In this document: positions 1 through 44,849 of the stretch, piece by piece
How positions within the stretch are numbered: position 1 is the first letter of the stretch
Layout: each line of letters opens with the position of its first letter
Sequence record: NC_073080.1
Source of the DNA: Escherichia phage EC115
Direction: 5' to 3' (one strand)
Length of the DNA stretch: 44,849 nucleotides
Program-made: the position numbers and the translations under genes
The notes under the pieces: model-generated
Database searches by the model: none
What the model saw: only the letters and a program-made list of their open reading frames with translations
Told to the model about the DNA's origin: nothing

Positions 1-573
1 ATGTACAAAAGGGCTTATATCATGGCAGAAATCAAAGTTAAGGGCCGACGCGCCAAACTGGACGGACGAGTAGCAGTAACCCCGCGCCGTAAACCAGGCG
101 AGCAAACCGAGCATACCAATCTCGGACCTGAAATCGAGTACGGAAAGCGCCGTAAAGGCGGCAAATGTGGACGCCCTACTGACTACCGATCCGTTTACTG
201 CGACCAGCTTCGTCGCTATTTCGCCGACGCCGACGCCTGGCAGGTCAACTACTCCGATAAAGGCGCTGCGCAGGTAATCCCTCGCAACAAAATGCCAACC
301 TTCGGTCGATTTGCCGCGGAAATCGGCGTTGGCGTTGCTTGCCTGTATCGCTGGGCGCGTGCGCATGAGGAGTTTGCCGAGGCGATGGCGGACGCGATGG
401 AGTTGCAGAAAACTTTCCTGATGGAAGCTGGCGGCGTGACCATCGCGGCGGGCTTCGCGACCTTCCTGCTTAAAGCCAACCACGGAGTCCGCGACGATAT
501 CCCACTGGATGACGACGAAGATGATAACGGCGACGTCGTTGTCGAACCTACCGGAAAAGGCCAGGGCGAATAA
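1..573 (+). CDS. Terminase small subunit (putative)
   Basis: ORF immediately upstream of and overlapping (TAATG) the large terminase; basic N-terminus, HTH-like segment, acidic C-terminal tail. True start may be the second ATG at 22. Confidence 0.6.
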   Translation: MYKRAYIMAEIKVKGRRAKLDGRVAVTPRRKPGEQTEHTNLGPEIEYGKRRKGGKCGRPTDYRSVYCDQLRRYFADADAWQVNYSDKGAAQVIPRNKMPTFGRFAAEIGVGVACLYRWARAHEEFAEAMADAMELQKTFLMEAGGVTIAAGFATFLLKANHGVRDDIPLDDDEDDNGDVVVEPTGKGQGE

Positions 574-1958
574 TGCGTAACTATGCGGCAGAACACCGCG
601 CACTGGAGCGCACGATCGCAAAGCGCAACCGACCACCACGCCCGACACGCGTTGCGCAGGCCGTCCGCCTGTACCAGCCTGATTGCCTACCGCACCAGGT
701 CGAACTACTGCGGGACACGAAGACTAAAATCCTCGGCCTGTGTTCCGGCTTCGGCGGCGGCAAGTCATGGGTCGCCGCCCGTAAGGTAATCCAGCTTTTA
801 ACCCTGAACCCTGGTTATGACGGCATCGTGACCGAACCGACTATTCCACTCCTGGTTAAAATCATGTATCCGGAACTGGAGAAGGCATTCGACGAGGCTG
901 GCTTCCGGTGGAAGTTCAATAAGCAGGACAAGATCTATAACGTGCTGGTGAAAGGGAAATGGACCCGCGTTATCTGTGAATCAATGGAGAACTATACCCG
1001 CCTGATCGGGGTCAACGCCGCATGGATTGTCGCCGACGAGTTCGACACCACGAAACAAGACGTCGCAATGGCGGCATACCACAAATTGCTCGGTCGTCTG
1101 CGTGCGGGCTTCGTCCGCCAGTTTGTCATCGTGTCCACGCCGGAAGGCTACCGGGCGATGTATCAAATTTTCGAGGTGGAGAAGGGTAGCCAGAAGCGCC
1201 TGATCCGGGCGAAGACCACGGACAACCACCATTTACCGGCAGACTTTATCGACACGCTGCGCAGTCAGTACCCGACTAACCTGATTGATGCGTACCTGAA
1301 CGGCCTGTTTGTTAACCTTACGTCGGGCGCGGTGTACAAGATGTTCAACCGCGAGGAGAACGCCAGCACCGAAGAAGTGCAGCCGGACGACACGCTGATT
1401 ATCGGTATGGACTTTAACGTCACGAAAATGGCGGCGGTTGTGTATGTCAGACGGCAGCGCATCACCGAGAACAAGGAGTTCCGCGACGAGATCCACGCAG
1501 TGGATGAATTTGTGGACCTGTTTGACACCCCGGCTATGATTGAGGCGATCGAGGAGCGCTATCCGGAACATTGTGCCGCCGGTAGGGTCGTCGTTTACCC
1601 GGATAGCAGCGGCAAATCCCGCAAGACGGTCAACGCGTCGTCGTCCGATATCGCACAACTGGAAGACGCGGGCTTCGAGGTGGAATATGACAGCGTTAAC
1701 CCGCCAGTGAAAGACAGACTTATCGCGATGAATACGATGATGTGCAACTCGAAGGGCGTGCGCCAGTATTTTGTCAACCTGGATAAATGCCCTACACTAG
1801 CGAAATGTCTGGAGCAGCAGGTGTACGACCTGAAGAAAGGCGAACCGGATAAAACTGCCGGTGTGGACCACATGAATGACGCGGCGGGCTACCCGATTGC
1901 GCACTTGTTCCCTGTGATTCGTCCGATCGCCGTTGTTCCAACCGTAGACTTCTACTAA
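573..1958 (+). CDS. Terminase large subunit
   Basis: 461 aa; Walker A-like GLCSGFGGGKS, Walker B-like WIVADEF, C-terminal nuclease-like region; position between small terminase and portal. Confidence 0.9.
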   Translation: MRNYAAEHRALERTIAKRNRPPRPTRVAQAVRLYQPDCLPHQVELLRDTKTKILGLCSGFGGGKSWVAARKVIQLLTLNPGYDGIVTEPTIPLLVKIMYPELEKAFDEAGFRWKFNKQDKIYNVLVKGKWTRVICESMENYTRLIGVNAAWIVADEFDTTKQDVAMAAYHKLLGRLRAGFVRQFVIVSTPEGYRAMYQIFEVEKGSQKRLIRAKTTDNHHLPADFIDTLRSQYPTNLIDAYLNGLFVNLTSGAVYKMFNREENASTEEVQPDDTLIIGMDFNVTKMAAVVYVRRQRITENKEFRDEIHAVDEFVDLFDTPAMIEAIEERYPEHCAAGRVVVYPDSSGKSRKTVNASSSDIAQLEDAGFEVEYDSVNPPVKDRLIAMNTMMCNSKGVRQYFVNLDKCPTLAKCLEQQVYDLKKGEPDKTAGVDHMNDAAGYPIAHLFPVIRPIAVVPTVDFY

Positions 1959-1969
1959 GGAAACCGACC

Positions 1970-3490
1970 ATGACCGTTAACGTTGACAACCAGCACCCGC
2001 TCTATGCGCGCATCGCGCCAGAGTGGAAAATGATCCGTGACTGCGTAGCGGGGGAGCGCGCCGTGAAGGCGTGCGGCCCCTTGTACCTGCCACACCCAGC
2101 AAGCGGCGACACCTCCGACCCGAAATCGCGTGCGCGCTATAAGGCGTATAAGCAACGTGCTGTCTTCCTGAACGCCACCGCCCGCACACTGAATGCACTG
2201 TTAGGCGTCGCCTTCGCCAAACCGGTGAGTATGGACCTTTCCGGGGCAATGGCTGACCTGATCGAAGACGTAGACGGCAGCGGGATGCCCCTGGCGCAAC
2301 TCCTGCGCGGCGCTATGTCGGAAGTGCTGCAATCAGGCCGTGCCGGGTTTATGGTCGACTACGACCGCCAGGCGCATTTTGACGAACTGGGTAACGTAGT
2401 ACCGCAGACCGCCGCTGAAATGGCAGCACACCGCCCGCTTATCCGCCTGTATACGGCTGAACAGATCATTAACTGGCGGCAGACCCACGGCGTCGACACG
2501 CTGATTGTGCTGAAGGAAACGGACGAAATCAGCACCGAAGACCCGGACGACTTCGCAAACCACGAAGTAACGATCTGGACCGAGCTTCGCATGATTGCAG
2601 GTAAGGCCCACGCCCGCCGCTGGTTTTACAACGCTGACACGTCCGAGGTGCAGATGGACTTGCCGCGAGGCTTCACCCGCACCGACCTTGTACCATTGGT
2701 GGATGCCTCCGGTAATGCGCTAACTCAACTGCCATTTTGCTGGTGTGGCGCGGTGGACAACAACGCGACACCGGACGCCGCACCGCTGGCGGATATTGCG
2801 TCCATCAACATTAAGCACTACAACGCCGAAGCGGACGTCGCCGAGATTGCGCACATCGTGGGGCAACCTACCCTCATTGCGACTGGTCTTACTCAATCAT
2901 GGGCGGACAAAAACCTGAAGGGCGGGATCGCGCTCGGGGCAACCAAGGGCGTTATCCTGGGCCAGAACATGGACGCCAAACTGCTTCAGGCGGAGGAGCG
3001 CAACTTGTCGGTTGCACTGTGTGAGCGCCGTGAATTGCAAATGGCTAAACTGGGCGCGGCCCTGGTCGAGAAGGGGACCGCACCTAAGACGGCAACCGAA
3101 GCGGCCTACGATGCGCAGACTGATAACAGTATCCTGTCACTGATTGCCGGTAACGTCGAGAAGGCTTTCAACCGGGCGCTGCAAATCGTCAAGCTGTTCA
3201 CGGGCGACACCGCAGATCAACGCGTAACGCTGAATAAGTTCTACACCGAAATCACGGTTGACGCACAGCTTATGACCGCAATGATGGCGGGTGTGCAGAC
3301 CGGTACGGTCCGGCTGGCGGACTTTATCAAGTGGATGATGGCCCAGGGCGTCATTGATGACTCGCAAACCGTCGAGCAGGTGGAAGACGAACTGCGAAAT
3401 CAGAATCCATTGCCTCAAATGTCCCCTGATGCGGTAGAATCTACCGAAGAAGACCCGGACAAGGTAGCGGACAATGGCGAAGACAATTAA
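1970..3490 (+). CDS. Portal protein
   Basis: 506 aa ORF directly after the large terminase; acidic C-terminus; assigned by size and position. Confidence 0.7.
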   Translation: MTVNVDNQHPLYARIAPEWKMIRDCVAGERAVKACGPLYLPHPASGDTSDPKSRARYKAYKQRAVFLNATARTLNALLGVAFAKPVSMDLSGAMADLIEDVDGSGMPLAQLLRGAMSEVLQSGRAGFMVDYDRQAHFDELGNVVPQTAAEMAAHRPLIRLYTAEQIINWRQTHGVDTLIVLKETDEISTEDPDDFANHEVTIWTELRMIAGKAHARRWFYNADTSEVQMDLPRGFTRTDLVPLVDASGNALTQLPFCWCGAVDNNATPDAAPLADIASINIKHYNAEADVAEIAHIVGQPTLIATGLTQSWADKNLKGGIALGATKGVILGQNMDAKLLQAEERNLSVALCERRELQMAKLGAALVEKGTAPKTATEAAYDAQTDNSILSLIAGNVEKAFNRALQIVKLFTGDTADQRVTLNKFYTEITVDAQLMTAMMAGVQTGTVRLADFIKWMMAQGVIDDSQTVEQVEDELRNQNPLPQMSPDAVESTEEDPDKVADNGEDN

Positions 3491-4577
3491 TCAATATATG
3501 GCGGATCGAATGATCCGCCGACACATCTTCACCCAGCGCCTGAGTAATGACCAGGCGCGAAGGGTGTTGGCTATGTGGGAGAAGTTCCGGCCCACGTTAC
3601 TGGGTAAGCTAACCGAGTTACTTGATGGTAAAAAGTCCATGAATAACAAGGCACTTACCACTTTGTTAACGCAACTCGACAAGACCGTTAAAACAGAACT
3701 GCGCACCGAGTTTAAGGCGTTGGCTGAAAGCCTTCAGGAGTTTGCCGACACCGAGGCCGATTATCTCGCCGACACATTGACGGCAGCGATCCAGCCGGTG
3801 GTCGCCGTACCGGCGGTCGAGGTGGTCGGCGTAGTGACCGGTGCGCAGATCGCAGCGACGGCAATGAAAAACCCGTTCCTGGGTAATACGATGATGCAGT
3901 GGCCTGACTCCCTTTCTGAGTGGACCAGGACGCAGATCGGGAATCAGGTGCGCGCTGGATTCATCCAGGGCAAGCCAACTATGGAAATTATTGCGGACGT
4001 GAGGCGCGCGCTCGGCGGTCGTAGTGCGCAAGCTATCTCGAGCGTTGTTAAATCCGCAGTAAACCACTATGCGGCGACTGCCCGCGAACTAATGGTAAAA
4101 GCAAATGACGATATTCTCGAAGGTCGCCTATGGTTATCTACATTGGACACACATACTTCTCCCATGTGCCAGCTACGCGATCGCCTGTTTTATCCGGTTG
4201 ATGTTACTCCCGACACCAAAGGAAAGCGCGGCGGGAAAGTGGTGGCGGGGTCACAGTATGGCGATGGCCCAGGAAAGCTGCATTATTGCTGCCGATCGAC
4301 GGAGACGTGGAAAGTCAAAGGCATGGAAGATTGGCCCAGTGGTAAGCGTCCGGCACTGAAGGCCGACGCGGGTCGATTACTGAGTGAGCAGGTAGACGCG
4401 CAGACTGATTTCTTCTCATGGGTGCAGCGCCAGCCGCGCCATATCCTGGAAGAATTATACGGAGTGCAACGCGCCGACCAGATTATGCGCGGCGTGAAAG
4501 TGCCGAAGATGTTTACCGATTCTGGCGAACTGATGACTATCGCACAGCTTAAAAACCGGGGGTTATGGCGTGATTAA
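3474..4577 (+). CDS. Head morphogenesis protein (Mu F / SPP1 gp7-like)
   Basis: 367 aa after portal with overlapping start; Cys/His-containing C-terminal region typical of Mu-F-like minor head proteins. Confidence 0.65.
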   Translation: MAKTINQYMADRMIRRHIFTQRLSNDQARRVLAMWEKFRPTLLGKLTELLDGKKSMNNKALTTLLTQLDKTVKTELRTEFKALAESLQEFADTEADYLADTLTAAIQPVVAVPAVEVVGVVTGAQIAATAMKNPFLGNTMMQWPDSLSEWTRTQIGNQVRAGFIQGKPTMEIIADVRRALGGRSAQAISSVVKSAVNHYAATARELMVKANDDILEGRLWLSTLDTHTSPMCQLRDRLFYPVDVTPDTKGKRGGKVVAGSQYGDGPGKLHYCCRSTETWKVKGMEDWPSGKRPALKADAGRLLSEQVDAQTDFFSWVQRQPRHILEELYGVQRADQIMRGVKVPKMFTDSGELMTIAQLKNRGLWRD

Positions 4578-4899
4578 ATATGCAGCGATTGGACTGGTTA
4601 TCGGTCTGGCGGTAGGATTCTGGCTAGGTGACTCCTATCGCGCTGGCGTAGTGGCGGAGGCGGCGCAAGAAGCGCAAGCCAAAGCCCAACGGCAGCAAAC
4701 TAAAGTTGTGGAGCGCTCCGTGCAGGCCGAACAGGCCCGCGACGTGGAATACCGGACTATCACGAAAGAGGTTGTTAAATATGTTACGCGCCCTAACCGC
4801 CCTGATTGTAGTTTTGATGCTGAGCGCGTGCGGATCAAGCAACGCGCCGTTGATGCCGCTAACGGAGTCGGCACTGCGACCGCCGTGCAAGTTCGATAG
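4570..4899 (+). CDS. i-spanin-like protein (Rz-like)
   Basis: 109 aa; N-terminal transmembrane segment (IGLVIGLAVGFWLG) followed by a charged Ala/Gln-rich helical region. Confidence 0.55.
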   Translation: MIKYAAIGLVIGLAVGFWLGDSYRAGVVAEAAQEAQAKAQRQQTKVVERSVQAEQARDVEYRTITKEVVKYVTRPNRPDCSFDAERVRIKQRAVDAANGVGTATAVQVR

Positions 4900-5011
4900 C
4901 CCGTCCGCAGACCCCGACGAGGATTTGATGATTGACGTGAAAAATATGGAATGCGGGGCGAAGCTAAGGGCGCAGGTGCTGGAGTTGCAGCAAATAATTA
5001 AGGGGCCGTAA
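4781..5011 (+). CDS. o-spanin-like lipoprotein (Rz1-like)
   Basis: Internal ATG with AAAGAGG RBS; MLRALTALIVVLMLSACGSS signal peptide with lipobox LSAC; Pro-rich mature part; out of frame and overlapping the 3' end of the i-spanin ORF. Confidence 0.6.
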   Translation: MLRALTALIVVLMLSACGSSNAPLMPLTESALRPPCKFDSPSADPDEDLMIDVKNMECGAKLRAQVLELQQIIKGP

Positions 5012-5023
5012 TGGCCCCTTTTT
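5001..5023. terminator. Bidirectional intrinsic terminator
   Basis: AGGGGCC-gtaat-GGCCCCT hairpin followed by a T-run, flanked by an A-run; sits between converging genes ending at 5011 (+) and 5026 (-). Confidence 0.6.
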
Positions 5024-5025
5024 CG

Positions 5026-5790
5026 TTAGCGCGGAATACCGCAAATCTCGTTGAGAGTTTTCACATCCAGCGCCACCGCCGTGGATTTTGGCTTATCCGG
5101 GTAAGGGATGAATTGCTCAACTTCAGGCCATGCCTTAATCAGCTTCTTATCGGTATTGTGCATGTCCAGCACACCGGTAACGGTAAACTTGAATGCGTCA
5201 TACTTAGCACGCAACTCACGGCGGGCCTTGTCGTTACGGTCAAGGCGCTTGCAGAAGTCATGATCTGCCGGGAAATCCGCACGGCAGCGTGGCTTATAGA
5301 TCGGCAGCGATTTTCCGTCCTCGTCCACTTCACACACTGAAGCCAACATAACTGTCTCGAACCCCGGAACGATATCTCCGAGATCAGGCGAGAGCGTATT
5401 CATATATTTCTCTTCCCAGTATCCGCGATGTACGCGGTATTGGCGACCGTCACCGCTCAAGGACAAGATGCGAACATTGCCGCCTGCGTTGATTTCAAAG
5501 GTGGCGTCGTAAACGCTGCCGATACCCTTCGGGCGATCTGTGTCATAGCGATATGTTGCCTTGTTGGTGTATACGCTGACGTTGTACATCTGCGACTGGT
5601 CGTCGCGGATTGCCTTGATATGCTCGCGGAGCGCTGCGAACGTGCGAATGCCTTCCGGCATACAGTCCAGCGTGATTGCGTACGCCAGGTCGCGAGAGTC
5701 CATCATGATTGTTTTGGCTTCGGTAGCGATTTCGTGGTCGCGCAGGATGTTAGCCAGGATCTGATTTTTAATGTCTTTCGTCAGTCTCAT
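5026..5790 (-). CDS. Hypothetical protein (reverse-strand moron in head module)
   Basis: 254 aa ORF on the strand opposite to the structural genes, bounded by the terminator at 5001-5023; no recognisable motif. Confidence 0.6.
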   Translation of the reverse strand: MRLTKDIKNQILANILRDHEIATEAKTIMMDSRDLAYAITLDCMPEGIRTFAALREHIKAIRDDQSQMYNVSVYTNKATYRYDTDRPKGIGSVYDATFEINAGGNVRILSLSGDGRQYRVHRGYWEEKYMNTLSPDLGDIVPGFETVMLASVCEVDEDGKSLPIYKPRCRADFPADHDFCKRLDRNDKARRELRAKYDAFKFTVTGVLDMHNTDKKLIKAWPEVEQFIPYPDKPKSTAVALDVKTLNEICGIPR

Positions 5791-5829
5791 TTTTATGTCC
5801 TCATTTTAGGGGCTTTCGCCACGATTGGT

Positions 5830-6144
5830 TTAGTTGAATTTGATGTTGCCACCGGTGGAAGTTAAGCGGGCACATACAGCTTCAACGGCATCGACGCACA
5901 TGAAATCGTTAAAGGCTTCGACCAGGGCGTTTATGAAAGATGCCGGAACCAGGCCGCAAGCCGGATTATCGAATATCGCGGAGTTGATCGCCGCTTTTGC
6001 CGCTTCAGAAGCATTCATGCTCTGGCACAGATTCAGCGCTTCCGCGTTACGCATTGCGTGAAAGGTAAAGGTATTAGCTACGGTAGCTTTATTGAAACGG
6101 GCCATTGCGGCGTCTACTGGAGTTGCTACGGTCATGTTAGTCAT
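5830..6144 (-). CDS. Hypothetical protein
   Basis: Minus-strand ORF upstream of 5026..5790; start chosen at the ATG (MTNMTV) preceded by GAAGGAAG RBS; track ORF extends to 6204. Confidence 0.5.
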   Translation of the reverse strand: MTNMTVATPVDAAMARFNKATVANTFTFHAMRNAEALNLCQSMNASEAAKAAINSAIFDNPACGLVPASFINALVEAFNDFMCVDAVEAVCARLTSTGGNIKFN

Positions 6145-6179
6145 TTTGTCTTCCTTCATATCTCTGTTGGTGTGCAACC

Positions 6180-6209
6180 AATATACTGCAACCAACATTC
6201 GCAATGCAA
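6180..6209 (-). promoter_or_regulatory. Sigma70-like promoter for the reverse-strand cassette
   Basis: On the minus strand TTGCAT-N18-TATATT; contains two TTGGTTGCA 9-mers; the 21-mer TATATTGGTTGCACACCAACA is identical to the one at 40282-40302. Confidence 0.45.
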
Positions 6210-6298
6210 GCGAATTTTGCGATTATTTTTATCGCTGATAATATTAAGGCGTGAAGTCAAGCGGGTGGCCCGCTTTGCCACAATCCCAGGGGGATAGC

Positions 6299-7000
6299 AT
6301 GAAACTTACTAAAGCAGAATATGACGCGTTGCCGGAAGGCATGAAGGCGCTTTTTGTTGCCGATGGTGACGGGTATAAATCCACGTTCATGACCGCCGAA
6401 GAAGTACAGGCGGAGATCAAGGGTCTGAAAGACAACAACGCGAAGCTGGTTAGCGAAAAGAAAGCAGAAGCCGAACGCCGCGCCGAAGCCGAGCGCCTTG
6501 CGAAAGAGAAAGAGGAAGCCGCCGCGCGCAAAAATGGCGACCTCGAAGCGATCGACAAGTCCTGGAAAGATAAGTTTGCGAAACACGAAGCAGACACATC
6601 GGGAAAAATCGAAGCCTACCGCAAGCAGATCCACGATCTAACCATCGGCAGCGCTGCCAAAGACCTAGCGTCGAAGCTATTCGGTAAGAATGCCGGGATC
6701 ATGCAACGCCACGTTATGGACCGCCTGACGCTGGAAGACGGCGAAGACGGCAGCTTGAAAGTGCGTGTCTTGCAGGATGGCAAACCGTCCGCGCTGACTA
6801 TGGAAGAGCTTGAAAAAGAGTTCCGTAATAACGCCGATTTTGCATCCGTCCTGGCTGGCACGCCAGCCGGTGGTGCGCCGAGCAAACCGACGCATGTTGT
6901 CGAAGATGTGAAGTCGAAAATCTCTATGGGCCACAGCTTCGGCATCACCGATCTGACGAAACAGGCTGGTGAAATCATCGCTAAAATGGGCGACGAGTAA
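6299..7000 (+). CDS. Scaffolding protein (putative)
   Basis: About 233 aa, charged and helical (Ala/Glu/Lys-rich), directly upstream of the major capsid gene; ATG at 6299 with GGGGGA RBS (track ORF starts 6251). Confidence 0.6.
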   Translation: MKLTKAEYDALPEGMKALFVADGDGYKSTFMTAEEVQAEIKGLKDNNAKLVSEKKAEAERRAEAERLAKEKEEAAARKNGDLEAIDKSWKDKFAKHEADTSGKIEAYRKQIHDLTIGSAAKDLASKLFGKNAGIMQRHVMDRLTLEDGEDGSLKVRVLQDGKPSALTMEELEKEFRNNADFASVLAGTPAGGAPSKPTHVVEDVKSKISMGHSFGITDLTKQAGEIIAKMGDE

Positions 7001-7097
7001 GCACATTGCCCGCGAAAGCGGGCAATTTTGCGAGCGCGTAAATCTAAGGTAACATTAACGGTACTGGGCGAATGCTCACAACTCAAAGGATTTCGAT

Positions 7098-8192
7098 ATG
7101 TCTTTAACAGTGTTCCAGCGTAAACTCGTCACCGCGGTTACGCAAATGATCCCCGATAACCTGAACGTGTTCAACGCTGCCGCTAACGGTGCTGTTGTTC
7201 TCGGCACGGGTGAAGTGCTGAAGGACGTTGTGGAAAAAATGTCCGTAGGCTTGATCGCTAACCTCGTTACCGATCGTAACGCCTATGCCCCTGTCGGTAC
7301 TCCGGCGACCGCAAAAGTGCTGGCGCGTATGCTGACCAACTCCGTTAACCTGTCCGCGAAAGTGGGTCCGGTAGCAATCACTAAGGCCATGATGGCTAAG
7401 ATCGAAACCAACGTTAACAGCGTTGCGGCTGAGATTGCGGCACAGGCTACTCAAGCGATTATGCTGCATTACCTGAAAGCAGGTATCGGCGCAAGTAAAG
7501 CGGCGATCGAGAGCAACGCAGCGGCAAAATACACCCAACCGGCGCGCGTTGACGGCGTTGGCGGTCGAACCTTCCCGACCCTCGCAGACTTCCCGCTGGC
7601 GGCGTCCAAGTTCGGCGATCAGGCGTCTTTAATTAAATCCTGGTTTATGGACGGCGTTACCTGGGCAAACTTCATTGCATACCAGGCGCTCCCGTCTGCC
7701 GAGCAGGTATTCGCGATCGGCGACCTGCAGGTAATGGGCGATGGCTTGGGCCGTCGTTTCATTATTTCCGATGCCGCTGCCGATGCTATGGGTGCTGGCA
7801 CGATGCTTGGTCTTGTCCCTGGCGCGGTTGCAGTTACGACCAATGGCCTCGATATGCTGGCGCAGGAAAAAGGCGGCAACGAGAACATTGAGCGCTGGTG
7901 GCAGGGCGAGTTCGACTTCAACGTGGCTGTTAAAGGCTATCGACTGAAGGCGTCCGCACGTACTCCGGTCGAAGGTGTTCGCTCGTTCAAACTGTCCGAC
8001 ATCACCACTTCCGATAACTGGGAACTGGACCAGGGCCAGGTAGACAACGCACCGGCAACCGTGCAGGACGTTGGCGGCGATAGCGATACTAAAGGCCGCC
8101 GCCGTACGCAGACCGCGCAGGCAGTGCCGACCCGTCACATCAAGGAAACGGCTGGCGTACTGGTTACGCTGACTGCGACTACCGCGTCTTAA
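7098..8192 (+). CDS. Major capsid protein
   Basis: 364 aa after the scaffold, strong RBS, followed by a strong terminator; assigned by position and size. Confidence 0.8.
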   Translation: MSLTVFQRKLVTAVTQMIPDNLNVFNAAANGAVVLGTGEVLKDVVEKMSVGLIANLVTDRNAYAPVGTPATAKVLARMLTNSVNLSAKVGPVAITKAMMAKIETNVNSVAAEIAAQATQAIMLHYLKAGIGASKAAIESNAAAKYTQPARVDGVGGRTFPTLADFPLAASKFGDQASLIKSWFMDGVTWANFIAYQALPSAEQVFAIGDLQVMGDGLGRRFIISDAAADAMGAGTMLGLVPGAVAVTTNGLDMLAQEKGGNENIERWWQGEFDFNVAVKGYRLKASARTPVEGVRSFKLSDITTSDNWELDQGQVDNAPATVQDVGGDSDTKGRRRTQTAQAVPTRHIKETAGVLVTLTATTAS

Positions 8193-8210
8193 CAGGCGCA
8201 AATCCCAAAG

Positions 8211-8237
8211 GGGCGGGCTTATGCCCGCCTTTTTTTA
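8211..8237 (+). terminator. Intrinsic terminator after capsid gene
   Basis: GGGGCGGGC-ttat-GCCCGCC hairpin followed by seven T. Confidence 0.65.
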
Positions 8238-8242
8238 TAGGA

Positions 8243-8752
8243 GTGAATGAAATGTATGGCGACCCGCAAACATTTGTCGATTATGCCGCGGCGCGAGGCG
8301 TTGAAGTCACGCTGAGCGATGCAACGCGACACCTTACCGTAGTTAATGACTTCCTTAACGGCATCAACTGGATCGGAGAACCCGCAGACCAGACAGGCAT
8401 CGACGCATGGCCCCGCATAAATTACCCATCGGACGGTAAGCCGGTGCGCGACACGCTCACTGAAGTTGTGGCCGTAGTGCCTGCAGGGCAGATCGTAGAT
8501 TTTGCATCAATCCCCATTGCCGTCGAGCAAGCCGTTTACAGGTTAGCGATGTTGGTGGCGGACGAGGTCGATATTTCTCCTGTTGGCAGTGGTAAGGAGA
8601 CTATCCGCGAAACTGTTGGCCCGATCACGATGGAATATGACCCTGCGACGATTGGTAGCGGTGTCTCGTTCCCGTGGTGGGATGGCTTGCTGGGCCACTG
8701 GATTGACTCCGACGGCAACGCAGCGGGTAATTTTGACGTATTCCGGGGGTGA
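8243..8752 (+). CDS. Head-tail connector / neck protein (putative)
   Basis: 169 aa first gene after the capsid terminator; likely true start at the ATG near 8252 with AGGAG RBS. Confidence 0.45.
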   Translation: MNEMYGDPQTFVDYAAARGVEVTLSDATRHLTVVNDFLNGINWIGEPADQTGIDAWPRINYPSDGKPVRDTLTEVVAVVPAGQIVDFASIPIAVEQAVYRLAMLVADEVDISPVGSGKETIRETVGPITMEYDPATIGSGVSFPWWDGLLGHWIDSDGNAAGNFDVFRG

Positions 8753-8850
8753 TATGAATCCTGCATTACTGGCGGCTATTATCGCCGCAAATACTAAACG
8801 CCAACCGGAACAGGAACCAGCGCCAGAACCGGAACCACCGGTACAGGAGG

Positions 8851-9210
8851 ATGAAAATGGCGGGATTTAATTACACGGGCTTAAAGCGGAAAGTCAATCC
8901 GCTGATTAAAAAGTTTGGCATTACGGCTACTGTGACGCGTCCTGGCACCGTAGACCGCATAGACGGCGACGAAGTGATCATCCCTGCGACCTCGTTTGAC
9001 GTCATCGGGCTTCGCGAGGAGTACAAGCCGAGCGAGATCGACGGGACGCGTATCGTTGCCGGGGATGTGAAGTTTTTGTGCCAGGCCGTCAAGCAGGTAA
9101 AGGTCGGTGATTTGGTTAGCCTGAACAATACAGACTACCGGGTTATCAATCCCAACCCCCTGCAACCAGCGGGCCAGACCATGCTGTTTCAACTACAGCT
9201 AAGGGGCTAA
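8851..9210 (+). CDS. Head-tail joining protein (putative)
   Basis: 119 aa ORF in the neck gene block; AGGAGG RBS before the internal ATG at about 8857. Confidence 0.45.
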   Translation: MKMAGFNYTGLKRKVNPLIKKFGITATVTRPGTVDRIDGDEVIIPATSFDVIGLREEYKPSEIDGTRIVAGDVKFLCQAVKQVKVGDLVSLNNTDYRVINPNPLQPAGQTMLFQLQLRG

Positions 9211-9211
9211 C

Positions 9212-9805
9212 GTGGCTGAAGTCTACTCATTCGCCGCCACTATTGCTACGTGGGTGGATAAGACGAAGGAGAACAACGATAAGGCGGTGCGGGCGTACGG
9301 GATGCAAATACTCGGACGCCTTATTGAGATCTCACCGGTGGGCGACCCTCGCCGGTGGAAAATTAACAGGGCTTACGCGCTGGCCCGCCAGCACGCGAAC
9401 AAGGTGAACGCCGCGCAGCGTCGCAAGAATGGCGGCAAACTGAAGCGCGGGCAGAAAAAGCACGCCAGCGTGCTGGTGTCATTCAAGACTAAAAACGGCA
9501 ACGTCACGTTCCGCCAGCGTGGCTGGGCTGCGAAGAATTACACCGGCGGACGCTTCCGGGGAAACTGGCAGGTGACGTTCGACCGCCCGGCTGTTGGCGC
9601 TATTGACCGCGTGGACAAGGCCGGAACGGCAACATTAGCCGCTGGGCGTGAAGTGTTGGCGCACTATGATTCGAGTGAATACGGGTCGATCTGGTTTACT
9701 AACAACGTGCCATACGCGCAGCGACTTGAGTATGGCTGGAGTAAACAAGCGCCAGCGGGGATTGTTCGCGTCGTAGCGGCAGAAATTAATTCGAAGGTGA
9801 AATAA
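9212..9805 (+). CDS. Neck / tail component (HK97 gp10-like, putative)
   Basis: 197 aa; C-terminal WFTNNVPYAQRLEYG-type motif resembling HK97 gp10-family proteins; position between capsid and tail genes. Confidence 0.5.
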   Translation: MAEVYSFAATIATWVDKTKENNDKAVRAYGMQILGRLIEISPVGDPRRWKINRAYALARQHANKVNAAQRRKNGGKLKRGQKKHASVLVSFKTKNGNVTFRQRGWAAKNYTGGRFRGNWQVTFDRPAVGAIDRVDKAGTATLAAGREVLAHYDSSEYGSIWFTNNVPYAQRLEYGWSKQAPAGIVRVVAAEINSKVK

Positions 9806-10227
9806 TGAGCAATACCGCAATCCGCAAAGCGCTTAACAGCGTGGTTGAAGAGTTATCGGCAAGCCTGAGCACAAGCCAGCGTCCGATTAGGGTTAACTGG
9901 GAGAACGTGAGCGGCGACCACGCAAACGGCAGCGGTGTCTACCTGGAGCCGTACCTGCTACCGGCCCCGACCCAGTTTGTGGGCTTACAGCAGAAGGGTC
10001 GGATCTATGCTGGCGTATATCAGGTTGCCGTGGTGTTTCCCGCAGGAACTGGAACACAGTACGCGAGCGAACTGGCGGACGCCATCGCTACGTCTGATAA
10101 GTGGCTGGCGGTGAAGATTTCCGGTGCGTCATTTCAGCTTCAGGACGCGCCATACACCAGTTCAGTGATTGAAGACGTTGATCGCGCCCGCATCGTGGTT
10201 ACAGTACCCTACACCTGTTGCGCCTGA
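9805..10227 (+). CDS. Tail completion / terminator protein (putative)
   Basis: 140 aa ORF immediately upstream of the major tail protein gene; positional assignment only. Confidence 0.45.
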   Translation: MSNTAIRKALNSVVEELSASLSTSQRPIRVNWENVSGDHANGSGVYLEPYLLPAPTQFVGLQQKGRIYAGVYQVAVVFPAGTGTQYASELADAIATSDKWLAVKISGASFQLQDAPYTSSVIEDVDRARIVVTVPYTCCA

Positions 10228-10288
10228 TTTGGCGCTATTCTGCGCGTGCTGTATCATTAAACCGTATATCTAAACAGGAGCGTTCATT

Positions 10289-11014
10289 ATGGGTTATCAA
10301 CTTCCTAACGGGTCTAGCGTCCAGATTGGGTCCGTACTGGGCAACGGTATCGCTGTTACGGCAGCTACCAACGCCGCCGCGTCGATCTCTGATCTTACGA
10401 AAGGTTGCGTTATCACCTGCGCGGCTTCTCATGGCCTGCAAGTTGGTGACGTGGTTATGTTCACTAAAACCCCGTGGGTACGTGCGCTGAACCGCGCGTT
10501 TATCGTGGGTAAAGTGGCGACTAACGACGTTACACTGGCGCGCTTCGACACCTCGGACGTTACCAAATATCCTACCGGTGCTTTCGGCGTAGGCACACCA
10601 GGCGAGGTGGTGAAGGTGTCGAGCTTTATCGACTTCCCGTTTATCACTAACGTCGCCGTGTCTGGTGGCGACCAGCAGACTACTACCTTCCAGCCGTTGC
10701 AGGTGAATACCGCGATCAGTCTGAACACCACGAAAAACCCGTTGGTCCAGACCTACACTTTCACCCACGACGAAGAAGACCCGATCCGCCCGATTCTGGA
10801 AGACCTGGACGACACACAGAAAACCACTGTGATTAAGTTCACCAACCCGGCAGCGGCAAGCGGCAAAGGTGAGATCCGCATTTACCCGGCTAAGGTGTCT
10901 TTCCAGAAGATTCCATCTGCTGAAGTAAACAACGTGGAGACGGTGGAGTCCACCCTCACTATGCAGTCCGATATGGTTATTTACCGTAAGGATTTGGTCG
11001 AGGCGCTGTCGTAA
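10289..11014 (+). CDS. Major tail protein
   Basis: 241 aa Thr/Val-rich beta-type protein with strong RBS, followed by a terminator and then the G/GT chaperone genes. Confidence 0.65.
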   Translation: MGYQLPNGSSVQIGSVLGNGIAVTAATNAAASISDLTKGCVITCAASHGLQVGDVVMFTKTPWVRALNRAFIVGKVATNDVTLARFDTSDVTKYPTGAFGVGTPGEVVKVSSFIDFPFITNVAVSGGDQQTTTFQPLQVNTAISLNTTKNPLVQTYTFTHDEEDPIRPILEDLDDTQKTTVIKFTNPAAASGKGEIRIYPAKVSFQKIPSAEVNNVETVESTLTMQSDMVIYRKDLVEALS

Positions 11015-11043
11015 TTTGGTCGCTTAAATAGCGGGTGTTAATA

Positions 11044-11068
11044 TGGGGCCAGTACGGCCCCTTTTTTA
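11044..11068 (+). terminator. Intrinsic terminator after major tail gene
   Basis: GGGGCC-agta-CGGCCCC hairpin followed by a T-run. Confidence 0.6.
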
Positions 11069-11083
11069 TTGGAGAATTACATA

Positions 11084-11446
11084 ATGGCTAAATCACCACT
11101 CTTCACACTTGACCCTAAACCGACCTTTAAGCTGCCGATTGAGATCCCGCGCCCTGGTGAGAACGAACCGGGCAAAATGACGTTTACCGTGCGCCACCGC
11201 CCTATCGACGAATTTTCGCAGACCATGCAGGACACTGAGCGCAAATTGTCGGAGTATGACGACAATGACCCGGAAGGATTTAACGTTATGGTCGAGGCCA
11301 TCATGCACGTCGCTGAAGGCTGGAATTTGCCGGACGAATTTAATGCTGCCAACGTCCGCCGCCTGGTAGTCAACTACCCGCGCGCGTTCGGCGTGTTCCA
11401 TACGTCGTACTACCTCGAATTGATGGGGTTGCGTGAAAAAAACTAA
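11084..11446 (+). CDS. Tail assembly chaperone G
   Basis: 120 aa from ATG 11084 (GGAGA RBS; track ORF begins at a TTG at 11069); acidic; ends two codons after an A_AAA_AAC slippery heptamer. Confidence 0.7.
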   Translation: MAKSPLFTLDPKPTFKLPIEIPRPGENEPGKMTFTVRHRPIDEFSQTMQDTERKLSEYDDNDPEGFNVMVEAIMHVAEGWNLPDEFNAANVRRLVVNYPRAFGVFHTSYYLELMGLREKN

Positions 11447-11760
11447 TTGAGGCGGCGCGGCGCTTTTATGGCCCGCCGCCACCCTCCGAAGATTTAGCCG
11501 CAAGTTTATGGGGCGCGACACCTGAAGACGTGTGTCCACCCGTTGCGCTGTGGCCCGACAACGCGAAGGTAGTCGCAGTCTTCACAGATTGCTCCACGCA
11601 ATGGCGTACCGGATTTGGTGGCGCATACGGCATCGACTACGGCGTACTGGAATGGTTATTTAAGATGCACGGCATCGAAAACGCGCAACGTGCGTTTAAA
11701 GATATCAAGCTAATGGAACGCGTTGCGCTGGATGAGATGGCGCGGCAGAACCCCGCATAA
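11084..11760 (+). CDS. Tail assembly chaperone GT (-1 frameshift fusion product)
   Basis: The -1 frame is open from 11443 to the stop at 11760 (includes track ORF 11530..11760); slippery site at 11437-11443 and GC-rich stem-loop about 8 nt downstream. Confidence 0.6.
11437..11480 (+). other. Programmed -1 ribosomal frameshift site (slippery heptamer plus stem-loop)
   Basis: A_AAA_AAC in the G frame, followed by GGCGGCG...CGCCGCC hairpin. Confidence 0.6.
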
Positions 11761-11764
11761 CGAA

Positions 11765-12076
11765 GCGGGACAGGCGGGACGTCCCGTTTTGTCCCGCCAC
11801 CATTAAACCGCATATATACTCACTTTCATTGCATAAACTAAAAGCGGGACAGGGGTGCTGTCCCGATCTGTCCCGCCCCTCAAAAGTGAATGGCTATGCG
11901 GTTTTTCTGCATAAAACAAACGGGACAGAAAGCGGGACAGAATGAGGCGGGACAAAGCGGGACAGCACCCCTGTCCCAGTCAGTGCTGCCGCTGGTTTTA
12001 GCCGATCGGGACAGGCGGGACAAAGCCCAGTCTTTCAGACTAGACGGGGGTCAATGGCCCCCCTCGTCTGAGACTG
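11765..12076. repeat. Iteron array: about 13 copies of GCGGGACA(G/A) in both orientations plus a ~48 bp imperfect palindrome
   Basis: Direct and inverted GGGACAG copies, including GGGACAG-N5-CTGTCCC and GGGACGTCCC palindromes; ends with AGTCTTTCAGACTAGACGGGGG-N7-CCCCCCTCGTCTGAGACTG; 33-mer shared exactly with the array at 39942-40099. Confidence 0.75.
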
Positions 12077-12144
12077 AATAAGGTTTGTTTTAAATTCGCT
12101 GATACAATGACCGACGGCAACTGCATAAAAAGGGGGACTGCATA

Positions 12145-14787
12145 ATGGCAGATCAGGCAGCGGGCATCACGCTCAAGGCGGACGTCGCGCAAATTAAAAC
12201 GGCTAATACTGTGCTGGACACATTCGCGCAGAAATCCGAGAACACAGAACAGAAAGTAAAGAAATTAAACGACACACTCGGCAAGTCGAAAAAGGTTACT
12301 GGCGACGCCGCGGGCGGAATGGAAAAGTTAGCGACTGAATCGCAGCGCGCCGCCGACGGCATGACGAAACAGGAGCGACTAGCCAGCCGATTAGGCATGT
12401 CGACCAAAAACCTGGGATTTGCTTCACGGAACGCGGCATTCCAGTTACAGGATATTGCGGTAACGCTTGAGATGGGTATGCCGGTGCACCGCGTCATGCT
12501 TCAGCAGTTACCACAGCTAACCGGCGCATTCGGCGGATTAGGTAACACGCTGCGTTATGTTGCGGGCTTCCTCGGCCCAGTAGGGATCGGACTTGCGGCA
12601 GTAACGGCGACGTTAGGCGTGGGCGTGGCAATCACGTCACGGGCAGAGAACCAGGTAGCCGCGCTTAATAAGACGCTGGCGCTGTCCGGTAATATTTCAG
12701 GCCTCACAGCTAACCAGATCCTTGTGCTGTCCGAGAACGCTGAGCGCATGGGCGGGTCATTTCGCAAGACGCGTGACACAATCCAGGCGCTGGCGGCGGC
12801 GGGTGTGAAAGCGGGTGGTGACTTCGGCGCATTGGCTAAGGTAGTTAATGACTTTGCGAAGGTGTCCAGCCAGCCGATCGAGGATGTGGTGGCGGCGGTG
12901 GCGAAGCTGTCAACCGACCCCGTTGGCGGACTGCGTGCGCTGGCGGATAAGTATCACGTCGTAAACGAAGCGCAGATCCAGCAGGTACAGTCGCTCGTTG
13001 ATGCGGGTCGTGAGACAGACGCAGTTGCGTTGGCTAACAAAACAGCCGCTGCGTCGTTCACCAGTATGACCAATGAGATCAAGGCGAACATGGGTACGCT
13101 TGAGCGATCTATGAACGTCGTCACATCGGCAGCCAAATCAATGTGGGATGCCATCCTGGATGTGGGCCGCGCGCAGTCCTCCAATGAGTCCGAGATGAAA
13201 GCGCGCGAATCACTACAGCGCATGACCACGGCTTACTATGCCGAGATGAAAGCGGTAAACGCTGCCGGTGGGGTAATGACTGAAGCGCAGAAAGCACGTA
13301 TTAACATGCTTTACAGCGAACTGGTCGCCCAGGAAAAAGTGGTGGCGTCGCTCACCCTGCGTAACCGTGCTGAGCGAGACAACGCCCGCGCCGCAGACGA
13401 ATCCGCAAAGGCGAACGAGGAGGCCAACCGCACTGCCCGTGACCGCGCCGCGTTCGAGAAGGAATACGCCACCAACGCTAAGAAGCGCGCCGACGAGATC
13501 GCCCGCCTCAATTTGCTGAATAAGCGCGGCGTTATTGATGAGAAAGAACTAGCCGAGGCGGTGAAGCAGGTAAACGAGCGGTACAAAGACCCAGCCCCGA
13601 AAAAGGCCGCGGCTGTTCGCGTGGATGCCGGTATGAAAATGCTGGAAGTCGCACGGAGCGAACTGGCCCAGCTTCGAGAATCCGGCAAGCAGATCGAAGC
13701 CAACGCGTCTACGCAGACCCGCACGCAACGCGCTCAAGCGGCCTTAAACAAGCTGATCGCCGACAATGAGCAGTTAATCGCTGCGAGCAAAGAAAGAGCG
13801 CTAACGGCAGCAGAAAAGCAGCAATTAGTCGAGTTCGGGCGCGTGAAGGAAGTCCGCGAGCAGATCGTCGAAGAAGCCAAATTGCTGGATGCGAAAGAGC
13901 AGCAGGTTAAGGCGCACGCGCAGATCGATGCCTTCGTTAAGAACCAGAACGCCGAACTAAAAGCCACCGCCGCGGGGTATGCGCTTTCCACTCGCGAAGC
14001 GGCAAACCTGCGCGAAGAATTGCAGCTAATTGACCGCCTGAAGCGGGTTGGCGCTAACGATACCGATATTGACAAGGCGGTGTCTAAGCTGCGAGAAGTG
14101 CAGGAAGCACAGACCGGCGCTAACGCCTCGTTATGGGATGGATTCAGTCGCGGGCTTAAGGATAGCGTGGATGAAATGGGTAACGGATATACGCAGATGG
14201 CGTCGCTCACGAAATTTACATTCAGCGCTATGCAGGACACGATGAACGAGTTTTTCGAGACTGGTAAGCTGAACGCAAAGGATATGGTTAAGTCCATCCT
14301 GAGCGAATTAATCAAGCTGGCTACCTCGCAGGCGTTCAAGTCCATCGTTAGCGCTTTCGGTGGTGACGGCGGCAAAAACGGATTGTTCGGCGCTATCTTC
14401 TCTGGCCTCACTAAGAATGCGGACGGCGGAGCGTACACAGGCGGCAATCTCGCGGCCTATTCGGGGAAAGTGGTAAGCCAGCCTACCTTTTTCAGTTATG
14501 GCGTCCAGGCGTTCGCTAAGGGCGCTGGGTTGATGGGTGAGGCTGGACCCGAGGCCATCATGCCACTGAAGCGCGGGCCGGACGGGAAACTGGGCGTTGC
14601 CGCGTCTGGCGCAGGCGGTGGTATGGTCGTGACGACTAACGTTTACACGGGGACCGGTAAGACGGACACCAGTGTTAGCGGGCCAGACCCACGTACCGCG
14701 CAGGCGTTCGGCAAGCAAATCACCGAGGCGGTGAAGTCCGAGATCGTGAAAGCGACTAAACCAGGTGGTGTACTTTACAAACGATGA
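12145..14787 (+). CDS. Tail tape measure protein
   Basis: 880 aa, Ala/Gln-rich coiled-coil with Gly-rich C-terminal region; follows G/GT and precedes the M-L-K-I-J block. Confidence 0.9.
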   Translation: MADQAAGITLKADVAQIKTANTVLDTFAQKSENTEQKVKKLNDTLGKSKKVTGDAAGGMEKLATESQRAADGMTKQERLASRLGMSTKNLGFASRNAAFQLQDIAVTLEMGMPVHRVMLQQLPQLTGAFGGLGNTLRYVAGFLGPVGIGLAAVTATLGVGVAITSRAENQVAALNKTLALSGNISGLTANQILVLSENAERMGGSFRKTRDTIQALAAAGVKAGGDFGALAKVVNDFAKVSSQPIEDVVAAVAKLSTDPVGGLRALADKYHVVNEAQIQQVQSLVDAGRETDAVALANKTAAASFTSMTNEIKANMGTLERSMNVVTSAAKSMWDAILDVGRAQSSNESEMKARESLQRMTTAYYAEMKAVNAAGGVMTEAQKARINMLYSELVAQEKVVASLTLRNRAERDNARAADESAKANEEANRTARDRAAFEKEYATNAKKRADEIARLNLLNKRGVIDEKELAEAVKQVNERYKDPAPKKAAAVRVDAGMKMLEVARSELAQLRESGKQIEANASTQTRTQRAQAALNKLIADNEQLIAASKERALTAAEKQQLVEFGRVKEVREQIVEEAKLLDAKEQQVKAHAQIDAFVKNQNAELKATAAGYALSTREAANLREELQLIDRLKRVGANDTDIDKAVSKLREVQEAQTGANASLWDGFSRGLKDSVDEMGNGYTQMASLTKFTFSAMQDTMNEFFETGKLNAKDMVKSILSELIKLATSQAFKSIVSAFGGDGGKNGLFGAIFSGLTKNADGGAYTGGNLAAYSGKVVSQPTFFSYGVQAFAKGAGLMGEAGPEAIMPLKRGPDGKLGVAASGAGGGMVVTTNVYTGTGKTDTSVSGPDPRTAQAFGKQITEAVKSEIVKATKPGGVLYKR

Positions 14788-14793
14788 TAAAAT

Positions 14794-14820
14794 GGCCCTC
14801 ACTACAACGTGGGGGCTTTT
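14794..14820 (+). terminator. Hairpin plus T-run directly before the gene M start
   Basis: GCCCTCAC-tacaac-GTGGGGGC followed by five T, then ATG at 14822; terminator or attenuator. Confidence 0.4.
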
Positions 14821-14821
14821 T

Positions 14822-15421
14822 ATGTCACAAGGTACAATCACACTAACGAAAGGAAGTAAGACCGTCACGGGCGCGGGAACGGCGTTCCTTAGCGAGATCG
14901 GGAAGGTACTCGTATTCGCCCGCATCGACGGCAACGACTACACCGGCAAAATTGCGGCATTCAACTCGAACACGGTCATTACGCTGAAAGATAACTGGGC
15001 TGGGCCAACGAAATCCGGTGCGGCATATGAGCTAATCGAAGCACACGACCCGCGATCAAACGAATGGCCCTATTACTGGCACATGCAATTGCAGGGCGGT
15101 GGCGACGTGCAGTTAGCTTTCCGGTCCGAGGAATTGCAATTCGGTAATGGCTACGGGCAGAACATCGCGGACGGCCCGAACGCCGAAACTAAACAGTTCC
15201 CCGTGCAATTCATAGGGCTGACTACTGACAAGTGGTGCAACCCTAAACTGGTTTACAACTTCCTTCGCGGGCACTTCGTCAAGCCGTTTGTCGTCACCGC
15301 GCCGGATGGCGAAACAGGTTTATTCGTGGTCGAGCGTTCGAGCTTGTCGTACACGGACAACGGACACCTCACGGCAACCGTATCCGCCACCCTTAAGACT
15401 GCTATTGGATTCGTAAGATGA
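14822..15421 (+). CDS. Minor tail protein M-like
   Basis: About 200 aa first gene after the tape measure in lambda-like order; start at ATG 14822 (track ORF 14765). Confidence 0.7.
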   Translation: MSQGTITLTKGSKTVTGAGTAFLSEIGKVLVFARIDGNDYTGKIAAFNSNTVITLKDNWAGPTKSGAAYELIEAHDPRSNEWPYYWHMQLQGGGDVQLAFRSEELQFGNGYGQNIADGPNAETKQFPVQFIGLTTDKWCNPKLVYNFLRGHFVKPFVVTAPDGETGLFVVERSSLSYTDNGHLTATVSATLKTAIGFVR

Positions 15422-16206
15422 ATAAACTTTATCGCGAGGCGACGCGCTTTGACCCATCGGGTCGCGTTCGCCTGATTCACATTGACGCGCAGGACGTGGA
15501 ACCAGGCGACGGTGCGATCGGCGCGGGCCATCACTATTTCCACTACTGCTTTATTCCGCACACTGCCGAGGATATTGCTGCCGCCGGTGGTGACGAGGAT
15601 AAGCTAAAACCTAAATCCATCTTCTTCGGCGGGCAGGAGTTCGAATTTTGGCCCTTCGATTTGTCCGGCCTTAACTTCTCCACATCGACGGCGGCAGAAC
15701 CGCAACTAACAATCGTCGATATTGGCGGCATAATAACCCGGCTGTCGCTGAACCACGACCAGCTACTTGGCGCGAAGGTTGAGATCATTGATACGTTCGC
15801 GAAGTTCCTGGACAACGGGGCAGATCCAGACCCGACGCAGAAACGAGTTCAGGAGTATTACATCGACTCGCAGGTCGGGCGCAATCCGGGCAAGCAAATT
15901 ACCTTCGCACTATCCTCGCCTGCGGATATGGAAGGGCAGGTCGTTCCCCGTCGCCAAATCATGAATATGTGCGAGTGGGCGCTCAACGGGAAGTACGCCA
16001 GCGGGGACGGGTGCACCTGGAACCTTGCGAAGCCTGGTATAAAGTATTATGACGAGCGGGGTAATGAAGTCATTGCGATGAATATGGACCGATGTGGCGG
16101 CTGTTTGTCCGACTGTTATCTTCGATTTGGGCAAGGGCTTGCGGACCCGAAAGCGGCGGTGCTGGACTTCGGCGGCTTTCCTGGGTCCAGATTAATTAAG
16201 GGGTAG
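15418..16206 (+). CDS. Minor tail protein L-like
   Basis: 262 aa; overlapping start with the M gene; Cys cluster near the C-terminus; second in the M-L-K-I-J order. Confidence 0.7.
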   Translation: MNKLYREATRFDPSGRVRLIHIDAQDVEPGDGAIGAGHHYFHYCFIPHTAEDIAAAGGDEDKLKPKSIFFGGQEFEFWPFDLSGLNFSTSTAAEPQLTIVDIGGIITRLSLNHDQLLGAKVEIIDTFAKFLDNGADPDPTQKRVQEYYIDSQVGRNPGKQITFALSSPADMEGQVVPRRQIMNMCEWALNGKYASGDGCTWNLAKPGIKYYDERGNEVIAMNMDRCGGCLSDCYLRFGQGLADPKAAVLDFGGFPGSRLIKG

Positions 16207-16208
16207 CC

Positions 16209-16949
16209 ATGTTAACGAAAAAGGTTAAAAGCGATATCGCCGCGCACGTTGCGGCGTGTCTGCCAGAAGAAGCCTGCGGCCTGGTGGTCATGGTGGGTCG
16301 TAAGCAAGTGTTCGTCCCATGTCTGAACGTATTTGAAGACCCGACCGGCGTGCGCTCACGCAAAGACGCGTTTACTATTAGTGATATGGCCTGGATGGAT
16401 GCCGAGGATATGGGCGACGTCGTGCGCGTAGTCCACTCGCATCCGGGCCAGCGCGAGCTTACCCCATCACTGGGAGACGTTAACGGATGCAACGGCAGCG
16501 GCGTAGTCTGGACCATCACTAACGAATATGGCGACTTTATCGAGATCGACCCTGAAGACCCGCCGCTGGTAGGCCGCCGATTTGTTCTCGGAATTACAGA
16601 TTGTTATGGCCTCGTCATGGACTGGCACAAAAAGCAGGGCGTAAACCTGCCAGACTTCCGCGTGCCGTATAACTGGTGGGAGACAGGCGAAAATCTGTAT
16701 ATGGATAACTGGTACGGCGCGGGCTTCAGGGAATGCGAGGAGAATACGCCGGGGGCGATGGTTATCATGCAGATTAGCGCGCCAGTGCCTAACCACGCTG
16801 GGATATTCCTTCCGGGCAACCAACTACTACACCATATCTACGGCAGTCTGTCGAGCGTAGTCCCCTTCCGGGCAGGATTTTTCCGCGACAATGTGGTTAA
16901 ATGGGTCCGTCATAAAGACCTACCGGGGAATATCACAGAATGGCAATGA
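16209..16949 (+). CDS. Tail assembly protein K-like (JAMM/MPN plus NlpC/P60-like)
   Basis: 246 aa; VVHSHPGQ JAMM-type metal-binding motif and a Cys-containing GITDCYGLV segment. Confidence 0.8.
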   Translation: MLTKKVKSDIAAHVAACLPEEACGLVVMVGRKQVFVPCLNVFEDPTGVRSRKDAFTISDMAWMDAEDMGDVVRVVHSHPGQRELTPSLGDVNGCNGSGVVWTITNEYGDFIEIDPEDPPLVGRRFVLGITDCYGLVMDWHKKQGVNLPDFRVPYNWWETGENLYMDNWYGAGFRECEENTPGAMVIMQISAPVPNHAGIFLPGNQLLHHIYGSLSSVVPFRAGFFRDNVVKWVRHKDLPGNITEWQ

Positions 16950-17557
16950 CAACGTTTAAATTGTACGGCGTCTTAGGGCGTCGATTCGGTAAAGTTCATA
17001 AGCTGGACTGCTTCACTCCGGGCGAGGGTATTACCGGCCTGTGCGTGAAGTTACCCGGCTTACAGGACTTTCTAATGTCAGCCCACCTGGACAATATGAT
17101 GTTCAAGGTGCGCAAAGGCGACCACACGATGACCGGCTATGATGAGCTGGGTGAGTTCCACGGCAACCGCGTCGTCACCATCGCGCCGGTTATGACTGGC
17201 GCAAAAAGAGGGTTGGGACAATTGCTGGCGGGTGTCGCGATCGTAGTGGCGTCGTTCTATACGGGCGGACTTGCTACTGCCGCTTTCGGGGCTTCGGCTG
17301 CAACCGCTGCCGCTATCGGGACGGCGACGTTTTCGTTCGGGATGTCGATGGCGCTGGGTGGCGTTATGCAATTGCTGTCGCCACAACCGAAGGGATTGCA
17401 GACAAGGCAGGACGTGGATAACAAGGCGTCGTATGCGTTCGGCGGCCCAGTAAACACTACCGCGCAAGGCACGGCTCTTGGTGTATTATGGGGCGAGCGT
17501 GAGATCGGCGGCGCTATTATTTCAGCCGGAATCGTAACCGAGGACTTGAACGAATGA
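16940..17557 (+). CDS. Tail assembly protein I-like
   Basis: 205 aa with Gly/Ala-rich hydrophobic C-terminal half; overlaps the K and J genes. Confidence 0.7.
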   Translation: MAMTTFKLYGVLGRRFGKVHKLDCFTPGEGITGLCVKLPGLQDFLMSAHLDNMMFKVRKGDHTMTGYDELGEFHGNRVVTIAPVMTGAKRGLGQLLAGVAIVVASFYTGGLATAAFGASAATAAAIGTATFSFGMSMALGGVMQLLSPQPKGLQTRQDVDNKASYAFGGPVNTTAQGTALGVLWGEREIGGAIISAGIVTEDLNE

Positions 17558-20500
17558 CGATTATCTACGACGTCACAGGGCATAAAGGCGGCGGCGGCAA
17601 ACAGCACACCCCACAGGAGACGCCAGATAGCCTGCATTCGCTGGCTAAAATCCGCATCTTGCTTGCACTGGGCGAGGGTGAATTCGAAAGTATTACCAGC
17701 GCCAGCGAATTGCGGCAGCGTGTTTACCTGGACGGAACACCGATCCAGAACGCTGACCTGTCCGAAAACTTCCCTGGCGCGCGTGTGGAGTTCCGCCCCG
17801 GCACACAGCACCAGGATGTGATCCACGGATTTTCAGCGGTGGAAAGTGAGCAATCTGTCGGCGTAAAACTGGAAAACGGCACGCCGTGGGTGCGCCAGAT
17901 TAACGATACCAGTCTGGACGCTGTTCGCATTCGCATCGGCATTCCAGCCCTGTACACTAACGAAGATAATGGCGACCTGGTGGGCGGGCGCATCGACTAT
18001 AAGATAGTTGTGTATACGGATAACGCCGACCCGCGTGAGTTCAGATTCGCCGCCGTTGGTAAAACAATGTCGCTATATGAGCGCGACCACCGCATCGAAT
18101 TACCTCCGAACGTTAACACCGGCTGGCGCGTGGAGGTGCACCGCATAACGGCAGACTCCACATCGGCGAAAGTGGTTAATGATATCCGGGTGCAGTCCAT
18201 CACTGAGATTATTGACGCCCGCCTGCGTTACCCGCTAACCGCGCTGTTGTTTGTGGAGTTCGACGCCAAAGCGTTCCAGAACATCCCGCGCGTGTCCATC
18301 AAGTGCAAAGGCCGTAAAGTTCTAATACCGAACAACTACGACCCGATTAATCATACCTATTCCGGGGACTGGGACGGCACGTTTAAACGCGCATGGACGG
18401 ATAACCCTGCGTGGCACTGGTACGATATTTGTATTACTGAGCGCTTCGGCCTCGGTCGGCGTATCAAACCGCAAATGTTAAACCGGTACGCGCTCTACCA
18501 GATTGCGCAGCGCTGCGATCAGTTGGTCAGCGACGGCAACGGTGGTCGAGAAATCCGCTTTAAGAATGATATGTACATCCAGTCGCAGACAGACGCCTGG
18601 ACCGTGCTTAAGGATTTGGCGGCCATCTTCGCCGGAATGACCTGGTGGGGTAACCAGATGTTGAATATCGTCAGTGACCAACCGGTCGCGGCGGTGTCGC
18701 ACACTATCACCAACGCCTCGGTAATTGATGGGCGATTCGACTACGCATCTGGTAGCCAGAAAACGCGCTATTCCACATTCGCGGTAGCATACGGCAATCC
18801 GAAAAACCACTATGAAGATGCTATCGCAACGGGGCAACGTGTCGAACTGGTACGCCGCCATAAGATTAACCGTCTTGATATTACGGCGATCGGCTGTACG
18901 CGTGAATCTGAAGCGCAACGCCGGGGGCACTGGGCGCTAATCTCAAACCAGCTTGACCAGCAAGTTAGTTTTAAGGTGGGCATGGAGGGGTTATTCTTTA
19001 TCCCCGGTAGCGTAGTTGCGATCGCAGATACTAATATTTCTGGCGGATTCGAGACTCGTGGCGGTCGCCTGTTGTCGGACCCTGGAACGCGTACCGTGCT
19101 GAACACGGACAGCGAAATCACATTCCGCCCTGGCGATAAGTTCCTGGTACGCACCGATAGCGGTAATGTGGAGACTCGCGAGATCGCCAGCGTCAACGGC
19201 AACAAGGTTACGCTAAAAACCGCACTTGATGCCGACCCGATTCCAGACCAGCCGTTTTGCGTTGATGGCGACGATATCCAGTTGCAAAAATTCCGCATCA
19301 CCGACCTGGAATATGACGACTCTACGAGCACTTTCTCGGTGCGCGGGATTGAATACAACGATAGCAAGTATGATGCCGTTGATAATGGCGCTCGCCTTGA
19401 CCCTGGCATCTTTACGCAAGTGCCTGACGGTGTAATGAAGGGGCCGGAATCCGTGACCATCACCCCGTCGCAGATTTCATCGCAAGGCCAGCTAATCACC
19501 AACGTGGATATTGTATTCCCTCCGGTGAAGGATGCCGTGGTGTATGAAATCCAGTGGCGACGTACCAGCTTGCAGAATATGGAAATCCAGTGGGGTAACG
19601 ACTGGGTGAATATCCCACGCACGGCGTCGAACGGCGCGCACATCCCCAACGTGTTCTCCGGTAACTATCAGGCACGCGTCCGCGCGATCGGTATGGGCGA
19701 GATTTCATCTCCGTGGGTGTCGTCCGCCATCACGCCGGTGGAAGGTCGTCTCGGTGGGCTTAACGCACCAATCATCACCAACGCTATTTCGGGCCTTCAC
19801 CAGATCTTGTGGAAGTGGAACCACAACAACGCCGCTACTGATATCTCGTACACCGAGCTTGAAGTGCGCAAGACCGGTGAGACTGAATGGAAATTCCTTA
19901 CCAACGTCCCATATCCGGGGGCGGAGTATGCGCAAACATCGCTGGAGTTCGGAATTTACCAGCAGTTGCGCGCCCGTGTAGCGGATAAAATCGGCAACCT
20001 GTCGGACTGGTCGGCCCCGTTTGAAGGGCAGGTGAGTGACAAAGTTGACGAGTACATGAAGGGGCTTGATGACGAGTTCTTGACTTCCGAGGATGGTAAA
20101 CGCTTCCAGGAAGCAATCAACACGATCCCGCAGGGTATTTACGAGGCGATGCTCACCGACGCGCAGCAATTGTTCAACGCCCGCGCCGAGTACAAGGGTA
20201 TTTATGCGGAAATCTCGGTCGCGTATAACGTGGCGGCGGACGCCCACAAGGCGGTCGCTCAACTGGAGACGTTGATCGGCACGCGACTTGATGACGCGGA
20301 AGCTGCGATCCACACGTTGCAGACCGCGCAGAGCACACAGGAACAAGCGTTCGCCCAGTATCAGCAAACTGTTGCCGCTAAGTTCGGGGAACAAGAAGCC
20401 GCCATCCAGCAGGTACAAACGGCAACCGCAGACGTGGCGGGAGCGCTGGCGGAATATAAGACCCAGGTCGCTGCACAGTTCGGTCAGCAGTCCGCCGCTA

Positions 20501-20973
20501 TCGAGCAGAAGATGACGTCCTCGTTTAACCACTCTGGTGGTAGCGCCACGTATAGCCTTAAGGCTGGCGTGACACATAACGGGACTTATTATGATGCGGG
20601 TATGCAGCTTTCCGTTGTGACGTCTGGCAACGCGGTTAAATCGCGTATTGCGTTCAAGGCGGACCAGTTCTACATCATGCATCCGTCCAATGGGACGCTG
20701 TCGTCTGCGTTTATTGTGGACGGTGGCGCGGTGTATATCGACACGGCACGCATCAAGAACGCGTCCATCAACTTCGCGCAGATAACAGACACGCTGCAAT
20801 CGGATAACTACGACGGCAGCACGCGCGGCTGGCGCTTAGGGAAAGATGGAACGTTTATCAACCTGGGCACCGGTAGCGGCGGCGGGATGAAACAGACGAA
20901 CACAAGAATAAGCGTGAAGGACGGAAACGGCGTTCTCCGCGTGCAGATTGGTGAGCTTACTGGTAGCTGGTAG
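17554..20973 (+). CDS. Tail tip / host specificity protein J-like
   Basis: 1139 aa, size and position as lambda J; Ala/Gln-rich repeats in the C-terminal third. Confidence 0.9.
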   Translation: MTIIYDVTGHKGGGGKQHTPQETPDSLHSLAKIRILLALGEGEFESITSASELRQRVYLDGTPIQNADLSENFPGARVEFRPGTQHQDVIHGFSAVESEQSVGVKLENGTPWVRQINDTSLDAVRIRIGIPALYTNEDNGDLVGGRIDYKIVVYTDNADPREFRFAAVGKTMSLYERDHRIELPPNVNTGWRVEVHRITADSTSAKVVNDIRVQSITEIIDARLRYPLTALLFVEFDAKAFQNIPRVSIKCKGRKVLIPNNYDPINHTYSGDWDGTFKRAWTDNPAWHWYDICITERFGLGRRIKPQMLNRYALYQIAQRCDQLVSDGNGGREIRFKNDMYIQSQTDAWTVLKDLAAIFAGMTWWGNQMLNIVSDQPVAAVSHTITNASVIDGRFDYASGSQKTRYSTFAVAYGNPKNHYEDAIATGQRVELVRRHKINRLDITAIGCTRESEAQRRGHWALISNQLDQQVSFKVGMEGLFFIPGSVVAIADTNISGGFETRGGRLLSDPGTRTVLNTDSEITFRPGDKFLVRTDSGNVETREIASVNGNKVTLKTALDADPIPDQPFCVDGDDIQLQKFRITDLEYDDSTSTFSVRGIEYNDSKYDAVDNGARLDPGIFTQVPDGVMKGPESVTITPSQISSQGQLITNVDIVFPPVKDAVVYEIQWRRTSLQNMEIQWGNDWVNIPRTASNGAHIPNVFSGNYQARVRAIGMGEISSPWVSSAITPVEGRLGGLNAPIITNAISGLHQILWKWNHNNAATDISYTELEVRKTGETEWKFLTNVPYPGAEYAQTSLEFGIYQQLRARVADKIGNLSDWSAPFEGQVSDKVDEYMKGLDDEFLTSEDGKRFQEAINTIPQGIYEAMLTDAQQLFNARAEYKGIYAEISVAYNVAADAHKAVAQLETLIGTRLDDAEAAIHTLQTAQSTQEQAFAQYQQTVAAKFGEQEAAIQQVQTATADVAGALAEYKTQVAAQFGQQSAAIEQKMTSSFNHSGGSATYSLKAGVTHNGTYYDAGMQLSVVTSGNAVKSRIAFKADQFYIMHPSNGTLSSAFIVDGGAVYIDTARIKNASINFAQITDTLQSDNYDGSTRGWRLGKDGTFINLGTGSGGGMKQTNTRISVKDGNGVLRVQIGELTGSW

Positions 20974-20976
20974 TAT

Positions 20977-20996
20977 AGGGGCTTCGGCCCCTTTTT
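20977..20996 (+). terminator. Intrinsic terminator after J
   Basis: AGGGGC-ttcg-GCCCCT hairpin followed by a T-run. Confidence 0.6.
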
Positions 20997-21009
20997 AACG
21001 AGGTTATTT

Positions 21010-21312
21010 ATGGCATTCGGTATCGCAACGTGGGACGCGCAAGGACGCCCAAACAACTACGGCATTAAACCGGTAAGCGTGATCGGAAGGATTCATCTTG
21101 CGGAAGGACAAAAATCAGGCGCATGGTCATTCCCTGTACCGGCGGGGATGAAGGTCGGATACGTGGTCGCACTGGATAAAGGCGCGGTCGGGCCAGGCCG
21201 CAGAATAACCGCCAGCGGGAACACTATCACGGTTTCCGCGGCAAGTGCGGTAGGTGGCGGGGTTTACTCCGCATCTGAATGTGACGTTATTGTTTTTGTG
21301 GAGCGAGCATAA
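21010..21312 (+). CDS. Hypothetical tail-distal protein
   Basis: 100 aa ORF with GAGG RBS after the J terminator; shares a G-(F)A-x-WD-x-x-G-(K/R) motif with the next ORF. Confidence 0.5.
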   Translation: MAFGIATWDAQGRPNNYGIKPVSVIGRIHLAEGQKSGAWSFPVPAGMKVGYVVALDKGAVGPGRRITASGNTITVSAASAVGGGVYSASECDVIVFVERA

Positions 21313-21986
21313 TGGCTAATTACGGCGCGTTGATTGACTTACCAAACGGCAACCCGTTTATCACGCCAGAATCGACGCCGTTTTGTCTATTCCGCCGTGT
21401 GGTTGTTGGGTCTTCGGCAAACGGCACTGCGCAGTCGGCGGCTGCCGATATTAATTTGGGTGGTGACTACCCGGCAATAGCGTTTGTGAAAACTACGCAC
21501 ACCGCCCAGCCGACCGTCGTAGGGTCTTCTCGCGTTGGTAATGTGGTGAAGGTGAGCGCCAGCAATCCATTCGGGCAAGGCTTCACGATGACGGCTTACA
21601 TCTTTGCCATATTCCCACAGACCCTTCCGCGGTGGGGCTTCGCTATTTGGGATAAGACGGGGAAGCTAGTACTTACTAATGAGAGTCGCGTACTAAGCGA
21701 TTTAGTTACCGTCGGATCTCCTGGCGCTAACGGGGGGATTAACATTGACCAGACGCTAAATGGCAGCTACGCCGTCGCTCCGGGCATATTGGGGTCTACG
21801 CTGATCCGGTTTTTTGTGCAGGGCCAGCCGCAAGTAATATCGGTAACGGCGTACACGGGGGCCAGATTTGATGGGTCGCGAACGCGTATATCAGCAGCGT
21901 CGTCGGGGAACGCCACGGGGGATGTGGTGGGGTATACTAACAACGGCAACGCGATTATGGCGATTAACACGGCCAATTATGATTGA
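21312..21986 (+). CDS. Hypothetical tail-distal protein
   Basis: 224 aa, Gly/Thr/Asn-rich, ATGA-type start overlap with the previous ORF. Confidence 0.55.
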   Translation: MANYGALIDLPNGNPFITPESTPFCLFRRVVVGSSANGTAQSAAADINLGGDYPAIAFVKTTHTAQPTVVGSSRVGNVVKVSASNPFGQGFTMTAYIFAIFPQTLPRWGFAIWDKTGKLVLTNESRVLSDLVTVGSPGANGGINIDQTLNGSYAVAPGILGSTLIRFFVQGQPQVISVTAYTGARFDGSRTRISAASSGNATGDVVGYTNNGNAIMAINTANYD

Positions 21987-21988
21987 AG

Positions 21989-22012
21989 AAAGCCCCGAAA
22001 GGGGCTTATTTG
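21989..22012. terminator. Bidirectional terminator
   Basis: AGCCCC-gaaa-GGGGCT hairpin followed by TATTTG, between converging genes. Confidence 0.55.
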
Positions 22013-22224
22013 CAGGTGGTGCTTTTGAAGTGGTCGACCGACACATACTGGAAGTTGAACGGATACCCCGCCTTGAGCATTTTGTGCCCGCTAAAGTCGG
22101 CGACACCGAACACTGGTACAGAATACTCCATACCGCTATTCATATATGTCGCGTCGCAGATTTTAGACGGCATACCGGCACAACCGGACAGAAGAACCGC
22201 ACAAATCATAATTAAAGTTTTCAT
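22006..22224 (-). CDS. Small lipoprotein, Cor-like superinfection-exclusion candidate
   Basis: 72 aa from ATG 22224 (AGGAGA RBS); MKTLIMICAVLLSGC signal peptide with lipobox; reverse-oriented between tail-tip and tail-fibre genes. Confidence 0.6.
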   Translation of the reverse strand: MKTLIMICAVLLSGCAGMPSKICDATYMNSGMEYSVPVFGVADFSGHKMLKAGYPFNFQYVSVDHFKSTTCK

Positions 22225-22303
22225 GTTATCATCTCCTATATTTGGTTGAGTTTTAGTATTACACCTCTCAACCAGGATTGCAACCAATTACGAGGATTTA
22301 GCT

Positions 22304-24262
22304 ATGGCAGCGGGCACACTATCCGTAACGAATAACAGCAAGGCGGTTGTCGGGGTAGGCACGACGTTTACCGCGTTTAAAGCCGGAGACTTCTTAACGC
22401 TGGTGGTGGGCCAAGTACCCTACACCGTAGCGATCGCGTCCGTTGAAAGTGCAACCGCGCTAACGCTGGTGCTGCCGTTCGACGGCCCAACGGCAACCGG
22501 CCTCGCGTGGGATGGCGTTAAGCGCGATACCATGTCGCTGGCAACGATGGGCGTTACCGTACAGGCACAGAAAGCGTTGCGCTTGATGATCGCAGATGAA
22601 AACAACTGGCGTGCAATCTTCGGCGACGCTGAAGAAATCACAGTGACGTTACCTAACGGGCAAGTTATGCAGGGCATGTCGTGGGGCTATTTGTCCTCCT
22701 TGCTGAAGGAAGTAGACCCCGTTGAGATGCGCAACCTTCAACAACAGGCCGAGACGGCGAAAAAGACTGGGGCGGAGACGGCGCGCGACGCAGCTAATAC
22801 TGCGAAGACCGACGCGCAGACCGCAAAAGGCCAGGCCGAATCCGCGCGCGACGCCGCTAATACTGCGAAGACTGGGGCGGAGACGGCACGCGACCAGGCT
22901 AATACTGCGAAGACCGACGCGCAGACCGCAAAAGGCCAGGCCGAATCCGCGCGCGACGCCGCTAATACTGCGAAGACCGGAGCAGAGAACGCTCGCAACC
23001 AGGCGCAAGGCTACCGTGATGAGGCGGAAGGTTTTAAAAACCAGATTAACCCTGCACTATTCGTGCAGAAGTCCCAAAACCTGAATGACGTTGCCGATAA
23101 AGCTGAGGCGCGCGCTAACTTGCAAGTTTTATTTGCGTCAAACTCTAACCTGGGGGCTACCGACCTCAACACGCTCAACAGCACGAAGGAAGGGCGTTAT
23201 TACCAGACCACATCGGTGAACGCTACACCAGAGCGTAACTACCCGTTTCAGGAAGCCGGTTGTCTTACCGTGTTTAAAACCGGCGGGGGTAGTGTGGAGG
23301 CTTGCATCCAGGAGTACACCACGTTTTTAAGCCTGCGTCGGTTCGTCCGTTCGCTCGCTGGGGCGGTGTGGACGGCGTGGAAGGAGATCTACCTGCAAGG
23401 GTCGTCCCCAACATACGAAAATATCGACTCGACAGGACGAGTTAGATCTGAAAAGGCATACCCAGCGTTCGAGTGGGTGTCGACGAGAGTAGCCGACGAT
23501 TTCATCGGTAAGCGAGTCAGCATTGAGAACGACACAGGCGTTAATATGTATATGTTCTTCATGCGGAAAGACACAACCGCAAACAGACGTGTCGTAGCGT
23601 TCGCAAGGCCAAACTCTACTGTTTTCCACTTCGTAGGGTATAACGGCGGGTTACCTACCGACGGCAACAGTGCGCCGTCAAATAACATCAACTTTAACAC
23701 GCAACCGCAAGGCTGGCGTCTGGTGTCCGGCGGCTGGCAAAATGCACCGCTAGCCGGTAACAATTACGGGACACTATTCACGCAATGCATGCAGGGTGTC
23801 GCGGAAGGGGATTCGAAAGACAACGGTACATCAGGCTTGTGGTATTCACAGCGATATTTTAATTCCGAGTCTAGGGTGTTCATCCGACATCAAACAAACA
23901 ACGCCGCTTGGACTGGCTGGTACGAGCTTACTAAAACAGCAGTATCGGATGAACGCCTGAAGAATGTAAAAGGTAATTTGAATGTTGAAGGTGCGCTCGA
24001 TAACATCAACCGCATGGAATTTAAAATATTCTCGTTTAAGGATGAGAAGGCCGGTAAGGGGTGTCGTCGCGGTGTTATCTCGCAGCAGATTCGCCAGATC
24101 GATAAAGAGTACACGAAGGAGATCGGCGGGTACTATCACCTCGACCAGACACCAATGCTACTGGACGCCCTAGCGGCAATTAAGGCGTTGCGTGCGCGTG
24201 ACGAGGCTAATAAAGCAGAGATTGCAGAACTGAAGGCGGCTATTGCCGAATTGAAGAAATAA
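22304..24262 (+). CDS. Tail fibre protein with C-terminal intramolecular chaperone domain
   Basis: 652 aa; conserved N-terminus, tandem Ala/Thr-rich repeats, C-terminal DERLKN-containing segment resembling self-cleaving chaperone domains of tail fibres/spikes, coiled-coil tail. Confidence 0.85.
   Translation: MAAGTLSVTNNSKAVVGVGTTFTAFKAGDFLTLVVGQVPYTVAIASVESATALTLVLPFDGPTATGLAWDGVKRDTMSLATMGVTVQAQKALRLMIADENNWRAIFGDAEEITVTLPNGQVMQGMSWGYLSSLLKEVDPVEMRNLQQQAETAKKTGAETARDAANTAKTDAQTAKGQAESARDAANTAKTGAETARDQANTAKTDAQTAKGQAESARDAANTAKTGAENARNQAQGYRDEAEGFKNQINPALFVQKSQNLNDVADKAEARANLQVLFASNSNLGATDLNTLNSTKEGRYYQTTSVNATPERNYPFQEAGCLTVFKTGGGSVEACIQEYTTFLSLRRFVRSLAGAVWTAWKEIYLQGSSPTYENIDSTGRVRSEKAYPAFEWVSTRVADDFIGKRVSIENDTGVNMYMFFMRKDTTANRRVVAFARPNSTVFHFVGYNGGLPTDGNSAPSNNINFNTQPQGWRLVSGGWQNAPLAGNNYGTLFTQCMQGVAEGDSKDNGTSGLWYSQRYFNSESRVFIRHQTNNAAWTGWYELTKTAVSDERLKNVKGNLNVEGALDNINRMEFKIFSFKDEKAGKGCRRGVISQQIRQIDKEYTKEIGGYYHLDQTPMLLDALAAIKALRARDEANKAEIAELKAAIAELKK
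22766..23010 (+). repeat. Tandem 105 bp repeat (about 2.3 copies) inside tail fibre gene
   Basis: Near-identical 105 nt units encoding a repeating 35 aa block (…ARDAANTAKT…). Confidence 0.8.
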
Positions 24263-24265
24263 ATA

Positions 24266-24291
24266 GAAGGGGCCGTATGGCCCCTTTTTTA
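24266..24291. terminator. Bidirectional terminator between tail fibre and leftward operon
   Basis: GAAGGGGCC-gtat-GGCCCCTT hairpin followed by six T. Confidence 0.65.
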
Positions 24292-24864
24292 GTTTGAGTT
24301 TTCCCAGTCCATTTTGCGCCGCACTAGCGGGCTTTCGTAATACTCCTTCCCATCCACTTCCACTAAGGGCCAGTCATTAACAATGACGTAAGGCTCTGCG
24401 ATATCCTCGATCACGCCGTGCGCGCTATGTTGTCCGAAATCTACGCCCACCAGGATAACCCCGGCAACGCGACGAGTGAGATACTCGCGAGCGCAACGGG
24501 CCTCGACCAGTCCTCGACGTATTCCGCTGGTGGCCTTAACCTCGTAGGTCCAGACGGCATCGATCACATGTTCTCGGAAGTCGGGGCCGGATTTTACCTT
24601 GCGCTTGCCGACCATGATAATATCGCCGCGGTCGATCGTGTTAGCGCTAAACAGGCCGGTACGCATTAGCAAACCTTGCGGGATACAGCTACGCCCGCCC
24701 GCCTGTCCTTCGAGGTACATGCCAGCAAACATCTCGCCCAGCACACCGACAAGACGGCTTTGCTTGCAAGCGTCGGACTTGTATCGCCACTGGTCAAACT
24801 CGATGCTGGCAATCATTGCTGCCAGGTGGAATTGTTTACCGGTTATTTCATATTCGCCGTACAT
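24289..24864 (-). CDS. Hypothetical protein (possible PD-(D/E)xK-like fold)
   Basis: 191 aa, last gene of the leftward operon; D...EVK arrangement (GDIIMVGK ... TYEVKA) loosely suggests a nuclease-like fold. Confidence 0.5.
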   Translation of the reverse strand: MYGEYEITGKQFHLAAMIASIEFDQWRYKSDACKQSRLVGVLGEMFAGMYLEGQAGGRSCIPQGLLMRTGLFSANTIDRGDIIMVGKRKVKSGPDFREHVIDAVWTYEVKATSGIRRGLVEARCAREYLTRRVAGVILVGVDFGQHSAHGVIEDIAEPYVIVNDWPLVEVDGKEYYESPLVRRKMDWENSN

Positions 24865-24905
24865 TGTGTGGTCCTCATTGATGCGGGCCGAAGCCCGCGA
24901 TTAAA

Positions 24906-25457
24906 TTATTTAAGTGCGCCAGTCACAAGTGTTTTTTCCATGTTACGGAAATCTTCCGGCGTCATGAGGATTTTAGACCCGTCCTCGCCAGTGAGCACGA
25001 CCATAGGCTGGACGTCCTGATCTGCGATGCCAAAATTAGCGGCTTTAACCGTTTTACCGGGGGTAAATGCGTCTCCTGTTTTGACGGGCCAACCTTTGAG
25101 GCTATCGAATTGTGCTGCCGTTGTATCGATCTGAATCTCGTCATGCACGGTCATGTAAGACTCGCCCAGCAGGGCGGCATACGCCACCAGGTCCACGATG
25201 TTATCTTCCTGGTGCTTACGGGTCTGGCGCACCAGCTTCAGGCAGATCAGGAAGGTCCAGGCTTCTTGCTCGGTAAGGTCGCGCCCGGTAAGCGCGTTAA
25301 ACACGGCGGCGATCTGTCTAGCGCTGCGTTCCTCTTTCGCGTTGTCATAGCCGTTTTCTTTCCCGCGCTGTTCCATAGTGGTGGCGGCGTTTTTGCAGTA
25401 TTCGTATGCTTTCACAGTATTACCCTTTTTAGTGAGGGGGCGGTATTGCCCCGACAC
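24906..25457 (-). CDS. Hypothetical protein
   Basis: 183 aa ORF with its own promoter/operator at 25462-25491. Confidence 0.55.
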   Translation of the reverse strand: MSGQYRPLTKKGNTVKAYEYCKNAATTMEQRGKENGYDNAKEERSARQIAAVFNALTGRDLTEQEAWTFLICLKLVRQTRKHQEDNIVDLVAYAALLGESYMTVHDEIQIDTTAAQFDSLKGWPVKTGDAFTPGKTVKAANFGIADQDVQPMVVLTGEDGSKILMTPEDFRNMEKTLVTGALK

Positions 25458-25461
25458 GTTT

Positions 25462-25491
25462 ACTATAGTGCAACCAACCTATTGGTTGCAA
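25462..25491 (-). promoter_or_regulatory. Promoter with embedded perfect palindromic operator
   Basis: Minus strand TTGCAA-N18-TATAGT; the spacer is filled by TGCAACCAA-ccta-TTGGTTGCA (25469-25490, 9 bp arms). Confidence 0.5.
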
Positions 25492-25949
25492 GTGAATTTT
25501 GCAACGTTTATTGCGTAAATTTTCGGGACCAAATCACCACACGCCCGACGAATTGCCGCGATGTTCTTCGGGCAGTCCTCAATGATGACCAGTTCCGACA
25601 CGTCCGCATAGCAGACCATTTTGAACACGGCGCACGCCTTAAACTCTGGCGGCGGGGTGTCGTCCAGCATGTGGCGCATAAACAACCGGCCTACGGGGAA
25701 GACTTCCAGTTGTTTGGCGGTGGTGTCCCAACATTCTCGCTGCCGGTTGGTCAGATACGCGATCTCGAAGCCTTGCTCTTTATACATGCGCAGTAGCGGC
25801 AGCATATCCATGTTCAGGTCTTCGCGGACGTGCGCTTTGTGCCACTTCGCCCAAAAGGTGGATTTAGTTTTTATGCCCGGCACCAAGTCGGCGCGCGCAT
25901 CGCTTGATCCATTAATAACGCCATCCAGATCACAAATCAGTAATTTCAT
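25479..25949 (-). CDS. HAD-superfamily phosphatase-like protein
   Basis: 156 aa; N-terminal LICDLDGVI (DxDGx) HAD motif I; later Thr and acidic residues consistent with HAD motifs. Confidence 0.5.
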   Translation of the reverse strand: MKLLICDLDGVINGSSDARADLVPGIKTKSTFWAKWHKAHVREDLNMDMLPLLRMYKEQGFEIAYLTNRQRECWDTTAKQLEVFPVGRLFMRHMLDDTPPPEFKACAVFKMVCYADVSELVIIEDCPKNIAAIRRACGDLVPKIYAINVAKFTCNQ

Positions 25950-26179
25950 TTTAAGCTCTCAATAAGGGTCTGTCGGGCGCTTCGCGCAGTAACGGAGTTG
26001 CATACGAAATGACAACGCTGAGTCATGACAAGCCAACCGGTGAGGTCAAGGCCCATGATGTATTCGGGGCGAGACGCGCGCACCACACGATCGCGGCGTG
26101 GGTCGATGTTATAGTCTTTTTGCATTTGGTCTACGACCGCGTGGTCGCGGTCAACGATTAAGATATTCATGTAGCTCAC
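25946..26179 (-). CDS. Hypothetical protein
   Basis: 77 aa ORF overlapping both neighbours in operon context. Confidence 0.4.
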   Translation of the reverse strand: MSYMNILIVDRDHAVVDQMQKDYNIDPRRDRVVRASRPEYIMGLDLTGWLVMTQRCHFVCNSVTARSARQTLIESLK

Positions 26180-26636
26180 TCTCGCTCATTATTTCAATTT
26201 GTGCGCTGCCGAGGGGCGGCGCTTCGTCAAATATTATCAATTGCTGGCACTTGTTATTGCTCGGACCGACTTCGCCGGTGACGGCGTGAATGAATCTAAT
26301 CCGCCAGTCCAGAAGAATTATCATATTGGCGGTCTTCCGGGCCAGCTTCGCCCACTTAGTCGACGTGTCCTGATTCAGTAGCATGACGGTCCGGCGTCCG
26401 TGCGCTGCACACTCGACCCACGGCAGCGGATCGGAATATGGCGGGTTGCACCACTTCCACCCTTTCAACTCTGCCCAGTCCGCATCAAGCGCGCTGTGTT
26501 CCTCCGTGAAGTATCGCGGTAGCAGGTGATTGGCATCGCTTGCCGCCATATCGTAACGGAATCGGTACTTCCGACGCAGTGGTTTAAATAAAGCTGGCGG
26601 CGTGCGCCAGCTATCTTTTTGCTCATTCTTCGTCAT
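26151..26636 (-). CDS. dam: DNA N6-adenine methyltransferase (phage Dam-type)
   Basis: 161 aa; WRTPP...DMAASDANHL...WCNPPYS motifs (NPPY catalytic motif) typical of small phage Dam methyltransferases. Confidence 0.8.
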   Translation of the reverse strand: MTKNEQKDSWRTPPALFKPLRRKYRFRYDMAASDANHLLPRYFTEEHSALDADWAELKGWKWCNPPYSDPLPWVECAAHGRRTVMLLNQDTSTKWAKLARKTANMIILLDWRIRFIHAVTGEVGPSNNKCQQLIIFDEAPPLGSAQIEIMSESELHEYLNR

Positions 26637-27081
26637 AGTCTGGATCTATCGCATACAGGGCGGTTTTCTTGCCGCGAGACAGCACACGTTGGACTCGGGA
26701 TATCTCCTCCCTACTGAGCGGTCTGCTATCGGAATAGTAGCTGCCGTTTGCACGCCACGCTATATGCACCAGTCCTTTCCGCGGGATCGAAGACTGGCGG
26801 CCTTTGGGGCGCACGTACTCCTCGGCACGTTTGCAATGCTCGCGCAGACCTTCGGCAGTGATGCGGTTTAGCGCGACGGTGGTGGTGTATCCGGTGCGCT
26901 GCATAATACCCATCAACTCATACAGCAGATCGAAGCGTTCCTCTAACTCCTTGCGCACTTTCTTCTCGCCTTCATATAGCGCCTGGTTGGTGTCCGCCAG
27001 CGCGTTAGCCCGCTCGGCCTGTTCACGGGCTTCGAGGCATTGCGCGGCCCAGTATGCTTTTTCTTCTTGTAAAATTTTCAT
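26623..27081 (-). CDS. Hypothetical coiled-coil protein
   Basis: 152 aa, charged helical N-terminal half; GGAGA RBS. Confidence 0.5.
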   Translation of the reverse strand: MKILQEEKAYWAAQCLEAREQAERANALADTNQALYEGEKKVRKELEERFDLLYELMGIMQRTGYTTTVALNRITAEGLREHCKRAEEYVRPKGRQSSIPRKGLVHIAWRANGSYYSDSRPLSREEISRVQRVLSRGKKTALYAIDPDYDEE

Positions 27082-27324
27082 TTATTTAGTCTCCGTAGTG
27101 CGGATTTCATCGCGTGGAATAAATTTGCCGTCCATCTCGACCCAGCAGACACCGTAGCGCCATTGAGTGTTACGACCTGTTTGCTCTGCGTACACAGTCC
27201 GGCATTCGTAGCGTTCCGAGTAGTAGACCACCGCGGCAGGTGCGAAAACACAAACTGCGATCATGAGGGTGAGTATCACCCAAAATCGAAGGTCGCCGTC
27301 GTAGTCGAAAAATAATGATTTCAT
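27082..27324 (-). CDS. Small membrane protein
   Basis: 80 aa from ATG 27324 (GGAGA RBS); single hydrophobic helix (FWVILTLMIAVCVFAPAAVVYY); track ORF extends to 27543. Confidence 0.5.
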   Translation of the reverse strand: MKSLFFDYDGDLRFWVILTLMIAVCVFAPAAVVYYSERYECRTVYAEQTGRNTQWRYGVCWVEMDGKFIPRDEIRTTETK

Positions 27325-27370
27325 CGTGTTGTCTCCGGGTATTAAAAAGGGCTTCCAACCGGACACCCTT

Positions 27371-27399
27371 AAGATAATGCAACCAATATGATTATGCAA
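27371..27399 (-). promoter_or_regulatory. Candidate promoter with two direct TTGGTTGCA copies
   Basis: Minus strand TTGCAT-N17-TATCTT; 9-mers at 27378-27386 and 27395-27403. Confidence 0.35.
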
Positions 27400-27404
27400 C
27401 CAAT

Positions 27405-27728
27405 TTACGAATAAAAATTTGGGTCGCGCGCTACGTCTACCAGATACAGATTGCTCATGCGGTTGCCGTAGTGCCCTGGTGTGCGCTGGCGGCACACAAC
27501 GGCGAAGCCTGGGGGAATTGTATTGCCCGTCTCGATAATCCACGCCACGCGTGCGCCAGACAGCGTCTTGCCGTTGTATTCGATGCGCGTGCCACCATCG
27601 GCAGTGTTAAGGTTGCCAATCTTACAGCCTGTGGACTTCAGGCGAATGACACCGGTCTTGCTGTCGTAGGAAAAAAGCTGATTGGTCATTGCCACTGAAA
27701 AGTCGATTGCGTCGAATGCAGTATTCAT
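27405..27728 (-). CDS. Hypothetical protein
   Basis: 107 aa ORF, start overlapping the stop of the methyltransferase-like gene. Confidence 0.45.
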   Translation of the reverse strand: MNTAFDAIDFSVAMTNQLFSYDSKTGVIRLKSTGCKIGNLNTADGGTRIEYNGKTLSGARVAWIIETGNTIPPGFAVVCRQRTPGHYGNRMSNLYLVDVARDPNFYS

Positions 27729-28435
27729 TTTAAATTTTCCTCGTTAACCGCTATCGCGAAGCCGCGCGGGGTGAGTGAGCGGATTAATTTTGTACGAGCG
27801 GATTTACCACCGAGGCGACTATACTGCTTCGAGTACCCATTTTCAACGAAAACAGGTTTCTTCTCTGGCATACGGAAGCCGTTGCCGGTCCATAAGCAGG
27901 TCAGCTTCGGATATGAATCGCGGGCGTTGATGTATTCCGGGAATAACGGGTGCACGTCATCCTCCGGCAGATATCCACCATACTCCCACGGGTTAAACGA
28001 GTGGTCCGGCTTGCGCAATTGGGTCGATAGCACGCTGCGCGGATTCTCAATCATATATGGCACTTCGAAGAAGTCCCCCAGGTAAGCGGCGATCTTCGCG
28101 GTGCGCACCGCCTTAAGCTGAAAGGCCGGGTCTTTGGCCCGCTTGCGCGGGAAAGCTGGCGCACCGCTAACTGCCAGATCCGTACACGGCGGGAACGCAT
28201 ATATGATATCCGGCGTACCGAAATCGCCATTCATCGCGCGGTCTACAAAGTCCAGATCGATAAACTCATTGCGATATCGGATCCCGCGACCATAAATCCG
28301 GTAGTCTAGGTACGACCCGTGGTCGGCTTCGGAGTAGTTGAAGCAATAACACTTATGCCCCATCTCGGCAGCACGCTCAATCATCAAGCCGCTGCCGTCA
28401 AGCAATGACCAGATTGTCATTTTAGCAATAGTCAT
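27725..28435 (-). CDS. DNA cytosine-5 methyltransferase-like protein (compact)
   Basis: 236 aa; motif I-like LLDGSG, motif IV-like FPPCTDLAVSG with Cys, ENP (motif VI-like); ATGA overlap with the helicase gene. Confidence 0.5.
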   Translation of the reverse strand: MTIAKMTIWSLLDGSGLMIERAAEMGHKCYCFNYSEADHGSYLDYRIYGRGIRYRNEFIDLDFVDRAMNGDFGTPDIIYAFPPCTDLAVSGAPAFPRKRAKDPAFQLKAVRTAKIAAYLGDFFEVPYMIENPRSVLSTQLRKPDHSFNPWEYGGYLPEDDVHPLFPEYINARDSYPKLTCLWTGNGFRMPEKKPVFVENGYSKQYSRLGGKSARTKLIRSLTPRGFAIAVNEENLK

Positions 28436-29892
28436 TTGCGCGCCTTTTTAGCTTTCATGTATTCCATCAAGTCGTCCTGAATATCTCGCTTACTGTCGCG
28501 ACGTTCGGCGACCAGTTCATCCAGTGTCCCGCGCGCCTGGATAATGTAGACGAATACCGGACGAGGGTGTCCGGCTTGCATCTGGCGAACCGGCCCTATA
28601 CGCTCCACAATCTGCGAAAAGTGCTCATAGTTCCAGGTGTCTGAGAAGATAGCAAGGTGGTGCCCCCCATCCTGCAGGTTAAGTCCGTGACCCGCTGACG
28701 CTGGGTGTGCAAACATGATGGGGATCTCGCCCCTGTTCCACGCTTCCATATCCTTATTTCCTTGCTTACCCTTACCCATCGCTACGCCGTGCGGGAATTT
28801 CTTCTTGAGACGCGCCAGATCATGCTTGTACTGGTATGCGACGAGCAACGGTGCGCCGTTCAACTCCTCCACGATACTTTCCAGCGCGTCCAGCTTAGCG
28901 TCGTGAATTTTCACCCACTCGTCGGTCCGTTCACCGTCTTCGTCGACTTTATACACTGCCCCCGAAGCAAGCTGAAGGCACTTAATGGTCTTCGACGCGG
29001 CGTTCGCCGCCTCCACCGTTCCGCTTTCCAGTTCGGCAAATAGCTCCGCTTCGAACTGGTCATAAATCTTGCGGGCTTTCTTCGGCAGGTCCACAACAAC
29101 CGGCGTATAGATTGGCTTGTCACATCCGAAGTATTCAGCCGCATCAACGGTGAGCGACACGTCGGACAGGCGTTGTTGTATTTCTTTCTCGGAGTTTTTT
29201 AGCGGGGCGTGCTGCATAGTGAAGCTGCTAGGCTTAACCGGCTTGCTAATAAACCAGCGGTCTGTGAATGCCTTATAACTACTGCCGAGGCGTTCGCCAC
29301 CGTCGACAAACCACGTCTGACCCCATAAGTCCTTCAGCCCGTTTGGTGCGGGTGTGCCGGTAAGGTTAATCCAGCGTTTGACGTGCTTATGCGCAATAGC
29401 CGCCAGCGCGCGGGCGCGCTTACTCCCCTGCTTGCTTCTATAGCCTTTCAGCTTAGTGGATTCATCGGCAACAACGACCGTAAAGGGCCACTCGTCGCCG
29501 CAATACTCGACAAGCCACTCAACCACATCATAGTTAACACAAACTACGTTAGCGTCGCTCTCAAGCGCAGCGATGCGGTCCTTCTCTGGTCCGGTGCCGT
29601 CTACTACCAGCAGGGCAGGGAAGCGCCATTTTTCTTGCTCCGGGGGCCATGTACCGGACGCAACGCGCAGCGGGGCCAGCACCAGTACGCGGTCCTCCTG
29701 GTTGGATAGGATGCCGGTCTGGAACATTTTATTCAGCGCCCACATAGTCGCGCCGGTTTTACCAGACCCCATTGTCGCCCATATATTGCATCGCTTATGC
29801 TTGAGGATGAACGCGGTTATCAACTTCTGATATTCGCGACGTCGGAAACGTGCCATATCTTTATTCCGCCTTTTTCCAGACTTCTGTTTCAC
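28432..29892 (-). CDS. SF2 (SNF2/DEAD-like) helicase
   Basis: Walker A MGSGKTG, DEST (DExx) box, C-terminal helicase region; first ATG (MARF...) is at 29856, the track ORF starts at a GTG at 29892. Confidence 0.85.
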   Translation of the reverse strand: MKQKSGKRRNKDMARFRRREYQKLITAFILKHKRCNIWATMGSGKTGATMWALNKMFQTGILSNQEDRVLVLAPLRVASGTWPPEQEKWRFPALLVVDGTGPEKDRIAALESDANVVCVNYDVVEWLVEYCGDEWPFTVVVADESTKLKGYRSKQGSKRARALAAIAHKHVKRWINLTGTPAPNGLKDLWGQTWFVDGGERLGSSYKAFTDRWFISKPVKPSSFTMQHAPLKNSEKEIQQRLSDVSLTVDAAEYFGCDKPIYTPVVVDLPKKARKIYDQFEAELFAELESGTVEAANAASKTIKCLQLASGAVYKVDEDGERTDEWVKIHDAKLDALESIVEELNGAPLLVAYQYKHDLARLKKKFPHGVAMGKGKQGNKDMEAWNRGEIPIMFAHPASAGHGLNLQDGGHHLAIFSDTWNYEHFSQIVERIGPVRQMQAGHPRPVFVYIIQARGTLDELVAERRDSKRDIQDDLMEYMKAKKARK

Positions 29893-30094
29893 TGTTCCAG
29901 TTCCTTTTTGTGGCGTCGTAATTGGTGGCGTGTCCGATGTGCACGCCGGTCGCCCGGAAGCTCTTAAATTTTTGCCAGCACACCGTTAACGGCAGCGGGT
30001 AATTCATGCCCGCGATAAACCATACGCGATCGCCTGGTTTGCATTCGCCCAGTGTGGTGAGTCGGTAGTGTTCTTTCATCTTCATGTCTCCCAA
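29861..30094 (-). CDS. Hypothetical protein
   Basis: 77 aa ORF between the zinc-finger gene and the helicase. Confidence 0.4.
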   Translation of the reverse strand: MGDMKMKEHYRLTTLGECKPGDRVWFIAGMNYPLPLTVCWQKFKSFRATGVHIGHATNYDATKRNWNSETEVWKKAE

Positions 30095-30122
30095 AAATGG
30101 CGGGACAAGCCCGCCGTATTAA

Positions 30123-30296
30123 TTATTTTTGCTCTGCGCGGTAGCGGCGCTGCCGTTCGCGCTCTTTTTTATTGCGGCACGATTTGCACTCCGCCCGATA
30201 CCCGTCCGGGCTACGCGCAGTCTTGCCGGTGTATTTGTGGAACTGGGATAGCGGTTTAACGCAGCCGCAATTACTGCAGCGTTTTTCTTCAATCAT
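30123..30296 (-). CDS. Small zinc-ribbon protein
   Basis: 57 aa from ATG 30296 (GAGGA RBS); CxxC...CxxC motif and basic C-terminus. Confidence 0.5.
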   Translation of the reverse strand: MIEEKRCSNCGCVKPLSQFHKYTGKTARSPDGYRAECKSCRNKKERERQRRYRAEQK

Positions 30297-30327
30297 TTCT
30301 AAAATCCTCGATATGGCTAACCGGCAC

Positions 30328-30356
30328 ACTATACCGCTATGCGACCAATTCAGCAA
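30328..30356 (-). promoter_or_regulatory. Candidate sigma70 promoter
   Basis: Minus strand TTGCTG-N17-TATAGT upstream of the zinc-ribbon gene. Confidence 0.35.
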
Positions 30357-30615
30357 CCAATAAATCACAGTCGGCGATGTTGTCTATAACGCGAACGTCA
30401 GCGCCGCGGCGGGCCATCCGCTCATGTTCACGTACCTGGTGCGGCTTCGGTTTTCCTCCTGGGCGCTTCACTTCGACGAACACTATTTTGCCGTTGATGA
30501 TGATAATCAGGTCGGGCGCACCTGCGCGCCCCTCCCAGGCCATTTTGCGGCAGAATCCGCCTACCTCTTTCACCCGTCGCATCAGGTGACTTTGAATCTT
30601 GCCTTCTGGTGTCAT
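30337..30615 (-). CDS. VRR-NUC domain nuclease
   Basis: 92 aa from ATG 30615; PDLIIIINGKIVFVEVKRPGGKPKPHQ matches the VRR-NUC D...E.K core; start overlaps the polymerase stop. Confidence 0.7.
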   Translation of the reverse strand: MTPEGKIQSHLMRRVKEVGGFCRKMAWEGRAGAPDLIIIINGKIVFVEVKRPGGKPKPHQVREHERMARRGADVRVIDNIADCDLLVAELVA

Positions 30616-32906
30616 TACTTCCTGTACCTGTACATGATGTCGCCTTCGGCGGCAAGCGGGAAGCCTTTCGCCCAAATCGGCAGGTCGCACATCAGCGCGC
30701 ATAGCTCCTCGGTCGTGTAGTCGTCAGTATCCGGAACCTCGGTGATCAGTTCATCGTGTACGGACAGTACGATCTCATATCCCGCAGCTTCAACGCCAGG
30801 CATGGACCATGCGAGGATATCGCGACACAGCGCCTGTACGATGTTTTCCGTGAGTTTGCCGCCGTAGGTGTACTGGAAGCCCCACTGGCGGGTCGTCTGA
30901 TTCTCGCCCTGATATTTAATGCGGGTGCTGGTGCGTTTCTTGCCAGTATCTTCGTCGATCTCGGTAGTGACAGACAGCGCAATGCCTGGATAACTCATAA
31001 TACGCCCCGACGGCAACTCAATTTTCAACCACCACCCCGCGGCGTTCGGGTCGTCGCGTTCCTCGTCGAAGGTTGGGTCATGCTTCGCCTTCGTGCGGAC
31101 TATCTTGAGCGCTTTCTTACCATCCGGGCGAACGTTCGCGCCAGCCCAGTACGCTTTGCCAGGATTGCGGATTGCACACAACACCGCGTCCTCAAGCTCG
31201 GCCCAAAAGGCTACCGTCTTCGGGTGCGCCTCTCGCCACATGCGTTTAATCGCATCACACGTAAGCCATACGTTTTTCGGCAGTATGTAAGTCGGGCGCT
31301 CGTCCTTCTTGCCAGGCTTCGGCGGTCGCTTCGCTTCGTTAATGCGGGCGTACGCATAACCCCGTTTAGCCGCTGCCCAAATGTGATCGGGGAATGTGCC
31401 CTTCATGACGTCCGCCATCGCGTAAAGGTCGAGGCCCAGGTTTTTAGCGAACTGCAAGAACGCAGCCACGCCGCCGCCATAGCCAAGTCCCAACTCACAC
31501 GCCTTACCAATCTGGCGTAGGTCTTTGCGGTTGGCTTTAATGTATTCCGGGTCAAGGCCGAACATCTTACCGGCAGTTTCACAATAAATATCGCGACCGG
31601 CCCTAAACACCATTAGCGCGGTTTTCTCACCAGCGATCCAGGCGAGGCCACGCCCTTCCACGTTAGAATAGTCCGCTACGACAAACTTCTTACCCTTCGC
31701 TGGAATAATGCACCCGCGAACGGTCGAGGCCGTTAGCTTCGATATGTCATACGCCCAGTGCGCTGTCCCGCGTAACAGGGAGTTTATGCCGTTGGTGAGC
31801 ATGTGCGACCGCACCCAAAACGCGACGTCGCTCTCGCCTTCACGGCGTTTAATCTTCCCTTCGTGGTCGTCGCTATACTCGCCGCGTGCCAGGTTTTGCG
31901 GCTGGAAGCCTTTACCGGCCCAGCGTAGCGTGCGTTTCGCCCCACCATACTGGAGACACCCACGACGGCGACCATCTGCAGATAAGCCATTAACGAGCGG
32001 ATTGTACTTAGTCGATGCCGTTGATGATGCACCGAGGCGCATCTCGATAAGCACTTTGCCCTCGTCGGGGAAGTCCGGGTCTTCCAGCAGGTCGTTAAGC
32101 GTGGATTTCTGCGCGTTGTGTATTGTGAACGCAGGCGCGAGGTCGCGCAGCGCTGGCAGGAAGTCATTGCCTGTCAGCTTACCGCCGAAGCGCTCCCATG
32201 CTTCTTCCTTCAATTCTTCCTTATGCGCCTGCACCGCTTTGATCGCGGCGTTCGCCAGGTCAACGTCCACATAGAAGCCGCGGTCGTTGATCAACTGGTC
32301 AATAAGCAGGATTTCATCTTCCTTCGGCGTGTTACCCCAGTCCGGTATGCGCCAGTAGACTTCCCTCATCGCTATAATGTCAAGCGCGGCATAGCGCAGG
32401 AATTTAGCCCACTCCTCGGGGTGCGTCTCGCGCGTGTAGCGGCGGATTTTGTAGGTCTTAGGGGTTGGCTTACAGAATCGTTTGATCAGCGCCTTGCCCG
32501 CCTTATCCTTCGCGTGCTCTGCGTCAACGCCCAGCACCTGGCATTGCATATCGAGGCTACCCGGCAGCGCGTGGCGAAAGGCCATAATCATGGTATCTTC
32601 GATCTGGCCTACCGGCAGGTCAATGCCCCACTTCTCGCGAATAACCAGGCGGTCAAACAGGAGGCCGTTAGCCATCACGATTTTTGCTTTCTTGCGGGAT
32701 ACCTGGCGGAGCGCCTTGCGCAGTTCACGCGGCATTGTGGGGGATTCGGTGCAATCCCAGGTCTGCACGCGGCCCTCGTCGATGGCGTATGTGCAAATCA
32801 TAATCTCAGTAGTTGGGTGTTCCGCGTAGGCGTATGCGCCCACTTTCTTCAGATCCACCCCGCTAAATGTCTCGGTATCGAGAAACAGGCGTTCAAAGTC
32901 TTTCAT
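30615..32906 (-). CDS. DNA polymerase, family A (3'-5' exonuclease plus polymerase)
   Basis: 763 aa; Exo I-like LDTETFS, motif A-like VADYSNVEGR, motif B-like RQIGKACELGLGYG, motif C LSVHDELI. Confidence 0.9.
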   Translation of the reverse strand: MKDFERLFLDTETFSGVDLKKVGAYAYAEHPTTEIMICTYAIDEGRVQTWDCTESPTMPRELRKALRQVSRKKAKIVMANGLLFDRLVIREKWGIDLPVGQIEDTMIMAFRHALPGSLDMQCQVLGVDAEHAKDKAGKALIKRFCKPTPKTYKIRRYTRETHPEEWAKFLRYAALDIIAMREVYWRIPDWGNTPKEDEILLIDQLINDRGFYVDVDLANAAIKAVQAHKEELKEEAWERFGGKLTGNDFLPALRDLAPAFTIHNAQKSTLNDLLEDPDFPDEGKVLIEMRLGASSTASTKYNPLVNGLSADGRRRGCLQYGGAKRTLRWAGKGFQPQNLARGEYSDDHEGKIKRREGESDVAFWVRSHMLTNGINSLLRGTAHWAYDISKLTASTVRGCIIPAKGKKFVVADYSNVEGRGLAWIAGEKTALMVFRAGRDIYCETAGKMFGLDPEYIKANRKDLRQIGKACELGLGYGGGVAAFLQFAKNLGLDLYAMADVMKGTFPDHIWAAAKRGYAYARINEAKRPPKPGKKDERPTYILPKNVWLTCDAIKRMWREAHPKTVAFWAELEDAVLCAIRNPGKAYWAGANVRPDGKKALKIVRTKAKHDPTFDEERDDPNAAGWWLKIELPSGRIMSYPGIALSVTTEIDEDTGKKRTSTRIKYQGENQTTRQWGFQYTYGGKLTENIVQALCRDILAWSMPGVEAAGYEIVLSVHDELITEVPDTDDYTTEELCALMCDLPIWAKGFPLAAEGDIMYRYRK

Positions 32907-33073
32907 TGCTTAATCCTCACTACGGCGTCGGCGCTGCCGATCATGGAGAAGATACCGTCGGAAAGGGTTATCTCCTCGCCGTTGTTACGAACCTCGGCAA
33001 CGGTGAAATACTCGCCCAGCAGTTTAGACCATACCTGCATTCCGACTTTTACTTCGCTGGCTTTAATGCGCAT
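32903..33073 (-). CDS. Small ORF translationally coupled to polymerase (hypothetical)
   Basis: 56 aa (MRIKASEVKVGMQVWSKLLGEY...), AGGA RBS, ATGA overlap with the polymerase start; below the ORF-track size cutoff. Confidence 0.3.
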   Translation of the reverse strand: MRIKASEVKVGMQVWSKLLGEYFTVAEVRNNGEEITLSDGIFSMIGSADAVVRIKQ

Positions 33074-33084
33074 TTTTCATTGTC

Positions 33085-33113
33085 CTATTAAAAAGCCCGC
33101 ATTAAGCGGGCTT
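33085..33113 (-). terminator. Intrinsic terminator after SSB gene
   Basis: On the minus strand AAGCCCGC-uuaau-GCGGGCUU followed by UUUAAU. Confidence 0.45.
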
Positions 33114-33131
33114 GAATAGTGGGCTTTGCCC

Positions 33132-33914
33132 TTAACGGCGGCGACGTTTACGTGGCGCTTCGTCTTCGTCGTCGTCCTCATCTTCGTCATCGCGTGGCTT
33201 ACGACGTTTACGAGGTTTCTCGTCTTCGTCATCATCATCGTCATCGCGGCGCTTGGACTTTTTGGACTTGCGCGGCTTGTCGTCTTCGTCATCGTCATCA
33301 CGACGTTTTGACTTTTTGGACTTGCGCGGGCTTTCATCTTCGTCATCGTTGTCCAGGTCTTCGTCTGAGCAAGAAGAACCGCCACCGCCGAAGGCTTCGC
33401 CGTCATCGCGGAAGCGCAGACCCAAAAGACCCGCACCGAGTCCCTTGCCGTTGGTATTGTTCCACGCCCAAATGTCGAGGGACACGTTGCAATAACAACC
33501 GGAGTAGATCTCCTGGCCTTCGATCTCGTCACCTTCTACGGTCAGACCTTGTTCAGTCTGTTTCTCGCCGAGTGACGTTTGAATGTTTGGCTGCTTGAAC
33601 GATTTGGCGTTGATGTACAACATGCCTTCAAATTCTTCGGTTACTTCGTCACGCTCGTCACCGTCGCGGACTGCGCATTCCTTAGAATCCTGGGCGTAGT
33701 GCCGGTCCATCCACTTATCGGCATTCTTCTCGGATTTCAGCTTGTCGGTGAGCACTGCGCGCGCTGCCGCTTCCACTTTGTCCACCAGCGGATCTTCTTT
33801 ATCCAGAAGAATCACTGCACGGTATGCCGGTTTTTGTCCATCCTGTTTAGGGGTATCACGTTCCCAAATTTTCAGGAAACATACGCGCACATTTTTCAGG
33901 TTGACTTTAGCCAT
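33132..33914 (-). CDS. Single-stranded DNA-binding protein (T7 gp2.5 / DUF2815-like) with repetitive charged C-terminal tail
   Basis: N-terminus MAKVNLKNVRVCF... (start at ATG 33914 with GAGGA RBS; track ORF 33935); C-terminal third is three DDDDEDDKPRKSKKSKRR-type repeats. Confidence 0.55.
   Translation of the reverse strand: MAKVNLKNVRVCFLKIWERDTPKQDGQKPAYRAVILLDKEDPLVDKVEAAARAVLTDKLKSEKNADKWMDRHYAQDSKECAVRDGDERDEVTEEFEGMLYINAKSFKQPNIQTSLGEKQTEQGLTVEGDEIEGQEIYSGCYCNVSLDIWAWNNTNGKGLGAGLLGLRFRDDGEAFGGGGSSCSDEDLDNDDEDESPRKSKKSKRRDDDDEDDKPRKSKKSKRRDDDDDDEDEKPRKRRKPRDDEDEDDDEDEAPRKRRRR
33160..33340 (-). repeat. Tandem ~57-60 bp repeats (3 copies) inside SSB gene
   Basis: Repeated cgtcttcgtcatcgtcatc...gactttttggacttgcgcgg units on the plus strand. 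Confidence 0.7.
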
Positions 33915-34004
33915 TTTCCAATTCCTCATTTTCACATGTATCGGGGTTATTATGAGCCACCCCGTTCGGCTTGGTTGCTAATCTACTTGGTTGCGCCTAA
34001 GCGA

Positions 34005-34247
34005 TCAAGCACTTTTATTAAAAAGATTTCTGGTCACGTAGTTGGTAGCGTTCTCGACCCAGCTTAACGGCGGTCGGTCGATGTTCTTCTCCACCCAGTC
34101 GACGGCAGCGTCACTATATCCGTCGTCAAGCCAGCGGGTCGGATGGCGAATCATCCAGGCTACCATTAACACGCCTTGCACGCAATGCAGGATAAATCCC
34201 AGCGCGCCGAGCAAAAACATCAATAAGATCGCAAATACTTTATTCAT
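34005..34247 (-). CDS. Small membrane protein
   Basis: 80 aa with two hydrophobic helices (AILLMFLLGALGFIL; VLMVAWMI). Confidence 0.45.
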   Translation of the reverse strand: MNKVFAILLMFLLGALGFILHCVQGVLMVAWMIRHPTRWLDDGYSDAAVDWVEKNIDRPPLSWVENATNYVTRNLFNKSA

Positions 34248-35670
34248 TGCTTAAGTCCTCGTCAGTAGCTTCCGACCACGCAGGGCGCGGGTCGTCGATC
34301 GGTGCTAACACCGGTTTGGCGGGTGCGCGCGTGATTTTAGCACACAGCTTCGCCCACACTTTCGGTTTTTCGTCCTTCAGTACCTTCTCGGCATCGGTCG
34401 GGCTGAGCAATGTTTCTTTGTACATCACATCGCGCTTGATCCGGGCCTTCGTGAAGATTTCAATCACTTCGCTCTCGTCCGCCCACTTACGGATCCCTTC
34501 CTTACCGGCAACCATCTTGAGGCCTAGCGATTCGCCATCGCCCGCCATGACCGCCTTGAATACCGCTGACTCGATAGCCTTGATGTGCTGGCGCATCGCA
34601 TCAAGGCCTTCATAAGCCTTGCGCAGTTCCGCCGCGCTCATAGCGCCGGGGGCCGCTTCCTTCTTGCCGCGCTTCGCACGTCGGGCCGCCTTCCGGGCTT
34701 CGCGGGCCATATTGCGGTCGTGATTGGCGCATTCTTCCTCGGTCGCCACGCTCACGTCGTCGCCCAGGTCTTCGTCGGTTGCCGTTGGTGGTGTCATCGT
34801 GTCGATTGCGGCCTTCGCCCGGACGCTGCACTGGTCCGCAAATCTGCACCACTGGCACGCATCAACGCTCGGTCTGAAGTCGGCGCGGGTGAGTCCCTTT
34901 TTGCCTCTGGCGTACGCTTCCAGCGCGGCGATAGCGCGCTTGGATGCAAACTTCGCGAATATCTCCAGGGCTTCTACCGAAATATCCCATTCCGACGCCC
35001 CACCGCAATACGGCTGGAAGATAACCAAGCGCACAGACGTAATGTCGTACATGGTTTGCAGCTTGCGCAGCAGGCCGAGCGCGTACAACATAAGCTGTTT
35101 GTTTTCTTTCGCCTCGACCTTATGCCGCCCAGTCTTCAGGTCGCCAACAATCAGCATGTACGTCCCGTCGGTCTTTTTCATGACCATGACCATATCGGCA
35201 GTACCGAACGTTTTAATCCTGTTGCCGTCGATCTCGTAGCCTGAGTGAAGGACGCGGGTCAGGTCGGCGCGCATCTCAAGCTGGACAAACTCCGCCACTT
35301 CGAGGAGCGGTCGCCAGTGGTCGATGTACGCGTCGCACTGTTTCACCATGTCGTCGTTGACCAGTACGCCGCCTTTCGGTGCTTTAGGGTGTGCCTTCAC
35401 TGGCCCCTTGCCTTCGTTCTCGACGTAGCACCCTTTATACGTCTTTGCGGTTATCTGCTTCTCACCGGCGATAATACGGTTTAGCACCACTTCAGATACG
35501 GTGTGCATACTCGTACCGTTAATCGCGGCTTGCCCGGATTCGTTAGGGATATCTTTTTCCACCACCAGGGCGGCCGGACACCCCATCCATTTTTTAGCTC
35601 CGGATGGCCCGAGTAATGAGTGTTCCGTATTACTACCGGATTGCGTTTTACGTTTTGGTTTAATCGCCAT
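34240..35670 (-). CDS. PD-(D/E)xK exonuclease, DUF2800 / Cas4-like (putative)
   Basis: 476 aa; N-terminal HSLLGPSGAKKWMGCPA-type motif with a C-terminal Cys cluster (CQWCRFADQC); gene partner of the gp2.5-like SSB. Confidence 0.6.
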   Translation of the reverse strand: MAIKPKRKTQSGSNTEHSLLGPSGAKKWMGCPAALVVEKDIPNESGQAAINGTSMHTVSEVVLNRIIAGEKQITAKTYKGCYVENEGKGPVKAHPKAPKGGVLVNDDMVKQCDAYIDHWRPLLEVAEFVQLEMRADLTRVLHSGYEIDGNRIKTFGTADMVMVMKKTDGTYMLIVGDLKTGRHKVEAKENKQLMLYALGLLRKLQTMYDITSVRLVIFQPYCGGASEWDISVEALEIFAKFASKRAIAALEAYARGKKGLTRADFRPSVDACQWCRFADQCSVRAKAAIDTMTPPTATDEDLGDDVSVATEEECANHDRNMAREARKAARRAKRGKKEAAPGAMSAAELRKAYEGLDAMRQHIKAIESAVFKAVMAGDGESLGLKMVAGKEGIRKWADESEVIEIFTKARIKRDVMYKETLLSPTDAEKVLKDEKPKVWAKLCAKITRAPAKPVLAPIDDPRPAWSEATDEDLSNE

Positions 35671-35858
35671 TATTCCACCCTTGAAAACTGAGCAATGTAA
35701 TATTCATGTTTAACCCCAGCACGCTTCGCGGCTTCGTTCATGGTAGCCGCCAAACCTCTGGCTTGAGTCCAGCAGCAATTCCAGTTCTGATTCATAACGA
35801 TTTCCGGTTGCTCATCGCCGGTAATACGGCAACGAAATAAAACAAAGAATATAGCCAT
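35670..35858 (-). CDS. Hypothetical protein
   Basis: 62 aa ORF with abutting neighbours. Confidence 0.4.
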   Translation of the reverse strand: MAIFFVLFRCRITGDEQPEIVMNQNWNCCWTQARGLAATMNEAAKRAGVKHEYYIAQFSRVE

Positions 35859-36110
35859 TTATTTTGTCTCCCAGCGGTCAATCGTTCTTGCTTCGGATGC
35901 AACTGCAAAGCGAACATATTCCAGATTGGAATCCGCCCAAATATAAAAGTCGGGGTTAGTAAAGGTGGTGCGCTTAATTTGCGCGGGGGTGTTACGGCGT
36001 TTATCTATTACAGCAACGCGCGATTGAAAGCTGCCGATGCGTTCGAATAGCCAATAGTACGGGCGCTGGTCGCGGGAATCCACCGCCTCGATTAGCGTGA
36101 ATCGTGCCAT
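35859..36110 (-). CDS. Hypothetical protein
   Basis: 83 aa ORF with GAGGA RBS. Confidence 0.5.
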   Translation of the reverse strand: MARFTLIEAVDSRDQRPYYWLFERIGSFQSRVAVIDKRRNTPAQIKRTTFTNPDFYIWADSNLEYVRFAVASEARTIDRWETK

Positions 36111-36120
36111 TGTCTCGTCC

Positions 36121-36151
36121 TCTAAAAAGAGGCCCGCTAATATGCGGGCCT
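36121..36151 (-). terminator. Intrinsic terminator (leftward)
   Basis: On the minus strand AGGCCCGC-auauua-GCGGGCCU followed by CUUUUUA. Confidence 0.45.
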
Positions 36152-36288
36152 GATAATATTAATCTTCACCGCCGAGTTGTTTATAAACCTCGTCCGGGTC
36201 GTCGCCTCTTTCTTCGCAGAAGGCGGTGAATTCCGCCCAATTTTCTGCTATGAAATCGAGCATGATTCTCATTTCATAGTCCATGATA

Positions 36289-36828
36289 TTAGTCTTCCAG
36301 TTCGAAATAAGTTTCGACGATTTCTTTTAGCTCTGTGTGGAAGTCTTCGACGTCGTCATCTTCCAGCTTGGCGATTGATTTGATCTCGAACGATTCCAGA
36401 AGGTCGTCGAATTCGTCGTTGGCATCGTCGTCGTCACCACCCGCGATAATAGCGGCGTACTGTTTGATCTCGTCGCGCATCTCCGCCAGCGGATCGGCAT
36501 CTTTCTTACCTTTGCCTTTAGCCGGTGCTTTTTTGGTTTTCGCCGGTTTTACGTCATCGGCATCGTCGTCGTCGTCATCTTCTACGACTTCTTTTTTGGC
36601 TTTACCTTTAGACTTGGTTTCTTTTGCCGCGCCTTTTTTCGCTTTTGGCGCATCTTCGACTTCGTCCTGGTCGTCGTCTTCGACTTCAGTCTCCGGCTTG
36701 GCCTTGCCTTTCTTAGCTGTGCCGTTTGCTTTTGGGTCTACGGCAGCGCCAACGGTTTCATAATGCTTAGCGATGGTTTCCAGTGCTACTACGCCGCGAG
36801 TAATCAGGTTTACGATTTGTTCAAACAT
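36289..36828 (-). CDS. Highly charged low-complexity protein (alternating Lys-rich and Asp/Glu-rich blocks)
   Basis: 179 aa; first gene of the leftward operon with GGAG RBS; long poly-acidic runs interleaved with KKGKAK-type basic stretches. Confidence 0.6.
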   Translation of the reverse strand: MFEQIVNLITRGVVALETIAKHYETVGAAVDPKANGTAKKGKAKPETEVEDDDQDEVEDAPKAKKGAAKETKSKGKAKKEVVEDDDDDDADDVKPAKTKKAPAKGKGKKDADPLAEMRDEIKQYAAIIAGGDDDDANDEFDDLLESFEIKSIAKLEDDDVEDFHTELKEIVETYFELED

Positions 36829-37026
36829 GTTTTATATCTCCGATTGGTTAAGTTTAGGTGTCGACCATTAACTTCGTCGGTGGCCTTAACATATTGCCAG
36901 GTTACGCGTTCTCCCGTTCGGGTAGTGGACCTGGTTATATAATCACGGTTGGGAATCCTGACACTTCGATCCGGCCCCTGCGTTGCCCCTCTCCAGTTTG
37001 CGTCCTGCATCCTGTCGACGAGGTGA

Positions 37027-37055
37027 ATATTAGATTGGTTGCATGAGGGAGTCAA
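37027..37055 (-). promoter_or_regulatory. Leftward sigma70-like promoter for the early/replication operon
   Basis: Minus strand TTGACT-N17-TAATAT; overlaps a TTGGTTGCA 9-mer. Confidence 0.5.
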
Positions 37056-37063
37056 CAACTAAT

Positions 37064-37101
37064 TTCAAAAAAAAAGCGCCGAAGCAAAATGCGACGGCGC
37101 T
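37064..37101 (-). terminator. Strong leftward intrinsic terminator (orphan, upstream of the leftward promoter)
   Basis: On the minus strand AGCGCCG-14 nt loop-CGGCGCU followed by nine U (the A9 run on the plus strand). Confidence 0.6.
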
Positions 37102-37125
37102 AACCAATAAGAGACAATGAGACGG
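37067..37125 (-). ncRNA. Candidate small RNA (about 55 nt) ending at the orphan terminator
   Basis: Candidate leftward promoter at about 37131-37158 (TTGAAA-N17-AATAAT on the minus strand) lies about 30 nt upstream of the hairpin; no ORF. Hypothetical. Confidence 0.25.
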
Positions 37126-37170
37126 GAGTATTATTACACGCGTGCGCGCCCGTTTCAATATCCAAAGGAT

Positions 37171-37199
37171 TTGACACCTTGTGGTTTTAGGTGTAGTTT
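37171..37199 (+). promoter_or_regulatory. Rightward promoter for the HTH/primase operon
   Basis: TTGACA-N17-TAGTTT, then GAGGG RBS before the ATG at 37231; divergent from the leftward promoters. Confidence 0.45.
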
Positions 37200-37230
37200 C
37201 GTTGGTCATTAACCAACTGAGGGCAGAGCA

Positions 37231-37560
37231 ATGAATGTAAACGACGCAATCGAAATGTTAACGACGACTGTTAGCAGTGAAACAAGCCGGTCATGGGCTT
37301 ATACCGATGCCGTTGGGGCGGTGCTATTTGAGGTCGAGCGCCTGCGCAGTGTAGAAAAAGAATTACGCGCCAGGCTGGAATTGCTCAACGGTACGGCGGC
37401 GAGCAAGCTACAAAAACACAATGAAGAAATGGAAGAATACAAAAAGCAGGTTATCCGTTTGCGCGCCGAGGGCAAATCCTGGGCGATGATTGCCGAGTTG
37501 ACCGGAATTAATCAGAGCACAGTGCGCTCTTGGGTACGCAATAACAAAACTTCTAAGTAA
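37231..37560 (+). CDS. HTH DNA-binding protein (putative regulator)
   Basis: 109 aa; helical N-terminus and C-terminal HTH-like segment (SWAMIAELTGINQSTVRSW). Confidence 0.6.
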   Translation: MNVNDAIEMLTTTVSSETSRSWAYTDAVGAVLFEVERLRSVEKELRARLELLNGTAASKLQKHNEEMEEYKKQVIRLRAEGKSWAMIAELTGINQSTVRSWVRNNKTSK

Positions 37561-37570
37561 GGCCACGGCA

Positions 37571-39835
37571 ATGAGCTTAATTAAATTCGCTGTAACAAGA
37601 CCCGCTAAAAAAGGCGAAAAAGCCAGGGCGGAAAACTTCCAGATGACGACCGATGAGTTTTTCGAATTTATCAAAGATGCGAAAGAAATCTCCTCGGTGC
37701 ATATCAACAAGACGGAAGATAAAGCCGAGTATGCGCGCCGCAAGCGTAAGGCCGACGGCATCGTGGCGTATACCAGTGACGGATTGCGTCGTAAGACCAG
37801 TGCGGTGGACCGCTCGATCCTGTTCTTTGATATCGACCGCACCGACACTCGCACCTTGCGCCGCTGCCGTAAGGCTTTCATCGATGCGGGTCTGGAACAC
37901 GTATTCCACACCACTACGGGCGACCGCCACCCGCTGAAGGGCGGAACGCGTTGCGCCCGATTCCTGGTGCTCACTGACAAGCCTGTCCCGGCGGAAGACC
38001 TGGGCCGTGTCCAGTATGCGCTATTACACCAACTTGGTCTGTCAGATGTGGACTTCGACGATTGCACGAAAGACACAAACCGCCTGATGTACCTGCCACA
38101 CCAGCAGTCTGTTATTAAGTGCCACTACGGAAAACGTGCCCGAGTCCGTCGTCTGCTTCGCCTGGCGGATAAGTTGGGCGTGGAGAAGGAGGAAGTACGC
38201 CGCGAACTAACCCAGGGCGATGACGCAGTGGCAGACGGCATTCTGGACTGGTGCTTCCAGGCAGGATTCGAGGAGTTATCTTCCGGTCGCGGTTATGAAG
38301 TGCCGTGCCCGAACGAACATCTGCACAGCGGCGAAGGGTCGACGGCTATCATGGTCAAGGATGGCGAGATCCGTTTCAAGTGTATGCACACCGGCAACGA
38401 GTGTTGCTCGGAACTGAATAGACACCAGCACCTGGCGCTGCGTCTTATCGGGATCCCTGACCACCTGAACGTCGAGCCACACAACATGTCCCGTAAGCAA
38501 ATCGCCGCCATCCTTCCGGGGCTGGACGACGAGGAAGTCGAATCCTTATATGAACATATTGTTGATGCGGTTGGCGACGGCGAAGAATACGGCGTGTGCA
38601 CCGATGCGGATCTGGATAACGAGCCGGTTGCGCTGTTCAGCAAGCACGACCCGATCATCGAGGGGTTGATTAACTTCAAATCGACCTGGTACATGGCGGG
38701 TGAGTCGAATATTGGTAAGTCTTTCTACGTGCTGGGTCAAATGGGCGCTGTTGCCGCCGGTATTCCGTTCGGCGGTGCGAAGGTCGTCCAGTCTCATTGC
38801 TTCTATTTCGATGCGGAAGGTGGTGAAGCCTCCAACCAGCGTAAAGAAGCATTGCAGATTAAATACGAGCACGACCTGGACAAGCTGCACATTATCGATC
38901 TGCAGTCACGCGGCTGGGATATCACCAGCAAATCCGGCTTGCGCGAAGTTATCAGCTTTATCAACCGCACCGCTAACGGCGAACCGGTTGGCCTGGTGGC
39001 GTTCGACTCACTCAACCAGACTGTTGCGCTGCGGTCCGCCGATGCTAAACCGTTCGACGAGAACAACGCCAGCGATATGGGTGAAGTGGTCAAAGCGCTG
39101 AAAGCCATTGCGGAAAATACAGGTGGCAGTGCGGGCGTCATCCACCACCCGGCGAAGGGTGCCAACGGCAGCAGAACCCCACGCGGATCCGGCGCGCTGC
39201 ATGGTGCTGTCGATTCTGCGTTCTTCCTGGAACAGCCGGACGACAACCAGCCCGGACAATTGAACCTGTATCACGAAAAGTCACGTAACGGCATCAAGCA
39301 AGCGCCGCGCGGCTTCGTCCTGCTCAAGTGCAAGGTGAAGGTGGATCTCCGCAAGTCAGAAGCGTTCGAGGTGCACCAGTCCACCAGCACCGGGCCAGAC
39401 TTCGGCGACGTGGTTGCCGGATGGGACGTCAAGCCGATTGCCTCCACGCCACGCGACGAGACTCTCTACCTCGTACCGGTTGCCCTGGCACCGTTCGCTA
39501 TTGAACAGGCGAAGGCCGCGGGCAAAGCAGCAGTTAAAGAAGAGAACACCGCCGGACCGCGCAACGAAAAAGAGAAAGTGCTTTATGCGGCACTGGAAAA
39601 ACTGATGGAAGATAACCCGGACCATACTGGATTCAGTAAATCGGCAATTGTCCGCCAGGCTGGGCTGGCAAAAGGTGGCACTTCGACGAAGGCAATCGAC
39701 GATATGGTAGAGCGCGGAGTGATAGGTTTTTACACCGATCCGCACACTGGGGCCATCTATGGGTCGTCTAATTTGGTCATCAAATCGGATATCCCCATCA
39801 CGCTTTCAGCGACCGATGACGATTTAAAAGATTAA
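37571..39835 (+). CDS. DNA primase / RecA-like P-loop helicase with C-terminal winged-helix-like domain
   Basis: 754 aa; N-terminal acidic FFDIDRTD motif, Cys/His zinc-binding segment, Walker A GESNIGKS and Walker B-like FYFDAEGG, C-terminal ~120 aa resembling a winged helix. Confidence 0.75.
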   Translation: MSLIKFAVTRPAKKGEKARAENFQMTTDEFFEFIKDAKEISSVHINKTEDKAEYARRKRKADGIVAYTSDGLRRKTSAVDRSILFFDIDRTDTRTLRRCRKAFIDAGLEHVFHTTTGDRHPLKGGTRCARFLVLTDKPVPAEDLGRVQYALLHQLGLSDVDFDDCTKDTNRLMYLPHQQSVIKCHYGKRARVRRLLRLADKLGVEKEEVRRELTQGDDAVADGILDWCFQAGFEELSSGRGYEVPCPNEHLHSGEGSTAIMVKDGEIRFKCMHTGNECCSELNRHQHLALRLIGIPDHLNVEPHNMSRKQIAAILPGLDDEEVESLYEHIVDAVGDGEEYGVCTDADLDNEPVALFSKHDPIIEGLINFKSTWYMAGESNIGKSFYVLGQMGAVAAGIPFGGAKVVQSHCFYFDAEGGEASNQRKEALQIKYEHDLDKLHIIDLQSRGWDITSKSGLREVISFINRTANGEPVGLVAFDSLNQTVALRSADAKPFDENNASDMGEVVKALKAIAENTGGSAGVIHHPAKGANGSRTPRGSGALHGAVDSAFFLEQPDDNQPGQLNLYHEKSRNGIKQAPRGFVLLKCKVKVDLRKSEAFEVHQSTSTGPDFGDVVAGWDVKPIASTPRDETLYLVPVALAPFAIEQAKAAGKAAVKEENTAGPRNEKEKVLYAALEKLMEDNPDHTGFSKSAIVRQAGLAKGGTSTKAIDDMVERGVIGFYTDPHTGAIYGSSNLVIKSDIPITLSATDDDLKD

Positions 39836-39941
39836 ATTTTGCGCGCATTGGTTGCCATTTTGAGTGTTTTTAGCTGGTAGCATTGGTTGCCGTGTAGTGT
39901 GAATATAATGCATAGTTATGCAATAAAACTGCATAAAGTAA

Positions 39942-40099
39942 GCGGGACAAAAAGCGGGACAAACAGGAGGCGGGACAAAGCGGGACAGCACCCCTGTCCC
40001 GCCCCGGATGACGCGGCCTGACGAGGAGCGGGACAGCGGGACAGCACCCCAGTCTTTCAGACTAGACGGGGGGTCTGTCACCCCCCTCGTCTGAGACTG
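39942..40099. repeat. Second iteron array: GCGGGACA(A/G) repeats plus the same ~48 bp imperfect palindrome
   Basis: Six or more GCGGGACA copies; shares GCGGGACAAAGCGGGACAGCACCCCTGTCCC and AGTCTTTCAGACTAGACGGGGG...CCCCCCTCGTCTGAGACTG with the array at 11765-12076. Confidence 0.75.
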
Positions 40100-40258
40100 C
40101 ATAAAATCCAGGATTGCATAACGCACGGCAGCATGTTGCGGATTGCGGTCGTCGATGAACTAGGCAACCAATGCGAGGTGCAGAATGGCGGGCGGGAAAT
40201 GCAGTTTGCAGTCACAGCAGATAGCGATCAACTTTTTCATGCGCGTGATTAATATTGG

Positions 40259-40287
40259 TTGCATTCGGCCTGGCACCTTGCTATATT
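40259..40287 (+). promoter_or_regulatory. Sigma70-like promoter flanked by TTGGTTGCA copies
   Basis: TTGCAT-N17-TATATT; 9-mers at 40255-40263 and 40286-40294; GAGGA RBS before the ATG at 40316. Confidence 0.5.
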
Positions 40288-40315
40288 GGTTGCACACCAA
40301 CATGAGGACTGAACA

Positions 40316-40642
40316 ATGAAAGCGATTATCTGGAATTACGCAATGGCTATGGCGAAGGCACAAGAAGCGGCGGAGTTCGCCGGTGAAGGAGCGGAAGCGG
40401 TCGAAAGACTATCGGCAGCGTGGTCCGTTGTTCGCGTCACGCAGCAGGCCATCGCCTGTATGCTGGAGCGCCGCTTCGACACGATGGCAGAGATCCAGCC
40501 ACTAGCGAACGCAATCCAGGACTACGCGCTTGCATTTGCCCGTGAGCGCCTGGCGTATCGCTTCGGGATCGGTGAGACGGCAGTGACAAACGTCGCCCGG
40601 ATTAAAGCCCAGCGCGAGCTATTCGCCCAGCTTGCGAAATAA
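40316..40642 (+). CDS. Hypothetical protein
   Basis: 108 aa Ala-rich helical protein, first gene downstream of the promoter. Confidence 0.55.
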   Translation: MKAIIWNYAMAMAKAQEAAEFAGEGAEAVERLSAAWSVVRVTQQAIACMLERRFDTMAEIQPLANAIQDYALAFARERLAYRFGIGETAVTNVARIKAQRELFAQLAK

Positions 40643-40651
40643 GGTGCCAAA

Positions 40652-40924
40652 ATGGACCGCAGACGCGCGAAACAGCTTTCGTGGCATATCCCACTGCATT
40701 GCATACGAATATGGGCTAAGAATGCGAATGAGGGCGATTCTGTGTTCTGGAGCTATCGCGACGATGTGAAGCCCCTAACGCAGACCCGCTATCTGCACCA
40801 GTTCGCCAGGGAGCATGGATTCGCTATAAAAACGTCCTTGCAACCAATTGGCATCCGTATTACATTACGCCGGAAGCCCGCCGTTGAGCGGGTAGGCAAA
40901 CACTGGAGACTGAGCAAATGTTGA
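40652..40924 (+). CDS. Hypothetical protein
   Basis: 90 aa basic ORF in operon context. Confidence 0.5.
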   Translation: MDRRRAKQLSWHIPLHCIRIWAKNANEGDSVFWSYRDDVKPLTQTRYLHQFAREHGFAIKTSLQPIGIRITLRRKPAVERVGKHWRLSKC

Positions 40925-41048
40925 TAGGCGGATTCGCGCAGGAGTTTATCTACCTGCATATGTGCGAACTTGACTACAAACAAAACGGCATCGCTACGGT
41001 ATGCGATGGCGACACGAAGACTATCGAAGAGATCGAGGAGACAGAGCA

Positions 41049-41606
41049 ATGAAATTACTATTCCGCCGTAAGCACGATGGTCGCATCCTGAAGCCGATCC
41101 AGACCCTGGATTCCTACGTCCGCTTACAAAACGCGGCAGGCAATCGGGTGTGGCGGGCACCGAAACACACGCTGCCGCAGTTCTTCGACGTACTCACTCA
41201 CGATATCGAGCGCGGCGATGTGCTGCGGGATATTCGCGACGGGCAATTGTGGGTCGTTGAGCACACCAGCCAGCACGGCTTGCGTATGCAGACCCGCAAG
41301 GGCGGCGTAGCGGGTAACGTTCAGAGGGGTATGACCTACTTCGGGCTGGTCAACTACGTGCGCGTAGGCCGGAACTACACACCTAAGCGCCCTGGTGTAG
41401 TGGCGAAAGAGATCACCCGTACGGAACACCCATATACCAAATACGACGAGAGCAAGGTGCGCCAGCGTATCGACAATGCCAGGGCGCTAGCTGCCGCCAT
41501 GATTCAGGCTGGCAACGATGCCAAACGATTTGGGATTGGTGTTATTCTGGTCTACCCCGACGGCAGCATGAAGTCTACCGATCCGCGCGGGGTCATTCAG
41601 AAATGA
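41049..41606 (+). CDS. Hypothetical protein
   Basis: 185 aa from ATG 41049 (GAGGAG RBS; track ORF 41001); no recognised motif. Confidence 0.55.
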   Translation: MKLLFRRKHDGRILKPIQTLDSYVRLQNAAGNRVWRAPKHTLPQFFDVLTHDIERGDVLRDIRDGQLWVVEHTSQHGLRMQTRKGGVAGNVQRGMTYFGLVNYVRVGRNYTPKRPGVVAKEITRTEHPYTKYDESKVRQRIDNARALAAAMIQAGNDAKRFGIGVILVYPDGSMKSTDPRGVIQK

Positions 41607-41813
41607 GTGCGACGATCCGGGATATGCTTCAGCATAACCGCTTTGAGATAGGCGGTCGGGTATTTCGCAATTACTTCGTGGCGCGTGCATGGGCGCGCCA
41701 TATTGGCAAACCGGAAGGGGCAATTCGATGCTATACGTCTTCGCGGTAGTATGTGGCGGTAGTCTGGCGGCCCTGGTGCTGTTGGCGTCGGTTATTAATC
41801 TGGTTAAATACCT

Positions 41814-42113
41814 ATGGGGCAGATTATGATTCATGATGTGATTTATTGGTTTGGTATGGCAAGCATATTATGCCTGGTTACGGGAGCGCTGGGCGCGATA
41901 TGGGTATTCCTGGTATGGCCCGCCGTGGAAGCCGCCAGCATTACCCGCATGACGTTCGAGGTATACAAGCGCCGTGGAATCACGGAGCACCCGACCAGGT
42001 TGCGCATGTGGTGGCTGTGGTATCGGGATATGATTGGGGGCCGGATGTTCGAGGCCGTCAGATCGGAAGGATGGGAGTGGAAAGGCGTCGGCAAGTGGTC
42101 CGTTTTCGATTAA
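41814..42113 (+). CDS. Membrane protein (lysis-associated?)
   Basis: 99 aa with an N-terminal hydrophobic helix and Trp/Arg-rich C-terminus; upstream of the holin. Confidence 0.45.
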   Translation: MGQIMIHDVIYWFGMASILCLVTGALGAIWVFLVWPAVEAASITRMTFEVYKRRGITEHPTRLRMWWLWYRDMIGGRMFEAVRSEGWEWKGVGKWSVFD

Positions 42114-42130
42114 TTATGCAAGCGTGATAT

Positions 42131-42165
42131 AGTCCCAGTGAGATAAAACTTACTGGGACTTTTTT
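42131..42165 (+). terminator. Hairpin plus T-run immediately before the holin start codon
   Basis: AGTCCCAGT-12 nt loop-ACTGGGACT followed by five T, then ATG at 42166. Confidence 0.45.
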
Positions 42166-42456
42166 ATGGATAAGCTAAACGAGTGGTTATTCGCCCTTGC
42201 GTGTCTTGCTGGTGGCTTCGTAGGCGCACGCATTCATGGCGAGGCAACGAAAGGGCCGTTGAACTTCGTTTTATATGTCGTAGTTGGCTTCCTGTGTGCC
42301 ATATTTGGTGCGCCAGCTATTGCCGAGTGGTCTGGTTTGTCCGGTGAGCGCACTGTTGCCGGTTTGGGCTTCGTAACTGCCATCTTCTGGATGCCAATAG
42401 CTGACCGGATCCGGGAGACAATTGCGTCGCTACACCTTCCGGGGGGCGCAAAATGA
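42166..42456 (+). CDS. Holin (putative, three transmembrane segments)
   Basis: 96 aa with three hydrophobic segments and a charged C-terminus; upstream of the endolysin. Confidence 0.55.
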   Translation: MDKLNEWLFALACLAGGFVGARIHGEATKGPLNFVLYVVVGFLCAIFGAPAIAEWSGLSGERTVAGLGFVTAIFWMPIADRIRETIASLHLPGGAK

Positions 42457-42698
42457 TTATCACCGTCCTGTTGTTTGTTATCATAGGGGCTTCGTCCCTG
42501 TTTAACGTGTATGCGCCGTCCGTTCAGGATGGCTTCTTCGGTCGGGTGTTATATCTGCTAACAGCAATGACCTGTATTGTCGGGCTGTTGCAAACGGGAG
42601 ACGTCTCTGATGCCACCTGGACCGCGTTAATCTGGCTGTTTGCATTGCGCACCCTGCGTAATGCTGTTTTGAATGGGGTAAAACATGCGATTCAGTGA
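42453..42698 (+). CDS. Second holin-like membrane protein
   Basis: 81 aa with three hydrophobic segments; ATGA overlap with the holin, overlaps the endolysin start. Confidence 0.5.
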   Translation: MIITVLLFVIIGASSLFNVYAPSVQDGFFGRVLYLLTAMTCIVGLLQTGDVSDATWTALIWLFALRTLRNAVLNGVKHAIQ

Positions 42699-43176
42699 TA
42701 ACGGTCTACGATTTACGGCAGCATGGGAGGCTTTCAGCCCGGTGCCGTATTTCGCGACCAAGAAAGAGCAGGCCCGCGGCCTGTACACCTGGGGTTATGG
42801 GCACACTGGCACTAATCCGCCACGAAGCATTACCCGTGCGGAAGCGCTGGAACTGCTCAAGCGCGATGTGGCGTATGCTGAGGACTGGGTGAACAAATAC
42901 GCACATCCGAGCATTAACCAGGCGCAATTCGACGCGCTGGTGGATCTGGTAATCAACGCCGGTCCAGGTCCGATCGTACCGGATGACGTCGCGAACGACT
43001 TTGATGATGCGGTGCGACTGGGCGACTGGGCGAAGGTACGAGCTACTCTGCCGCAGTTCCGCAAGCAAGGTGGCGAAGTGCTTAAGGGTCTGGTGCGCCG
43101 TGCAATCGGCAGGCAAGCGCTATTCGATGGTAAGCAGTGGGACGTTGCCGAGCGAATCGGTCGTAACGCTGCATAA
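42685..43176 (+). CDS. Endolysin (phage lysozyme-like)
   Basis: 163 aa; E...YTWGYGHTG segment resembling the catalytic region of phage lysozymes; follows the holins. Confidence 0.75.
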   Translation: MRFSDNGLRFTAAWEAFSPVPYFATKKEQARGLYTWGYGHTGTNPPRSITRAEALELLKRDVAYAEDWVNKYAHPSINQAQFDALVDLVINAGPGPIVPDDVANDFDDAVRLGDWAKVRATLPQFRKQGGEVLKGLVRRAIGRQALFDGKQWDVAERIGRNAA

Positions 43177-43192
43177 TACGAGGTGACACGAT

Positions 43193-43360
43193 ATGTTAAA
43201 AAGTATTCTTGATCATAATGCGGACGCGCTTGCTGCACTGGCTAAAACCGAAGACCCTGGCGCACGCGCTATCATCGCGGACACTATCAGCCATGCAGGC
43301 GTCTTCGATGCGAAGCTGCCAAGCCCACCACCGCAGGAGGAATCTGGTCCTGCAGCGTAA
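43193..43360 (+). CDS. Small hypothetical protein
   Basis: 55 aa with GAGG RBS, Pro-rich C-terminus; followed by a terminator. Confidence 0.4.
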   Translation: MLKSILDHNADALAALAKTEDPGARAIIADTISHAGVFDAKLPSPPPQEESGPAA

Positions 43361-43366
43361 ACAATC

Positions 43367-43394
43367 AAGCCCGGATAATTCCGGGCTTTTTATT
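43367..43394 (+). terminator. Intrinsic terminator after lysis cassette
   Basis: AAGCCCGG-ataatt-CCGGGCTT hairpin followed by TTTATT. Confidence 0.65.
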
Positions 43395-43455
43395 GCTTGA
43401 CTCGCAACCAACACAGGGGCCATACTGCAACCAATCAACTGGAGGAGTAATCAAG

Positions 43456-43536
43456 ATGGCACGTAAAGATATTTGGGTATTAGCGATCTGGACCACCGCG
43501 GCTTTTATCGGCATGGTTATTTGCGAATTGATATAG
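43456..43536 (+). CDS. Hydrophobic micro-protein (26 aa)
   Basis: MARKDIWVLAIWTTAAFIGMVICELI with strong GGAGGAG RBS; two GCAACCAA 9-mers upstream. Confidence 0.35.
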   Translation: MARKDIWVLAIWTTAAFIGMVICELI

Positions 43537-43597
43537 CCAGCCGCCATACGGACCGTGGTATATTGTCCACGGTCCACTAATCAGGAATTAATTAAAT

Positions 43598-44740
43598 ATG
43601 CACCCGCAAACTAAAATTACCGATGAGCAATTGATCGCAGAAATTCAGGCAGGGACTACGGTTAAAGATATTGCGAAGAAATACGGGATTGCCCTACGCA
43701 ATGTTTATATGCGGAAAGCCCGCCTATCGAAAAAATGCATTGGACACGGCAACGATGCCGTAATCCGCAAGCGCGTTGCCGATGGCTTTGGGGTTAAGCG
43801 CGTATCGGCCCTGGTGCGCGGCAATGGCGAAGAGGTCATGTCGTGGGTCATCACTGAGCAGGACAAAGAGCGCCAACTCGAAGCCATGCGCGCTGTTGTC
43901 GAGGGTATGAACAGCGAAATCACACCGGCAGCGCCAGTAAAAGCCCCGCCAGTTCCGATCCAGGCGCTCGACTTGCTCAACCTGTACACCGTGTCAGACT
44001 TCCACCTGGGCATGTTGGCATGGGGCGAGGAGACTGGCGAAGACTGGGATATGGCGATCGCCGAAGACCTGTTCTACCGCTGGTTTGTCGAAGCCTTCGC
44101 ACGCGCCCCGGACGCAGGCACTGCCGTAATTAATATCCTCGGTGATATGGCCCACTTTGATAGCCTCGATGCTGTCACTCCGGCAAGTGGTCACATACTG
44201 GACGCGGACACCCGCTACCAGAGACTGGTACGATACATGATTCGCATGGTGCGCAACGTCGTCGAACTGGCGCTGCAAAAACACCACAAAGTCAAACTGC
44301 TAATCGTCCAGGGGAATCATGATGAGTCGGGCATGATTTGGCTTGCTGAGATGTTCAACACGCTGTACGAGAACGAGCCGCGCGTCGATGTGGACACGTC
44401 CCCGGACGTCTACAAAATGGTGCAGCACGGTAAGACCACGCTATTTTTCCACCACGGGCACAAAGCGCGATTCGATGCTATCGAGCAGGTTATGATCGCT
44501 AAATTCAGACAGGCGTTCGGGGCGAGCGAATACAGCTACGCGCACGTAGGTCATTTGCACCACCAGAAGATTGTTGAGTCCCGCAACATGATTGTTGAAC
44601 AGCACCGGACGCTCGCAGCGAAAGACGCCTACGCCAGCCGTGGTGGTTGGATGTCCGGTCGCAGCGCCAACGTCATTACCTACAGCGCCAACTACGGCGA
44701 AGTAGCGCGCTTAACCATTAGCCCGGAAATGTTGAAGTAA
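43598..44740 (+). CDS. Metallophosphatase with N-terminal HTH-like region
   Basis: 380 aa; calcineurin-like motifs ILGDMAH, GNHDE, GHLHH; N-terminal 40 aa resemble an HTH. Confidence 0.75.
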   Translation: MHPQTKITDEQLIAEIQAGTTVKDIAKKYGIALRNVYMRKARLSKKCIGHGNDAVIRKRVADGFGVKRVSALVRGNGEEVMSWVITEQDKERQLEAMRAVVEGMNSEITPAAPVKAPPVPIQALDLLNLYTVSDFHLGMLAWGEETGEDWDMAIAEDLFYRWFVEAFARAPDAGTAVINILGDMAHFDSLDAVTPASGHILDADTRYQRLVRYMIRMVRNVVELALQKHHKVKLLIVQGNHDESGMIWLAEMFNTLYENEPRVDVDTSPDVYKMVQHGKTTLFFHHGHKARFDAIEQVMIAKFRQAFGASEYSYAHVGHLHHQKIVESRNMIVEQHRTLAAKDAYASRGGWMSGRSANVITYSANYGEVARLTISPEMLK

Positions 44741-44751
44741 CGGCAACCCAT

Positions 44752-44787
44752 AAGCCTCCCAGCCTGCCGATTTGGTGGGCTTTTTTG
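44752..44787 (+). terminator. Intrinsic terminator after phosphatase gene
   Basis: Imperfect ~10 bp stem (AAGCCTCCCA / TGGTGGGCTT) followed by a T-run. Confidence 0.45.
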
Positions 44788-44791
44788 TGCC

Positions 44792-44800
44792 TGTTATAAT
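44792..44800 (+). promoter_or_regulatory. Extended -10 element (TGTTATAAT) pointing off the window end
   Basis: TGnTATAAT match 50 nt before the window end; would read into the terminase gene if the genome is circular or permuted. Confidence 0.3.
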
Positions 44801-44849
44801 CCCCCTTAGATGGCAGGGCCGTCTCCTATGTTGCCGATGGTCGGCGCAT

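What the first reader, a model, noticed from the sequence alone, without database searches (positions are those of the whole stretch)
4570..5011. Overlapped spanin pair located about 6 kb (across the genome ends) from the holin-endolysin cassette
An i-spanin-like ORF (N-terminal TM plus coiled coil) and an out-of-frame overlapping lipoprotein ORF (lipobox LSAC, Pro-rich) sit after the head-morphogenesis gene, while the holin, second holin-like protein and endolysin are at 42166-43176. The lysis functions therefore appear split between the two ends of the late region.
Basis: partly seen in the sequence, partly recalled or inferred. Interest (0 to 1): 0.45.

Follow-up and report, generated by a model that had tools for sequence, protein, structure and literature searches.

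The report
Known spanin pair in a Dhillonvirus
The two overlapping genes are the phage's outer-membrane-breaking "spanin" pair, sitting 6 kb downstream of the other lysis genes, and this family and its odd position are already catalogued for this phage group, so the finding is correct but ordinary.

Summary
ORF A (4570-4899, +, GTG, 109 aa) has an N-terminal transmembrane segment and a helical periplasmic domain. ORF B (4781-5011, +1 frame, 76 aa) has a lipoprotein signal (LSA|C, Gly at +2) and overlaps ORF A by 119 nt. They match PHROG "Rz-like spanin" families.

The window is a Dhillonvirus (HK578-like coliphage) genome. Kongari et al. 2018 (PMC6139136) already place HK578, JL1, EP23 and SO-1 in the "Jersey" family of overlapped two-component spanins, and curated Dhillonvirus records name this protein i-spanin.

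Holin, second holin and GH24 endolysin lie at 42166-43176 as stated. The gap is 6,242 bp, but "across the genome ends" only reflects where the record was cut. The window starts at the terS ATG, one Dhillonvirus is reported as headful-packaging, and a relative's record shows the genes contiguous.

Kagunavirus, Jerseyvirus and a Klebsiella phage share the placement between the head-morphogenesis and scaffold genes. More distant homologous pairs sit directly after endolysins.

Verdict: already known, low interest.

Side observation: the o-spanin C-terminal helix resembles the C-terminal module of i-spanins in embedded-architecture relatives. This suggests transfer of the module by a frameshift.

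The parts
4570..4899 (+). i-spanin gene (109 aa): N-terminal transmembrane anchor (aa 1-20), helical periplasmic domain, conserved core ITKEVVKY...C80.FD.ERVRIKQRA, variable C-terminal tail
   Evidence: ORF list. Hydropathy. phrog_2536 E 4.5e-37. Homologues named i-spanin in curated Dhillonvirus records. Start codon GTG, or ATG in one relative, conserved in 20 loci with a codon-position-3 excess of variation. AF2 helices 3-72 and 84-97 at low confidence.
4781..5011 (+). o-spanin gene (76 aa precursor, 60 aa mature) in the +1 frame, overlapping the i-spanin gene by 119 nt. Lipoprotein signal with lipobox LSAC (Cys17, Gly at +2), Pro-containing linker, conserved Cys36 and Cys58, C-terminal helix 45-74
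   Evidence: phrog_1267 E 7e-12 (covers the signal peptide) and phrog_5672 E 4e-26. AF2 helix 45-74; pLDDT block means for residues 41-70 are 92, 93 and 84.
5000..5020 (.). Terminator-like hairpin (AAGGGGCC-loop-GGCCCCTT followed by a T run) containing the o-spanin stop codon. It is shared with the convergent minus-strand gene ending at 5026
   Evidence: found on both strands. RNA fold -18.9 kcal/mol, z = -3.6.
3474..4577 (+). Head-morphogenesis gene whose stop codon overlaps the i-spanin start (context; likely translational coupling)
   Evidence: phrog_241 E 6e-114. Sequence read.
42166..42456 (+). Holin (96 aa)
   Evidence: phrog_2359 E 5e-31. Hydrophobic segments.
42453..42698 (+). Second holin-family protein (81 aa)
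   Evidence: phrog_2508 E 4e-27.
42685..43176 (+). Endolysin (163 aa, GH24 phage lysozyme, no N-terminal hydrophobic segment)
   Evidence: PF00959 E 6e-21. phrog_7. Hydropathy maximum 1.02.

Best explanation
The two ORFs encode the inner-membrane (i-) and outer-membrane (o-) subunits of a two-component spanin of the published 'Jersey' family, in the overlapped gene architecture.

Shown here:
- The i-spanin has one N-terminal membrane anchor and a mostly helical periplasmic domain.
- The o-spanin has a lipoprotein signal with no Asp at +2, which predicts sorting to the outer membrane.
- Both reading frames are under purifying selection.
- Three periplasmic cysteines (one in the i-spanin, two in the o-spanin) are conserved.
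- Homologous pairs in more distant phages sit directly after endolysin genes.

Inferred from what is established for lambda Rz/Rz1 and T4 PseT.3/PseT.2:
- The subunits pair in the periplasm and form disulfide-linked complexes that span the envelope through the peptidoglycan mesh.
- They are held in check until the holin releases the endolysin.
- Once the wall is degraded they disrupt the outer membrane, probably by fusing it with the inner membrane.

In this phage the genes are not in the lysis cassette. They are the last genes of the terS-terL-portal-head morphogenesis run, and the i-spanin start overlaps the stop codon of the preceding gene. I infer that they are made with the head proteins throughout late infection. 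That timing suits a protein that must accumulate before the holin fires.
For: - PHROG matches to spanin families.
- The i-spanin is 99% identical to that of JL1 and 95% to that of EP23. Both are listed in the Jersey i- and o-spanin families of Kongari et al. 2018, which describe this shorter subfamily and the two constant o-spanin cysteines (PMC6139136).
- Database names 'i-spanin' for homologues in the phages PaulFeyerabend, GeorgBuechner and Oekolampad.
- Topology signals.
- This is the only lipoprotein-signal ORF in the window apart from Cor.
- Conservation and codon-position pattern in 20 loci.
- Lipobox, both o-spanin cysteines and the i-spanin cysteine are kept in relatives of 34-40% identity.
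- Homologous pairs lie directly after holin-holin-GH19 endolysin (L024/L025) and after Hydrolase_2, GH24 and Peptidase_M15_4 endolysins (L026-L028).
- No second spanin-like sequence anywhere in the window.
Against: - No experiment. Function rests on topology, homology and the gene neighbourhood of relatives.
- No hit to the Pfam Rz (PF03245) or Rz1 (PF06085) models, to any NCBIfam model above cut-off, or to any solved structure.
- The i-spanin model is of low confidence.
- In this phage the pair is not next to the other lysis genes, which removes the usual positional support.
- No dedicated TM or lipoprotein predictor (TMHMM, LipoP, SignalP) was available. My tests are hydropathy and pattern rules.
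Confidence: 0.9

Rival explanations
1. The pair is a membrane protein plus lipoprotein with a role other than lysis, suggested by its place in the head-gene module. Candidates are superinfection exclusion or membrane-associated head assembly.
For: The pair lies between the head-morphogenesis and scaffold genes here and in Kagunavirus, Jerseyvirus and a Klebsiella phage. Phage lipoproteins such as Cor do serve exclusion, and one is present in this window.
Against: Homologues of both subunits sit directly downstream of four different endolysin types in other phages. The window has no other spanin candidate. The exclusion lipoprotein role is already filled by Cor. The overlapped +1 architecture and the cysteine pattern are those of spanins (PMC6139136).
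Confidence: 0.05
2. Outer-membrane disruption in this phage is done by something next to the endolysin, for example the 55-aa product of 43193-43360 acting like a disruptin or unimolecular spanin. The 4570-5011 pair would then be redundant or vestigial.
For: A small conserved ORF (phrog_11068, unknown function) occupies the position right after the endolysin. In L028 that position, between the endolysin and an exonuclease gene, holds the spanin pair.
Against: The 55-aa protein has no hydrophobic segment, no lipobox and is acidic rather than cationic. The spanin pair shows clear purifying selection in both frames across 20 genomes.
Confidence: 0.03
3. ORF B, or both ORFs, are chance open frames.
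For: Many GenBank relatives do not annotate ORF B, or annotate only a 52-aa fragment from ATG 4853 without a signal peptide.
Against: Expectation for such a lipoprotein-signal ORF is 0.03 per shuffled window. The start, lipobox and stop are invariant in 20 loci, and conservative changes keep the signal peptide in relatives of 34-40% identity. The codon-position-3 excess continues in the o-frame beyond the i-spanin stop.
Confidence: 0.01

Closest known systems
'Jersey' family of overlapped two-component spanins (Kongari et al. 2018, PMC6139136): Jersey, SETP3, wksl3, K1G/K1H, and the shorter subfamily EP23, HK578, JL1, SSL-2009a, EK99P-1, SO-1
   Same: Direct sequence membership. The i-spanin is 99% identical to JL1, 95% to EP23 and 57% over the core to K1H. 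It shares the overlapped +1 architecture, two helices in the i-spanin, the two constant o-spanin cysteines, the variable i-spanin tail, and the position between the head-morphogenesis and scaffold genes.
   Different: Nothing of substance. This is another isolate of the shorter (Dhillonvirus) subfamily. The overlap is 119 nt here, against 155 nt reported for Jersey.
Phage P2 LysB/LysC (prototype of the overlapped architecture)
   Same: The o-spanin gene starts inside the i-spanin gene in the +1 frame and extends beyond it. Same predicted topology. (From PMC6139136 and general knowledge.)
   Different: No detectable sequence similarity. The P2 genes lie in the lysis cassette (Figure 1b legend of PMC6139136, seen, and general knowledge).
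Lambda Rz/Rz1 (PF03245/PF06085), the experimentally characterised spanin
   Same: Predicted topology, periplasmic cysteines and presumed mechanism.
   Different: No Pfam match. Lambda is embedded, this pair is overlapped. Rz1 is 40 aa, 25% Pro and lacks helices, whereas this o-spanin is 60 aa with a confident 30-residue C-terminal helix. Lambda's genes follow the endolysin gene.
T4 PseT.3/PseT.2
   Same: The spanin genes are not clustered with holin and endolysin. The o-spanin has a predicted C-terminal helix and two periplasmic cysteines (PMC6139136).
   Different: The T4 genes are in the separated architecture and unrelated in sequence. The T4 i-spanin has no periplasmic cysteine.

Membership tests
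Two-component spanin (functional class as defined by Kongari et al. 2018) | i-spanin: a single N-terminal transmembrane domain with the rest in the periplasm, largely helical | tested here: met
   Kyte-Doolittle 19-residue mean of 1.9 over aa 1-20 and no other hydrophobic segment. AF2 helices 3-72 and 84-97, low confidence. No dedicated TM predictor was available.
Two-component spanin (functional class as defined by Kongari et al. 2018) | o-spanin: outer-membrane lipoprotein signal (lipobox Cys, no Asp at +2) | tested here: met
   MLRALTALIVVLMLSA|CGSS, with Cys17 and Gly at +2. Conserved in all relatives examined. Only two such ORFs in the window against 0.03 expected.
Two-component spanin (functional class as defined by Kongari et al. 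2018) | o-spanin gene embedded in, overlapping or adjacent to the i-spanin gene | tested here: met
   +1 frame, 119-nt overlap, extends 112 nt beyond the i-spanin stop, so 'overlapped'.
Two-component spanin (functional class as defined by Kongari et al. 2018) | Periplasmic cysteine(s) for intermolecular disulfides | tested here: met
   i-spanin C80, o-spanin C36 and C58, conserved down to relatives of 34-40% identity. Disulfide formation itself was not tested.
Two-component spanin (functional class as defined by Kongari et al. 2018) | Located in or next to the lysis cassette (usual, not obligatory; T4 is an exception) | tested here: not met
   6,242 bp and seven ORFs (orf55, exonuclease, a 108-nt partial ORF at the window's 3' end (annotated as 195 nt in relative L007), terS, terL, portal, head morphogenesis) lie between the endolysin stop and the i-spanin start. 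The feature is met by homologues L024-L028.
Two-component spanin (functional class as defined by Kongari et al. 2018) | Required for outer-membrane disruption: lysis defect in Mg2+, complementation of lambda Rz-am Rz1-am | not testable with these tools
   Needs experiments.
Jersey spanin sequence family (PMC6139136) | Sequence homology of both subunits to listed members | tested here: met
   tblastn of the i-spanin gives 99.1% to JL1 and 95.3% to EP23, with the core matching K1H, K1ind2/3 and wksl3. K1H i- and o-spanins hit 4759-4869 and 4775-5005 at E 5e-10 and 6e-15. phrog_2536, phrog_1267 and phrog_5672.
Lambda Rz / Rz1 sequence families (Pfam PF03245, PF06085) | Match to the Pfam models | tested here: not met
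   No Pfam family at E <= 0.1 for either protein.
Unimolecular spanin (T1 gp11 type) | [quoted passage not shown] | tested here: not met
   ORF B has no hydrophobic segment after the signal peptide. Its C-terminal helix is amphipathic and charged.

The most novel reading that the evidence does not exclude
The C-terminal helix of this o-spanin (DEDLMIDVKNMECGAKLRAQVLELQ) may be a captured i-spanin domain. On this reading the overlapped 'Jersey' architecture arose from an embedded, Rz/Rz1-like ancestor by a single indel in the shared DNA. That indel would cut the distal module off the i-spanin, leaving the short variable tail, and fuse it to the o-spanin, moving the junction between the subunits.

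The event is clear in one metagenomic phage, L048. Its o-spanin N-terminal half matches embedded o-spanins and its C-terminal half matches i-spanin C-termini.

For the Jersey family itself the link is statistical only:
- hhalign P = 6.6e-5, with 0 of 300 column shuffles reaching the score, though the best shuffle came close (23.5 against 23.9).
- hmmsearch E = 1.4e-3.
- The link faded in a broader profile.

Kongari et al. 2018 reported no family that spans embedded and overlapped architectures.
Probability: 0.4. Interest if true: 0.45.

Novelty: already known. Interest (0 to 1): 0.15.

Why it matters
For the given finding, very little is new. It confirms that this Dhillonvirus carries the full lysis set (two holins, endolysin, spanin pair). 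It also confirms that the spanin genes of this lineage lie in the head-gene module, which anyone engineering or annotating these therapy-candidate phages should know.

A practical point concerns annotation. Many public Dhillonvirus records omit the o-spanin or call a 52-aa fragment without its signal peptide, and one PHROG profile is built from such fragments.

The side observation, if it holds, would give the first traced route between embedded and overlapped spanin gene architectures. It would also show that a functional module can move between the two subunits of one complex through a frameshift in overlapping genes.

Tried and rejected
- Pfam, NCBIfam and PDB sequence searches of both proteins gave nothing above threshold. 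The pair therefore cannot be filed with lambda Rz/Rz1 by sequence.
- A search for a degraded or second spanin copy near the endolysin, using tblastn with 14 spanin proteins from relatives, found only 4570-5011.
- The 55-aa ORF after the endolysin was considered as a disruptin or unimolecular spanin and rejected. It has no hydrophobic segment or lipobox and is acidic.
- TTG 4706 and TTG 4772 were considered as o-spanin starts and rejected. TTG 4772 is absent in several relatives while ATG 4781 is invariant, and TTG 4706 would place 25 polar residues before the signal peptide.
- The large protein database returned only six o-spanin relatives, because gene callers rarely call the full ORF. It could not be used to test the module-transfer idea.
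- tblastn of the embedded-type i-spanins against isolated phages found almost nothing.
- A wider module profile lost the link to Jersey-family o-spanins.
- The i-spanin structure model is too uncertain for fold comparison, so no fold search was run.

Full report
**What the window is.** A 2.5-kb stretch around the finding is 93-97% identical to more than 130 Escherichia phages of the genus Dhillonvirus (HK578-like siphophages). The best match is vB_EcoD_Over9000. The window starts exactly at the ATG of the small terminase gene, so it is a whole genome cut at a conventional point.

**The observation.** ORF A (4570-4899, +, GTG, 109 aa) and an out-of-frame ORF reaching 5011 are present.

ORF A has one hydrophobic segment at residues 1-20 and a single cysteine, C80. 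Its GTG overlaps the stop codon of the head-morphogenesis gene (sequence GTGATTAA). One relative has ATG at that codon.

For ORF B the conserved start is ATG 4781, with GAGG 9 nt upstream. This gives a 76-aa precursor, MLRALTALIVVLMLSA|CGSS, with lipobox LSAC, Cys17 and Gly at +2. It has two further cysteines and 7 prolines in the 60-residue mature part. ORF B is in the +1 frame, overlaps ORF A by 119 nt and runs 112 nt beyond it.

AlphaFold2 models gave:
- o-spanin: a signal-peptide helix, a disordered linker and a confident helix at 45-74.
- i-spanin: helices 3-72 and 84-97, at low confidence.

**More than chance.** A strict lipoprotein-signal scan of all six frames finds two ORFs in 44.8 kb, against 0.03 in shuffled sequence. 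The other one (22006-22224, minus strand) is a Cor superinfection-exclusion protein.

In 20 colinear Dhillonvirus loci (19 distinct sequences) both starts, the o-spanin stop and the lipobox cysteine are kept. Variation concentrates at codon position 3 in each single-frame part:

| Part | Position 3 | Position 2 |
|---|---|---|
| i-only | 44/70 | 11/70 |
| o-only | 22/37 | 5/36 |

Relatives with 34-40% identity keep the lipoprotein signal and all three periplasmic cysteines.

**Identity.**
- ORF A matches phrog_2536 'Rz-like spanin' (E 4.5e-37).
- ORF B matches phrog_1267 (E 7e-12, including the signal peptide) and phrog_5672 (E 4e-26).
- Neither matches the Pfam Rz or Rz1 models, any NCBIfam model above cut-off, or any solved structure.
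- The i-spanin is 99% identical to that of JL1 and 95% to that of EP23. Its core matches Kagunavirus and Jerseyvirus proteins.

Kongari et al. 2018 (PMC6139136) list Jersey, SETP3, wksl3, K1G/K1H, EP23, HK578, JL1, SSL-2009a, EK99P-1 and SO-1 as one 'Jersey' family of overlapped two-component spanins, for both subunits. They describe the shorter EP23-to-SO-1 subfamily, the two constant o-spanin cysteines and the variable i-spanin tail.

Homologues in Dhillonvirus records such as PaulFeyerabend, GeorgBuechner and Oekolampad are named i-spanin. A recent Dhillonvirus paper lists two holins, an endolysin and an Rz-like spanin seven ORFs further on (PMC12677095). The finding is therefore already known.

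**The rest of the lysis set and the spacing.**
- Holin 42166-42456 (phrog_2359).
- Second holin 42453-42698 (phrog_2508).
- GH24 endolysin 42685-43176 (PF00959, no N-terminal hydrophobic segment).

With the ends joined, 6,242 bp separate the endolysin stop from the i-spanin start. That stretch holds a 55-aa ORF, a metallophosphoesterase/exonuclease gene, a small hypothetical ORF that the window's 3' end cuts short, terS, terL, portal and head morphogenesis.

A relative deposited with a different start point shows this run as one contiguous block on one strand. PhageTerm indicated headful packaging for the Dhillonvirus UDS3lw (PMC13348001). 'Across the genome ends' is thus a matter of record layout.

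Terminator-like hairpins lie at 42131-42160, 43367-43388, 44761-44781 and 5000-5020 on the plus strand. The last folds at -18.9 kcal/mol, z = -3.6. These pattern matches suggest that the lysis cassette and the terS-to-o-spanin run are separate transcription units, but this is not shown.

**Is the position peculiar to this phage?** No. In Kagunavirus K1H, Jerseyvirus wksl3 and Klebsiella phage VLCpiS11a the homologous genes also lie between the head-morphogenesis gene (plus a decoration gene in the first two) and the scaffold gene.

More distant homologues from IMG/VR sit in ordinary lysis cassettes:
- L024/L025: holin (PF16931), holin (PF05449), GH19 endolysin, i/o-spanin, then terS.
- L026: after a Hydrolase_2 enzyme.
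- L027: after a GH24 lysozyme.
- L028: after a Peptidase_M15_4 enzyme.

This gives the family the gene-neighbourhood support that the window itself lacks. It also indicates that the pair moved into the head module in the common ancestry of Dhillonvirus and Guernseyvirinae. No remnant of a spanin is left near the endolysin.

**Mechanism.**

Shown:
- Topology signals, overlapped architecture and conserved cysteines.
- Purifying selection in both frames.
- Association of homologues with endolysins.

Inferred from lambda Rz/Rz1 and T4 PseT.3/PseT.2 (as summarised in PMC6139136):
- The subunits join in the periplasm and form disulfide-linked complexes spanning the envelope.
- They are restrained by peptidoglycan and disrupt the outer membrane once the holin-released endolysin has degraded the wall.

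Being the last genes of the packaging and head run, with a start overlapping the preceding stop, they are probably made throughout late infection (inference).

**Side observation.** Embedded-architecture relatives share the i-spanin core ITKEVVKY: L027, L028, L033-L035, L037, L038 and L040, all with the o-frame at +1. Their i-spanin ends in a module of the type 'DAL.VIT.NYETC..WR..LIGWQ.W'.

In L048, which is overlapped, the o-spanin is a chimera:
- Residues 1-45 match embedded o-spanins (E down to 1.7e-7).
- Residues 45-84 match i-spanin C-termini (61.5% over 26 aa to L038, E 1.5e-4; 45% over 38 aa to L034, E 5.9e-4).

One indel in the shared DNA would produce exactly this.

The C-terminal helix of Jersey-family o-spanins, including this window's, resembles the same module:
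- hmmsearch E 1.4e-3 for the L024 o-spanin, with the next non-i-spanin hits being the o-spanins of L023, L025, wksl3 and K1H.
- hhalign P = 8e-4 and 6.6e-5 over 38 columns. None of 300 column shuffles reached the score, though the best shuffle came close (23.5 against 23.9).
- A broader profile lost the signal.

Kongari et al. found no family spanning embedded and overlapped architectures. I rate this link as plausible but not established for the window's pair.

**Verdict.** The finding is already known and of low interest.

Noticed in passing
window 4853-5011, and relatives L001 4454-4612, L002/L003 2954-3112, L007 9003-9161: In the four close Dhillonvirus records examined, the o-spanin is annotated as a 52-aa protein starting at an internal ATG (window 4853), so it lacks the signal peptide and lipobox. 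Products are 'Rz-like spanin' (L001, L002), 'putative spanin protein' (L003) and 'hypothetical protein' (L007). phrog_5672 is a 47-position profile that covers only o-spanin residues 32-76, so it appears to be built from such truncated calls.
   Followed up: yes
L048 1535-1792 (o-spanin) against L027, L028, L033-L035, L037, L038, L040 (embedded pairs); window 4913-5002 (o-spanin helix): The L048 o-spanin is a chimera. Its N-terminal half is homologous to embedded +1-frame o-spanins and its C-terminal half to the C-terminal module of i-spanins. That fits a single frameshift converting an embedded pair into an overlapped pair and moving a module between subunits. The Jersey-family o-spanin helix, including the window's, resembles the same module with moderate statistical support.
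   Followed up: partly
L024/L025 1221-2957; L026 1653-2912; L027 1007-2944; L028 1640-2824: Distant homologues of this spanin pair sit in canonical lysis cassettes behind four different endolysin types (GH19, Hydrolase_2, GH24, Peptidase_M15_4). In L028 the pair lies between the endolysin and an exonuclease gene, which is the place occupied in the window by the 55-aa ORF 43193-43360.
   Followed up: partly
window 22006-22224 (-): The only other lipoprotein-signal ORF in the window (MKTLIMICAVLLSGC...) is a Cor superinfection-exclusion protein, phrog_1119 at E 5e-28.
   Followed up: yes
window 5026-5790 (-) and 5830-6204 (-): Two minus-strand genes lie between the spanin pair and the scaffold gene. 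One is an Nmad5 'nucleotide modification associated domain 5' protein (PF18757, E 1.6e-60) and the other belongs to phrog_24635 (unknown function). In Kagunavirus and Jerseyvirus the spanins are followed directly by the scaffold gene.
   Followed up: no
window 42131-42160, 43367-43388, 44761-44781 (+): Strong terminator-like hairpins bracket the holin-holin-endolysin-orf55 block and follow the exonuclease gene. The 39.5-44.8 kb stretch has 14 terminator-like sites, against 5.2 +/- 2.1 in shuffles.
   Followed up: no
window 43193-43360 against L007 2064-2465: The ORF right after the endolysin differs between close relatives: 55 aa here (phrog_11068) and 133 aa in vB_EcoS_L-h 1M. This looks like a small variable slot at the end of the lysis cassette.
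   Followed up: no
window 4870-4899 and loci L016, L019-L021: The i-spanin C-terminal tail varies in length among Dhillonviruses. The stop is 21 nt earlier in L016 and L019-L021, giving 102 aa instead of 109 and an overlap of 98 nt instead of 119. This matches the 'variable, unstructured extreme C-terminus' noted in PMC6139136.
   Followed up: partly

What the first reader, a model, noticed from the sequence alone, without database searches (positions are those of the whole stretch)
5026..6209. Reverse-oriented two-gene moron cassette inside the head-morphogenesis module
Between the spanin genes and the scaffold gene, two ORFs (about 104 and 254 aa) are encoded on the opposite strand with their own promoter (TTGCAT-N18-TATATT at 6180-6209) and a bidirectional terminator (5001-5023). 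Neither product shows a motif I recognise. Independently transcribed insertions in a late operon are typical morons and often encode anti-defence, superinfection-exclusion or host-takeover functions, making this a prime candidate for an undescribed accessory system.
Basis: partly seen in the sequence, partly recalled or inferred. Interest (0 to 1): 0.7.

Follow-up and report, generated by a model that had tools for sequence, protein, structure and literature searches.

The report
Antisense nmad5 plus small cargo gene
The two reverse-strand genes are real, but the larger is the already-described Dhillonvirus nmad5 gene (dispensable, tied to escape from the Tmn defence), and only the small upstream gene is a true variable insert, with no known function.

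Summary
The anatomy is confirmed. Two minus-strand genes (5026-5790, 254 aa; 5830-6144, 104 aa) lie between the spanins and the scaffold gene. They have a conserved promoter-like site (6180-6209) and a convergent hairpin terminator (5000-5020).

The 254-aa protein is a full-length Pfam Nmad5 protein (PF18757, E=1.6e-60). It is 86% identical to the phage SM_A8 nmad5, whose K216E mutation escapes the Tmn defence (Yamashita 2025). That paper also reports nmad5 as deletable and toxic to clone. K216 is present here.

nmad5 is not a recent insertion. About 148 of 157 Dhillonvirus records carry it, and it sits at the same antisense site in relatives only 42-44% identical.

The two genes are not a system. 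The 104-aa gene is a ~360-nt insert between the nmad5 promoter and the nmad5 ribosome-binding site. About 40% of Dhillonviruses have it, and it occurs without nmad5 in unrelated phages.

Nmad5 is unlikely to be a DNA-modifying enzyme here. No partner enzymes are in the window, no conserved catalytic residues were seen, and a confident model (pLDDT 91) matches no solved fold. I read it as a fast-evolving host- or defence-interacting protein (inferred). The function of the 104-aa gene is unknown. Interest is low to moderate.

The parts
5000..5020 (.). Convergent (bidirectional) hairpin terminator shared by the Rz/Rz1 transcript (+) and the nmad5 transcript (-)
   Evidence: 9-bp (+) / 8-bp (-) stem with 6 GC pairs. 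Tail is TTTTCGTT on +, and a weaker AATTATTT on -. The homologous hairpin is found in KarlBarth.
5026..5790 (-). nmad5: 254-aa Nmad5-family protein (PF18757), pI 7.0, 29 kDa
   Evidence: Pfam E=1.6e-60, profile positions 1-206 of 206; phrog_1965. 86% identical to SM_A8 Nmad5. AF2 model pLDDT 90.9. dN/dS about 0.1.
5029..5154 (-). Most conserved module of Nmad5 (residues 213-254): T-x-K-K-L-x-x-A-W-P-E ... P ... L-N-x-x-x-G-I-P. It includes the K216 codon at 5143-5145.
   Evidence: L217 and W221 are invariant; P222, E223, P229, L246 and N247 are >=90% conserved in 79 diverse members. Position 216 is K/Q/R/A/N and never E or D. dN/dS is 0.02-0.05. K216E in SM_A8 escapes Tmn (PMC11846954). K216 verified here.
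5275..5658 (-). Variable central region of Nmad5 (residues 45-172; the beta strands lie at residues 79-127). It is longer here than in most family members.
   Evidence: Secondary structure. Many gaps or insertions in the family alignment. dN 0.12-0.14 against 0.01-0.03 in the termini.
5791..5829 (-). 39-nt spacer with the nmad5 ribosome-binding site (GAGGA, 5798-5802). ORF B and nmad5 are in the same reading frame.
   Evidence: Sequence. The same ribosome-binding site directly follows the promoter leader in phages without ORF B. A natural in-frame ORF B::Nmad5 fusion exists, P0055.
5830..6144 (-). ORF B: 104-aa acidic (pI 5.1), mostly helical protein of unknown function (phrog_24635). It is a variable cargo gene.
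   Evidence: dN/dS 0.11-0.24. No Pfam, NCBIfam, PADLOC or PDB match. AF2 pLDDT is only 50.
5806..6165 (-). Approximate extent of the ORF B insertion relative to nmad5-only Dhillonviruses
   Evidence: Alignment A1 against KarlBarth, KS_S9 and Teewinot. Shared sequence ends at ...CACACCAACA and resumes at the nmad5 ribosome-binding site.
6180..6209 (-). Promoter-like site: -35 TTGCAT (6204-6209), 18-nt spacer, -10 TATATT (6180-6185)
   Evidence: Sequence. 8/12 here, so not called by the scan. 9/12 with a 17-nt spacer in KarlBarth. Conserved across genomes. No transcript data.
6173..6195 (-). Two direct copies of TTGGTTGCA (6173-6181 and 6187-6195) flanking the -10 hexamer. Candidate operator shared with other promoters of this genome.
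   Evidence: 27 hits at <=1 mismatch against 11.5 +/- 3.2 in shuffles. Copies are paired in intergenic regions. A near-identical TATATTGGTTGCACACCAACA+GAGGAC arrangement lies at 40281-40307.

Best explanation
What it is. This is a short antisense transcription unit. A sigma-70-type promoter at 6180-6209 is overlapped by a repeated TTGGTTGCA element. It most likely produces one mRNA carrying ORF B and then nmad5, which ends at the hairpin at 5000-5020.

The two genes are unrelated passengers of that unit.

(1) nmad5 is a long-standing, near-universal but dispensable gene of the Dhillonvirus lineage. It belongs to Pfam family PF18757. I think it is most likely a non-enzymatic protein that binds a host factor or defence component, not a DNA-modifying enzyme. 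Its conserved N-terminal helix and C-terminal T-K-K-L..W-P-E / L-N...G-L-P module would form the binding surface. Its variable central domain differs between alleles. In the published work, changing K216 (present here) to E lets related phages escape the Tmn KAP-NTPase defence, while deleting the gene does not. This suggests the mutant protein actively blocks or evades Tmn, rather than the wild-type protein being the sole trigger.

(2) ORF B is a horizontally mobile small acidic protein. It has been dropped between the nmad5 promoter leader and the nmad5 ribosome-binding site, so it uses that promoter. Its function is unknown. By context, the best guess is anti-defence, exclusion or host-takeover cargo.

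Shown versus inferred. Shown: gene identity, distribution, insertion boundaries, lack of modification partners, lack of fold relatives. Inferred: the single bicistronic transcript, the non-enzymatic binding role, and any function for ORF B.
For: Identity of nmad5:
- Pfam Nmad5 E=1.6e-60, full length.
- 86% identical to SM_A8 Nmad5, in the same two-gene layout.
- K216 is present.
- Published: K216E/K296E escape Tmn; the deletion mutant is viable and still Tmn-sensitive; the gene is toxic to clone (PMC11846954).

Resident gene, not an insert:
- Full-length nmad5 in about 148 records of >=60% identity, against 157 records matching the region.
- Same antisense position in L014 and L015 at 42-44% identity.

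ORF B is an insert:
- Clean junctions in alignment A1.
- Present in only 59 Dhillonvirus records.
- Window versus SM_A8: ORF B dS is 0.04, while adjacent nmad5 dS is 0.69.
- Homologues lie in unrelated phages without nmad5.
- An unrelated gene occupies the same slot in L014.

Against an enzymatic modification role:
- None of the SN1/M6 hypermodification enzymes has a homologue in the window (tblastn, all E>0.1; only Nmad5 hits, at 2.5e-10).
- Full-length Nmad5 is the first gene after N in Stx phages and HK542. It also lies in replication or early regions of other phages.
- Family-wide invariant residues are L, W, P, E, P, L, N. The A-D-H motif is only about 53% conserved.
- Dhillonviruses are sensitive to type I/II restriction-modification compared with Queuovirinae (PMC8594841).

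Arms-race signature:
- nmad5 dN is 5-13 times that of the flanking head genes.
- Mosaic breakpoints fall inside the gene.
- Position 216 is never acidic in 79 diverse members.
Against: - No transcript or proteome data. The promoter is only 8/12 in this window and such matches are not above chance. Timing of expression is unknown.
- In M6/SN1-like phages, Nmad5 sits inside the thymidine-hypermodification cluster. A role linked to modified DNA is real for at least that clade and could extend here in a form I cannot detect.
- The absence of a recognisable catalytic fold or residues is negative evidence. A new fold can still be an enzyme.
- The published authors themselves call nmad5 a DNA modification enzyme and propose that Tmn senses its product.
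- Nothing tested here shows what Nmad5 binds.
- ORF B has no functional evidence at all.
Confidence: 0.55

Rival explanations
1. Nmad5 is what its name says: an enzyme or obligatory cofactor that modifies nucleotides or DNA bases in Dhillonvirus. Tmn senses that modification, and K216E changes the product.
For: - The family sits between aGPT-Pplase1 and dUMP hydroxymethylase in SN1/M6-type hypermodification clusters.
- The authors of PMC11846954 interpret it this way.
- The window encodes other DNA-modifying genes, such as a C5 cytosine methyltransferase in the close relative 011D5.
Against: - No homologue of any M6-type pathway enzyme in the window.
- No catalytic-type invariant residues, and no enzyme fold match.
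- Full-length members occur in lambdoid Stx/HK542 phages right after N. Those phages are not known to carry hypermodified DNA (my own knowledge).
- Deleting nmad5 does not change Tmn sensitivity, which is hard to reconcile with Tmn sensing its product.
- Dhillonviruses are restriction-sensitive.
Confidence: 0.15
2. One reading: ORF B and nmad5 form one two-gene moron cassette, a single undescribed accessory (anti-defence or exclusion) system acquired as a unit.
For: - Same strand, same promoter and terminator, 39-nt spacing.
- Both are non-essential and outside the head-assembly function.
- Natural in-frame fusion P0055.
Against: - ORF B is absent from about 60% of nmad5-bearing Dhillonviruses, with a precise junction.
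- ORF B homologues elsewhere never neighbour nmad5.
- A distant relative has an unrelated gene in the slot.
- The two genes have very different divergence in the same phage pair (dS 0.04 versus 0.69).
- The same K-to-E Tmn escape arises in phages with ORF B (SM_A8) and, as inferred from its K296 numbering, without it (SM_S22).
Confidence: 0.08
3. Because of its place between portal/MuF and scaffold/capsid genes, the cassette encodes head-assembly or virion accessory proteins.
For: Location in the head module. nmad5 is present in nearly all genus members.
Against: - Opposite strand with its own signals.
- The engineered deletion is viable.
- Natural deletions exist in plaque-forming isolates Teewinot and SM_S24.
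- Family members in other phages sit in early or replication regions.
- No similarity to structural proteins.
Confidence: 0.03

Closest known systems
nmad5 of Dhillonvirus phages SM_A8 / SM_S22 (Yamashita et al. 2025, Commun Biol 8:290; PMC11846954)
   Same: - Same gene at the same locus. 86% protein identity to SM_A8.
- Same ORF B + nmad5 layout as SM_A8.
- K216 is conserved.
- The published properties should therefore transfer: dispensable, toxic when cloned, K-to-E escape from Tmn.
   Different: - A different allele. The central domain differs (dN about 0.14).
- This phage's own Tmn phenotype is untested.
- The paper's 'N-terminally truncated' versus 'longer' nmad5 (K216 versus K296) is explained here. 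In phages without ORF B the antisense frame stays open for exactly 80 more codons, to an upstream ATG. That stretch overlaps the promoter and the scaffold gene start, so it is most likely an annotation artefact.
Pfam PF18757 Nmad5 (family name credited to Iyer, Zhang, Burroughs & Aravind 2013, NAR 41:7635; paper not held, cited from memory and from reference 29 of PMC11846954)
   Same: Full-length match far above the gathering score (205 versus 27 bits). Shares the N-terminal R-L-T helix and the C-terminal W-P-E / L-N..G-L-P motifs.
   Different: - About 50 residues longer than the 206-position model, because of an expanded central region.
- Not next to any nucleotide-modification gene, unlike the M6/SN1 members that gave the family its name.
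Morons of lambdoid and other tailed phages (Hendrix-type definition, from general knowledge): extra genes with their own promoter and terminator inserted between conserved genes
   Same: ORF B fits in part. It is present or absent among close relatives, is inserted between conserved elements, is spread horizontally, and has slightly lower GC (50.2% versus 54.6%).
   Different: - ORF B did not bring its own promoter or terminator. It uses those of nmad5.
- nmad5 itself is not present/absent in the moron sense. It is ancestral at this site.
Accessory genes just downstream of N in the lambdoid pL operon (such as lambda Ral; from general knowledge)
   Same: Full-length Nmad5 homologues (Pfam E about 3e-72) are the first gene after N in Stx phages and HK542. 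This is an early, non-essential accessory position.
   Different: No sequence or demonstrated functional relation to Ral. This is an analogy of position only.

Membership tests
Pfam PF18757 (Nmad5) | Whole-protein HMM score above the curated gathering score, covering the whole model | tested here: met
   205.2 bits against a cut-off of 27; residues 1-253 on profile positions 1-206 of 206.
Pfam PF18757 (Nmad5) | Conserved motifs: N-terminal R-L-T and C-terminal T-x-K-K-L-x-x-x-W-P-E ... P ... L-N-x-x-x-G-[LI]-P | tested here: met
   All are present in the window protein. L217 and W221 are invariant and P222, E223, P229, L246 and N247 are >=90% conserved in the 84-sequence alignment.
Pfam PF18757 (Nmad5) | Genomic association with nucleotide or base-modification enzymes (the rationale for the name) | tested here: not met
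   tblastn of SN1 aGPT-Pplase1/2, PLP enzyme, radical SAM enzyme, 5-hmdU kinase, dUMP hydroxymethylase, HD hydrolase and dCMP deaminase against the window: all E>0.1. This is a contextual feature, not a sequence criterion, so family membership stands.
Pfam PF18757 (Nmad5) | Biochemical activity in nucleotide or DNA modification | not testable with these tools
   No activity is reported in the papers I could read. No fold or catalytic-residue support was found.
M6/SN1-type thymidine hypermodification pathway | Presence of dUMP hydroxymethylase, 5-hmdU DNA kinase and aGPT-Pplase genes | tested here: not met
   (no homologues). The annotation of the close relative 011D5 lists none.
Tmn-escape determinant (Dhillonvirus nmad5, PMC11846954) | Orthologous gene with lysine at the position mutated to Glu in escape phages | tested here: met
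   K216 (codon 5143-5145) lies in the motif TDKKLIKAWPE, identical to SM_A8.
Tmn-escape determinant (Dhillonvirus nmad5, PMC11846954) | Phage is restricted by Tmn, and K216E relieves this | not testable with these tools
   Needs plating on Tmn-expressing E. coli.
Moron (independently transcribed insert in a late operon) | Own promoter and terminator flanking the gene(s) | tested here: inconclusive
   The terminator hairpin is found. The promoter is 8/12 here (not called) and 9/12 in KarlBarth, and it is conserved. No transcript data.
Moron (independently transcribed insert in a late operon) | Present in some close relatives and absent from others at the same site | tested here: met
   Met for ORF B only: 59 of about 148 Dhillonvirus records, with precise junctions. 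Not met for nmad5, which is near-universal and kept at this site in relatives of 42-44% identity. Its absences are secondary deletions.
anti-Tmn (ORF35 of SM_S22) | ORF B would be an anti-Tmn homologue that protects against Tmn | tested here: not met
   SM_A8 carries a 98% identical ORF B. Yet the paper reports SM_A8 as lacking an anti-Tmn homologue and as Tmn-sensitive. anti-Tmn is ORF35, elsewhere in the genome. The two sequences were not compared directly because the anti-Tmn sequence was not fetched.

The most novel reading that the evidence does not exclude
Nmad5 may be misnamed. Rather than a nucleotide-modification factor, it could be a widespread phage protein with a previously unseen fold that binds a conserved bacterial target. 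That target could be a replication- or repair-associated factor, or immune NTPases such as Tmn. The surface around residue 216 would set which host defence alleles are neutralised, so wild-type Nmad5 would be a natural anti-defence or host-takeover protein. On this reading, the short leader between its promoter and its ribosome-binding site is a recurrent landing pad for small anti-defence cargo genes such as ORF B.
Probability: 0.3. Interest if true: 0.55.

Novelty: already known. Interest (0 to 1): 0.3.

Why it matters
For the scan, this is mostly a correction. The 'unrecognisable two-gene system' is a named Pfam family member that has already been studied experimentally in this phage genus, plus one orphan cargo gene.

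What remains useful:
- Nmad5 is routinely annotated as a DNA-modification protein. The evidence here points away from that in Dhillonvirus and lambdoid phages: no partner enzymes, no catalytic signature, no known fold, early-operon contexts, fast allelic turnover. This bears on how the Tmn escape phenotype should be interpreted.
- The K216 versus K296 discrepancy in the literature is explained by the presence or absence of ORF B together with an open antisense frame.
- ORF B (phrog_24635) is a small, mobile, purifying-selected gene found in at least four unrelated groups of enterobacterial phages. It is a reasonable but unremarkable candidate for anti-defence screening.

Tried and rejected
- ORF B as a zinc-binding protein. 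H29, C63, C83 and C91 are invariant in the ten closest homologues, but C83 is Val in AAM37 and ZQ1 and C40 also varies. Rejected as unsupported.
- Structure-based annotation of ORF B. The AF2 model has pLDDT 50 from a 10-sequence alignment, so no fold search was run on it. Profile searches of the PDB, Pfam, NCBIfam and PADLOC found nothing.
- Census of Nmad5 neighbourhoods with the search for related loci on the family alignment. This failed because the alignment is too divergent. I relied on representative contexts instead.
- The original family description (Iyer et al. 2013, PMC3763556) is not held. Statements about it rest on memory and on citations in other papers.
- The DefensePredictor paper mentions an 'NMAD' domain in defence systems. 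The text does not say which Nmad family, so it was not used.
- ORF B as anti-Tmn, a head-assembly role, and a functional two-gene system were all considered and rejected (see the rival explanations and membership test).
Full report
**Source of the window.** The window is a Dhillonvirus genome, a group of small E. coli siphoviruses. Region 4500-7200 is 100% identical to Escherichia phage vB_EcoS_011D5 (MT478993/NC_073085), and 157 phage records match it. Elsewhere the window is only 92-96% identical to that record, so it is a mosaic close relative rather than the same sequence throughout.

**Observation.** The gene order is portal (1970-3490), MuF-like head morphogenesis (3474-4577) and Rz/Rz1 spanins (4570-5011) on the + strand. 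Two minus-strand ORFs follow: 5026-5790 (254 aa, 'ORF A') and 5830-6144 (104 aa, 'ORF B'). Then come the scaffold gene (6299-7000) and the major capsid gene (7098-8192) on the + strand.
- A GC-rich hairpin at 5000-5020 scores as a terminator on both strands.
It matches only 8/12 consensus positions, so the scan did not call it: 0 sites found against 2.1 expected by chance.
- Its support comes from comparison with relatives. In KarlBarth the same site is TTGCAA-N17-TATATT (9/12), and the surrounding ~100 nt is almost invariant among four genomes.
- Both ORFs are real genes. dN/dS is 0.09-0.19 for ORF A and 0.11-0.24 for ORF B.

**What ORF A is.** It is a full-length member of Pfam PF18757, 'Nucleotide modification associated domain 5' (E=1.6e-60, 205 bits against a cut-off of 27), and of phrog_1965.
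- Yamashita et al. 2025 (PMC11846954) studied this very gene in Dhillonvirus. Mutants escaping the Tmn defence (a KAP-family membrane NTPase) carried K216E in phage SM_A8 and K296E in SM_S22.
- Reverting the mutation restored sensitivity, and introducing it conferred resistance.
- Deleting nmad5 left the phage viable and still Tmn-sensitive.
- The gene could not be cloned because of toxicity.
- SM_A8 has the same ORF B + nmad5 layout as the window. Its Nmad5 is 86% identical. K216 is present here, in TDKKLIKAWPE (codon 5143-5145).

**The K216 versus K296 numbering.** The paper attributes the 80-residue difference to an N-terminal truncation. In genomes without ORF B, the frame upstream of the nmad5 ATG stays open, and an ATG lies exactly 80 codons upstream. 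That extension runs antisense through the promoter and the start of the scaffold gene. I conclude it is an annotation artefact. I also infer that SM_S22 is of the nmad5-only type and SM_A8 of the ORF B type. I did not fetch the SM_S22 genome to check this.

**Is it a moron cassette?** The two genes have different histories.

*nmad5:*
- It is full length in about 148 phage records at >=60% identity.
- It sits antisense at this site in metagenomic relatives whose Nmad5 is only 42-44% identical: between the Rz-like gene and the contig end in L014, and between the scaffold and Rz-like genes in L015.
- It is therefore ancestral at this site, not a recent insertion.
- It is nevertheless expendable. 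Teewinot keeps only 38 codons. SM_S24 lacks the conserved C-terminus. Metagenomes contain further deletion products, including an in-frame fusion of ORF B residues 1-46 to Nmad5 residues 213-254 (P0055).

*ORF B:*
- It occurs in only 59 Dhillonvirus records.
- Alignment with KarlBarth and KS_S9 shows that in phages lacking it the promoter leader (...TATATTGGTTGCACACCAACA) runs straight into the nmad5 ribosome-binding site. In the window, about 360 nt carrying ORF B and its own ribosome-binding site is inserted at that point.
- Between the window and SM_A8, ORF B is almost identical (dS 0.04) while adjacent nmad5 is deeply diverged (dS 0.69) and the flanking head genes are intermediate (dS 0.10-0.37). 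This indicates recent horizontal spread of ORF B.
- Homologues (53-75% identity) occur without nmad5 in Pantoea phage AAM37 (early region), Ackermannviridae (near the DNA polymerase genes), and three metagenomic phages. In those three it lies after a DNA ligase gene, at the head of another antisense cassette between the tape-measure and minor-tail genes, or before an Imm-type superinfection-immunity gene.
- In L014 the slot upstream of nmad5 holds an unrelated 106-aa gene.

The unit is therefore a resident accessory gene plus a variable cargo slot. It is not a two-gene system.

**What Nmad5 probably does.** The family name comes from M6/SN1-type Pseudomonas phages, where the gene lies between aGPT-Pplase1 and dUMP hydroxymethylase in the thymidine-hypermodification cluster. 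Several results argue against extending that role to this window.
- None of the pathway enzymes has a homologue in the window. All tblastn hits have E>0.1, while SN1 Nmad5 hits at 2.5e-10.
- The best matches to the Pfam model (E about 3e-72) are the first gene after N in the pL operon of Stx phages and HK542. Other members lie between a helicase and a Holliday-junction resolvase in Bas97, ahead of DUF2800/ssDNA-binding/PolA genes, among small early genes in Pondi, or in a Vibrio myovirus tail module.
- In an alignment of 84 members drawn from an exhaustive search of 1.8 billion representatives (98 hits), the invariant or near-invariant residues are L217, W221, P222, E223, P229, L246 and N247, plus N-terminal R-L-T. 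The A-D-H motif is only about 53% conserved. This does not look like a catalytic constellation.
- BASEL phenotyping describes Dhillonviruses as sensitive to type I/II restriction-modification compared with the modified Queuovirinae.

The gene also evolves like a host-interaction factor.
- Its dN is 5-13 times that of the neighbouring head genes.
- The termini are strongly constrained (dN/dS 0.02-0.06), while the central region is more relaxed (0.12-0.27).
- Recombination breakpoints fall inside the gene. For example, window versus BMA1 gives dS about 0 over residues 1-172 but 0.58 over residues 173-254.
- Position 216 is K/Q/R/A/N in 79 diverse members and never acidic. K216E is therefore a substitution that natural members of the family do not use. 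This fits the published hint that the mutation is a gain or change of function, not a loss.

My best reading, which is inferred, is that Nmad5 is a non-enzymatic binding protein acting on a host factor or immune component, and that the K216 surface is involved. The modification-enzyme reading remains a live rival at about 0.15.

**ORF B.** It is a 104-aa, acidic (pI 5.1), predicted helical protein with the conserved motifs DNPACGLVP and FM[CV]VD. The family is small: 16 clusters, all from enterobacterial phages. It has no match in Pfam, NCBIfam, PADLOC or the PDB, and the model is unusable (pLDDT 50). It is not the published anti-Tmn, because SM_A8 has ORF B yet is Tmn-sensitive and is reported to lack an anti-Tmn homologue. 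Its function is unknown. Mobility and context make anti-defence, exclusion or host-takeover cargo the best guess.

**Regulation.** The -10 hexamer is flanked by two copies of TTGGTTGCA. This 9-mer is enriched genome-wide: 27 hits at <=1 mismatch against 11.5 +/- 3.2 in shuffles, and none of 100 shuffles reached 27. It occurs mostly in pairs, in intergenic, promoter-like regions. One example is a near-identical TATATTGGTTGCACACCAACA+GAGGAC arrangement at 40281-40307, upstream of a 108-aa early-region gene. Another, in the opposite orientation, overlaps a promoter-like site ahead of the phosphoesterase/terminase operon. This suggests a shared operator and supports the nmad5 promoter being a genuine, regulated phage promoter. 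It does not give expression timing.

**Verdict.** However, the main gene is a recognised family already studied at this locus, it is not an insertion, and the two genes do not form a system. Novelty: already known for nmad5; ORF B is an ordinary orphan cargo gene. Interest: 0.3.

Noticed in passing
window 6173-6195, 25469-25490, 27378-27403, 30340-30360, 33971-33995, 39848-39891, 40255-40294, 43403-43434; singles at 22279, 37035, 40839: The 9-mer TTGGTTGCA is strongly enriched: 27 hits at <=1 mismatch against 11.5 +/- 3.2 in shuffles, with 13 exact copies. It occurs mostly as pairs 13-35 nt apart in intergenic, promoter-like regions, in either orientation. It looks like a genome-wide operator for an unidentified regulator.
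   Followed up: partly
L004:2261-2500 and L002:2261-2500 (KarlBarth, KS_S9); corresponds to window ~6166-6400, minus strand: In Dhillonviruses without ORF B, the frame upstream of nmad5 is open to an ATG exactly 80 codons upstream. This explains the 'longer' nmad5 and the K296 numbering in the Tmn paper as a probable annotation artefact overlapping the promoter and the scaffold gene start.
   Followed up: yes
window 6156-6281, minus strand: RefSeq annotates a 41-aa 'no similarity' CDS (gp36 of 011D5) here. It overlaps the conserved promoter and operator region and is probably spurious. RefSeq also starts ORF B at ATG 6159 (109 aa) rather than at ATG 6144, which has the ribosome-binding site and is supported by homologues.
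   Followed up: partly
P0055, P0059, P0042 (metagenomic proteins); L003 (Teewinot); L011 (SM_S24): The locus is a deletion hot spot. Examples are an in-frame fusion of ORF B 1-46 to Nmad5 213-254, a promoter-region ORF fused to Nmad5 192-254, Nmad5 1-155 fused to antisense Rz sequence, a 38-codon remnant, and a C-terminal truncation.
   Followed up: partly
L015:5251-5763 and L008:1401-1967: A 170-aa ORF just downstream of nmad5 in a distant Dhillon-like contig has a sub-threshold match to the DNA polymerase III beta (sliding clamp) central domain (23.4 bits against a cut-off of 27). Pantoea phage AAM37, which carries an ORF B homologue, also has a short gene annotated as 'DNA polymerase III beta'. 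Possibly coincidence.
   Followed up: no
L021:4374-4589: In one metagenomic phage, the ORF B homologue is immediately followed by a gene with the Imm_superinfect domain (PF14373), a superinfection-immunity family. This is a weak contextual hint for ORF B.
   Followed up: no
window 1-44849 versus NC_073085: The window is 100% identical to 011D5 over 4500-7200, but only 96.4% over 1-20809 as a whole and 92-94% in the early region, with some segments unmatched. It is therefore a mosaic relative, not that exact genome.
   Followed up: partly
window ~21030-22290, minus strand (gp53-gp54 of 011D5): A second reverse-oriented two-gene unit (a putative lipoprotein plus a 321-aa hypothetical protein) lies between the tail-fibre genes. 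A single TTGGTTGCA copy sits about 60 nt upstream of its first gene. It is a better-looking exclusion-type moron candidate than the one examined.
   Followed up: no
window 4570-5011: The Rz/Rz1 spanin pair (with Rz1 embedded) sits in the head module next to the MuF-like gene, far from the holin and endolysin genes (near window 42170-43180, mapped from the 011D5 annotation). The Rz1 stop overlaps the shared terminator hairpin.
   Followed up: no

What the first reader, a model, noticed from the sequence alone, without database searches (positions are those of the whole stretch)
11437..11480. Canonical -1 programmed frameshift (A_AAA_AAC plus downstream hairpin) generating a G-T fusion chaperone
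The G ORF ends two codons after the heptamer A_AAA_AAC; the -1 frame is open from 11443 to 11760, and a GC-rich stem-loop (GGCGGCG...CGCCGCC) starts about 8 nt downstream, the optimal spacing for a stimulatory structure. This is the conserved tail-chaperone frameshift of long-tailed phages.
Basis: partly seen in the sequence, partly recalled or inferred. Interest (0 to 1): 0.45.

Follow-up and report, generated by a model that had tools for sequence, protein, structure and literature searches.

The report
Tail chaperone G-T frameshift site
This is the expected, but unannotated, ribosomal -1 frameshift site that lets an E. coli siphophage (genus Dhillonvirus) make a short and a long form of its tail assembly chaperone from one message; it is a well-known kind of signal and is ordinary.

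Summary
The window is a Dhillonvirus, 99.9% identical to Escherichia phage vB_EcoS_011D5.

- **Gene G:** 11084-11446, 120 aa, Pfam Phage_TAC_4. It lies between the major tail protein and tape measure genes.
- **Slip site:** G ends ...GAA AAA AAC TAA. The -1 frame is closed by TGA at 11434-36 and open from 11437 to 11757. The two frames overlap by only 10 nt, which is exactly the heptamer A_AAA_AAC (11437-43).
- **T extension:** 105 codons, Pfam DUF1799. It has no start codon for its first 29 codons (first is GTG 11530), yet it aligns as protein from its first codon with relatives as distant as phage T1.
- **Conservation:** 74 of 80 related loci keep A_AAA_AAC followed directly by a stop. The others carry G_GGA_AAC or an A_AAG tetramer.
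- **Hairpin:** 11451-80, 7-nt spacer, -22 kcal/mol. It is the second most stable local fold in 44.8 kb. It shows suppressed synonymous variation and beats about 98% of synonymous recodings. It is lineage-specific, not family-wide.

Verdict: a new, unannotated member of a known kind. Low interest.

The parts
10289..11014 (+). Major tail (tube) protein gene, the upstream neighbour that defines the synteny
   Evidence: Pfam Phage_tail_3 at 2.4e-33 and phrog_584 'major tail protein' at 4.8e-75. Annotated as major tail protein in MT478993.
11045..11061 (+). Terminator-like GC hairpin followed by a T-run, between the tail tube gene and G. Context only; a possible partial terminator that lowers G expression.
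   Evidence: GGGGCCAGTACGGCCCC TTTTTTATTG, found by the consensus scan.
11072..11075 (+). Shine-Dalgarno-like GGAG, 8 nt upstream of the G start codon
   Evidence: Read directly from the sequence. The ATG at 11084 is the start used in GenBank records of near-identical phages.
11084..11446 (+). Gene G: tail assembly chaperone, 120 aa, 13.9 kDa, the product of standard decoding
   Evidence: Pfam PF08748 Phage_TAC_4 at 2.2e-23 over its full length. The C-terminus R-x-K-N is conserved across the family. Mass.
11434..11436 (+). TGA stop in the -1 frame that closes the T frame immediately upstream of the slip site
   Evidence: Translation of the -1 frame and frame analysis.
11437..11443 (+). Slippery heptamer A_AAA_AAC (X_XXY_YYZ in the G frame)
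   Evidence: It is the only in-frame heptamer position in the 10-nt overlap. It is invariant in every complete Dhillonvirus locus examined here; the low-quality Zar3M record reads AAAAAAT. It is present, directly followed by a stop, in 74 of 80 family loci. The codon before it always ends in A although its amino acid varies among E, V, A and T.
11444..11446 (+). G stop codon TAA, directly abutting the heptamer
   Evidence: TAA or TGA sits at this position in relatives.
11444..11450 (+). 7-nt spacer between the heptamer and the hairpin
   Evidence: Dhillonvirus, T1-like and Ralstonia relatives have the same 7-nt spacing.
11451..11480 (+). Putative stimulatory RNA hairpin: lower stem GGCGGCG 11451-57 / CGCCGCC 11474-80; upper stem 11459-61 / 11471-73 plus 11463:11470; loop UUUUAU 11464-69
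   Evidence: MFE is -22.1 kcal/mol. It is the second most stable 32-nt fold on the + strand of the window. Ten of 11 T-frame third positions at 11448-78 are invariant, against 68% variable overall. The native fold is more stable than 97.6% of synonymous recodings. The helix is kept in T1-like phages with U-A/U-G replacing C-G/G-C. Relatives at 60% identity re-form the upper stem from different nucleotides.
11443..11760 (+). T extension in the -1 frame: 105 codons plus stop, DUF1799. It is translated only as the C-terminal half of G-T. Predicted fusion: join(11084..11443, 11443..11760), 225 aa, 25.6 kDa, junction ...LREKN|LIEAARR...
   Evidence: Pfam PF08809 DUF1799 at 3e-21 and phrog_680 at 3.1e-31. 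The first start codon in this frame is GTG 11530. The protein alignment is colinear from the first codon across families. Mass.
12145..14787 (+). Tape measure protein gene, the downstream neighbour, separated from T by a 384-nt repeat-rich gap
   Evidence: Pfam TMP_2 at 2.6e-43 and Tape_meas_lam_C at 4.6e-14.

Best explanation

**What most ribosomes do.** They translate G (11084-11443) and terminate at TAA 11444-46, giving the 120-aa chaperone.

**What a minority do.** They slip back one base on A_AAA_AAC (11437-43). tRNA-Lys re-pairs from AAA to AAA and tRNA-Asn from AAC to AAA. These ribosomes miss the stop and read CUA AUU GAG... to 11757. The product is a 225-aa G-T protein with junction ...REKN-LIEAARR....

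**Likely stimulators (inferred).** The GC-rich hairpin 7 nt downstream (11451-80) probably raises slippage by resisting unwinding while the heptamer is in the decoding centre. The stop codon directly after the heptamer may add a pause.

**Function, by analogy with lambda gpG/gpGT.** Many G copies and a few G-T copies coat the tape measure protein, and the T domain recruits the tail tube protein.

**Shown here:** the sequence anatomy, the homology, the conservation and the signatures of RNA-level selection.

**Inferred:** that slippage occurs, its efficiency, the stimulatory role of the hairpin, and the assembly function.
For: 1. **Identity and synteny.** The window is 99.9% identical to phage vB_EcoS_011D5, genus Dhillonvirus. 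The gene order is Phage_tail_3, Phage_TAC_4, DUF1799, TMP_2.
2. **Geometry.** The -1 frame is closed by TGA 11434-36 and G by TAA 11444-46. Only the heptamer lies in the overlap. In-frame XXXYYYZ density in long ORFs is 0.0015 per codon.
3. **T needs G.** The first ATG/GTG/TTG in the T frame is 29 codons downstream of the slip site (codon 32 of the open -1 frame), and no clear Shine-Dalgarno motif is visible in the 18 nt upstream of it. In relatives the first start codon falls anywhere from codon 7 to codon 44. The T-frame protein nevertheless aligns from its first codons (KKL...) in 13 diverse lineages.
4. **Comparative conservation.**
   - All complete Dhillonvirus loci examined here keep GAAAAAAAC + stop.
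   - 74 of 80 family loci from IMG/VR keep A_AAA_AAC + stop, including T1 at 38% protein identity.
   - A Ralstonia phage has G_GGA_AAC + TGA.
   - Klebsiella phiKp_24-like phages and another clade have an in-frame A_AAG tetramer.
   - The codon before the heptamer always ends in A even though its amino acid varies.
5. **Fused family.** phrog_17368 (213 positions) matches G at positions 1-107 and T at 147-212.
6. **Hairpin.**
   - It is the second most stable 32-nt fold in 44.8 kb.
   - Synonymous variation is lowest across the whole G-T region at 11432-79 (5 variable columns of 48, against about 14 typical). Ten of 11 third positions are invariant.
   - Synonymous-recoding p values are 0.024 (window), 0.035 and 0.0085 (relatives at 60% identity), 0.0005 (T1), and under 0.0005 (Henu7; none of 2000 recodings folded as well).
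   - Over 54 distinct junctions, 76% of helix cells are paired, against 65% after shuffling (0/500) and 37-54% for slid controls. Both-side changes occur at two pairs.
7. **Local conservation.** The 60-nt cassette is at least 95% identical in 148 of 156 Dhillonvirus records. The surrounding 1.9 kb reaches 95% in only 13 of 157.
8. **Literature.**
   - A_AA.A_AA.C is a low-efficiency but genuinely used -1 motif in E. coli, in IS1 (PMC4066793).
   - The G-T frameshift is conserved in tailed phages (PMC5009743).
   - It has been predicted for T1-like homologues: Stevie (PMC4319613) and Rogue1 (PMC3496638).
Against: - There is no experimental evidence for this phage. None of about 20 GenBank/RefSeq records inspected annotates a joined CDS.
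- A_AAA_AAC is inefficient in E. coli because the AAC-to-AAA re-pairing is non-cognate (PMC4066793).
- The hairpin z-score against dinucleotide shuffles is only -1.55.
- Within Dhillonvirus the lower stem never varies, so it gives no covariation there.
- The between-clade covariation may reflect very few evolutionary events, and it lies in coding sequence (Ala and Pro codons).
- Several lineages with the same heptamer show no excess structure: Braunvirinae-like phages, the L046 group, Klebsiella and Ralstonia. The hairpin is therefore not required family-wide.
- The best 150 listed DUF1799 representatives (of 1151 hits) are all short stand-alone ORF calls. No natural in-frame fusion was seen among them.
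Confidence: 0.9

Rival explanations
1. G and T are two separate proteins. T starts at its own codon (GTG 11530), as most GenBank records annotate it, and no frameshift takes place.
For: GenBank records annotate a 76-aa ORF at the equivalent of 11530-11760. The best 150 listed library homologues of T are all short stand-alone ORF calls.
Against: - No clear Shine-Dalgarno motif is visible in the 18 nt before GTG 11530 (ggcgcgacacctgaagac).
- The 29 T-frame codons between the slip site and GTG 11530 are conserved as protein across families. DUF1799 and phrog_680 already match from T residues 25 and 13.
- The position of the first start codon is erratic among relatives, from codon 7 to 44.
- This reading does not explain the invariant heptamer, the A-ending preceding codon, or the suppressed synonymous variation.
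Confidence: 0.04
2. G-T is made by transcriptional slippage. RNA polymerase inserts one extra A in the A7 run (11436-42), and standard translation of the edited mRNA gives ...REKKLIEAA....
For: There is a run of 7 A in Dhillonvirus and 6 A in T1-like phages. Two database genomes (L022, L073) differ by one A in exactly this run, which shows that the run is length-unstable at some level.
Against: - From my own knowledge of the field, productive transcriptional slippage in bacteria generally needs runs of about 9 or more A/T; I did not check this in the papers read here.
- Relatives use G_GGA_AAC or an A_AAG tetramer, which have no long homopolymer. The family-level mechanism therefore looks ribosomal.
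- A hairpin at a fixed 7-nt distance with signs of selection fits ribosomal slippage, not polymerase slippage.
Confidence: 0.04
3. The frameshift is real, but the hairpin is not a stimulator. It is a by-product of GC-rich Ala and Pro codons (E-A-A-R-R ... G-P-P-P-P).
For: - The stem arms encode conserved Ala-Ala and Pro-Pro, and GCG and CCG are common E. coli codons.
- The z-score against shuffles is only -1.55.
- Several lineages with the same heptamer lack any excess structure.
- IS1 uses A_AAA_AAC with no established stimulator (PMC4066793).
Against: - The native fold is more stable than 96.5-100% of synonymous recodings in five lineages.
- Ten of 11 third positions in 11448-78 are invariant, against 68% variable overall.
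- The fold ranks second of about 44,800 windows.
- The L115 relative encodes the identical peptide EAARRFYGPPPP with five synonymous differences, yet folds to -21.3 kcal/mol in the recoding-test segment, against -22.1 for the window.
- L054 loses the stem through synonymous GCC and CCA codons, so the protein sequence alone does not force the stem.
Confidence: 0.2
4. T is made by termination-reinitiation. Ribosomes that terminate at TAA 11444-46 restart at the overlapping AUU (11446-48) in the T frame.
For: UAAUU places an AUU codon in the T frame overlapping the stop. AUU initiation is documented for IS911 OrfB (cited in PMC4066793).
Against: The AUU is not conserved. T1-like relatives read CUA AAA CGG at this point, yet keep the heptamer and the colinear T protein. 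phrog_17368 spans both halves.
Confidence: 0.02

Closest known systems
Bacteriophage lambda gpG / gpGT tail assembly chaperones (Levin, Hendrix and Casjens 1993; Xu, Hendrix and Duda 2004, 2013, 2014; reviewed in PMC5009743)
   Same: - Same position, between the tail tube gene and the tape measure gene.
- Same layout: a short G ORF with a roughly 100-codon -1 frame extension that has no start of its own.
- An X_XXY_YYZ heptamer lies near the end of G.
- The expected outcome is a low GT:G ratio.
   Different: - The heptamer is A_AAA_AAC, not G_GGA_AAG.
- The stop abuts the heptamer.
- A strong hairpin lies 7 nt downstream.
- G and T belong to different Pfam families (Phage_TAC_4 and DUF1799). 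The Pfam scan at E up to 1 returned no other family; from my own knowledge lambda's own families are Phage_TAC_2 and Phage_tail_T.
- A 384-nt non-coding gap separates T from the tape measure gene.
T1-like (Drexlerviridae) 'tape measure chaperones': Citrobacter phage Stevie (PMC4319613), phage Rogue1 genes 30/31 (PMC3496638), phage T1
   Same: - They are true homologues, with 28-42% identity in G and both halves aligning.
- They share the same A_AAA_AAC + stop.
- Many have the same 7-nt spacer and a GGCGG/CCGCC-cored hairpin at the same columns.
- A G-T frameshift has already been proposed for them in print.
   Different: - The A-run is A6 rather than A7.
- The upper helix pairs are U-A/U-G instead of C-G/G-C.
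- Some subfamilies (Braunvirinae-like) lack the hairpin.
- T abuts the tape measure gene, with no long gap.
IS1 insA-insB' -1 frameshift (A_AAA_AAC; Escoubas et al. 1991, cited in PMC4066793)
   Same: It uses the same heptamer in the same host, E. coli. It is a proven low-level -1 frameshift that yields a fusion protein needed in small amounts.
   Different: It is a transposase, not a phage chaperone. IS1 has no established downstream stimulator (PMC4066793), whereas this site has a strong hairpin.
E. coli dnaX gamma/tau frameshift signal
   Same: It is a -1 slip on an A-rich heptamer, with a stable hairpin a few nucleotides downstream that acts as stimulator.
   Different: - dnaX uses the highly efficient A_AAA_AAG plus an upstream Shine-Dalgarno-like stimulator, and shifts about 50% of ribosomes.
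- The dnaX shifted product is shorter, not longer.
- Here no conserved upstream Shine-Dalgarno-like element was seen.

Membership tests
Tailed-phage tail assembly chaperone G/G-T with conserved -1 programmed frameshift (Xu et al. 2004 class) | The gene pair lies between the major tail (tube) protein gene and the tape measure protein gene | tested here: met
   Phage_tail_3 at 10289-11014, G at 11084-11446, T to 11760, TMP_2 at 12145-14787.
Tailed-phage tail assembly chaperone G/G-T with conserved -1 programmed frameshift (Xu et al. 2004 class) | The downstream ORF is in the -1 frame, overlaps the end of G, and lacks its own initiation signals | tested here: met
   The overlap is 10 nt. The first start codon is 29 codons downstream of the slip site, with no clear Shine-Dalgarno motif in the 18 nt upstream. 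The start position is erratic in relatives.
Tailed-phage tail assembly chaperone G/G-T with conserved -1 programmed frameshift (Xu et al. 2004 class) | A slippery X_XXY_YYZ heptamer (or equivalent) lies in the G frame within the overlap | tested here: met
   A_AAA_AAC at 11437-43 occupies the only possible position.
Tailed-phage tail assembly chaperone G/G-T with conserved -1 programmed frameshift (Xu et al. 2004 class) | The two-frame arrangement and slip site are conserved in divergent homologues | tested here: met
   74 of 80 loci have A_AAA_AAC + stop; the rest have G_GGA_AAC or A_AAG. 725 phage records cover at least 80% of the conceptual fusion, in two frames in the rows listed.
Tailed-phage tail assembly chaperone G/G-T with conserved -1 programmed frameshift (Xu et al. 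2004 class) | G belongs to a recognised tail assembly chaperone protein family | tested here: met
   PF08748 Phage_TAC_4 at 2.2e-23, 83.3 bits against a cut-off of 21.1, over full length. The fold-level check failed: the AF2 model had pLDDT 64 and Foldseek found no PDB hit.
Tailed-phage tail assembly chaperone G/G-T with conserved -1 programmed frameshift (Xu et al. 2004 class) | Both G and G-T are produced in a fixed low ratio, both are needed for tail assembly, and neither is present in virions | not testable with these tools
   This needs proteomics, reporter assays and genetics.
Lambda gpG / gpT sequence families | Detectable sequence homology to lambda gpG and gpT | tested here: not met
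   The Pfam scan at E up to 1 returned only Phage_TAC_4 for G and only DUF1799 for T. No other tail-chaperone or T family was hit. This is an analogue and distant class member, not a member of lambda's own families.
-1 PRF signal with a 3' stimulatory hairpin (dnaX / IS3-type cassette) | A stable structure begins 5-9 nt after the heptamer | tested here: met
   The spacer is 7 nt and the fold is -22.1 kcal/mol. It is the second most stable 32-nt fold in the window.
-1 PRF signal with a 3' stimulatory hairpin (dnaX / IS3-type cassette) | The structure is under selection beyond protein coding (synonymous constraint, covariation) | tested here: met
   The caveat is that it is lineage-specific and rests on few independent events.
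-1 PRF signal with a 3' stimulatory hairpin (dnaX / IS3-type cassette) | The structure measurably raises frameshift efficiency | not testable with these tools
   This needs a reporter assay with stem-disrupting and compensatory mutants.
-1 PRF signal with a 3' stimulatory hairpin (dnaX / IS3-type cassette) | An upstream Shine-Dalgarno-like stimulator, as in dnaX | tested here: inconclusive
   GGGG at 11425-28 lies 8 nt upstream, but its last base is a variable Gly third position. T1-like relatives have unrelated sequence there.
Rfam-curated frameshift elements | A match to a curated RNA family at or near the gathering score | tested here: not met
   There was no relevant hit in 10900-12300 at E up to 1. 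The only matches were sub-threshold miRNA-like hits to an inverted repeat in the T-TMP gap.

The most novel reading that the evidence does not exclude
The stop codon that directly abuts the heptamer may be an integral part of the signal (a 'shifty stop'). It does so in 74 of 80 family loci, whether TAA or TGA. Under this reading slippage happens mainly when tRNA-Asn sits in the P site on AAC and the A site holds the slowly decoded stop. The G:G-T ratio would then be set by competition between release factor and -1 slippage. The lineage-specific hairpin would act as an evolvable tuner, present in Dhillonvirus and in Tunavirinae/Tempevirinae and absent in Braunvirinae-like phages. The chaperone ratio would then depend on host release-factor activity and growth state.
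Probability: 0.2. Interest if true: 0.35.

Novelty: new member of a known kind. Interest (0 to 1): 0.15.

Why it matters
The main value is for annotation.

- None of the roughly 20 Dhillonvirus and related records I inspected, out of 157 Dhillonvirus and about 1000 related phage records, has the joined G-T CDS. G and T are labelled 'hypothetical protein', or wrongly 'tail length tape measure protein'.
- Pfam DUF1799 can be read as the T domain of this chaperone family.
- The locus is also a clean natural example of the low-efficiency A_AAA_AAC heptamer in E. coli. It pairs an abutting stop with a hairpin that is present in some lineages and absent in others. That could serve as a small comparative system for studying how stimulators tune a fixed slip site.
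- It does not open a new question.

Tried and rejected
- **Homologue search with the fusion.** The search for homologous proteins with the conceptual G-T fusion returned only 2 hits, both G-only proteins of 125 aa. They were still useful: their contigs gave relatives at 60% identity.
- **Representative-library search.** The T part alone gave 1151 hits, and the best 150 listed are all ORFs of 150 aa or fewer. No natural in-frame fusion was found among them.
- **Structure of G.** The PDB sequence search found nothing for G and only chance-level hits for T. The AlphaFold2 model from a 3-sequence alignment had mean pLDDT 64. Foldseek against the PDB gave no hit with E at or below 0.001. The fold-level chaperone check is therefore uninformative.
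- **Other libraries.** NCBIfam gave no hit. Rfam gave no relevant family.
- **Pseudoknot.** The only complementarities between the hairpin interior and the next 80 nt are rich in G-U pairs or compete with the upper stem. No pseudoknot is claimed.
- **Divergent cassette.** Phage Zar3M looked like a divergent cassette (79.7% identity), but its sequence is full of N and is not informative.
- **Heptamer frequency.** The genome-wide count of the heptamer (4 against 7.7 expected) does not support significance on its own. Only its position does.
- **Literature.** Xu et al. 2004 is not held in the library. No paper in the library mentions a frameshift in Dhillonvirus chaperone genes.
Full report
**What the window is.** A megablast of 10289-12200 finds 157 phage records. 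The best is Escherichia phage vB_EcoS_011D5 at 99.9% identity, genus Dhillonvirus. The local gene order is:
- major tail protein, 10289-11014 (Pfam Phage_tail_3, 2.4e-33);
- a 120-aa ORF, 11084-11446 (Pfam Phage_TAC_4 'phage tail assembly chaperone', 2.2e-23, full length);
- a -1 frame ORF ending at 11760 (Pfam DUF1799, 3e-21);
- after a 384-nt gap, the tape measure protein, 12145-14787 (TMP_2, 2.6e-43).

**Checking the observation.**
- The sequence reads ...TTG CGT GAA AAA AAC TAA TTGA GGCGGCG C GGC G C TTTTAT G GCC CGCCGCC A....
- The heptamer A_AAA_AAC occupies 11437-43 in the G frame.
- The G stop TAA (11444-46) follows it directly.
- The -1 frame carries TGA at 11434-36 and is open from 11437 to 11757, with its stop at 11758-60.
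- The region where a ribosome could change from G to T without meeting a stop is therefore 10 nt long. It holds exactly one in-frame heptamer position, and that position is filled by a slippery heptamer.
- AAAAAAC alone is not unusual in the window: 4 copies against 7.7 expected.
- In-frame XXXYYYZ occurs at only 0.0015 per codon in long ORFs.
- Many ORFs have long -1 'extensions' simply because the next gene overlaps them. Among ORFs of at least 100 aa with a -1 frame extension of 60 or more codons, four carry an in-frame heptamer in the overlap. Of these, only G is a tail-chaperone homologue lying between the tail tube and tape measure genes, with its heptamer filling a 10-nt overlap.

**Evidence that T is translated as an extension of G.**
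- The first ATG/GTG/TTG in the T frame is GTG 11530, 29 codons downstream of the slip site (codon 32 of the open -1 frame). No clear Shine-Dalgarno motif is visible in the 18 nt upstream of it.
- DUF1799 and phrog_680 already match from T-frame residues 25 and 13.
- The T-frame translations of 13 diverse relatives align without gaps from the first codons after the slip site (KKL[I/K][E/R]A...). In those relatives the first possible start codon falls anywhere between codon 7 and codon 44.
- phrog_17368, a 213-position profile, matches G at positions 1-107 and T at 147-212. A family of full-length G-T proteins therefore exists in phage annotations.

**Comparative evidence for the slip site.**
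- Every complete Dhillonvirus locus retrieved here keeps GAAAAAAAC followed by TAA or TGA. The low-quality Zar3M record reads AAAAAAT.
- A tblastn with the conceptual fusion finds 1053 phage records. In 725 of them the match covers at least 80% of the query, and in the rows listed the G and T halves lie in two frames.
- Of 80 family loci from IMG/VR, 74 have A_AAA_AAC directly followed by a stop. These include T1 and other Drexlerviridae at 28-42% G identity.
- A Ralstonia phage has G_GGA_AAC TGA. Klebsiella phiKp_24-like phages (CAA AAG xxx TAA) and another clade (GCA AAG GTC TAA) have the in-frame A_AAG tetramer. Sharma et al. rank A_AAG as the most shift-prone tetramer in E. coli (PMC4066793).
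- The codon before the heptamer encodes E, V, A or T in different lineages but always ends in A. Lys is always AAA and Asn always AAC. This is nucleotide-level conservation, not amino-acid conservation.
- Replacement of one ribosomal slip motif by another, with no long homopolymer, argues for ribosomal rather than transcriptional slippage.

**The hairpin.**
- RNAfold gives a 7-bp lower stem (11451-57 with 11474-80), a one-base bulge, and a short upper stem, at -22.1 kcal/mol. The spacer to the heptamer is 7 nt.
- Against dinucleotide shuffles of the same GC-rich 64 nt, the z-score is only -1.55.
- Scanning every 32-nt window of the + strand shows only two places in 44.8 kb that fold this well.
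- Among 20 distinct Dhillonvirus G-T sequences, 68% of third codon positions vary. At 11448-11478 only 1 of 11 does. The 48-nt window 11432-79 has the fewest variable columns of the whole G-T region, 5 against about 14 typical.
- The 60-nt cassette is at least 95% identical in 148 of 156 records. The surrounding 1.9 kb reaches that level in only 13 of 157.
- When the 12 codons under the hairpin are recoded synonymously with phage codon usage, the native fold is more stable than:
  - 97.6% of recodings in the window;
  - 96.5% and 99.2% in two relatives at 60% identity from public read assemblies;
  - 99.95% in T1;
  - all 2000 recodings in Henu7.
- One of the 60% relatives encodes the identical peptide EAARRFYGPPPP with five synonymous differences. 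It re-forms an upper stem in a different register.
- Across 54 distinct junction sequences, a helix at fixed columns (+8..+15 with +30..+37) is paired in 76% of cells. Column shuffles give 65% (0 of 500 reach the observed value) and slid controls give 37-54%. C-G/G-C pairs in Dhillonvirus are replaced by U-A/U-G in T1-like phages.
- These counts are cells, not independent events, and the arms code for Ala and Pro. I therefore rate the covariation as supportive, not decisive.
- Braunvirinae-like phages, the L046 group, and the Klebsiella and Ralstonia lineages show no excess structure. The hairpin is a lineage-specific addition to a family-wide slip site.
- No convincing pseudoknot partner was found, and no Rfam family matches.

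**Mechanism.**
- The best-supported reading is the classical -1 programmed ribosomal frameshift.
- Standard decoding yields G, 120 aa and 13.9 kDa.
- A minority of ribosomes slip on A_AAA_AAC and produce G-T, 225 aa and 25.6 kDa, with junction ...LREKN|LIEAARR....
- According to Sharma et al. 2014 (PMC4066793) and Atkins et al. 2016 (PMC5009743), A_AA.A_AA.C is efficient in eukaryotes but of low efficiency in E. coli, because the AAC-to-AAA re-pairing is non-cognate. IS1 nevertheless uses it to make a rare fusion protein.
- A weak heptamer, a strong hairpin and an abutting stop would plausibly give the low-percent frameshifting that a lambda-like G:GT ratio of about 30:1 (PMC5009743) requires.
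- The assembly role is inferred from lambda: G and the G part of G-T bind the tape measure protein, and T recruits the tube protein.

**Rivals.**
- Independent initiation of T, termination-reinitiation at the overlapping AUU, and transcriptional slippage at the A7 run are each contradicted by the comparative data above.
- The hairpin being a by-product of coding remains possible at about 0.2.

**Comparison with what is known.**
- Functionally this belongs to the G/G-T class defined by Levin et al. 1993 and Xu et al. 2004.
- The proteins are not in lambda's own Pfam families.
- They are homologues of the T1-like 'tape measure chaperones'. A conserved frameshift has been stated for these in phage Stevie (PMC4319613) and a G-T-type fusion suggested for Rogue1 (PMC3496638).
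- I found no paper in the library that mentions a frameshift in Dhillonvirus chaperone genes.
- None of about 20 GenBank/RefSeq records inspected annotates a joined CDS. G and T are 'hypothetical protein', or through PHROG naming 'tail length tape measure protein'.

**Verdict.** The finding is correct and well supported computationally, and it is an unannotated instance of a textbook phenomenon. Novelty: new member of a known kind. Interest: 0.15.

Noticed in passing
window 11761-12144 and 39929-40105: The motif CGGGACA (often GCGGGACAG) occurs 25 times against 5.95 expected, and 0 of 100 shuffles reach 25. It falls in two tight clusters: 11 copies in both orientations in the 384-nt gap between T and the tape measure gene, and 7 copies near 40 kb. 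The two clusters belong to a module of about 180 nt that is duplicated with about 82% mean column identity over the whole 249-column alignment of the two regions. The module starts with CTGCATAAA and carries several GCGGGACA repeats and the palindrome GGGACAGCACCCCTGTCCC. It ends in a long hairpin, CAGTCTTTCAGACTAGACGGGGG...CCCCCCTCGTCTGAGACTG, whose stems are identical and whose loops differ. It is a candidate regulator-binding or promoter-terminator module, or a structured RNA. Megablast reported 2 places per record in the other Dhillonviruses, possibly because the query contains this repeat.
   Followed up: partly
window 11045-11061: A strong terminator-like hairpin (GGGGCCAGTACGGCCCC followed by TTTTTTATTG) lies between the major tail protein gene and G. 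It would fit a partial terminator that lowers chaperone expression relative to the tube protein.
   Followed up: no
window 2050-2081: This is the most stable 32-nt local RNA fold on the + strand of the whole window (GGGGGAGCGCGCCGUGAAGGCGUGCGGCCCCU, -24.4 kcal/mol). Its function was not examined.
   Followed up: no
L022:1800-1860 (Escherichia phage 2725-N35, MN840485) and L073:1495-1560 (IMGVR_UViG_2974632794_000001): Two unrelated T1-like genomes have GTAAAAACTAA (A5) where their relatives have A6. This removes the G stop and puts T in the +1 frame. It is probably a homopolymer sequencing error at the slippery run. Alternatively it is real length instability of the run.
   Followed up: partly
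window 11084-11760; RefSeq records NC_027383, NC_012223, NC_019419, NC_016566 and PHROGs 569, 680, 17368: G and T are named 'tail length tape measure protein' in PHROGs and in several RefSeq Dhillonvirus and Drexlerviridae records. This is a misnomer for the chaperone pair. Pfam still lists the T part as DUF1799.
   Followed up: yes
L118 (Escherichia phage vB_EcoS_Zar3M, NC_073065): This RefSeq Dhillonvirus genome has frequent N characters through the G-T junction. That explains its apparently low identity (79.7%). Its heptamer reads AAAAAAT.
   Followed up: yes
L031:1925-2497 (Escherichia phage vB_EcoS-CHD2B1, MZ234026): In this record the T region and the repeat-rich T-TMP gap are annotated as five small 'hypothetical protein' CDSs. 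These are probably over-calls in non-coding repeat DNA and in a fragmented T frame.
   Followed up: no

What the first reader, a model, noticed from the sequence alone, without database searches (positions are those of the whole stretch)
11765..12076. Dense GCGGGACA iteron array with a long palindrome, inserted between the GT chaperone and tape measure genes
A ~385 bp intergenic gap (unusual between GT and the tape measure) holds about 13 copies of GCGGGACA(G/A) in direct and inverted orientation (GGGACAG-N5-CTGTCCC, GGGACGTCCC), repeated CTGCATAAA motifs and a ~48 bp imperfect palindrome. A 33-mer and the palindrome arms recur at 39942-40099. It looks like a multimeric protein-binding platform (origin or partition-like site, late-gene activator site) or a highly structured RNA element (RNase III-type processing site). 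It is neither a CRISPR array nor coding.
Basis: seen in the sequence. Interest (0 to 1): 0.85.

Follow-up and report, generated by a model that had tools for sequence, protein, structure and literature searches.

The report
Duplicated phage replication-origin repeat array
The dense GCGGGACA repeat block between two tail genes of this E. coli phage is most likely a second copy of the phage's replication origin, the landing pad for its own primase-helicase; this is a familiar kind of element, but it has not been described for this phage group and it sits in an unusual place.

Summary
The 384-bp gap between the T stop (11760) and the tape-measure start (12145) carries 14 GGGAC cores in both orientations, two AT-rich spacers and a 49-nt imperfect palindrome. 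A roughly 200-bp module, including an exact 34-mer, recurs at 39929-40104.

The window is a Dhillonvirus genome. The second array lies 108 nt after the stop of the helicase-primase gene. That protein models as an AEP primase, an RSF1010-RepA-like helicase and a C-terminal winged helix.

Relatives with 43-48% identical helicase-primases carry a different short repeat plus a long palindrome at the same spot. FSL SP-031 has no tail-module copy.

In unrelated viral contigs, CGGGACA arrays abut or lie inside replication-initiator genes in 57 of 96 loci. A reversed-motif control gave 0 of 107.

Cores are conserved better than spacers. The palindrome stems are invariant and show no covariation. No Rfam family matches, no E. 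coli genome matches, and no conserved ORF covers the array.

Best reading: these are iteron-type origin sequences. Array 2 is ancestral. Array 1 is an expanded second copy in the late operon, comparable to SPP1 oriL/oriR.

Protein binding and origin firing are inferred, not shown. This is a new variant of a known kind, of moderate interest.

The parts
11763..11798 (.). Array 1, cluster a: four GGGAC cores arranged as a near-palindrome (+ + - -), AAGCGGGACAGGCGGGACGTCCCGTTTTGTCCCGCC. It starts 3 nt after the T stop codon.
   Evidence: cores nearly invariant in 14 Dhillonvirus sequences
11799..11841 (.). AT-rich spacer 1 (30% GC against 54.6% for the genome) ending in TGCATAAAC; candidate DNA-unwinding element
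   Evidence: inverted-repeat partner of 11883-11904 (I3)
11842..11877 (.). Array 1, cluster b: three cores (+ - -). This is the second copy of the 79-bp unit. In this clade the inner part is an exact inverted copy of the 19-mer at 11959-11977.
   Evidence: (D1, I1)
11878..11918 (.). AT-rich spacer 2 (39% GC) with GTGAATGGCTATGCGG...CTGCATAAAA; start of the module shared with array 2
11919..11977 (.). Array 1, cluster c: four direct cores plus one inverted core, centre-to-centre spacing 12, 15, 10 and 14 nt. It holds the 34-mer shared with 39967-40000.
12004..12024 (.). Array 1, cluster d: two direct cores 9 nt apart
12027..12075 (.). Imperfect palindrome (18 pairs) able to form a hairpin on either strand. 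Stems are invariant and the loop is hypervariable.
12076..12144 (+). Highly conserved leader of the tape-measure gene, with an invariant extended -10-like TGATACAAT (12100-12108) and two CTGCATAA motifs
   Evidence: reading of the sequence. The consensus promoter scan found nothing.
39895..39942 (.). AT-rich segment (27% GC) upstream of array 2 with TAGTTATGCAAT and CTGCATAAA. The GAATAGTTATGCAG element is shared with Jersey-like relatives.
39943..40043 (.). Array 2: seven CGGGACA sites (+ + + + - ... + +), beginning 108 nt after the helicase-primase stop codon
40050..40098 (.). Second copy of the imperfect palindrome
37571..39835 (+). Helicase-primase gene (754 aa): AEP-type primase N-terminus, Cys/His cluster, RepA-like (AAA_25) helicase, C-terminal winged helix (about aa 666-737). 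Proposed iteron binder.
37231..37560 (+). Small HTH_23 / sigma-70 region-4-like protein directly upstream of the helicase-primase gene. It is the alternative candidate binder, but fits better as the regulator of the ATTGGTTGC motif.

Best explanation
Both GCGGGACA arrays are iteron-type replication-origin sequences, that is, multi-site binding platforms for the phage's own replication initiator. That initiator is the 754-aa fusion of an AEP primase, an RSF1010-RepA-like hexameric helicase and a C-terminal winged helix.

Proposed mechanism (inferred):
1. The winged helix reads the GGGAC words, which are spaced about one helical turn apart.
2. Several protomers assemble on the array.
3. The adjacent AT-rich segment melts and the helicase loads itself.
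4. The conserved palindrome, once single-stranded, forms a hairpin on either strand. This hairpin serves as the assembly or priming signal for the primase domain.

Array 2 (39943-40098) is the ancestral origin, next to the initiator gene. Array 1 (11763-12075) is a Dhillonvirus-specific, expanded second copy lodged in the tail operon. Array 1 acts either as a second origin or as an initiator-bound site that stalls forks or enhances initiation, as proposed for SPP1 oriR and P4 crr.
For: Shown here:
- Strong enrichment and clustering of the motif.
- GGGAC core columns are 97% and 94% conserved, against 83% and 85% for other columns, in 14+14 Dhillonvirus sequences. Spacers carry indels.
- Array 2 starts 108 nt after the helicase-primase stop.
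- Homologs 43-48% identical each have a dominant short repeat plus a long palindrome in the gap after their gene: GGGGGAGA, ACTCGCAA, TGTGCGGAA, AGGGATAAA and, less securely, GCTGCCAAC. The more distant Rhizobium phage RHph_N65 helicase/primase (28% identical to an unrelated CGGGACA-array protein) has GGCGGAGAT x12. A 68%-identical homolog keeps CGGGACA and the same palindrome.
- FSL SP-031 has 7 of its 9 GGGGAGA sites in 13756-13907, just after the gene, and none at the T/tape-measure junction.
- Of 96 unrelated IMG/VR loci with CGGGACA triples, 59 carry one of three replication-initiator families. Thirty have a primase-helicase ORF, and in 28 of these the array touches its 3' end. Twenty-nine have the array inside a DnaD/O-like initiator gene, as with lambda ori.
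- A reversed-motif control gave 107 loci, 89 of them coding tandem repeats, and none abutting a replication gene.
- Domain architecture of the initiator: Foldseek matches to S-2L PrimPol 6zp9 (E 2.5e-5), RepB' 3h25 (E 2.9e-3) and RepA 1g8y (TM 0.71 normalised to the target, rmsd 3.0 A). The C-terminus shows a helix-helix-helix-strand-strand pattern.
- The start of the putative recognition helix differs between lineages with different iterons.

Precedents from the literature:
- SPP1 oriL/oriR (PMC6316719, PMC3485210).
- The pRN1 stem-loop origin 3' of its AEP-helicase-winged-helix gene, noted there also in phages (PMC4234260).
- RSF1010 ssiA/ssiB (PMC8567376).
Against: - No binding, initiation or marker-frequency data exist. 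GC skew follows gene orientation and says nothing about the origin.
- The DNA-binding domains of the initiator classes that share CGGGACA show no detectable homology, so the reader of the motif is not pinned down.
- The HTH_23 protein co-varies with CGGGACA among the close relatives examined and could be the binder.
- Two lineages with similar recognition-helix starts (KRRP, NRRP) have different repeats.
- The palindrome stems never vary, so structure as opposed to sequence cannot be tested. The palindrome could instead be a transcriptional signal.
- Foldseek TM-scores for the primase domain are modest (0.45-0.50).
Confidence: 0.72

Rival explanations
1. Transcriptional control platform. The arrays are operators or enhancer sites for a phage regulator, for example the HTH_23 protein at 37231-37560. 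Such a regulator would gate read-through into the tape-measure gene and the genes after the helicase-primase gene. The palindrome would act as a terminator or attenuator and TGATACAAT as a restart promoter.
For: Both arrays sit between transcription units. An invariant extended -10-like TGATACAAT follows array 1. HTH_23 co-occurs with CGGGACA in Dhillon-type lineages, whereas relatives with other repeats have HTH_3 proteins.
Against: The palindrome has no T-tract and was not called as a terminator on the + strand. The genome has a separate, strongly enriched promoter-proximal motif (ATTGGTTGC, 14 against 0.45 expected) that fits the regulator better. No HTH_23 homolog lies near CGGGACA arrays in unrelated phages. 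This reading does not explain the arrays inside O-like initiator genes.
Confidence: 0.1
2. Array 1 is a neutral or selfish duplicate. On this reading a copy of the origin module was inserted by recombination into the tail operon and persists without contributing to replication.
For: It is absent from the Salmonella relative FSL SP-031. Array 1 looks like a rearranged composite of direct and inverted copies. Assemblies break there.
Against: It is retained in essentially all 157 Dhillonvirus records and all 15 IMG/VR Dhillonvirus junctions. GGGAC cores are 97% conserved, the palindrome stems are invariant, and spacers drift. No natural deletion was seen.
Confidence: 0.08
3. Structured RNA element, such as a processing site, an attenuator or a small RNA within the late transcript.
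For: Long inverted repeats (32 nt at 94%, I1) and a stable hairpin.
Against: No Rfam family matches. None of the 18 hairpin pairs shows compensatory change. In most relatives the partner of I1 changes (GCGGGACG in place of GGGGTGCT) while the other arm stays fixed. Conservation follows the GGGAC word in either orientation. The same architecture occurs after helicase-primase genes with unrelated sequences.
Confidence: 0.04
4. Packaging (pac/terminase) site or partition-type centromere.
For: Repeat clusters are typical of both. Several database records start or end at array 1.
Against: The arrays are far from the terminase genes at the window start. The record breaks fit assembler behaviour at a two-copy repeat. 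No ParA/ParB-type gene was noticed, but no systematic search for one was run. The association elsewhere is with replication genes.
Confidence: 0.03

Closest known systems
Bacillus phage SPP1 oriL / oriR (gp38-bound origins)
   Same: SPP1 has two similar repeat-plus-AT-rich elements. One is in or next to the initiator gene. The other interrupts the conserved order of late structural genes and is bracketed by transcription signals. The initiator binds both, and the late-region copy is proposed to stall forks and trigger the theta-to-sigma switch (PMC6316719, PMC3485210).
   Different: The initiator is unrelated: gp38 works with a separate loader and a DnaB-type helicase, whereas here a single AEP-RepA-like-winged-helix polypeptide is proposed. 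The repeats differ in sequence. A conserved palindrome accompanies each copy here. Nothing has been tested experimentally for Dhillonvirus.
pRN1 ORF904-type replication proteins with an origin 3' of their own gene
   Same: [quoted passage not shown] The essential origin element is a large stem-loop just downstream of the gene. The authors note the same layout in bacteriophages such as BIP-1 (PMC4234260).
   Different: pRN1 uses an SF3 helicase and has no iterons at the origin. Here the helicase is RecA-fold and RepA-like (AAA_25), and a dense iteron array precedes the palindrome.
IncQ plasmid RSF1010 oriV (RepC iterons, AT-rich region, ssiA/ssiB; RepA helicase, RepB' primase)
   Same: The helicase core superposes best on RepA (1g8y). 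The primase domain matches the RepB' catalytic domain (3h25). The origin logic is similar: iterons, an AT-rich segment and inverted-repeat priming hairpins (PMC8567376).
   Different: RSF1010 has three separate proteins and a dedicated RepC initiator, and no RepC homolog was found here. RSF1010 has two separate ssi sites, whereas here a single palindrome is present. The priming role of that palindrome is only inferred.
Satellite phage P4 alpha protein with ori and crr; SaPI Rep with ori (from my own knowledge, not checked in the library)
   Same: These are primase-helicases with a C-terminal origin-binding domain. Short repeats occur in two separated cis sites (P4 ori and crr), or immediately 3' of the rep gene flanking an AT-rich region (SaPI).
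   Different: Those helicases are SF3 / D5-like, the repeats are unrelated, and neither has a copy inside a tail operon.
Lambda O protein and ori-lambda
   Same: In 29 unrelated contigs, and in Sulfitobacter phage pCB2047-A, the CGGGACA array lies inside a DnaD/O-like initiator gene. This mirrors the lambda iterons inside gene O.
   Different: This is not the arrangement in this window. It is relevant only as evidence that CGGGACA arrays are origin repeats elsewhere.

Membership tests
Iteron-type replication origin | Multiple copies of one short repeat, clustered, spaced about one helical turn apart | tested here: met
   Array 1 has 14 GGGAC cores and array 2 has 7. Within clusters the spacings are 8-16 nt.
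Iteron-type replication origin | Adjacent AT-rich segment (DNA-unwinding element) | tested here: met
   GC content is 30% for 11799-11841, 39% for 11878-11918 and 27% for 39895-39942, against 54.6% for the genome.
Iteron-type replication origin | Linkage to the initiator gene, with repeats that differ between related replicons | tested here: met
   Array 2 starts 108 nt after the helicase-primase stop. Relatives carry different dominant repeats at the same place. In 28 of 30 unrelated primase-helicase loci the array touches the 3' end of the gene.
Iteron-type replication origin | Initiator protein binds the repeats | not testable with these tools
   Only indirect evidence exists: a C-terminal winged-helix pattern and recognition-helix differences between lineages.
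Iteron-type replication origin | Replication starts there, or the element supports replication in cis | not testable with these tools
   GC skew is uninformative. No read-depth data are available.
IncQ (RSF1010)-type replication module | RepA-type hexameric helicase | tested here: met
   Pfam AAA_25 E 2.3e-19. Foldseek 1g8y TM 0.71 normalised to the target, rmsd 3.0 A.
IncQ (RSF1010)-type replication module | RepB'-type AEP primase | tested here: inconclusive
   Foldseek 3h25 E 2.9e-3, probability 0.99, but TM only 0.45 (normalised to the target). The best hit is S-2L PrimPol 6zp9. No sequence-level match was found.
IncQ (RSF1010)-type replication module | RepC initiator and two ssi sites on opposite strands | tested here: not met
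   No RepC-like hit in Pfam or PHROGs for the proteins tested. There is one palindrome per array rather than two separate ssi sites, although it can form a hairpin on both strands.
pRN1 ORF904-type replicon | AEP primase, SF3 helicase and winged helix in one protein | tested here: not met
   The AEP domain and winged helix are present, but the helicase is RecA-fold and RepA-like, not SF3.
pRN1 ORF904-type replicon | Large stem-loop 3' of the replication gene | tested here: met
   Palindrome at 40050-40098. Analogous palindromes occur in relatives, with mixed support against shuffles: z -5.3 for L129, -2.2 for L128 and L133, and about -0.5 to -1.3 for L130, L134 and L124.
SPP1-type two-origin arrangement | Two similar origin-like elements, one at the initiator gene and one in the late region | tested here: met
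   A roughly 200-bp module is shared at about 82-90% identity, 28 kb apart, in the same orientation.
SPP1-type two-origin arrangement | gp38-family initiator | not tested
   No direct comparison with gp38 was run. Pfam and PHROGs place the helicase-primase in other families (AAA_25; phrog_3228 'replicative helicase-primase').
Rho-independent terminator | GC-rich hairpin followed by a T-tract | tested here: not met
   No + strand call at either palindrome. The 3' flank is GAATAAGG or GCATAAAA.
Known structured RNA (Rfam) | Match to a covariance model, or covariation | tested here: not met
   No Rfam hits. None of 18 pairs shows compensatory change.
CRISPR array | Regular repeat-spacer period with unique spacers of similar length | tested here: not met
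   The repeats are 7-9 nt, lie in both orientations and have irregular spacing of 5-55 nt.

The most novel reading that the evidence does not exclude
CGGGACA may be a widely shared origin 'word' that at least three unrelated classes of phage replication initiator have come to use. These classes are AAA_25 primase-helicases with AEP or Toprim heads, a second primase family (phrog_35358) and DnaD/O-like initiators. This would imply a common reader not yet recognised: either a small shuffled DNA-binding module or a host factor.

In Dhillonviruses the tail-operon copy would then not be a mere spare origin. It would be a programmed initiator-bound barrier that switches replication from theta to concatemer mode, or that couples tape-measure expression to replication.

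A side lead: the helix-turn-helix of the putative reader resembles a single TALE-like (BurrH/Bat) repeat.
Probability: 0.15. Interest if true: 0.8.

Novelty: new variant of a known kind. Interest (0 to 1): 0.55.

Why it matters
Dhillonviruses are common coliphages and part of the BASEL collection, yet I found no paper in the searched library that describes their origin of replication.

This work gives precise, testable coordinates for two origin-like elements and names a candidate initiator domain.

It suggests a simple annotation rule for a large, poorly annotated family of phage primase-helicases: look for lineage-specific short repeats plus a palindrome right after the gene.

If array 1 works like SPP1 oriR, it offers a Gram-negative model for how a lytic siphophage switches replication mode. 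It would also explain a conserved interruption of the otherwise tight G/T-tape-measure gene order.

For engineering, the arrays are places to avoid when deleting or inserting DNA, and a possible orthogonal replicon (array plus one protein).

Tried and rejected
- GC-skew profile for origin mapping: it follows gene orientation only.
- Rfam and tRNA scans: nothing found.
- BLAST of the array against 5,426 E. coli genomes: no match, so this is not a host repeat.
- Literature searches for Dhillonvirus or Jersey-like origins, and for GCGGGACA: nothing relevant.
- Consensus promoter and terminator scans: no sigma-70 site, and only minus-strand hairpins made of the iterons themselves.
- Sequence searches of the helicase-primase N-terminus against PDB and Pfam: nothing. 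The fold search was needed.
- Profile-profile comparison of the putative DNA-binding domains of the four initiator groups that share CGGGACA: no homology.
- phmmer search for the HTH_23 protein near CGGGACA arrays of unrelated phages: only one weak hit.
- Attempt to learn whether the 68%-identity lineage (L009/L132) has a tail-module copy: no GenBank relative, and the palindrome pattern scan returned only one locus. This is unresolved.
- The raw count of CGGGACA triple arrays in IMG/VR is not itself evidence. A reversed control motif gives a similar count. The difference lies in array type and in neighbouring genes.
- I first listed GCTGCCAAC as the L130 iteron. It may instead be that phage's promoter or operator motif, so that assignment is uncertain.

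Full report
**What the window is.** The 1.1 kb around the finding is 99.9% identical to Escherichia phage vB_EcoS_011D5 and matches 157 phage records, nearly all Dhillonvirus. The window is a whole genome of about 45 kb rotated to start at the small terminase gene. The finding lies between the tail-chaperone T frame (stop at 11760) and the tape-measure gene (start at 12145).

**Checking the observation.**
- CGGGACA occurs 25 times in the window against 5.95 expected, and no shuffle reaches 25. Eighteen of the 25 lie in two short stretches.
- Counting the GGGAC core, array 1 has 14 sites between 11767 and 12021, nine on the + strand and five on the - strand. Array 2 has seven between 39944 and 40042.
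- Within clusters the centre-to-centre spacing is 8-16 nt.
- Array 1 is built from two copies of a 79-bp unit. Each unit is a palindromic iteron cluster plus an AT-rich spacer (30% GC for the first, 39% for the second).
- These are followed by a module of four direct sites, one inverted site, a 26-nt spacer and two direct sites, and then a 49-nt imperfect palindrome.
- The last roughly 200 bp of array 1 recur at 39929-40104, including an exact 34-mer and the palindrome.
- Both palindromes fold well on either strand, with z of -3.6 to -4.2.

**Conservation.**
- I aligned 14 Dhillonvirus versions of each array.
- GGGAC core columns are 97% (array 1) and 94% (array 2) identical to the window. The remaining intergenic columns are 83% and 85% identical.
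- Spacers change in sequence and by single-base indels, and the ATG of the only sizeable ORF (11890) is not conserved. The region is therefore non-coding.
- The 18 base pairs of the palindrome are invariant in 18 distinct versions from both arrays, apart from one mismatch each at two pairs. The loop is hypervariable. No pair shows a compensatory change.
- The long inverted repeat I1 (11846-11877 with 11946-11977) is specific to one clade. In most relatives one arm reads GCGGGACG where the window has GGGGTGCT, while the other arm is unchanged.
- This pattern fits a set of protein-recognised DNA words plus a sequence-specific palindrome. It does not fit a conserved RNA fold.
- Rfam has no match, and no E. 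coli genome contains the sequence.

**What sits next to array 2.** Array 2 begins 108 nt after the stop of a 754-aa gene (37571-39835) annotated as helicase-primase.
- Pfam sees only AAA_25. PHROGs calls the protein a replicative helicase-primase.
- An AlphaFold model has mean pLDDT 79.7.
- The helicase core superposes best on the RSF1010 RepA hexameric helicase, with TM 0.71 normalised to the target and rmsd 3.0 A.
- A separate model of residues 1-345 matches AEP primases: cyanophage S-2L PrimPol at E 2.5e-5 and RSF1010 RepB' bound to initiator DNA at E 2.9e-3.
- Residues 666-737 show the helix-helix-helix-strand-strand pattern of a winged helix.

**Relatives of the protein carry their own repeats at the same place.**
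- Homologs 67-99% identical are Dhillon-type. Homologs 43-48% identical belong to Jersey-like Salmonella phages and to metagenomic contigs.
- In every relative examined, the gap right after the gene holds a dominant short repeat in both orientations, often after a shared AT-rich GAATAGTTATGCAG element, followed by a long imperfect palindrome.
- The repeats are GGGGGAGA (FSL SP-031), ACTCGCAA, TGTGCGGAA and AGGGATAAA. GCTGCCAAC in L130 is a less certain assignment.
- Support for the palindromes against shuffled sequence is mixed. It is strong for L129 (z -5.3), moderate for L128 and L133 (z about -2.2), and not above background for L130, L134 and L124.
- A more distant Rhizobium phage, found through an unrelated primase-helicase rather than through the window protein, has twelve GGCGGAGAT after its helicase-primase gene.
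- A lineage 68% identical keeps CGGGACA and the same palindrome.
- In the complete FSL SP-031 genome, seven of the nine GGGGAGA sites lie in 13756-13907, right after the gene. The T/tape-measure junction has no gap.
- Array 2 is therefore the ancestral position, and array 1 is an addition specific to Dhillonviruses.
- All 15 Dhillonvirus junctions fetched from IMG/VR have array 1. One of these (L146) is cut short by its contig end.

**The same word in unrelated phages.**
Ninety-six are not Dhillonvirus.
- The only window protein with homologs in these loci is the helicase-primase, found in 15-17 loci at about 25% identity over the helicase core.
- De novo clustering of ORFs found three recurrent families.
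- The first family is AAA_25 primase-helicases with different primase heads (Prim-Pol/PriCT_2, Zn-ribbon/Toprim, or none detected), in 22 loci.
- The second family matches a PHROG annotated as DNA primase, in 8 loci.
- In 28 of these 30 loci the array overlaps the 3' end of the gene or starts within about 100 nt of it.
- The third family is a DnaD/O-like replication initiator of about 280 aa, in 29 loci. Here the array lies inside the gene, as with lambda ori. Sulfitobacter phage pCB2047-A is a named example.
- A control scan with the reversed motif returned 107 stretches. Eighty-nine are coding tandem repeats with spacing in multiples of three, one is a two-orientation array, and none abuts a replication gene.
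- CGGGACA arrays are thus specifically tied to replication-initiator genes. The raw number of arrays is not evidence.

**Who reads the word.**
- Among the helicase-primase homologs, the first residues of the predicted recognition helix are TSTK or TNTT in the lineages with CGGGACA. They are NYKK, KRRP, RYSD, DRYK or NRRP in lineages with other repeats. This is suggestive but not clean, because KRRP and NRRP go with different repeats.
- The small HTH_23 protein upstream (37231-37560) also tracks CGGGACA among close relatives, whereas other lineages have HTH_3 proteins.
- It has no convincing homolog near the arrays of unrelated phages.
- The genome also has a separate promoter-proximal palindromic motif (ATTGGTTGC, 14 copies against 0.45 expected) that suits such a regulator.
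- The putative DNA-binding domains of the four initiator groups that share CGGGACA show no profile-profile similarity. Why they share the word is unexplained.

**How it most likely works.**
- Shown: the anatomy, the conservation pattern, the linkage to initiator genes and the domain make-up of the protein.
- Inferred: the winged helix binds the GGGAC words; several protomers assemble; the AT-rich segment opens; the RepA-like helicase loads itself; and the palindrome, once single-stranded, serves the AEP primase as an assembly or priming signal.
- The inferred steps are modelled on ssiA/ssiB of RSF1010 (PMC8567376) and the stem-loop origin 3' of pRN1 orf904. The authors of the pRN1 study also saw that layout in phages (PMC4234260).
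- For array 1, the closest precedent is SPP1. Its oriR interrupts the late genes, binds the same initiator as oriL, and is proposed to stall forks and trigger the switch to concatemer synthesis (PMC6316719, PMC3485210).
- I cannot tell whether array 1 fires, blocks or enhances.

**Rivals.**
- A transcriptional platform is possible and could coexist with the origin reading. An invariant TGATACAAT follows array 1. This reading does not explain the cross-phage linkage.
- A neutral duplicate is unlikely given universal retention and core-specific conservation.
- Structured RNA, a packaging site and a partition site have little support.

**Verdict.** The 'origin-like protein platform' reading is supported by comparative evidence at about 0.7 confidence. 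The other readings are not supported. This is an iteron origin of a distinct make-up: a one-protein, IncQ-like module with iterons plus a palindrome, duplicated into the tail operon. It is a new variant of a known kind and of moderate interest.

Noticed in passing
window 6174, 22280, 25481, 27379, 27396, 30353, 37034, 39847, 39882, 40164, 40254, 40285, 40840, 43427: ATTGGTTGC occurs 14 times against 0.45 expected. It is often paired 17-35 nt apart in intergenic regions just upstream of genes, and part of it forms the palindrome TTGGTTGCACACCAA. It is probably a phage promoter or operator motif, and a natural target for the HTH_23 protein at 37231-37560. The 68%-identity lineage (L132) has it too.
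   Followed up: partly
window 11830, 11908, 12122, 12139, 39916, 39930, 40098, 40115: TGCATAA is enriched (14 against 5.5 expected), and 8 of the 14 copies flank the two arrays. The related element GAATAGTTATGCAG is conserved upstream of the iterons in Jersey-like relatives (L128, L134) even though their iterons differ. Its reverse complement, TTATGCAGA, is one mismatch from the relaxed DnaA-box consensus TTATNCACA (from my own knowledge). A host-factor site is possible.
   Followed up: partly
window 39560-39832 (helicase-primase aa about 687-704, GFSKSAIVRQAGLAKGG): A profile of the C-terminal domain hits only BurrH, a TALE-like protein (4cj9), in the PDB. Among 1.84 billion proteins it also picks TALE-like repeat proteins (P0146 with Pfam TAL_effector, P0136, P0145). 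The shared motif is GFSxxxIVKIAG-x-GG. Each single repeat scores only 12-17 bits (0 of 3000 shuffles reach this), so the large E-values come from summing repeats. Other repeat proteins appear in the hit list too. This is a lead, not a finding.
   Followed up: partly
L004-L123 (IMG/VR), e.g. L102 9314-9423, L113 7645-7971, L122 5890-6153, L127 2750-2900: CGGGACA arrays are widespread in unrelated viral contigs. They occur next to three different classes of replication-initiator gene whose DNA-binding parts show no detectable homology. The reason for the shared word is unexplained.
   Followed up: partly
window about 11872, 11971 and 12039 (equivalent positions in other records): Three independent assemblies end inside array 1: GenBank UAE_MI-01 and Kente, and IMG/VR contig 3300045988_009799 (L146). 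Several other records start within 800 bp of it. The most likely cause is assemblers breaking at the two-copy repeat rather than a physical genome end. Read-start data would settle this.
   Followed up: no
window 12100-12108: TGATACAAT, an extended -10-like sequence, is invariant in 14 Dhillonviruses between the palindrome and the tape-measure start codon. This suggests the tape-measure gene has its own promoter just after array 1.
   Followed up: no
window 39836-40320 against L001 3179-3661: The window is 100% identical to vB_EcoS_011D5 across array 1 but only about 91% identical across array 2. The two regions therefore have different histories (mosaicism).
   Followed up: no
L124 4590-4745 (Rhizobium phage RHph_N65): Twelve GGCGGAGAT repeats followed by a GC hairpin lie directly after the annotated helicase/primase gene. 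This is an unannotated candidate origin in a named phage.
   Followed up: no
L013, L019, L022, L035, L042, L056, L072 (IMG/VR): Phages with the O-like initiator and internal CGGGACA arrays also encode a stand-alone 122-aa protein that consists of the DnaA C-terminal DNA-binding domain (Pfam Bac_DnaA_C, E 5e-21).
   Followed up: no

What the first reader, a model, noticed from the sequence alone, without database searches (positions are those of the whole stretch)
22006..22224. Reverse-strand small lipoprotein between tail-tip and tail-fibre genes (Cor-like exclusion candidate)
A 72 aa ORF with a lipoprotein signal peptide and lipobox (LLSGC) is transcribed opposite to the flanking tail genes and bracketed by a bidirectional terminator. 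Small outer-membrane lipoproteins at this position in T1-, phi80- and N15-type phages (Cor) block the phage receptor to exclude superinfection.
Basis: partly seen in the sequence, partly recalled or inferred. Interest (0 to 1): 0.55.

Follow-up and report, generated by a model that had tools for sequence, protein, structure and literature searches.

The report
Cor receptor-blocking lipoprotein of a Dhillonvirus
The small reverse-strand gene is a genuine member of the well-known Cor family of phage lipoproteins that switch off the FhuA receptor of an infected E. coli cell, and identical copies are already annotated in sequenced relatives, so it is an ordinary finding.

Summary
The 72-aa ORF at 22006-22224 (- strand) is real. 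It has a Shine-Dalgarno site and a rule-conforming lipoprotein signal peptide (lipobox LSGC, Cys15), and it is under strong purifying selection (dN/dS 0.05-0.13).

It passes NCBI's curated equivalog model 'phage exclusion lipoprotein Cor' (62.8 bits, cutoff 31) and matches PHROG 1119 (E 5e-28). It is 49/42/40% identical to Cor of T1, N15 and phi80. It is 100% identical to the annotated 'super-infection exclusion protein' of phages welsh and jat.

The window is a Dhillonvirus. Its J, p24-like and p25-like proteins are 99-100% identical to those of JLBYU60, which is experimentally FhuA-dependent. The gene sits in the canonical J-p24-p25-cor-tail fibre cassette of FhuA phages.

Its 'bracketing' terminator is one conserved hairpin at the 3' end only.

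Two side observations are less trivial. The promoter and the exact 15-aa signal peptide are shared with the non-homologous exclusion lipoproteins of BtuB- and LptD-targeting Dhillonviruses. A TTGGTTGCA motif is over-represented in intergenic regions.

Verdict: already known; low interest.

The parts
22006..22224 (-). cor coding sequence (72 codons plus TAA stop): precursor of the Cor-family exclusion lipoprotein
   Evidence: ORF and translation. PHROG 1119 E 5.3e-28. NCBIfam NF047972 62.8 bits against cutoff 31. dN/dS 0.05-0.13. 100% identical to welsh and jat 'super-infection exclusion protein'.
22183..22224 (-). Type II (lipoprotein) signal peptide, residues 1-14 (MKTLIMICAVLLSG). Cys15 (codon 22180-22182) is the predicted lipidated first residue of the mature protein.
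   Evidence: Rule-based check: Lys2, hydrophobic core, lipobox LSGC, PS51257-type match. G14 and C15 are (nearly) invariant in 85 family members. The same 15 residues occur in the PTXU06 and Oekolampad lipoproteins.
22009..22182 (-). Mature Cor domain (58 aa): small beta-barrel with conserved Cys23 and Cys71 (predicted disulfide) and the (K/R)AGYPF motif
22232..22237 (-). Shine-Dalgarno sequence AGGAGA; the GGAG core lies 8 nt upstream of the ATG
   Evidence: Read from the sequence. Conserved as AGGAGA or AGGGGA in 7 Dhillonviruses.
22255..22287 (-). Putative sigma-70 promoter of cor: TTGCAA (22283-22278), 17-nt spacer, TG-n-AATACT (-10 at 22260-22255). The -35 is embedded in the phage-wide motif TTGGTTGCA (22287-22279). 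The -10 lies inside the inverted repeat TGGTTGAG/CTCAACCA (22243-22250 / 22267-22274).
   Evidence: Read from the sequence. Only 8 of 12 consensus matches, so the scanner did not call it. The region is almost invariant in 7 Cor-type and 3 non-Cor-type Dhillonviruses. The motif is over-represented in the window. Inverted repeats. Function is inferred, not shown.
21990..22007 (.). Shared hairpin between the convergent p25-like gene and cor (AAGCCCC-GAAA-GGGGCTT), a probable bidirectional intrinsic terminator with weak U tracts
   Evidence: Inverted repeat I4. Fold z -2.5 and -3.3. Conserved stem with variable loop and one compensatory pair. Not called by the consensus scanner. T1 has an analogous annotated terminator directly after cor.
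21010..21312 (+). p24-like gene (100 aa), first of two cassette genes between J and cor; the 'outer membrane protein' label is by annotation only
   Evidence: PHROG 557 E 1e-32. 99% identical to JLBYU60, 70-73% to N15, HK75 and phi80, 54% to T1. No hydrophobic segment: maximum 19-residue Kyte-Doolittle window 1.18.
21312..21986 (+). p25-like gene (224 aa), second cassette gene; the 'membrane associated protein' label is by annotation only. With the p24-like gene it forms the locus that Maffei et al. call the bona fide receptor-binding-protein locus.
   Evidence: PHROG 425 E 4.6e-70. 100% identical to JLBYU60, 53-64% to T1, N15, HK75 and phi80. Maximum Kyte-Doolittle window 1.23. PMC8594841.
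17554..20973 (+). J-like tail tip protein (1139 aa), start of the host-recognition cassette
   Evidence: Pfam FNIII-A_GpJ, Phage-tail_3 and Phage_Tail_Tip. 99.2% identical to J of the FhuA-dependent phage JLBYU60 (PMC10373560).
22304..24262 (+). Lateral tail fibre gene (652 aa) downstream of the cassette, divergent from cor
   Evidence: PHROG 1980 E 2.5e-119 and Peptidase_S74 chaperone domain. Only the N-terminal ~290 aa resemble the JLBYU60 fibre, at 66%.

Best explanation
The ORF is the cor gene of a virulent Dhillonvirus that uses FhuA as its terminal receptor.

Proposed sequence of events:
1. After infection the gene is transcribed leftward from its own sigma-70-type promoter in the 79-nt gap before the tail-fibre gene (inferred).
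2. The precursor is exported by Sec, lipidated on Cys15 and cleaved by signal peptidase II. [quoted passage not shown] This is inferred from the sequence rules for lipoproteins.
3. The 58-residue mature domain is a small disulfide-stapled beta-barrel with the fold of T5 Llp. [quoted passage not shown] This is inferred by analogy with the solved FhuA-Llp complex and published Cor-FhuA models.
4. The infected cell, and FhuA-containing debris after lysis, then no longer adsorb this phage or other FhuA phages (T1, T5, phi80).

What is shown here: family membership, lipoprotein features, cassette context and fold similarity. What is not shown for this protein: FhuA binding, the timing of expression and the exclusion phenotype.
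For: - Family membership: NCBIfam NF047972 'phage exclusion lipoprotein Cor' (equivalog) scores 62.8 bits against a cutoff of 31. PHROG 1119 matches full-length at E 5.3e-28. A profile search found 299 relatives, many named Cor by NCBI and UniRef.
- Similarity to characterised Cor proteins: 49% identity to T1, 42% to N15, 45% to HK75 and 40% to phi80. Lipobox Cys, C23, C71 and AGYPF are invariant.
- Real gene: dN/dS is 0.05-0.13.
- Context: the order J - p24-like - p25-like - cor - tail fibre is the same as in T1, N15, HK75 and phi80.
- Receptor: J, p24-like and p25-like proteins are 99.2%, 99% and 100% identical to those of JLBYU60. JLBYU60 was shown experimentally to depend on FhuA (PMC10373560).
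- Cassette-receptor link: PMC13164509 reports the full cor cassette in all Drexlerviridae and Dhillonvirus BASEL phages that use FhuA. Dhillonviruses that use BtuB (PTXU06) or LptD (Oekolampad) carry different cassettes at the same site.
- Literature: Cor of HK022, N15 and phi80 inactivates FhuA functions (PMC3594210). [quoted passage not shown] Cor and Llp share a predicted fold (bioRxiv 10.64898/2026.03.26.714494).
Against: - No experiment exists for a Dhillonvirus Cor; everything functional is by homology.
- Cor-FhuA binding has never been solved structurally. The 2026 preprint states that the molecular mechanism of Cor 'has not yet been elucidated'.
- From my own knowledge, the title of Arguijo-Hernandez et al. 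2018 (cited, paper not held) points to interactions with other outer-membrane proteins.
- Foldseek against the PDB gave no hit at E<=0.001. Llp ranked second at E 0.049, among Tudor/SH3-like barrels.
- The single-sequence match to Llp is not significant (E 0.31), and part of the profile match is signal peptide.
- The promoter is below the scanner's threshold.
- Timing is uncertain. In the BtuB and LptD cassettes the same promoter region precedes the lipoprotein gene and the downstream receptor-binding-protein genes. 'Early only' expression therefore cannot be assumed.
Confidence: 0.88

Rival explanations
1. Same protein and same target, but a different selective benefit. The main role would be to stop newly released progeny from being inactivated on FhuA in envelope debris of the lysed cell, as proposed for T5 Llp as a 'lytic conversion' protein. 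Keeping out competitors during the short lytic cycle would be secondary.
For: The phage is virulent: no integrase or repressor is annotated in the 94.7%-identical genome JLBYU60. Lysogenic conversion, the classical Cor role, therefore cannot apply. PMC13164509 states that the exclusion mechanism also prevents adsorption of progeny to remnants of lysed cells. The same promoter drives receptor-binding-protein genes in sister cassettes, which is compatible with expression late in the cycle.
Against: Nothing in the sequence separates the two benefits, and they are not mutually exclusive. No timing data exist.
Confidence: 0.45
2. Cor does not bind FhuA directly. It would act through other outer-membrane proteins (OmpA or porins) or by disturbing FhuA-TonB coupling, so the Llp analogy would be structural only.
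For: [quoted passage not shown] The 2026 preprint says the mechanism is not elucidated. T1 and phi80 infection needs TonB whereas T5 does not (PMC10373560).
Against: The predicted fold matches the FhuA-bound form of Llp better than any other solved structure. PMC13164509 reports an AlphaFold3 Cor:FhuA model with ipTM 0.84, docked at the periplasmic face. The cor cassette co-varies with FhuA use.
Confidence: 0.12
3. The lipoprotein blocks a receptor other than FhuA (for example BtuB or LptD).
For: Small lipoproteins at this exact position in other Dhillonviruses go with BtuB or LptD use. PMC13164509 notes Cor-like proteins in some BtuB-using phages.
Against: Those lipoproteins have unrelated mature domains. 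This one is a Cor equivalog and is linked to J, p24 and p25 proteins 99-100% identical to those of a phage shown to need FhuA.
Confidence: 0.03
4. It is a lysis or assembly lipoprotein (o-spanin-like), or not a gene at all.
For: Small size and a lipobox are also features of o-spanins. Short antisense ORFs are common by chance: 73 ORFs of at least 30 aa overlap this 7-kb stretch.
Against: The phage has its own Rz/Rz1-like spanin pair at 4570-5011, and holins and lysozyme at about 42166-43173. Strong HMM matches to Cor and dN/dS of 0.05-0.13 show it is a conserved Cor gene.
Confidence: 0.01

Closest known systems
Cor superinfection-exclusion lipoproteins of phages T1, phi80, N15 and HK022/HK75/mEp167 (NCBIfam NF047972; PHROG 1119)
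   Same: Full-length homology at 40-49% identity. Shared lipobox, two conserved Cys and the (K/R)AGYPF motif. Same position after J, p24 and p25 and before the side tail fibre. The phage uses FhuA. As in T1, the gene is convergent with the tail genes and followed directly by a GC hairpin.
   Different: The linker after the lipidated Cys is 3 residues shorter than in the temperate-phage proteins (72 aa against 77-78 aa), as in T1. In the temperate phages cor is co-directional with the tail genes; here and in T1 it is inverted. The host phage is virulent, so there is no lysogenic conversion. No experiment has been done on any Dhillonvirus Cor.
Annotated 'super-infection exclusion protein' of Dhillonviruses welsh (QHR68085.1), jat, JLBYU60, SSL-2009a, Envy and Gluttony
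   Same: 100% identical protein in welsh and jat; 85-97% in the others. Same locus, promoter region and terminator.
   Different: None of substance. The window is a mosaic: about 94.7% identical to JLBYU60 overall, with a welsh-like cor region and a different distal tail fibre.
T5 Llp (lytic conversion lipoprotein; PDB 8A60 chain B with FhuA, 7QJF free)
   Different: Sequence similarity is marginal (E 0.31 single sequence, E 0.0037 with the profile). Llp is paired with the receptor-binding protein pb5, not with a J-p24-p25 cassette. It is not matched by the Cor HMMs as a family member.
Rtp45 / Oekolampad bas18_0026 (LptD-directed) and PTXU06-type (BtuB-linked) exclusion lipoproteins at the same locus
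   Same: Same genomic slot, same promoter region and, for Oekolampad and PTXU06, the identical 15-residue signal peptide MKTLIMICAVLLSGC. Rtp45 is shown to block LptDE from the periplasmic side (PMC12685063).
   Different: The mature domains are unrelated in sequence to Cor. Their partner receptor-binding-protein genes lie on the - strand downstream of the lipoprotein gene rather than on the + strand after J.

Membership tests
Cor phage exclusion lipoprotein (NCBIfam NF047972 / PHROG 1119) | Scores above the curated cutoff of the family HMM over its full length | tested here: met
   NF047972 equivalog: 62.8 bits against cutoff 31, residues 2-71 on profile positions 2-76 of 78. PHROG 1119: E 5.3e-28, residues 1-72 on 1-75 of 78. 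Pfam has no model for this family (0 hits).
Cor phage exclusion lipoprotein (NCBIfam NF047972 / PHROG 1119) | Type II signal peptide with lipobox and lipidated Cys; sorting to the outer membrane | tested here: met
   Lys2, hydrophobic core, LSGC with Cys15, PS51257-type rule satisfied, +2 residue Ala. G14 and C15 are (nearly) invariant in 85 members. This is sequence evidence only; processing was not tested.
Cor phage exclusion lipoprotein (NCBIfam NF047972 / PHROG 1119) | Conserved mature-domain signature: two Cys (near the N and C termini of the domain) and the (K/R)AGYPF motif | tested here: met
   C23, G53, P55 and C71 are invariant; A52, Y54 and F56 are at least 90% conserved in 85 sequences. 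All are present here.
Cor phage exclusion lipoprotein (NCBIfam NF047972 / PHROG 1119) | Located in the J - p24-like - p25-like - cor cassette next to the side tail fibre gene | tested here: met
   The window order matches T1, N15, HK75 and phi80.
Cor phage exclusion lipoprotein (NCBIfam NF047972 / PHROG 1119) | The encoding phage uses FhuA as terminal receptor | tested here: met
   By near-identity only. J is 99.2%, p24-like 99% and p25-like 100% identical to JLBYU60, which is experimentally FhuA-dependent (PMC10373560).
Cor phage exclusion lipoprotein (NCBIfam NF047972 / PHROG 1119) | Expression excludes FhuA-dependent phages and impairs FhuA transport functions | not testable with these tools
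   Needs plating, adsorption and ferrichrome, albomycin or colicin M assays. Shown for temperate-phage Cor according to PMC3594210.
Llp-like fold / periplasmic TonB-dependent-transporter-blocking lipoproteins (T5 Llp, PDB 8A60) | Small disulfide-stapled beta-barrel fold superposable on Llp | tested here: met
Llp-like fold / periplasmic TonB-dependent-transporter-blocking lipoproteins (T5 Llp, PDB 8A60) | Significant sequence homology to Llp | tested here: inconclusive
   phmmer E 0.31. Cor profile against Llp E 0.0037, covering the signal peptide and the first 25-30 mature residues only.
Llp-like fold / periplasmic TonB-dependent-transporter-blocking lipoproteins (T5 Llp, PDB 8A60) | [quoted passage not shown] | not testable with these tools
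   No complex prediction tool was available. PMC13164509 reports an AlphaFold3 model for a T1-like Cor with ipTM 0.84.
o-spanin (Rz1-like lysis lipoprotein) | Lipoprotein gene embedded in or adjacent to an i-spanin gene in a lysis context; homology to spanin families | tested here: not met
   No spanin family matches Cor. The Rz/Rz1-like pair is at 4570-5011.

The most novel reading that the evidence does not exclude
The conserved promoter plus the exact signal-peptide coding segment of this gene may serve as the fixed right-hand recombination arm of a swappable host-recognition cassette in Dhillonviruses. Homology between FhuA-, BtuB- and LptD-type phages runs from the tail-fibre gene through the promoter to the lipobox Cys codon and stops there. 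A receptor switch would therefore exchange the receptor-binding genes and only the mature, receptor-specific part of the exclusion lipoprotein in one event. In addition, the cor promoter may belong to a phage-wide set of sites marked by TTGGTTGCA, either a special -35 element or the operator of an unidentified phage regulator. That would place exclusion under the same temporal control as many replication-region genes.
Probability: 0.45. Interest if true: 0.35.

Novelty: already known. Interest (0 to 1): 0.12.

Why it matters
In practice the gene is a useful marker. Together with the p24/p25-like genes it predicts that this phage uses FhuA, and that infected cells will transiently exclude T1-, T5- and phi80-type phages. 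That bears on phage-cocktail design and on receptor prediction from genomes.

Scientifically it adds nothing new about Cor itself. The family, its cassette, its link to FhuA and its Llp-like fold are all published, and identical proteins are already annotated.

The one point that might merit a short follow-up is the exact junction of cassette exchange at the lipobox codon, with one signal peptide serving three unrelated exclusion domains. This illustrates how receptor-binding and exclusion functions are swapped together.

Tried and rejected
- Pfam scan of Cor, p24-like and p25-like proteins: no family.
- PADLOC defence models: no hit for any of the three.
- Single-sequence search of the 5.8-billion-protein index found only 6 close relatives. 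A profile of Cor proteins from T1, N15, HK75 and phi80 was needed to reach 299.
- The consensus promoter/terminator scanner called neither the cor promoter nor the 21990-22007 hairpin. Both rest on reading the sequence, folding and conservation.
- Folding the 79-nt intergenic region as RNA on either strand was not better than shuffles (z about -0.9). The TGGTTGAG/CTCAACCA repeat is therefore not supported as an RNA structure. Its substitutions across phages are a mix of compensatory, wobble and disruptive changes.
- A p24-p25 internal similarity suspected by eye was not supported (BLASTP E 0.2).
- Rfam and tRNA scans of the whole window found nothing.
- Two key papers could not be read: Arguijo-Hernandez 2018 and Wietzorrek 2006.
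- The spanin and 'not a gene' readings were rejected.
- I did not use the representative-library HMMER job, the second structure job or the metagenome and genome scans. The answer did not depend on them.

Full report
**1. What is in the sequence**

On the - strand an ATG at 22224 opens a 72-codon frame that ends with TAA at 22008-22006. An AGGAGA Shine-Dalgarno sequence lies at 22237-22232, with the GGAG core 8 nt upstream of the ATG. The product is MKTLIMICAVLLSGCAGMPSKICDATYMNSGMEYSVPVFGVADFSGHKMLKAGYPFNFQYVSVDHFKSTTCK.

It has the three parts of a bacterial lipoprotein signal peptide:
- Lys2.
- A hydrophobic core (mean Kyte-Doolittle 2.4).
- The lipobox L-S-G-C, with Cys15.

The precursor fits a PROSITE PS51257-type rule, and residue +2 is Ala.

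The mechanical ORF list extends the frame to a TTG at 22287. Every homologue starts at the MK of the ATG.

The flanking genes are all on the + strand:
- The J-like tail tip protein, 17554-20973 (Pfam FNIII-A_GpJ, Phage-tail_3, Phage_Tail_Tip).
- Two small genes at 21010-21312 and 21312-21986.
- The lateral tail fibre, 22304-24262.

It overlooked the two genes between J and the lipoprotein gene.

**2. Terminator and promoter**

There is one hairpin, AAGCCCC-GAAA-GGGGCTT (21990-22007). It lies between the convergent p25-like gene and the lipoprotein gene and overlaps the stop codon.
- It folds better than shuffled sequence on both strands (z -2.5 and -3.3).
- It is conserved in seven Dhillonviruses, with variable loops and one compensatory stem change in JLBYU37.
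- Its T tracts are short, so the consensus scanner did not list it.
- Phage T1 has an annotated terminator of the same design directly after its cor gene.

The gene is thus terminated, not 'bracketed', by a probable bidirectional terminator.

Upstream, the 79-nt gap before the divergent tail-fibre gene holds TTGCAA, a 17-nt spacer and TG-n-AATACT. This scores 8 of 12, below the scanner's threshold. The region is nevertheless almost invariant across ten Dhillonviruses. I read it as the promoter, by inference only.

**3. It is a real gene**

Against five Dhillonvirus relatives, dS is 0.49-0.74 and dN is 0.04-0.09. This gives dN/dS of 0.05-0.13.

**4. What it is**

- PHROG 1119 'Cor superinfection exclusion protein' matches full-length at E 5.3e-28.
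- NCBI's curated equivalog model NF047972, 'phage exclusion lipoprotein Cor', scores 62.8 bits against a cutoff of 31.
- Pfam and PADLOC have nothing.
- tblastn finds the protein in 244 phage records. It is 100% identical in phages jat and welsh, where it is annotated 'super-infection exclusion protein'. It is 85-97% identical in other Dhillonviruses, 49% in T1, 42% in N15, 45% in HK75 and 40% in phi80.
- A profile search found 299 relatives, many named Cor by NCBI or UniRef, mostly from enterobacterial prophages.
- In an 85-sequence alignment M1, C15, C23, G53, P55 and C71 are invariant. G14, G31, V36, A52, Y54, F56, V61 and F66 are at least 90% conserved. All are present here.

**5. Which phage and which receptor**

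The window is a Dhillonvirus. Its first 25 kb is 94.7% identical to phage JLBYU60, and the cor region is 99.8% identical to phage welsh.

Its J, p24-like and p25-like proteins are 99.2%, 99% and 100% identical to those of JLBYU60. JLBYU60 was isolated and characterised as FhuA-dependent (PMC10373560).

The order J - p24 - p25 - cor - tail fibre is the one found in T1, N15, HK75 and phi80. Maffei et al. matched the alleles of this locus to receptor specificity and called it the bona fide receptor-binding-protein locus with a cognate exclusion protein (PMC8594841). A 2026 paper reports the full cor cassette in all FhuA-using Drexlerviridae and Dhillonvirus phages of the BASEL collection (PMC13164509).

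p24 and p25 are far better conserved between these unrelated phages (53-73%) than J (35-37%) or Cor (40-49%). Neither has a hydrophobic segment. Their 'membrane protein' names therefore look unfounded, and a role in FhuA recognition looks more plausible.

**6. How it most likely works**

An AlphaFold2 model built on the 85-sequence alignment has mean pLDDT 83, with 92-94 across residues 21-70. It is an all-beta barrel.
- Foldseek agrees only weakly (E 0.049).
- Sequence links to Llp are marginal (E 0.31 single sequence, 0.0037 with the profile).

[quoted passage not shown] The same paper says that Cor proteins probably act likewise (PMC9586334). Cor of HK022, N15 and phi80 inactivates FhuA functions (PMC3594210). 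A 2026 preprint and PMC13164509 both report the Cor/Llp fold similarity, and the latter an AlphaFold3 Cor:FhuA model.

My explanation is therefore as follows. [quoted passage not shown] There it binds FhuA from the periplasm and blocks adsorption allosterically. This protects the infected cell from superinfection, and probably protects progeny from debris.

Family membership and fold are shown here. Binding, timing and phenotype are inferred.

**7. Rivals**

- Progeny protection versus competitor exclusion is a question of benefit, not mechanism. It cannot be settled from sequence.
- Indirect action through other outer-membrane proteins remains possible, because no Cor-FhuA structure exists.
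- A different receptor is very unlikely, given the cassette's identity to that of a FhuA-dependent phage.
- A spanin role is excluded: the phage has its own Rz/Rz1-like pair at 4570-5011.

**8. Side observations**

(a) Dhillonviruses with other receptors keep the same leftward promoter and the same signal peptide but carry a different mature domain.
- PTXU06 is BtuB-dependent according to PMC10373560. Oekolampad uses LptD, and its bas18_0026 is called the exclusion lipoprotein in PMC12685063. Both encode lipoproteins beginning with the identical MKTLIMICAVLLSGC.
- DNA identity to PTXU06 is about 96% from the tail-fibre gene through the promoter to the lipobox Cys codon, then collapses.
- In a megablast of 22150-22420, one class of genomes aligns from the first base. 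A second class aligns from window 22173-22181; the Cys15 codon is 22180-22182. A third class (HK578 type) aligns only from 22211.
- In those other cassettes the receptor-binding-protein genes lie on the - strand behind the lipoprotein gene. This cautions against calling the promoter 'early'.

(b) TTGGTTG occurs 22 times in the window against 6.0 +/- 2.4 expected.
- Of 27 sites within one mismatch of TTGGTTGCA, 11 fall in the 8.5% of the window that is intergenic, and several more fall at gene boundaries. They often occur in pairs.
- In several sites the TTGCAx part sits 17-18 nt before a TATAnT-like hexamer.
- The motif recurs at homologous places in welsh and JLBYU60 but not in the T1, N15, HK75 or phi80 loci.

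**9. Verdict**

The gene is a known, already annotated member of a characterised family, sitting where it is expected. Interest is low. The only mildly new points are the cassette junction at the lipobox codon and the intergenic motif.

Noticed in passing
window 22173-22303 (- strand); L014 26962-27318; L015 2028-2336; L016 1984-2301: The promoter region and the exact 15-aa signal peptide MKTLIMICAVLLSGC are shared with the unrelated exclusion lipoproteins of BtuB-type (PTXU06) and LptD-type (Oekolampad) Dhillonviruses. DNA homology stops at the lipobox Cys codon. HK578 shares only the promoter and MKTLI. The cassette-exchange junction therefore lies inside the lipoprotein gene.
   Followed up: partly
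window 6173-6195, 22242-22287, 25469-25490, 27378-27403, 30340-30360, 33971-33995, 37035-37043, 39848-39891, 40255-40294, 43403-43434: The motif TTGGTTG(CA) occurs 22 times against 6.0 +/- 2.4 expected. It is concentrated in intergenic regions and often paired 14-35 nt apart. In several sites it supplies a TTGCAx -35-like hexamer 17-18 nt before a TATAnT-like hexamer. It is conserved in welsh and JLBYU60 and absent from the T1, N15, HK75 and phi80 loci. It could be a promoter element or a regulator operator.
   Followed up: partly
window 21010-21986 (+): [quoted passage not shown] They have no Pfam, NCBIfam or PADLOC match. Across FhuA phages they are better conserved (53-73%) than J (35-37%). 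This fits a receptor-binding role rather than a membrane one.
   Followed up: partly
window 22304-24262 (+): The lateral tail fibre is mosaic. Only the first ~290 aa resemble the JLBYU60 fibre (66%). Phage welsh, otherwise 99.8% identical across the cor region, has a longer gene at this position (2427 nt). The C terminus carries a Peptidase_S74 intramolecular chaperone domain.
   Followed up: no
window 5029-6198 (- strand): A second reverse-strand unit of two genes of unknown function (PHROGs 1965 and 24635) is embedded in the + strand head genes. It is preceded by two TTGGTTGCA copies that lie inside the 5' end of the gene as annotated in JLBYU60. An ATG near 6141 with a good ribosome-binding site suggests the annotated start is too far upstream.
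   Followed up: partly
L002 4740-4990 (phage T1, upstream of cor): The region upstream of T1 cor carries several copies of a different repeated motif (CTGTTACAC, or GTAACA in reverse). Each phage group may have its own repeated element in front of cor.
   Followed up: no
window 4570-5011 (+): The Rz/Rz1-like spanin pair (an embedded arrangement) lies among the head genes, about 37 kb from the holin-lysozyme genes at about 42166-43173.
   Followed up: no
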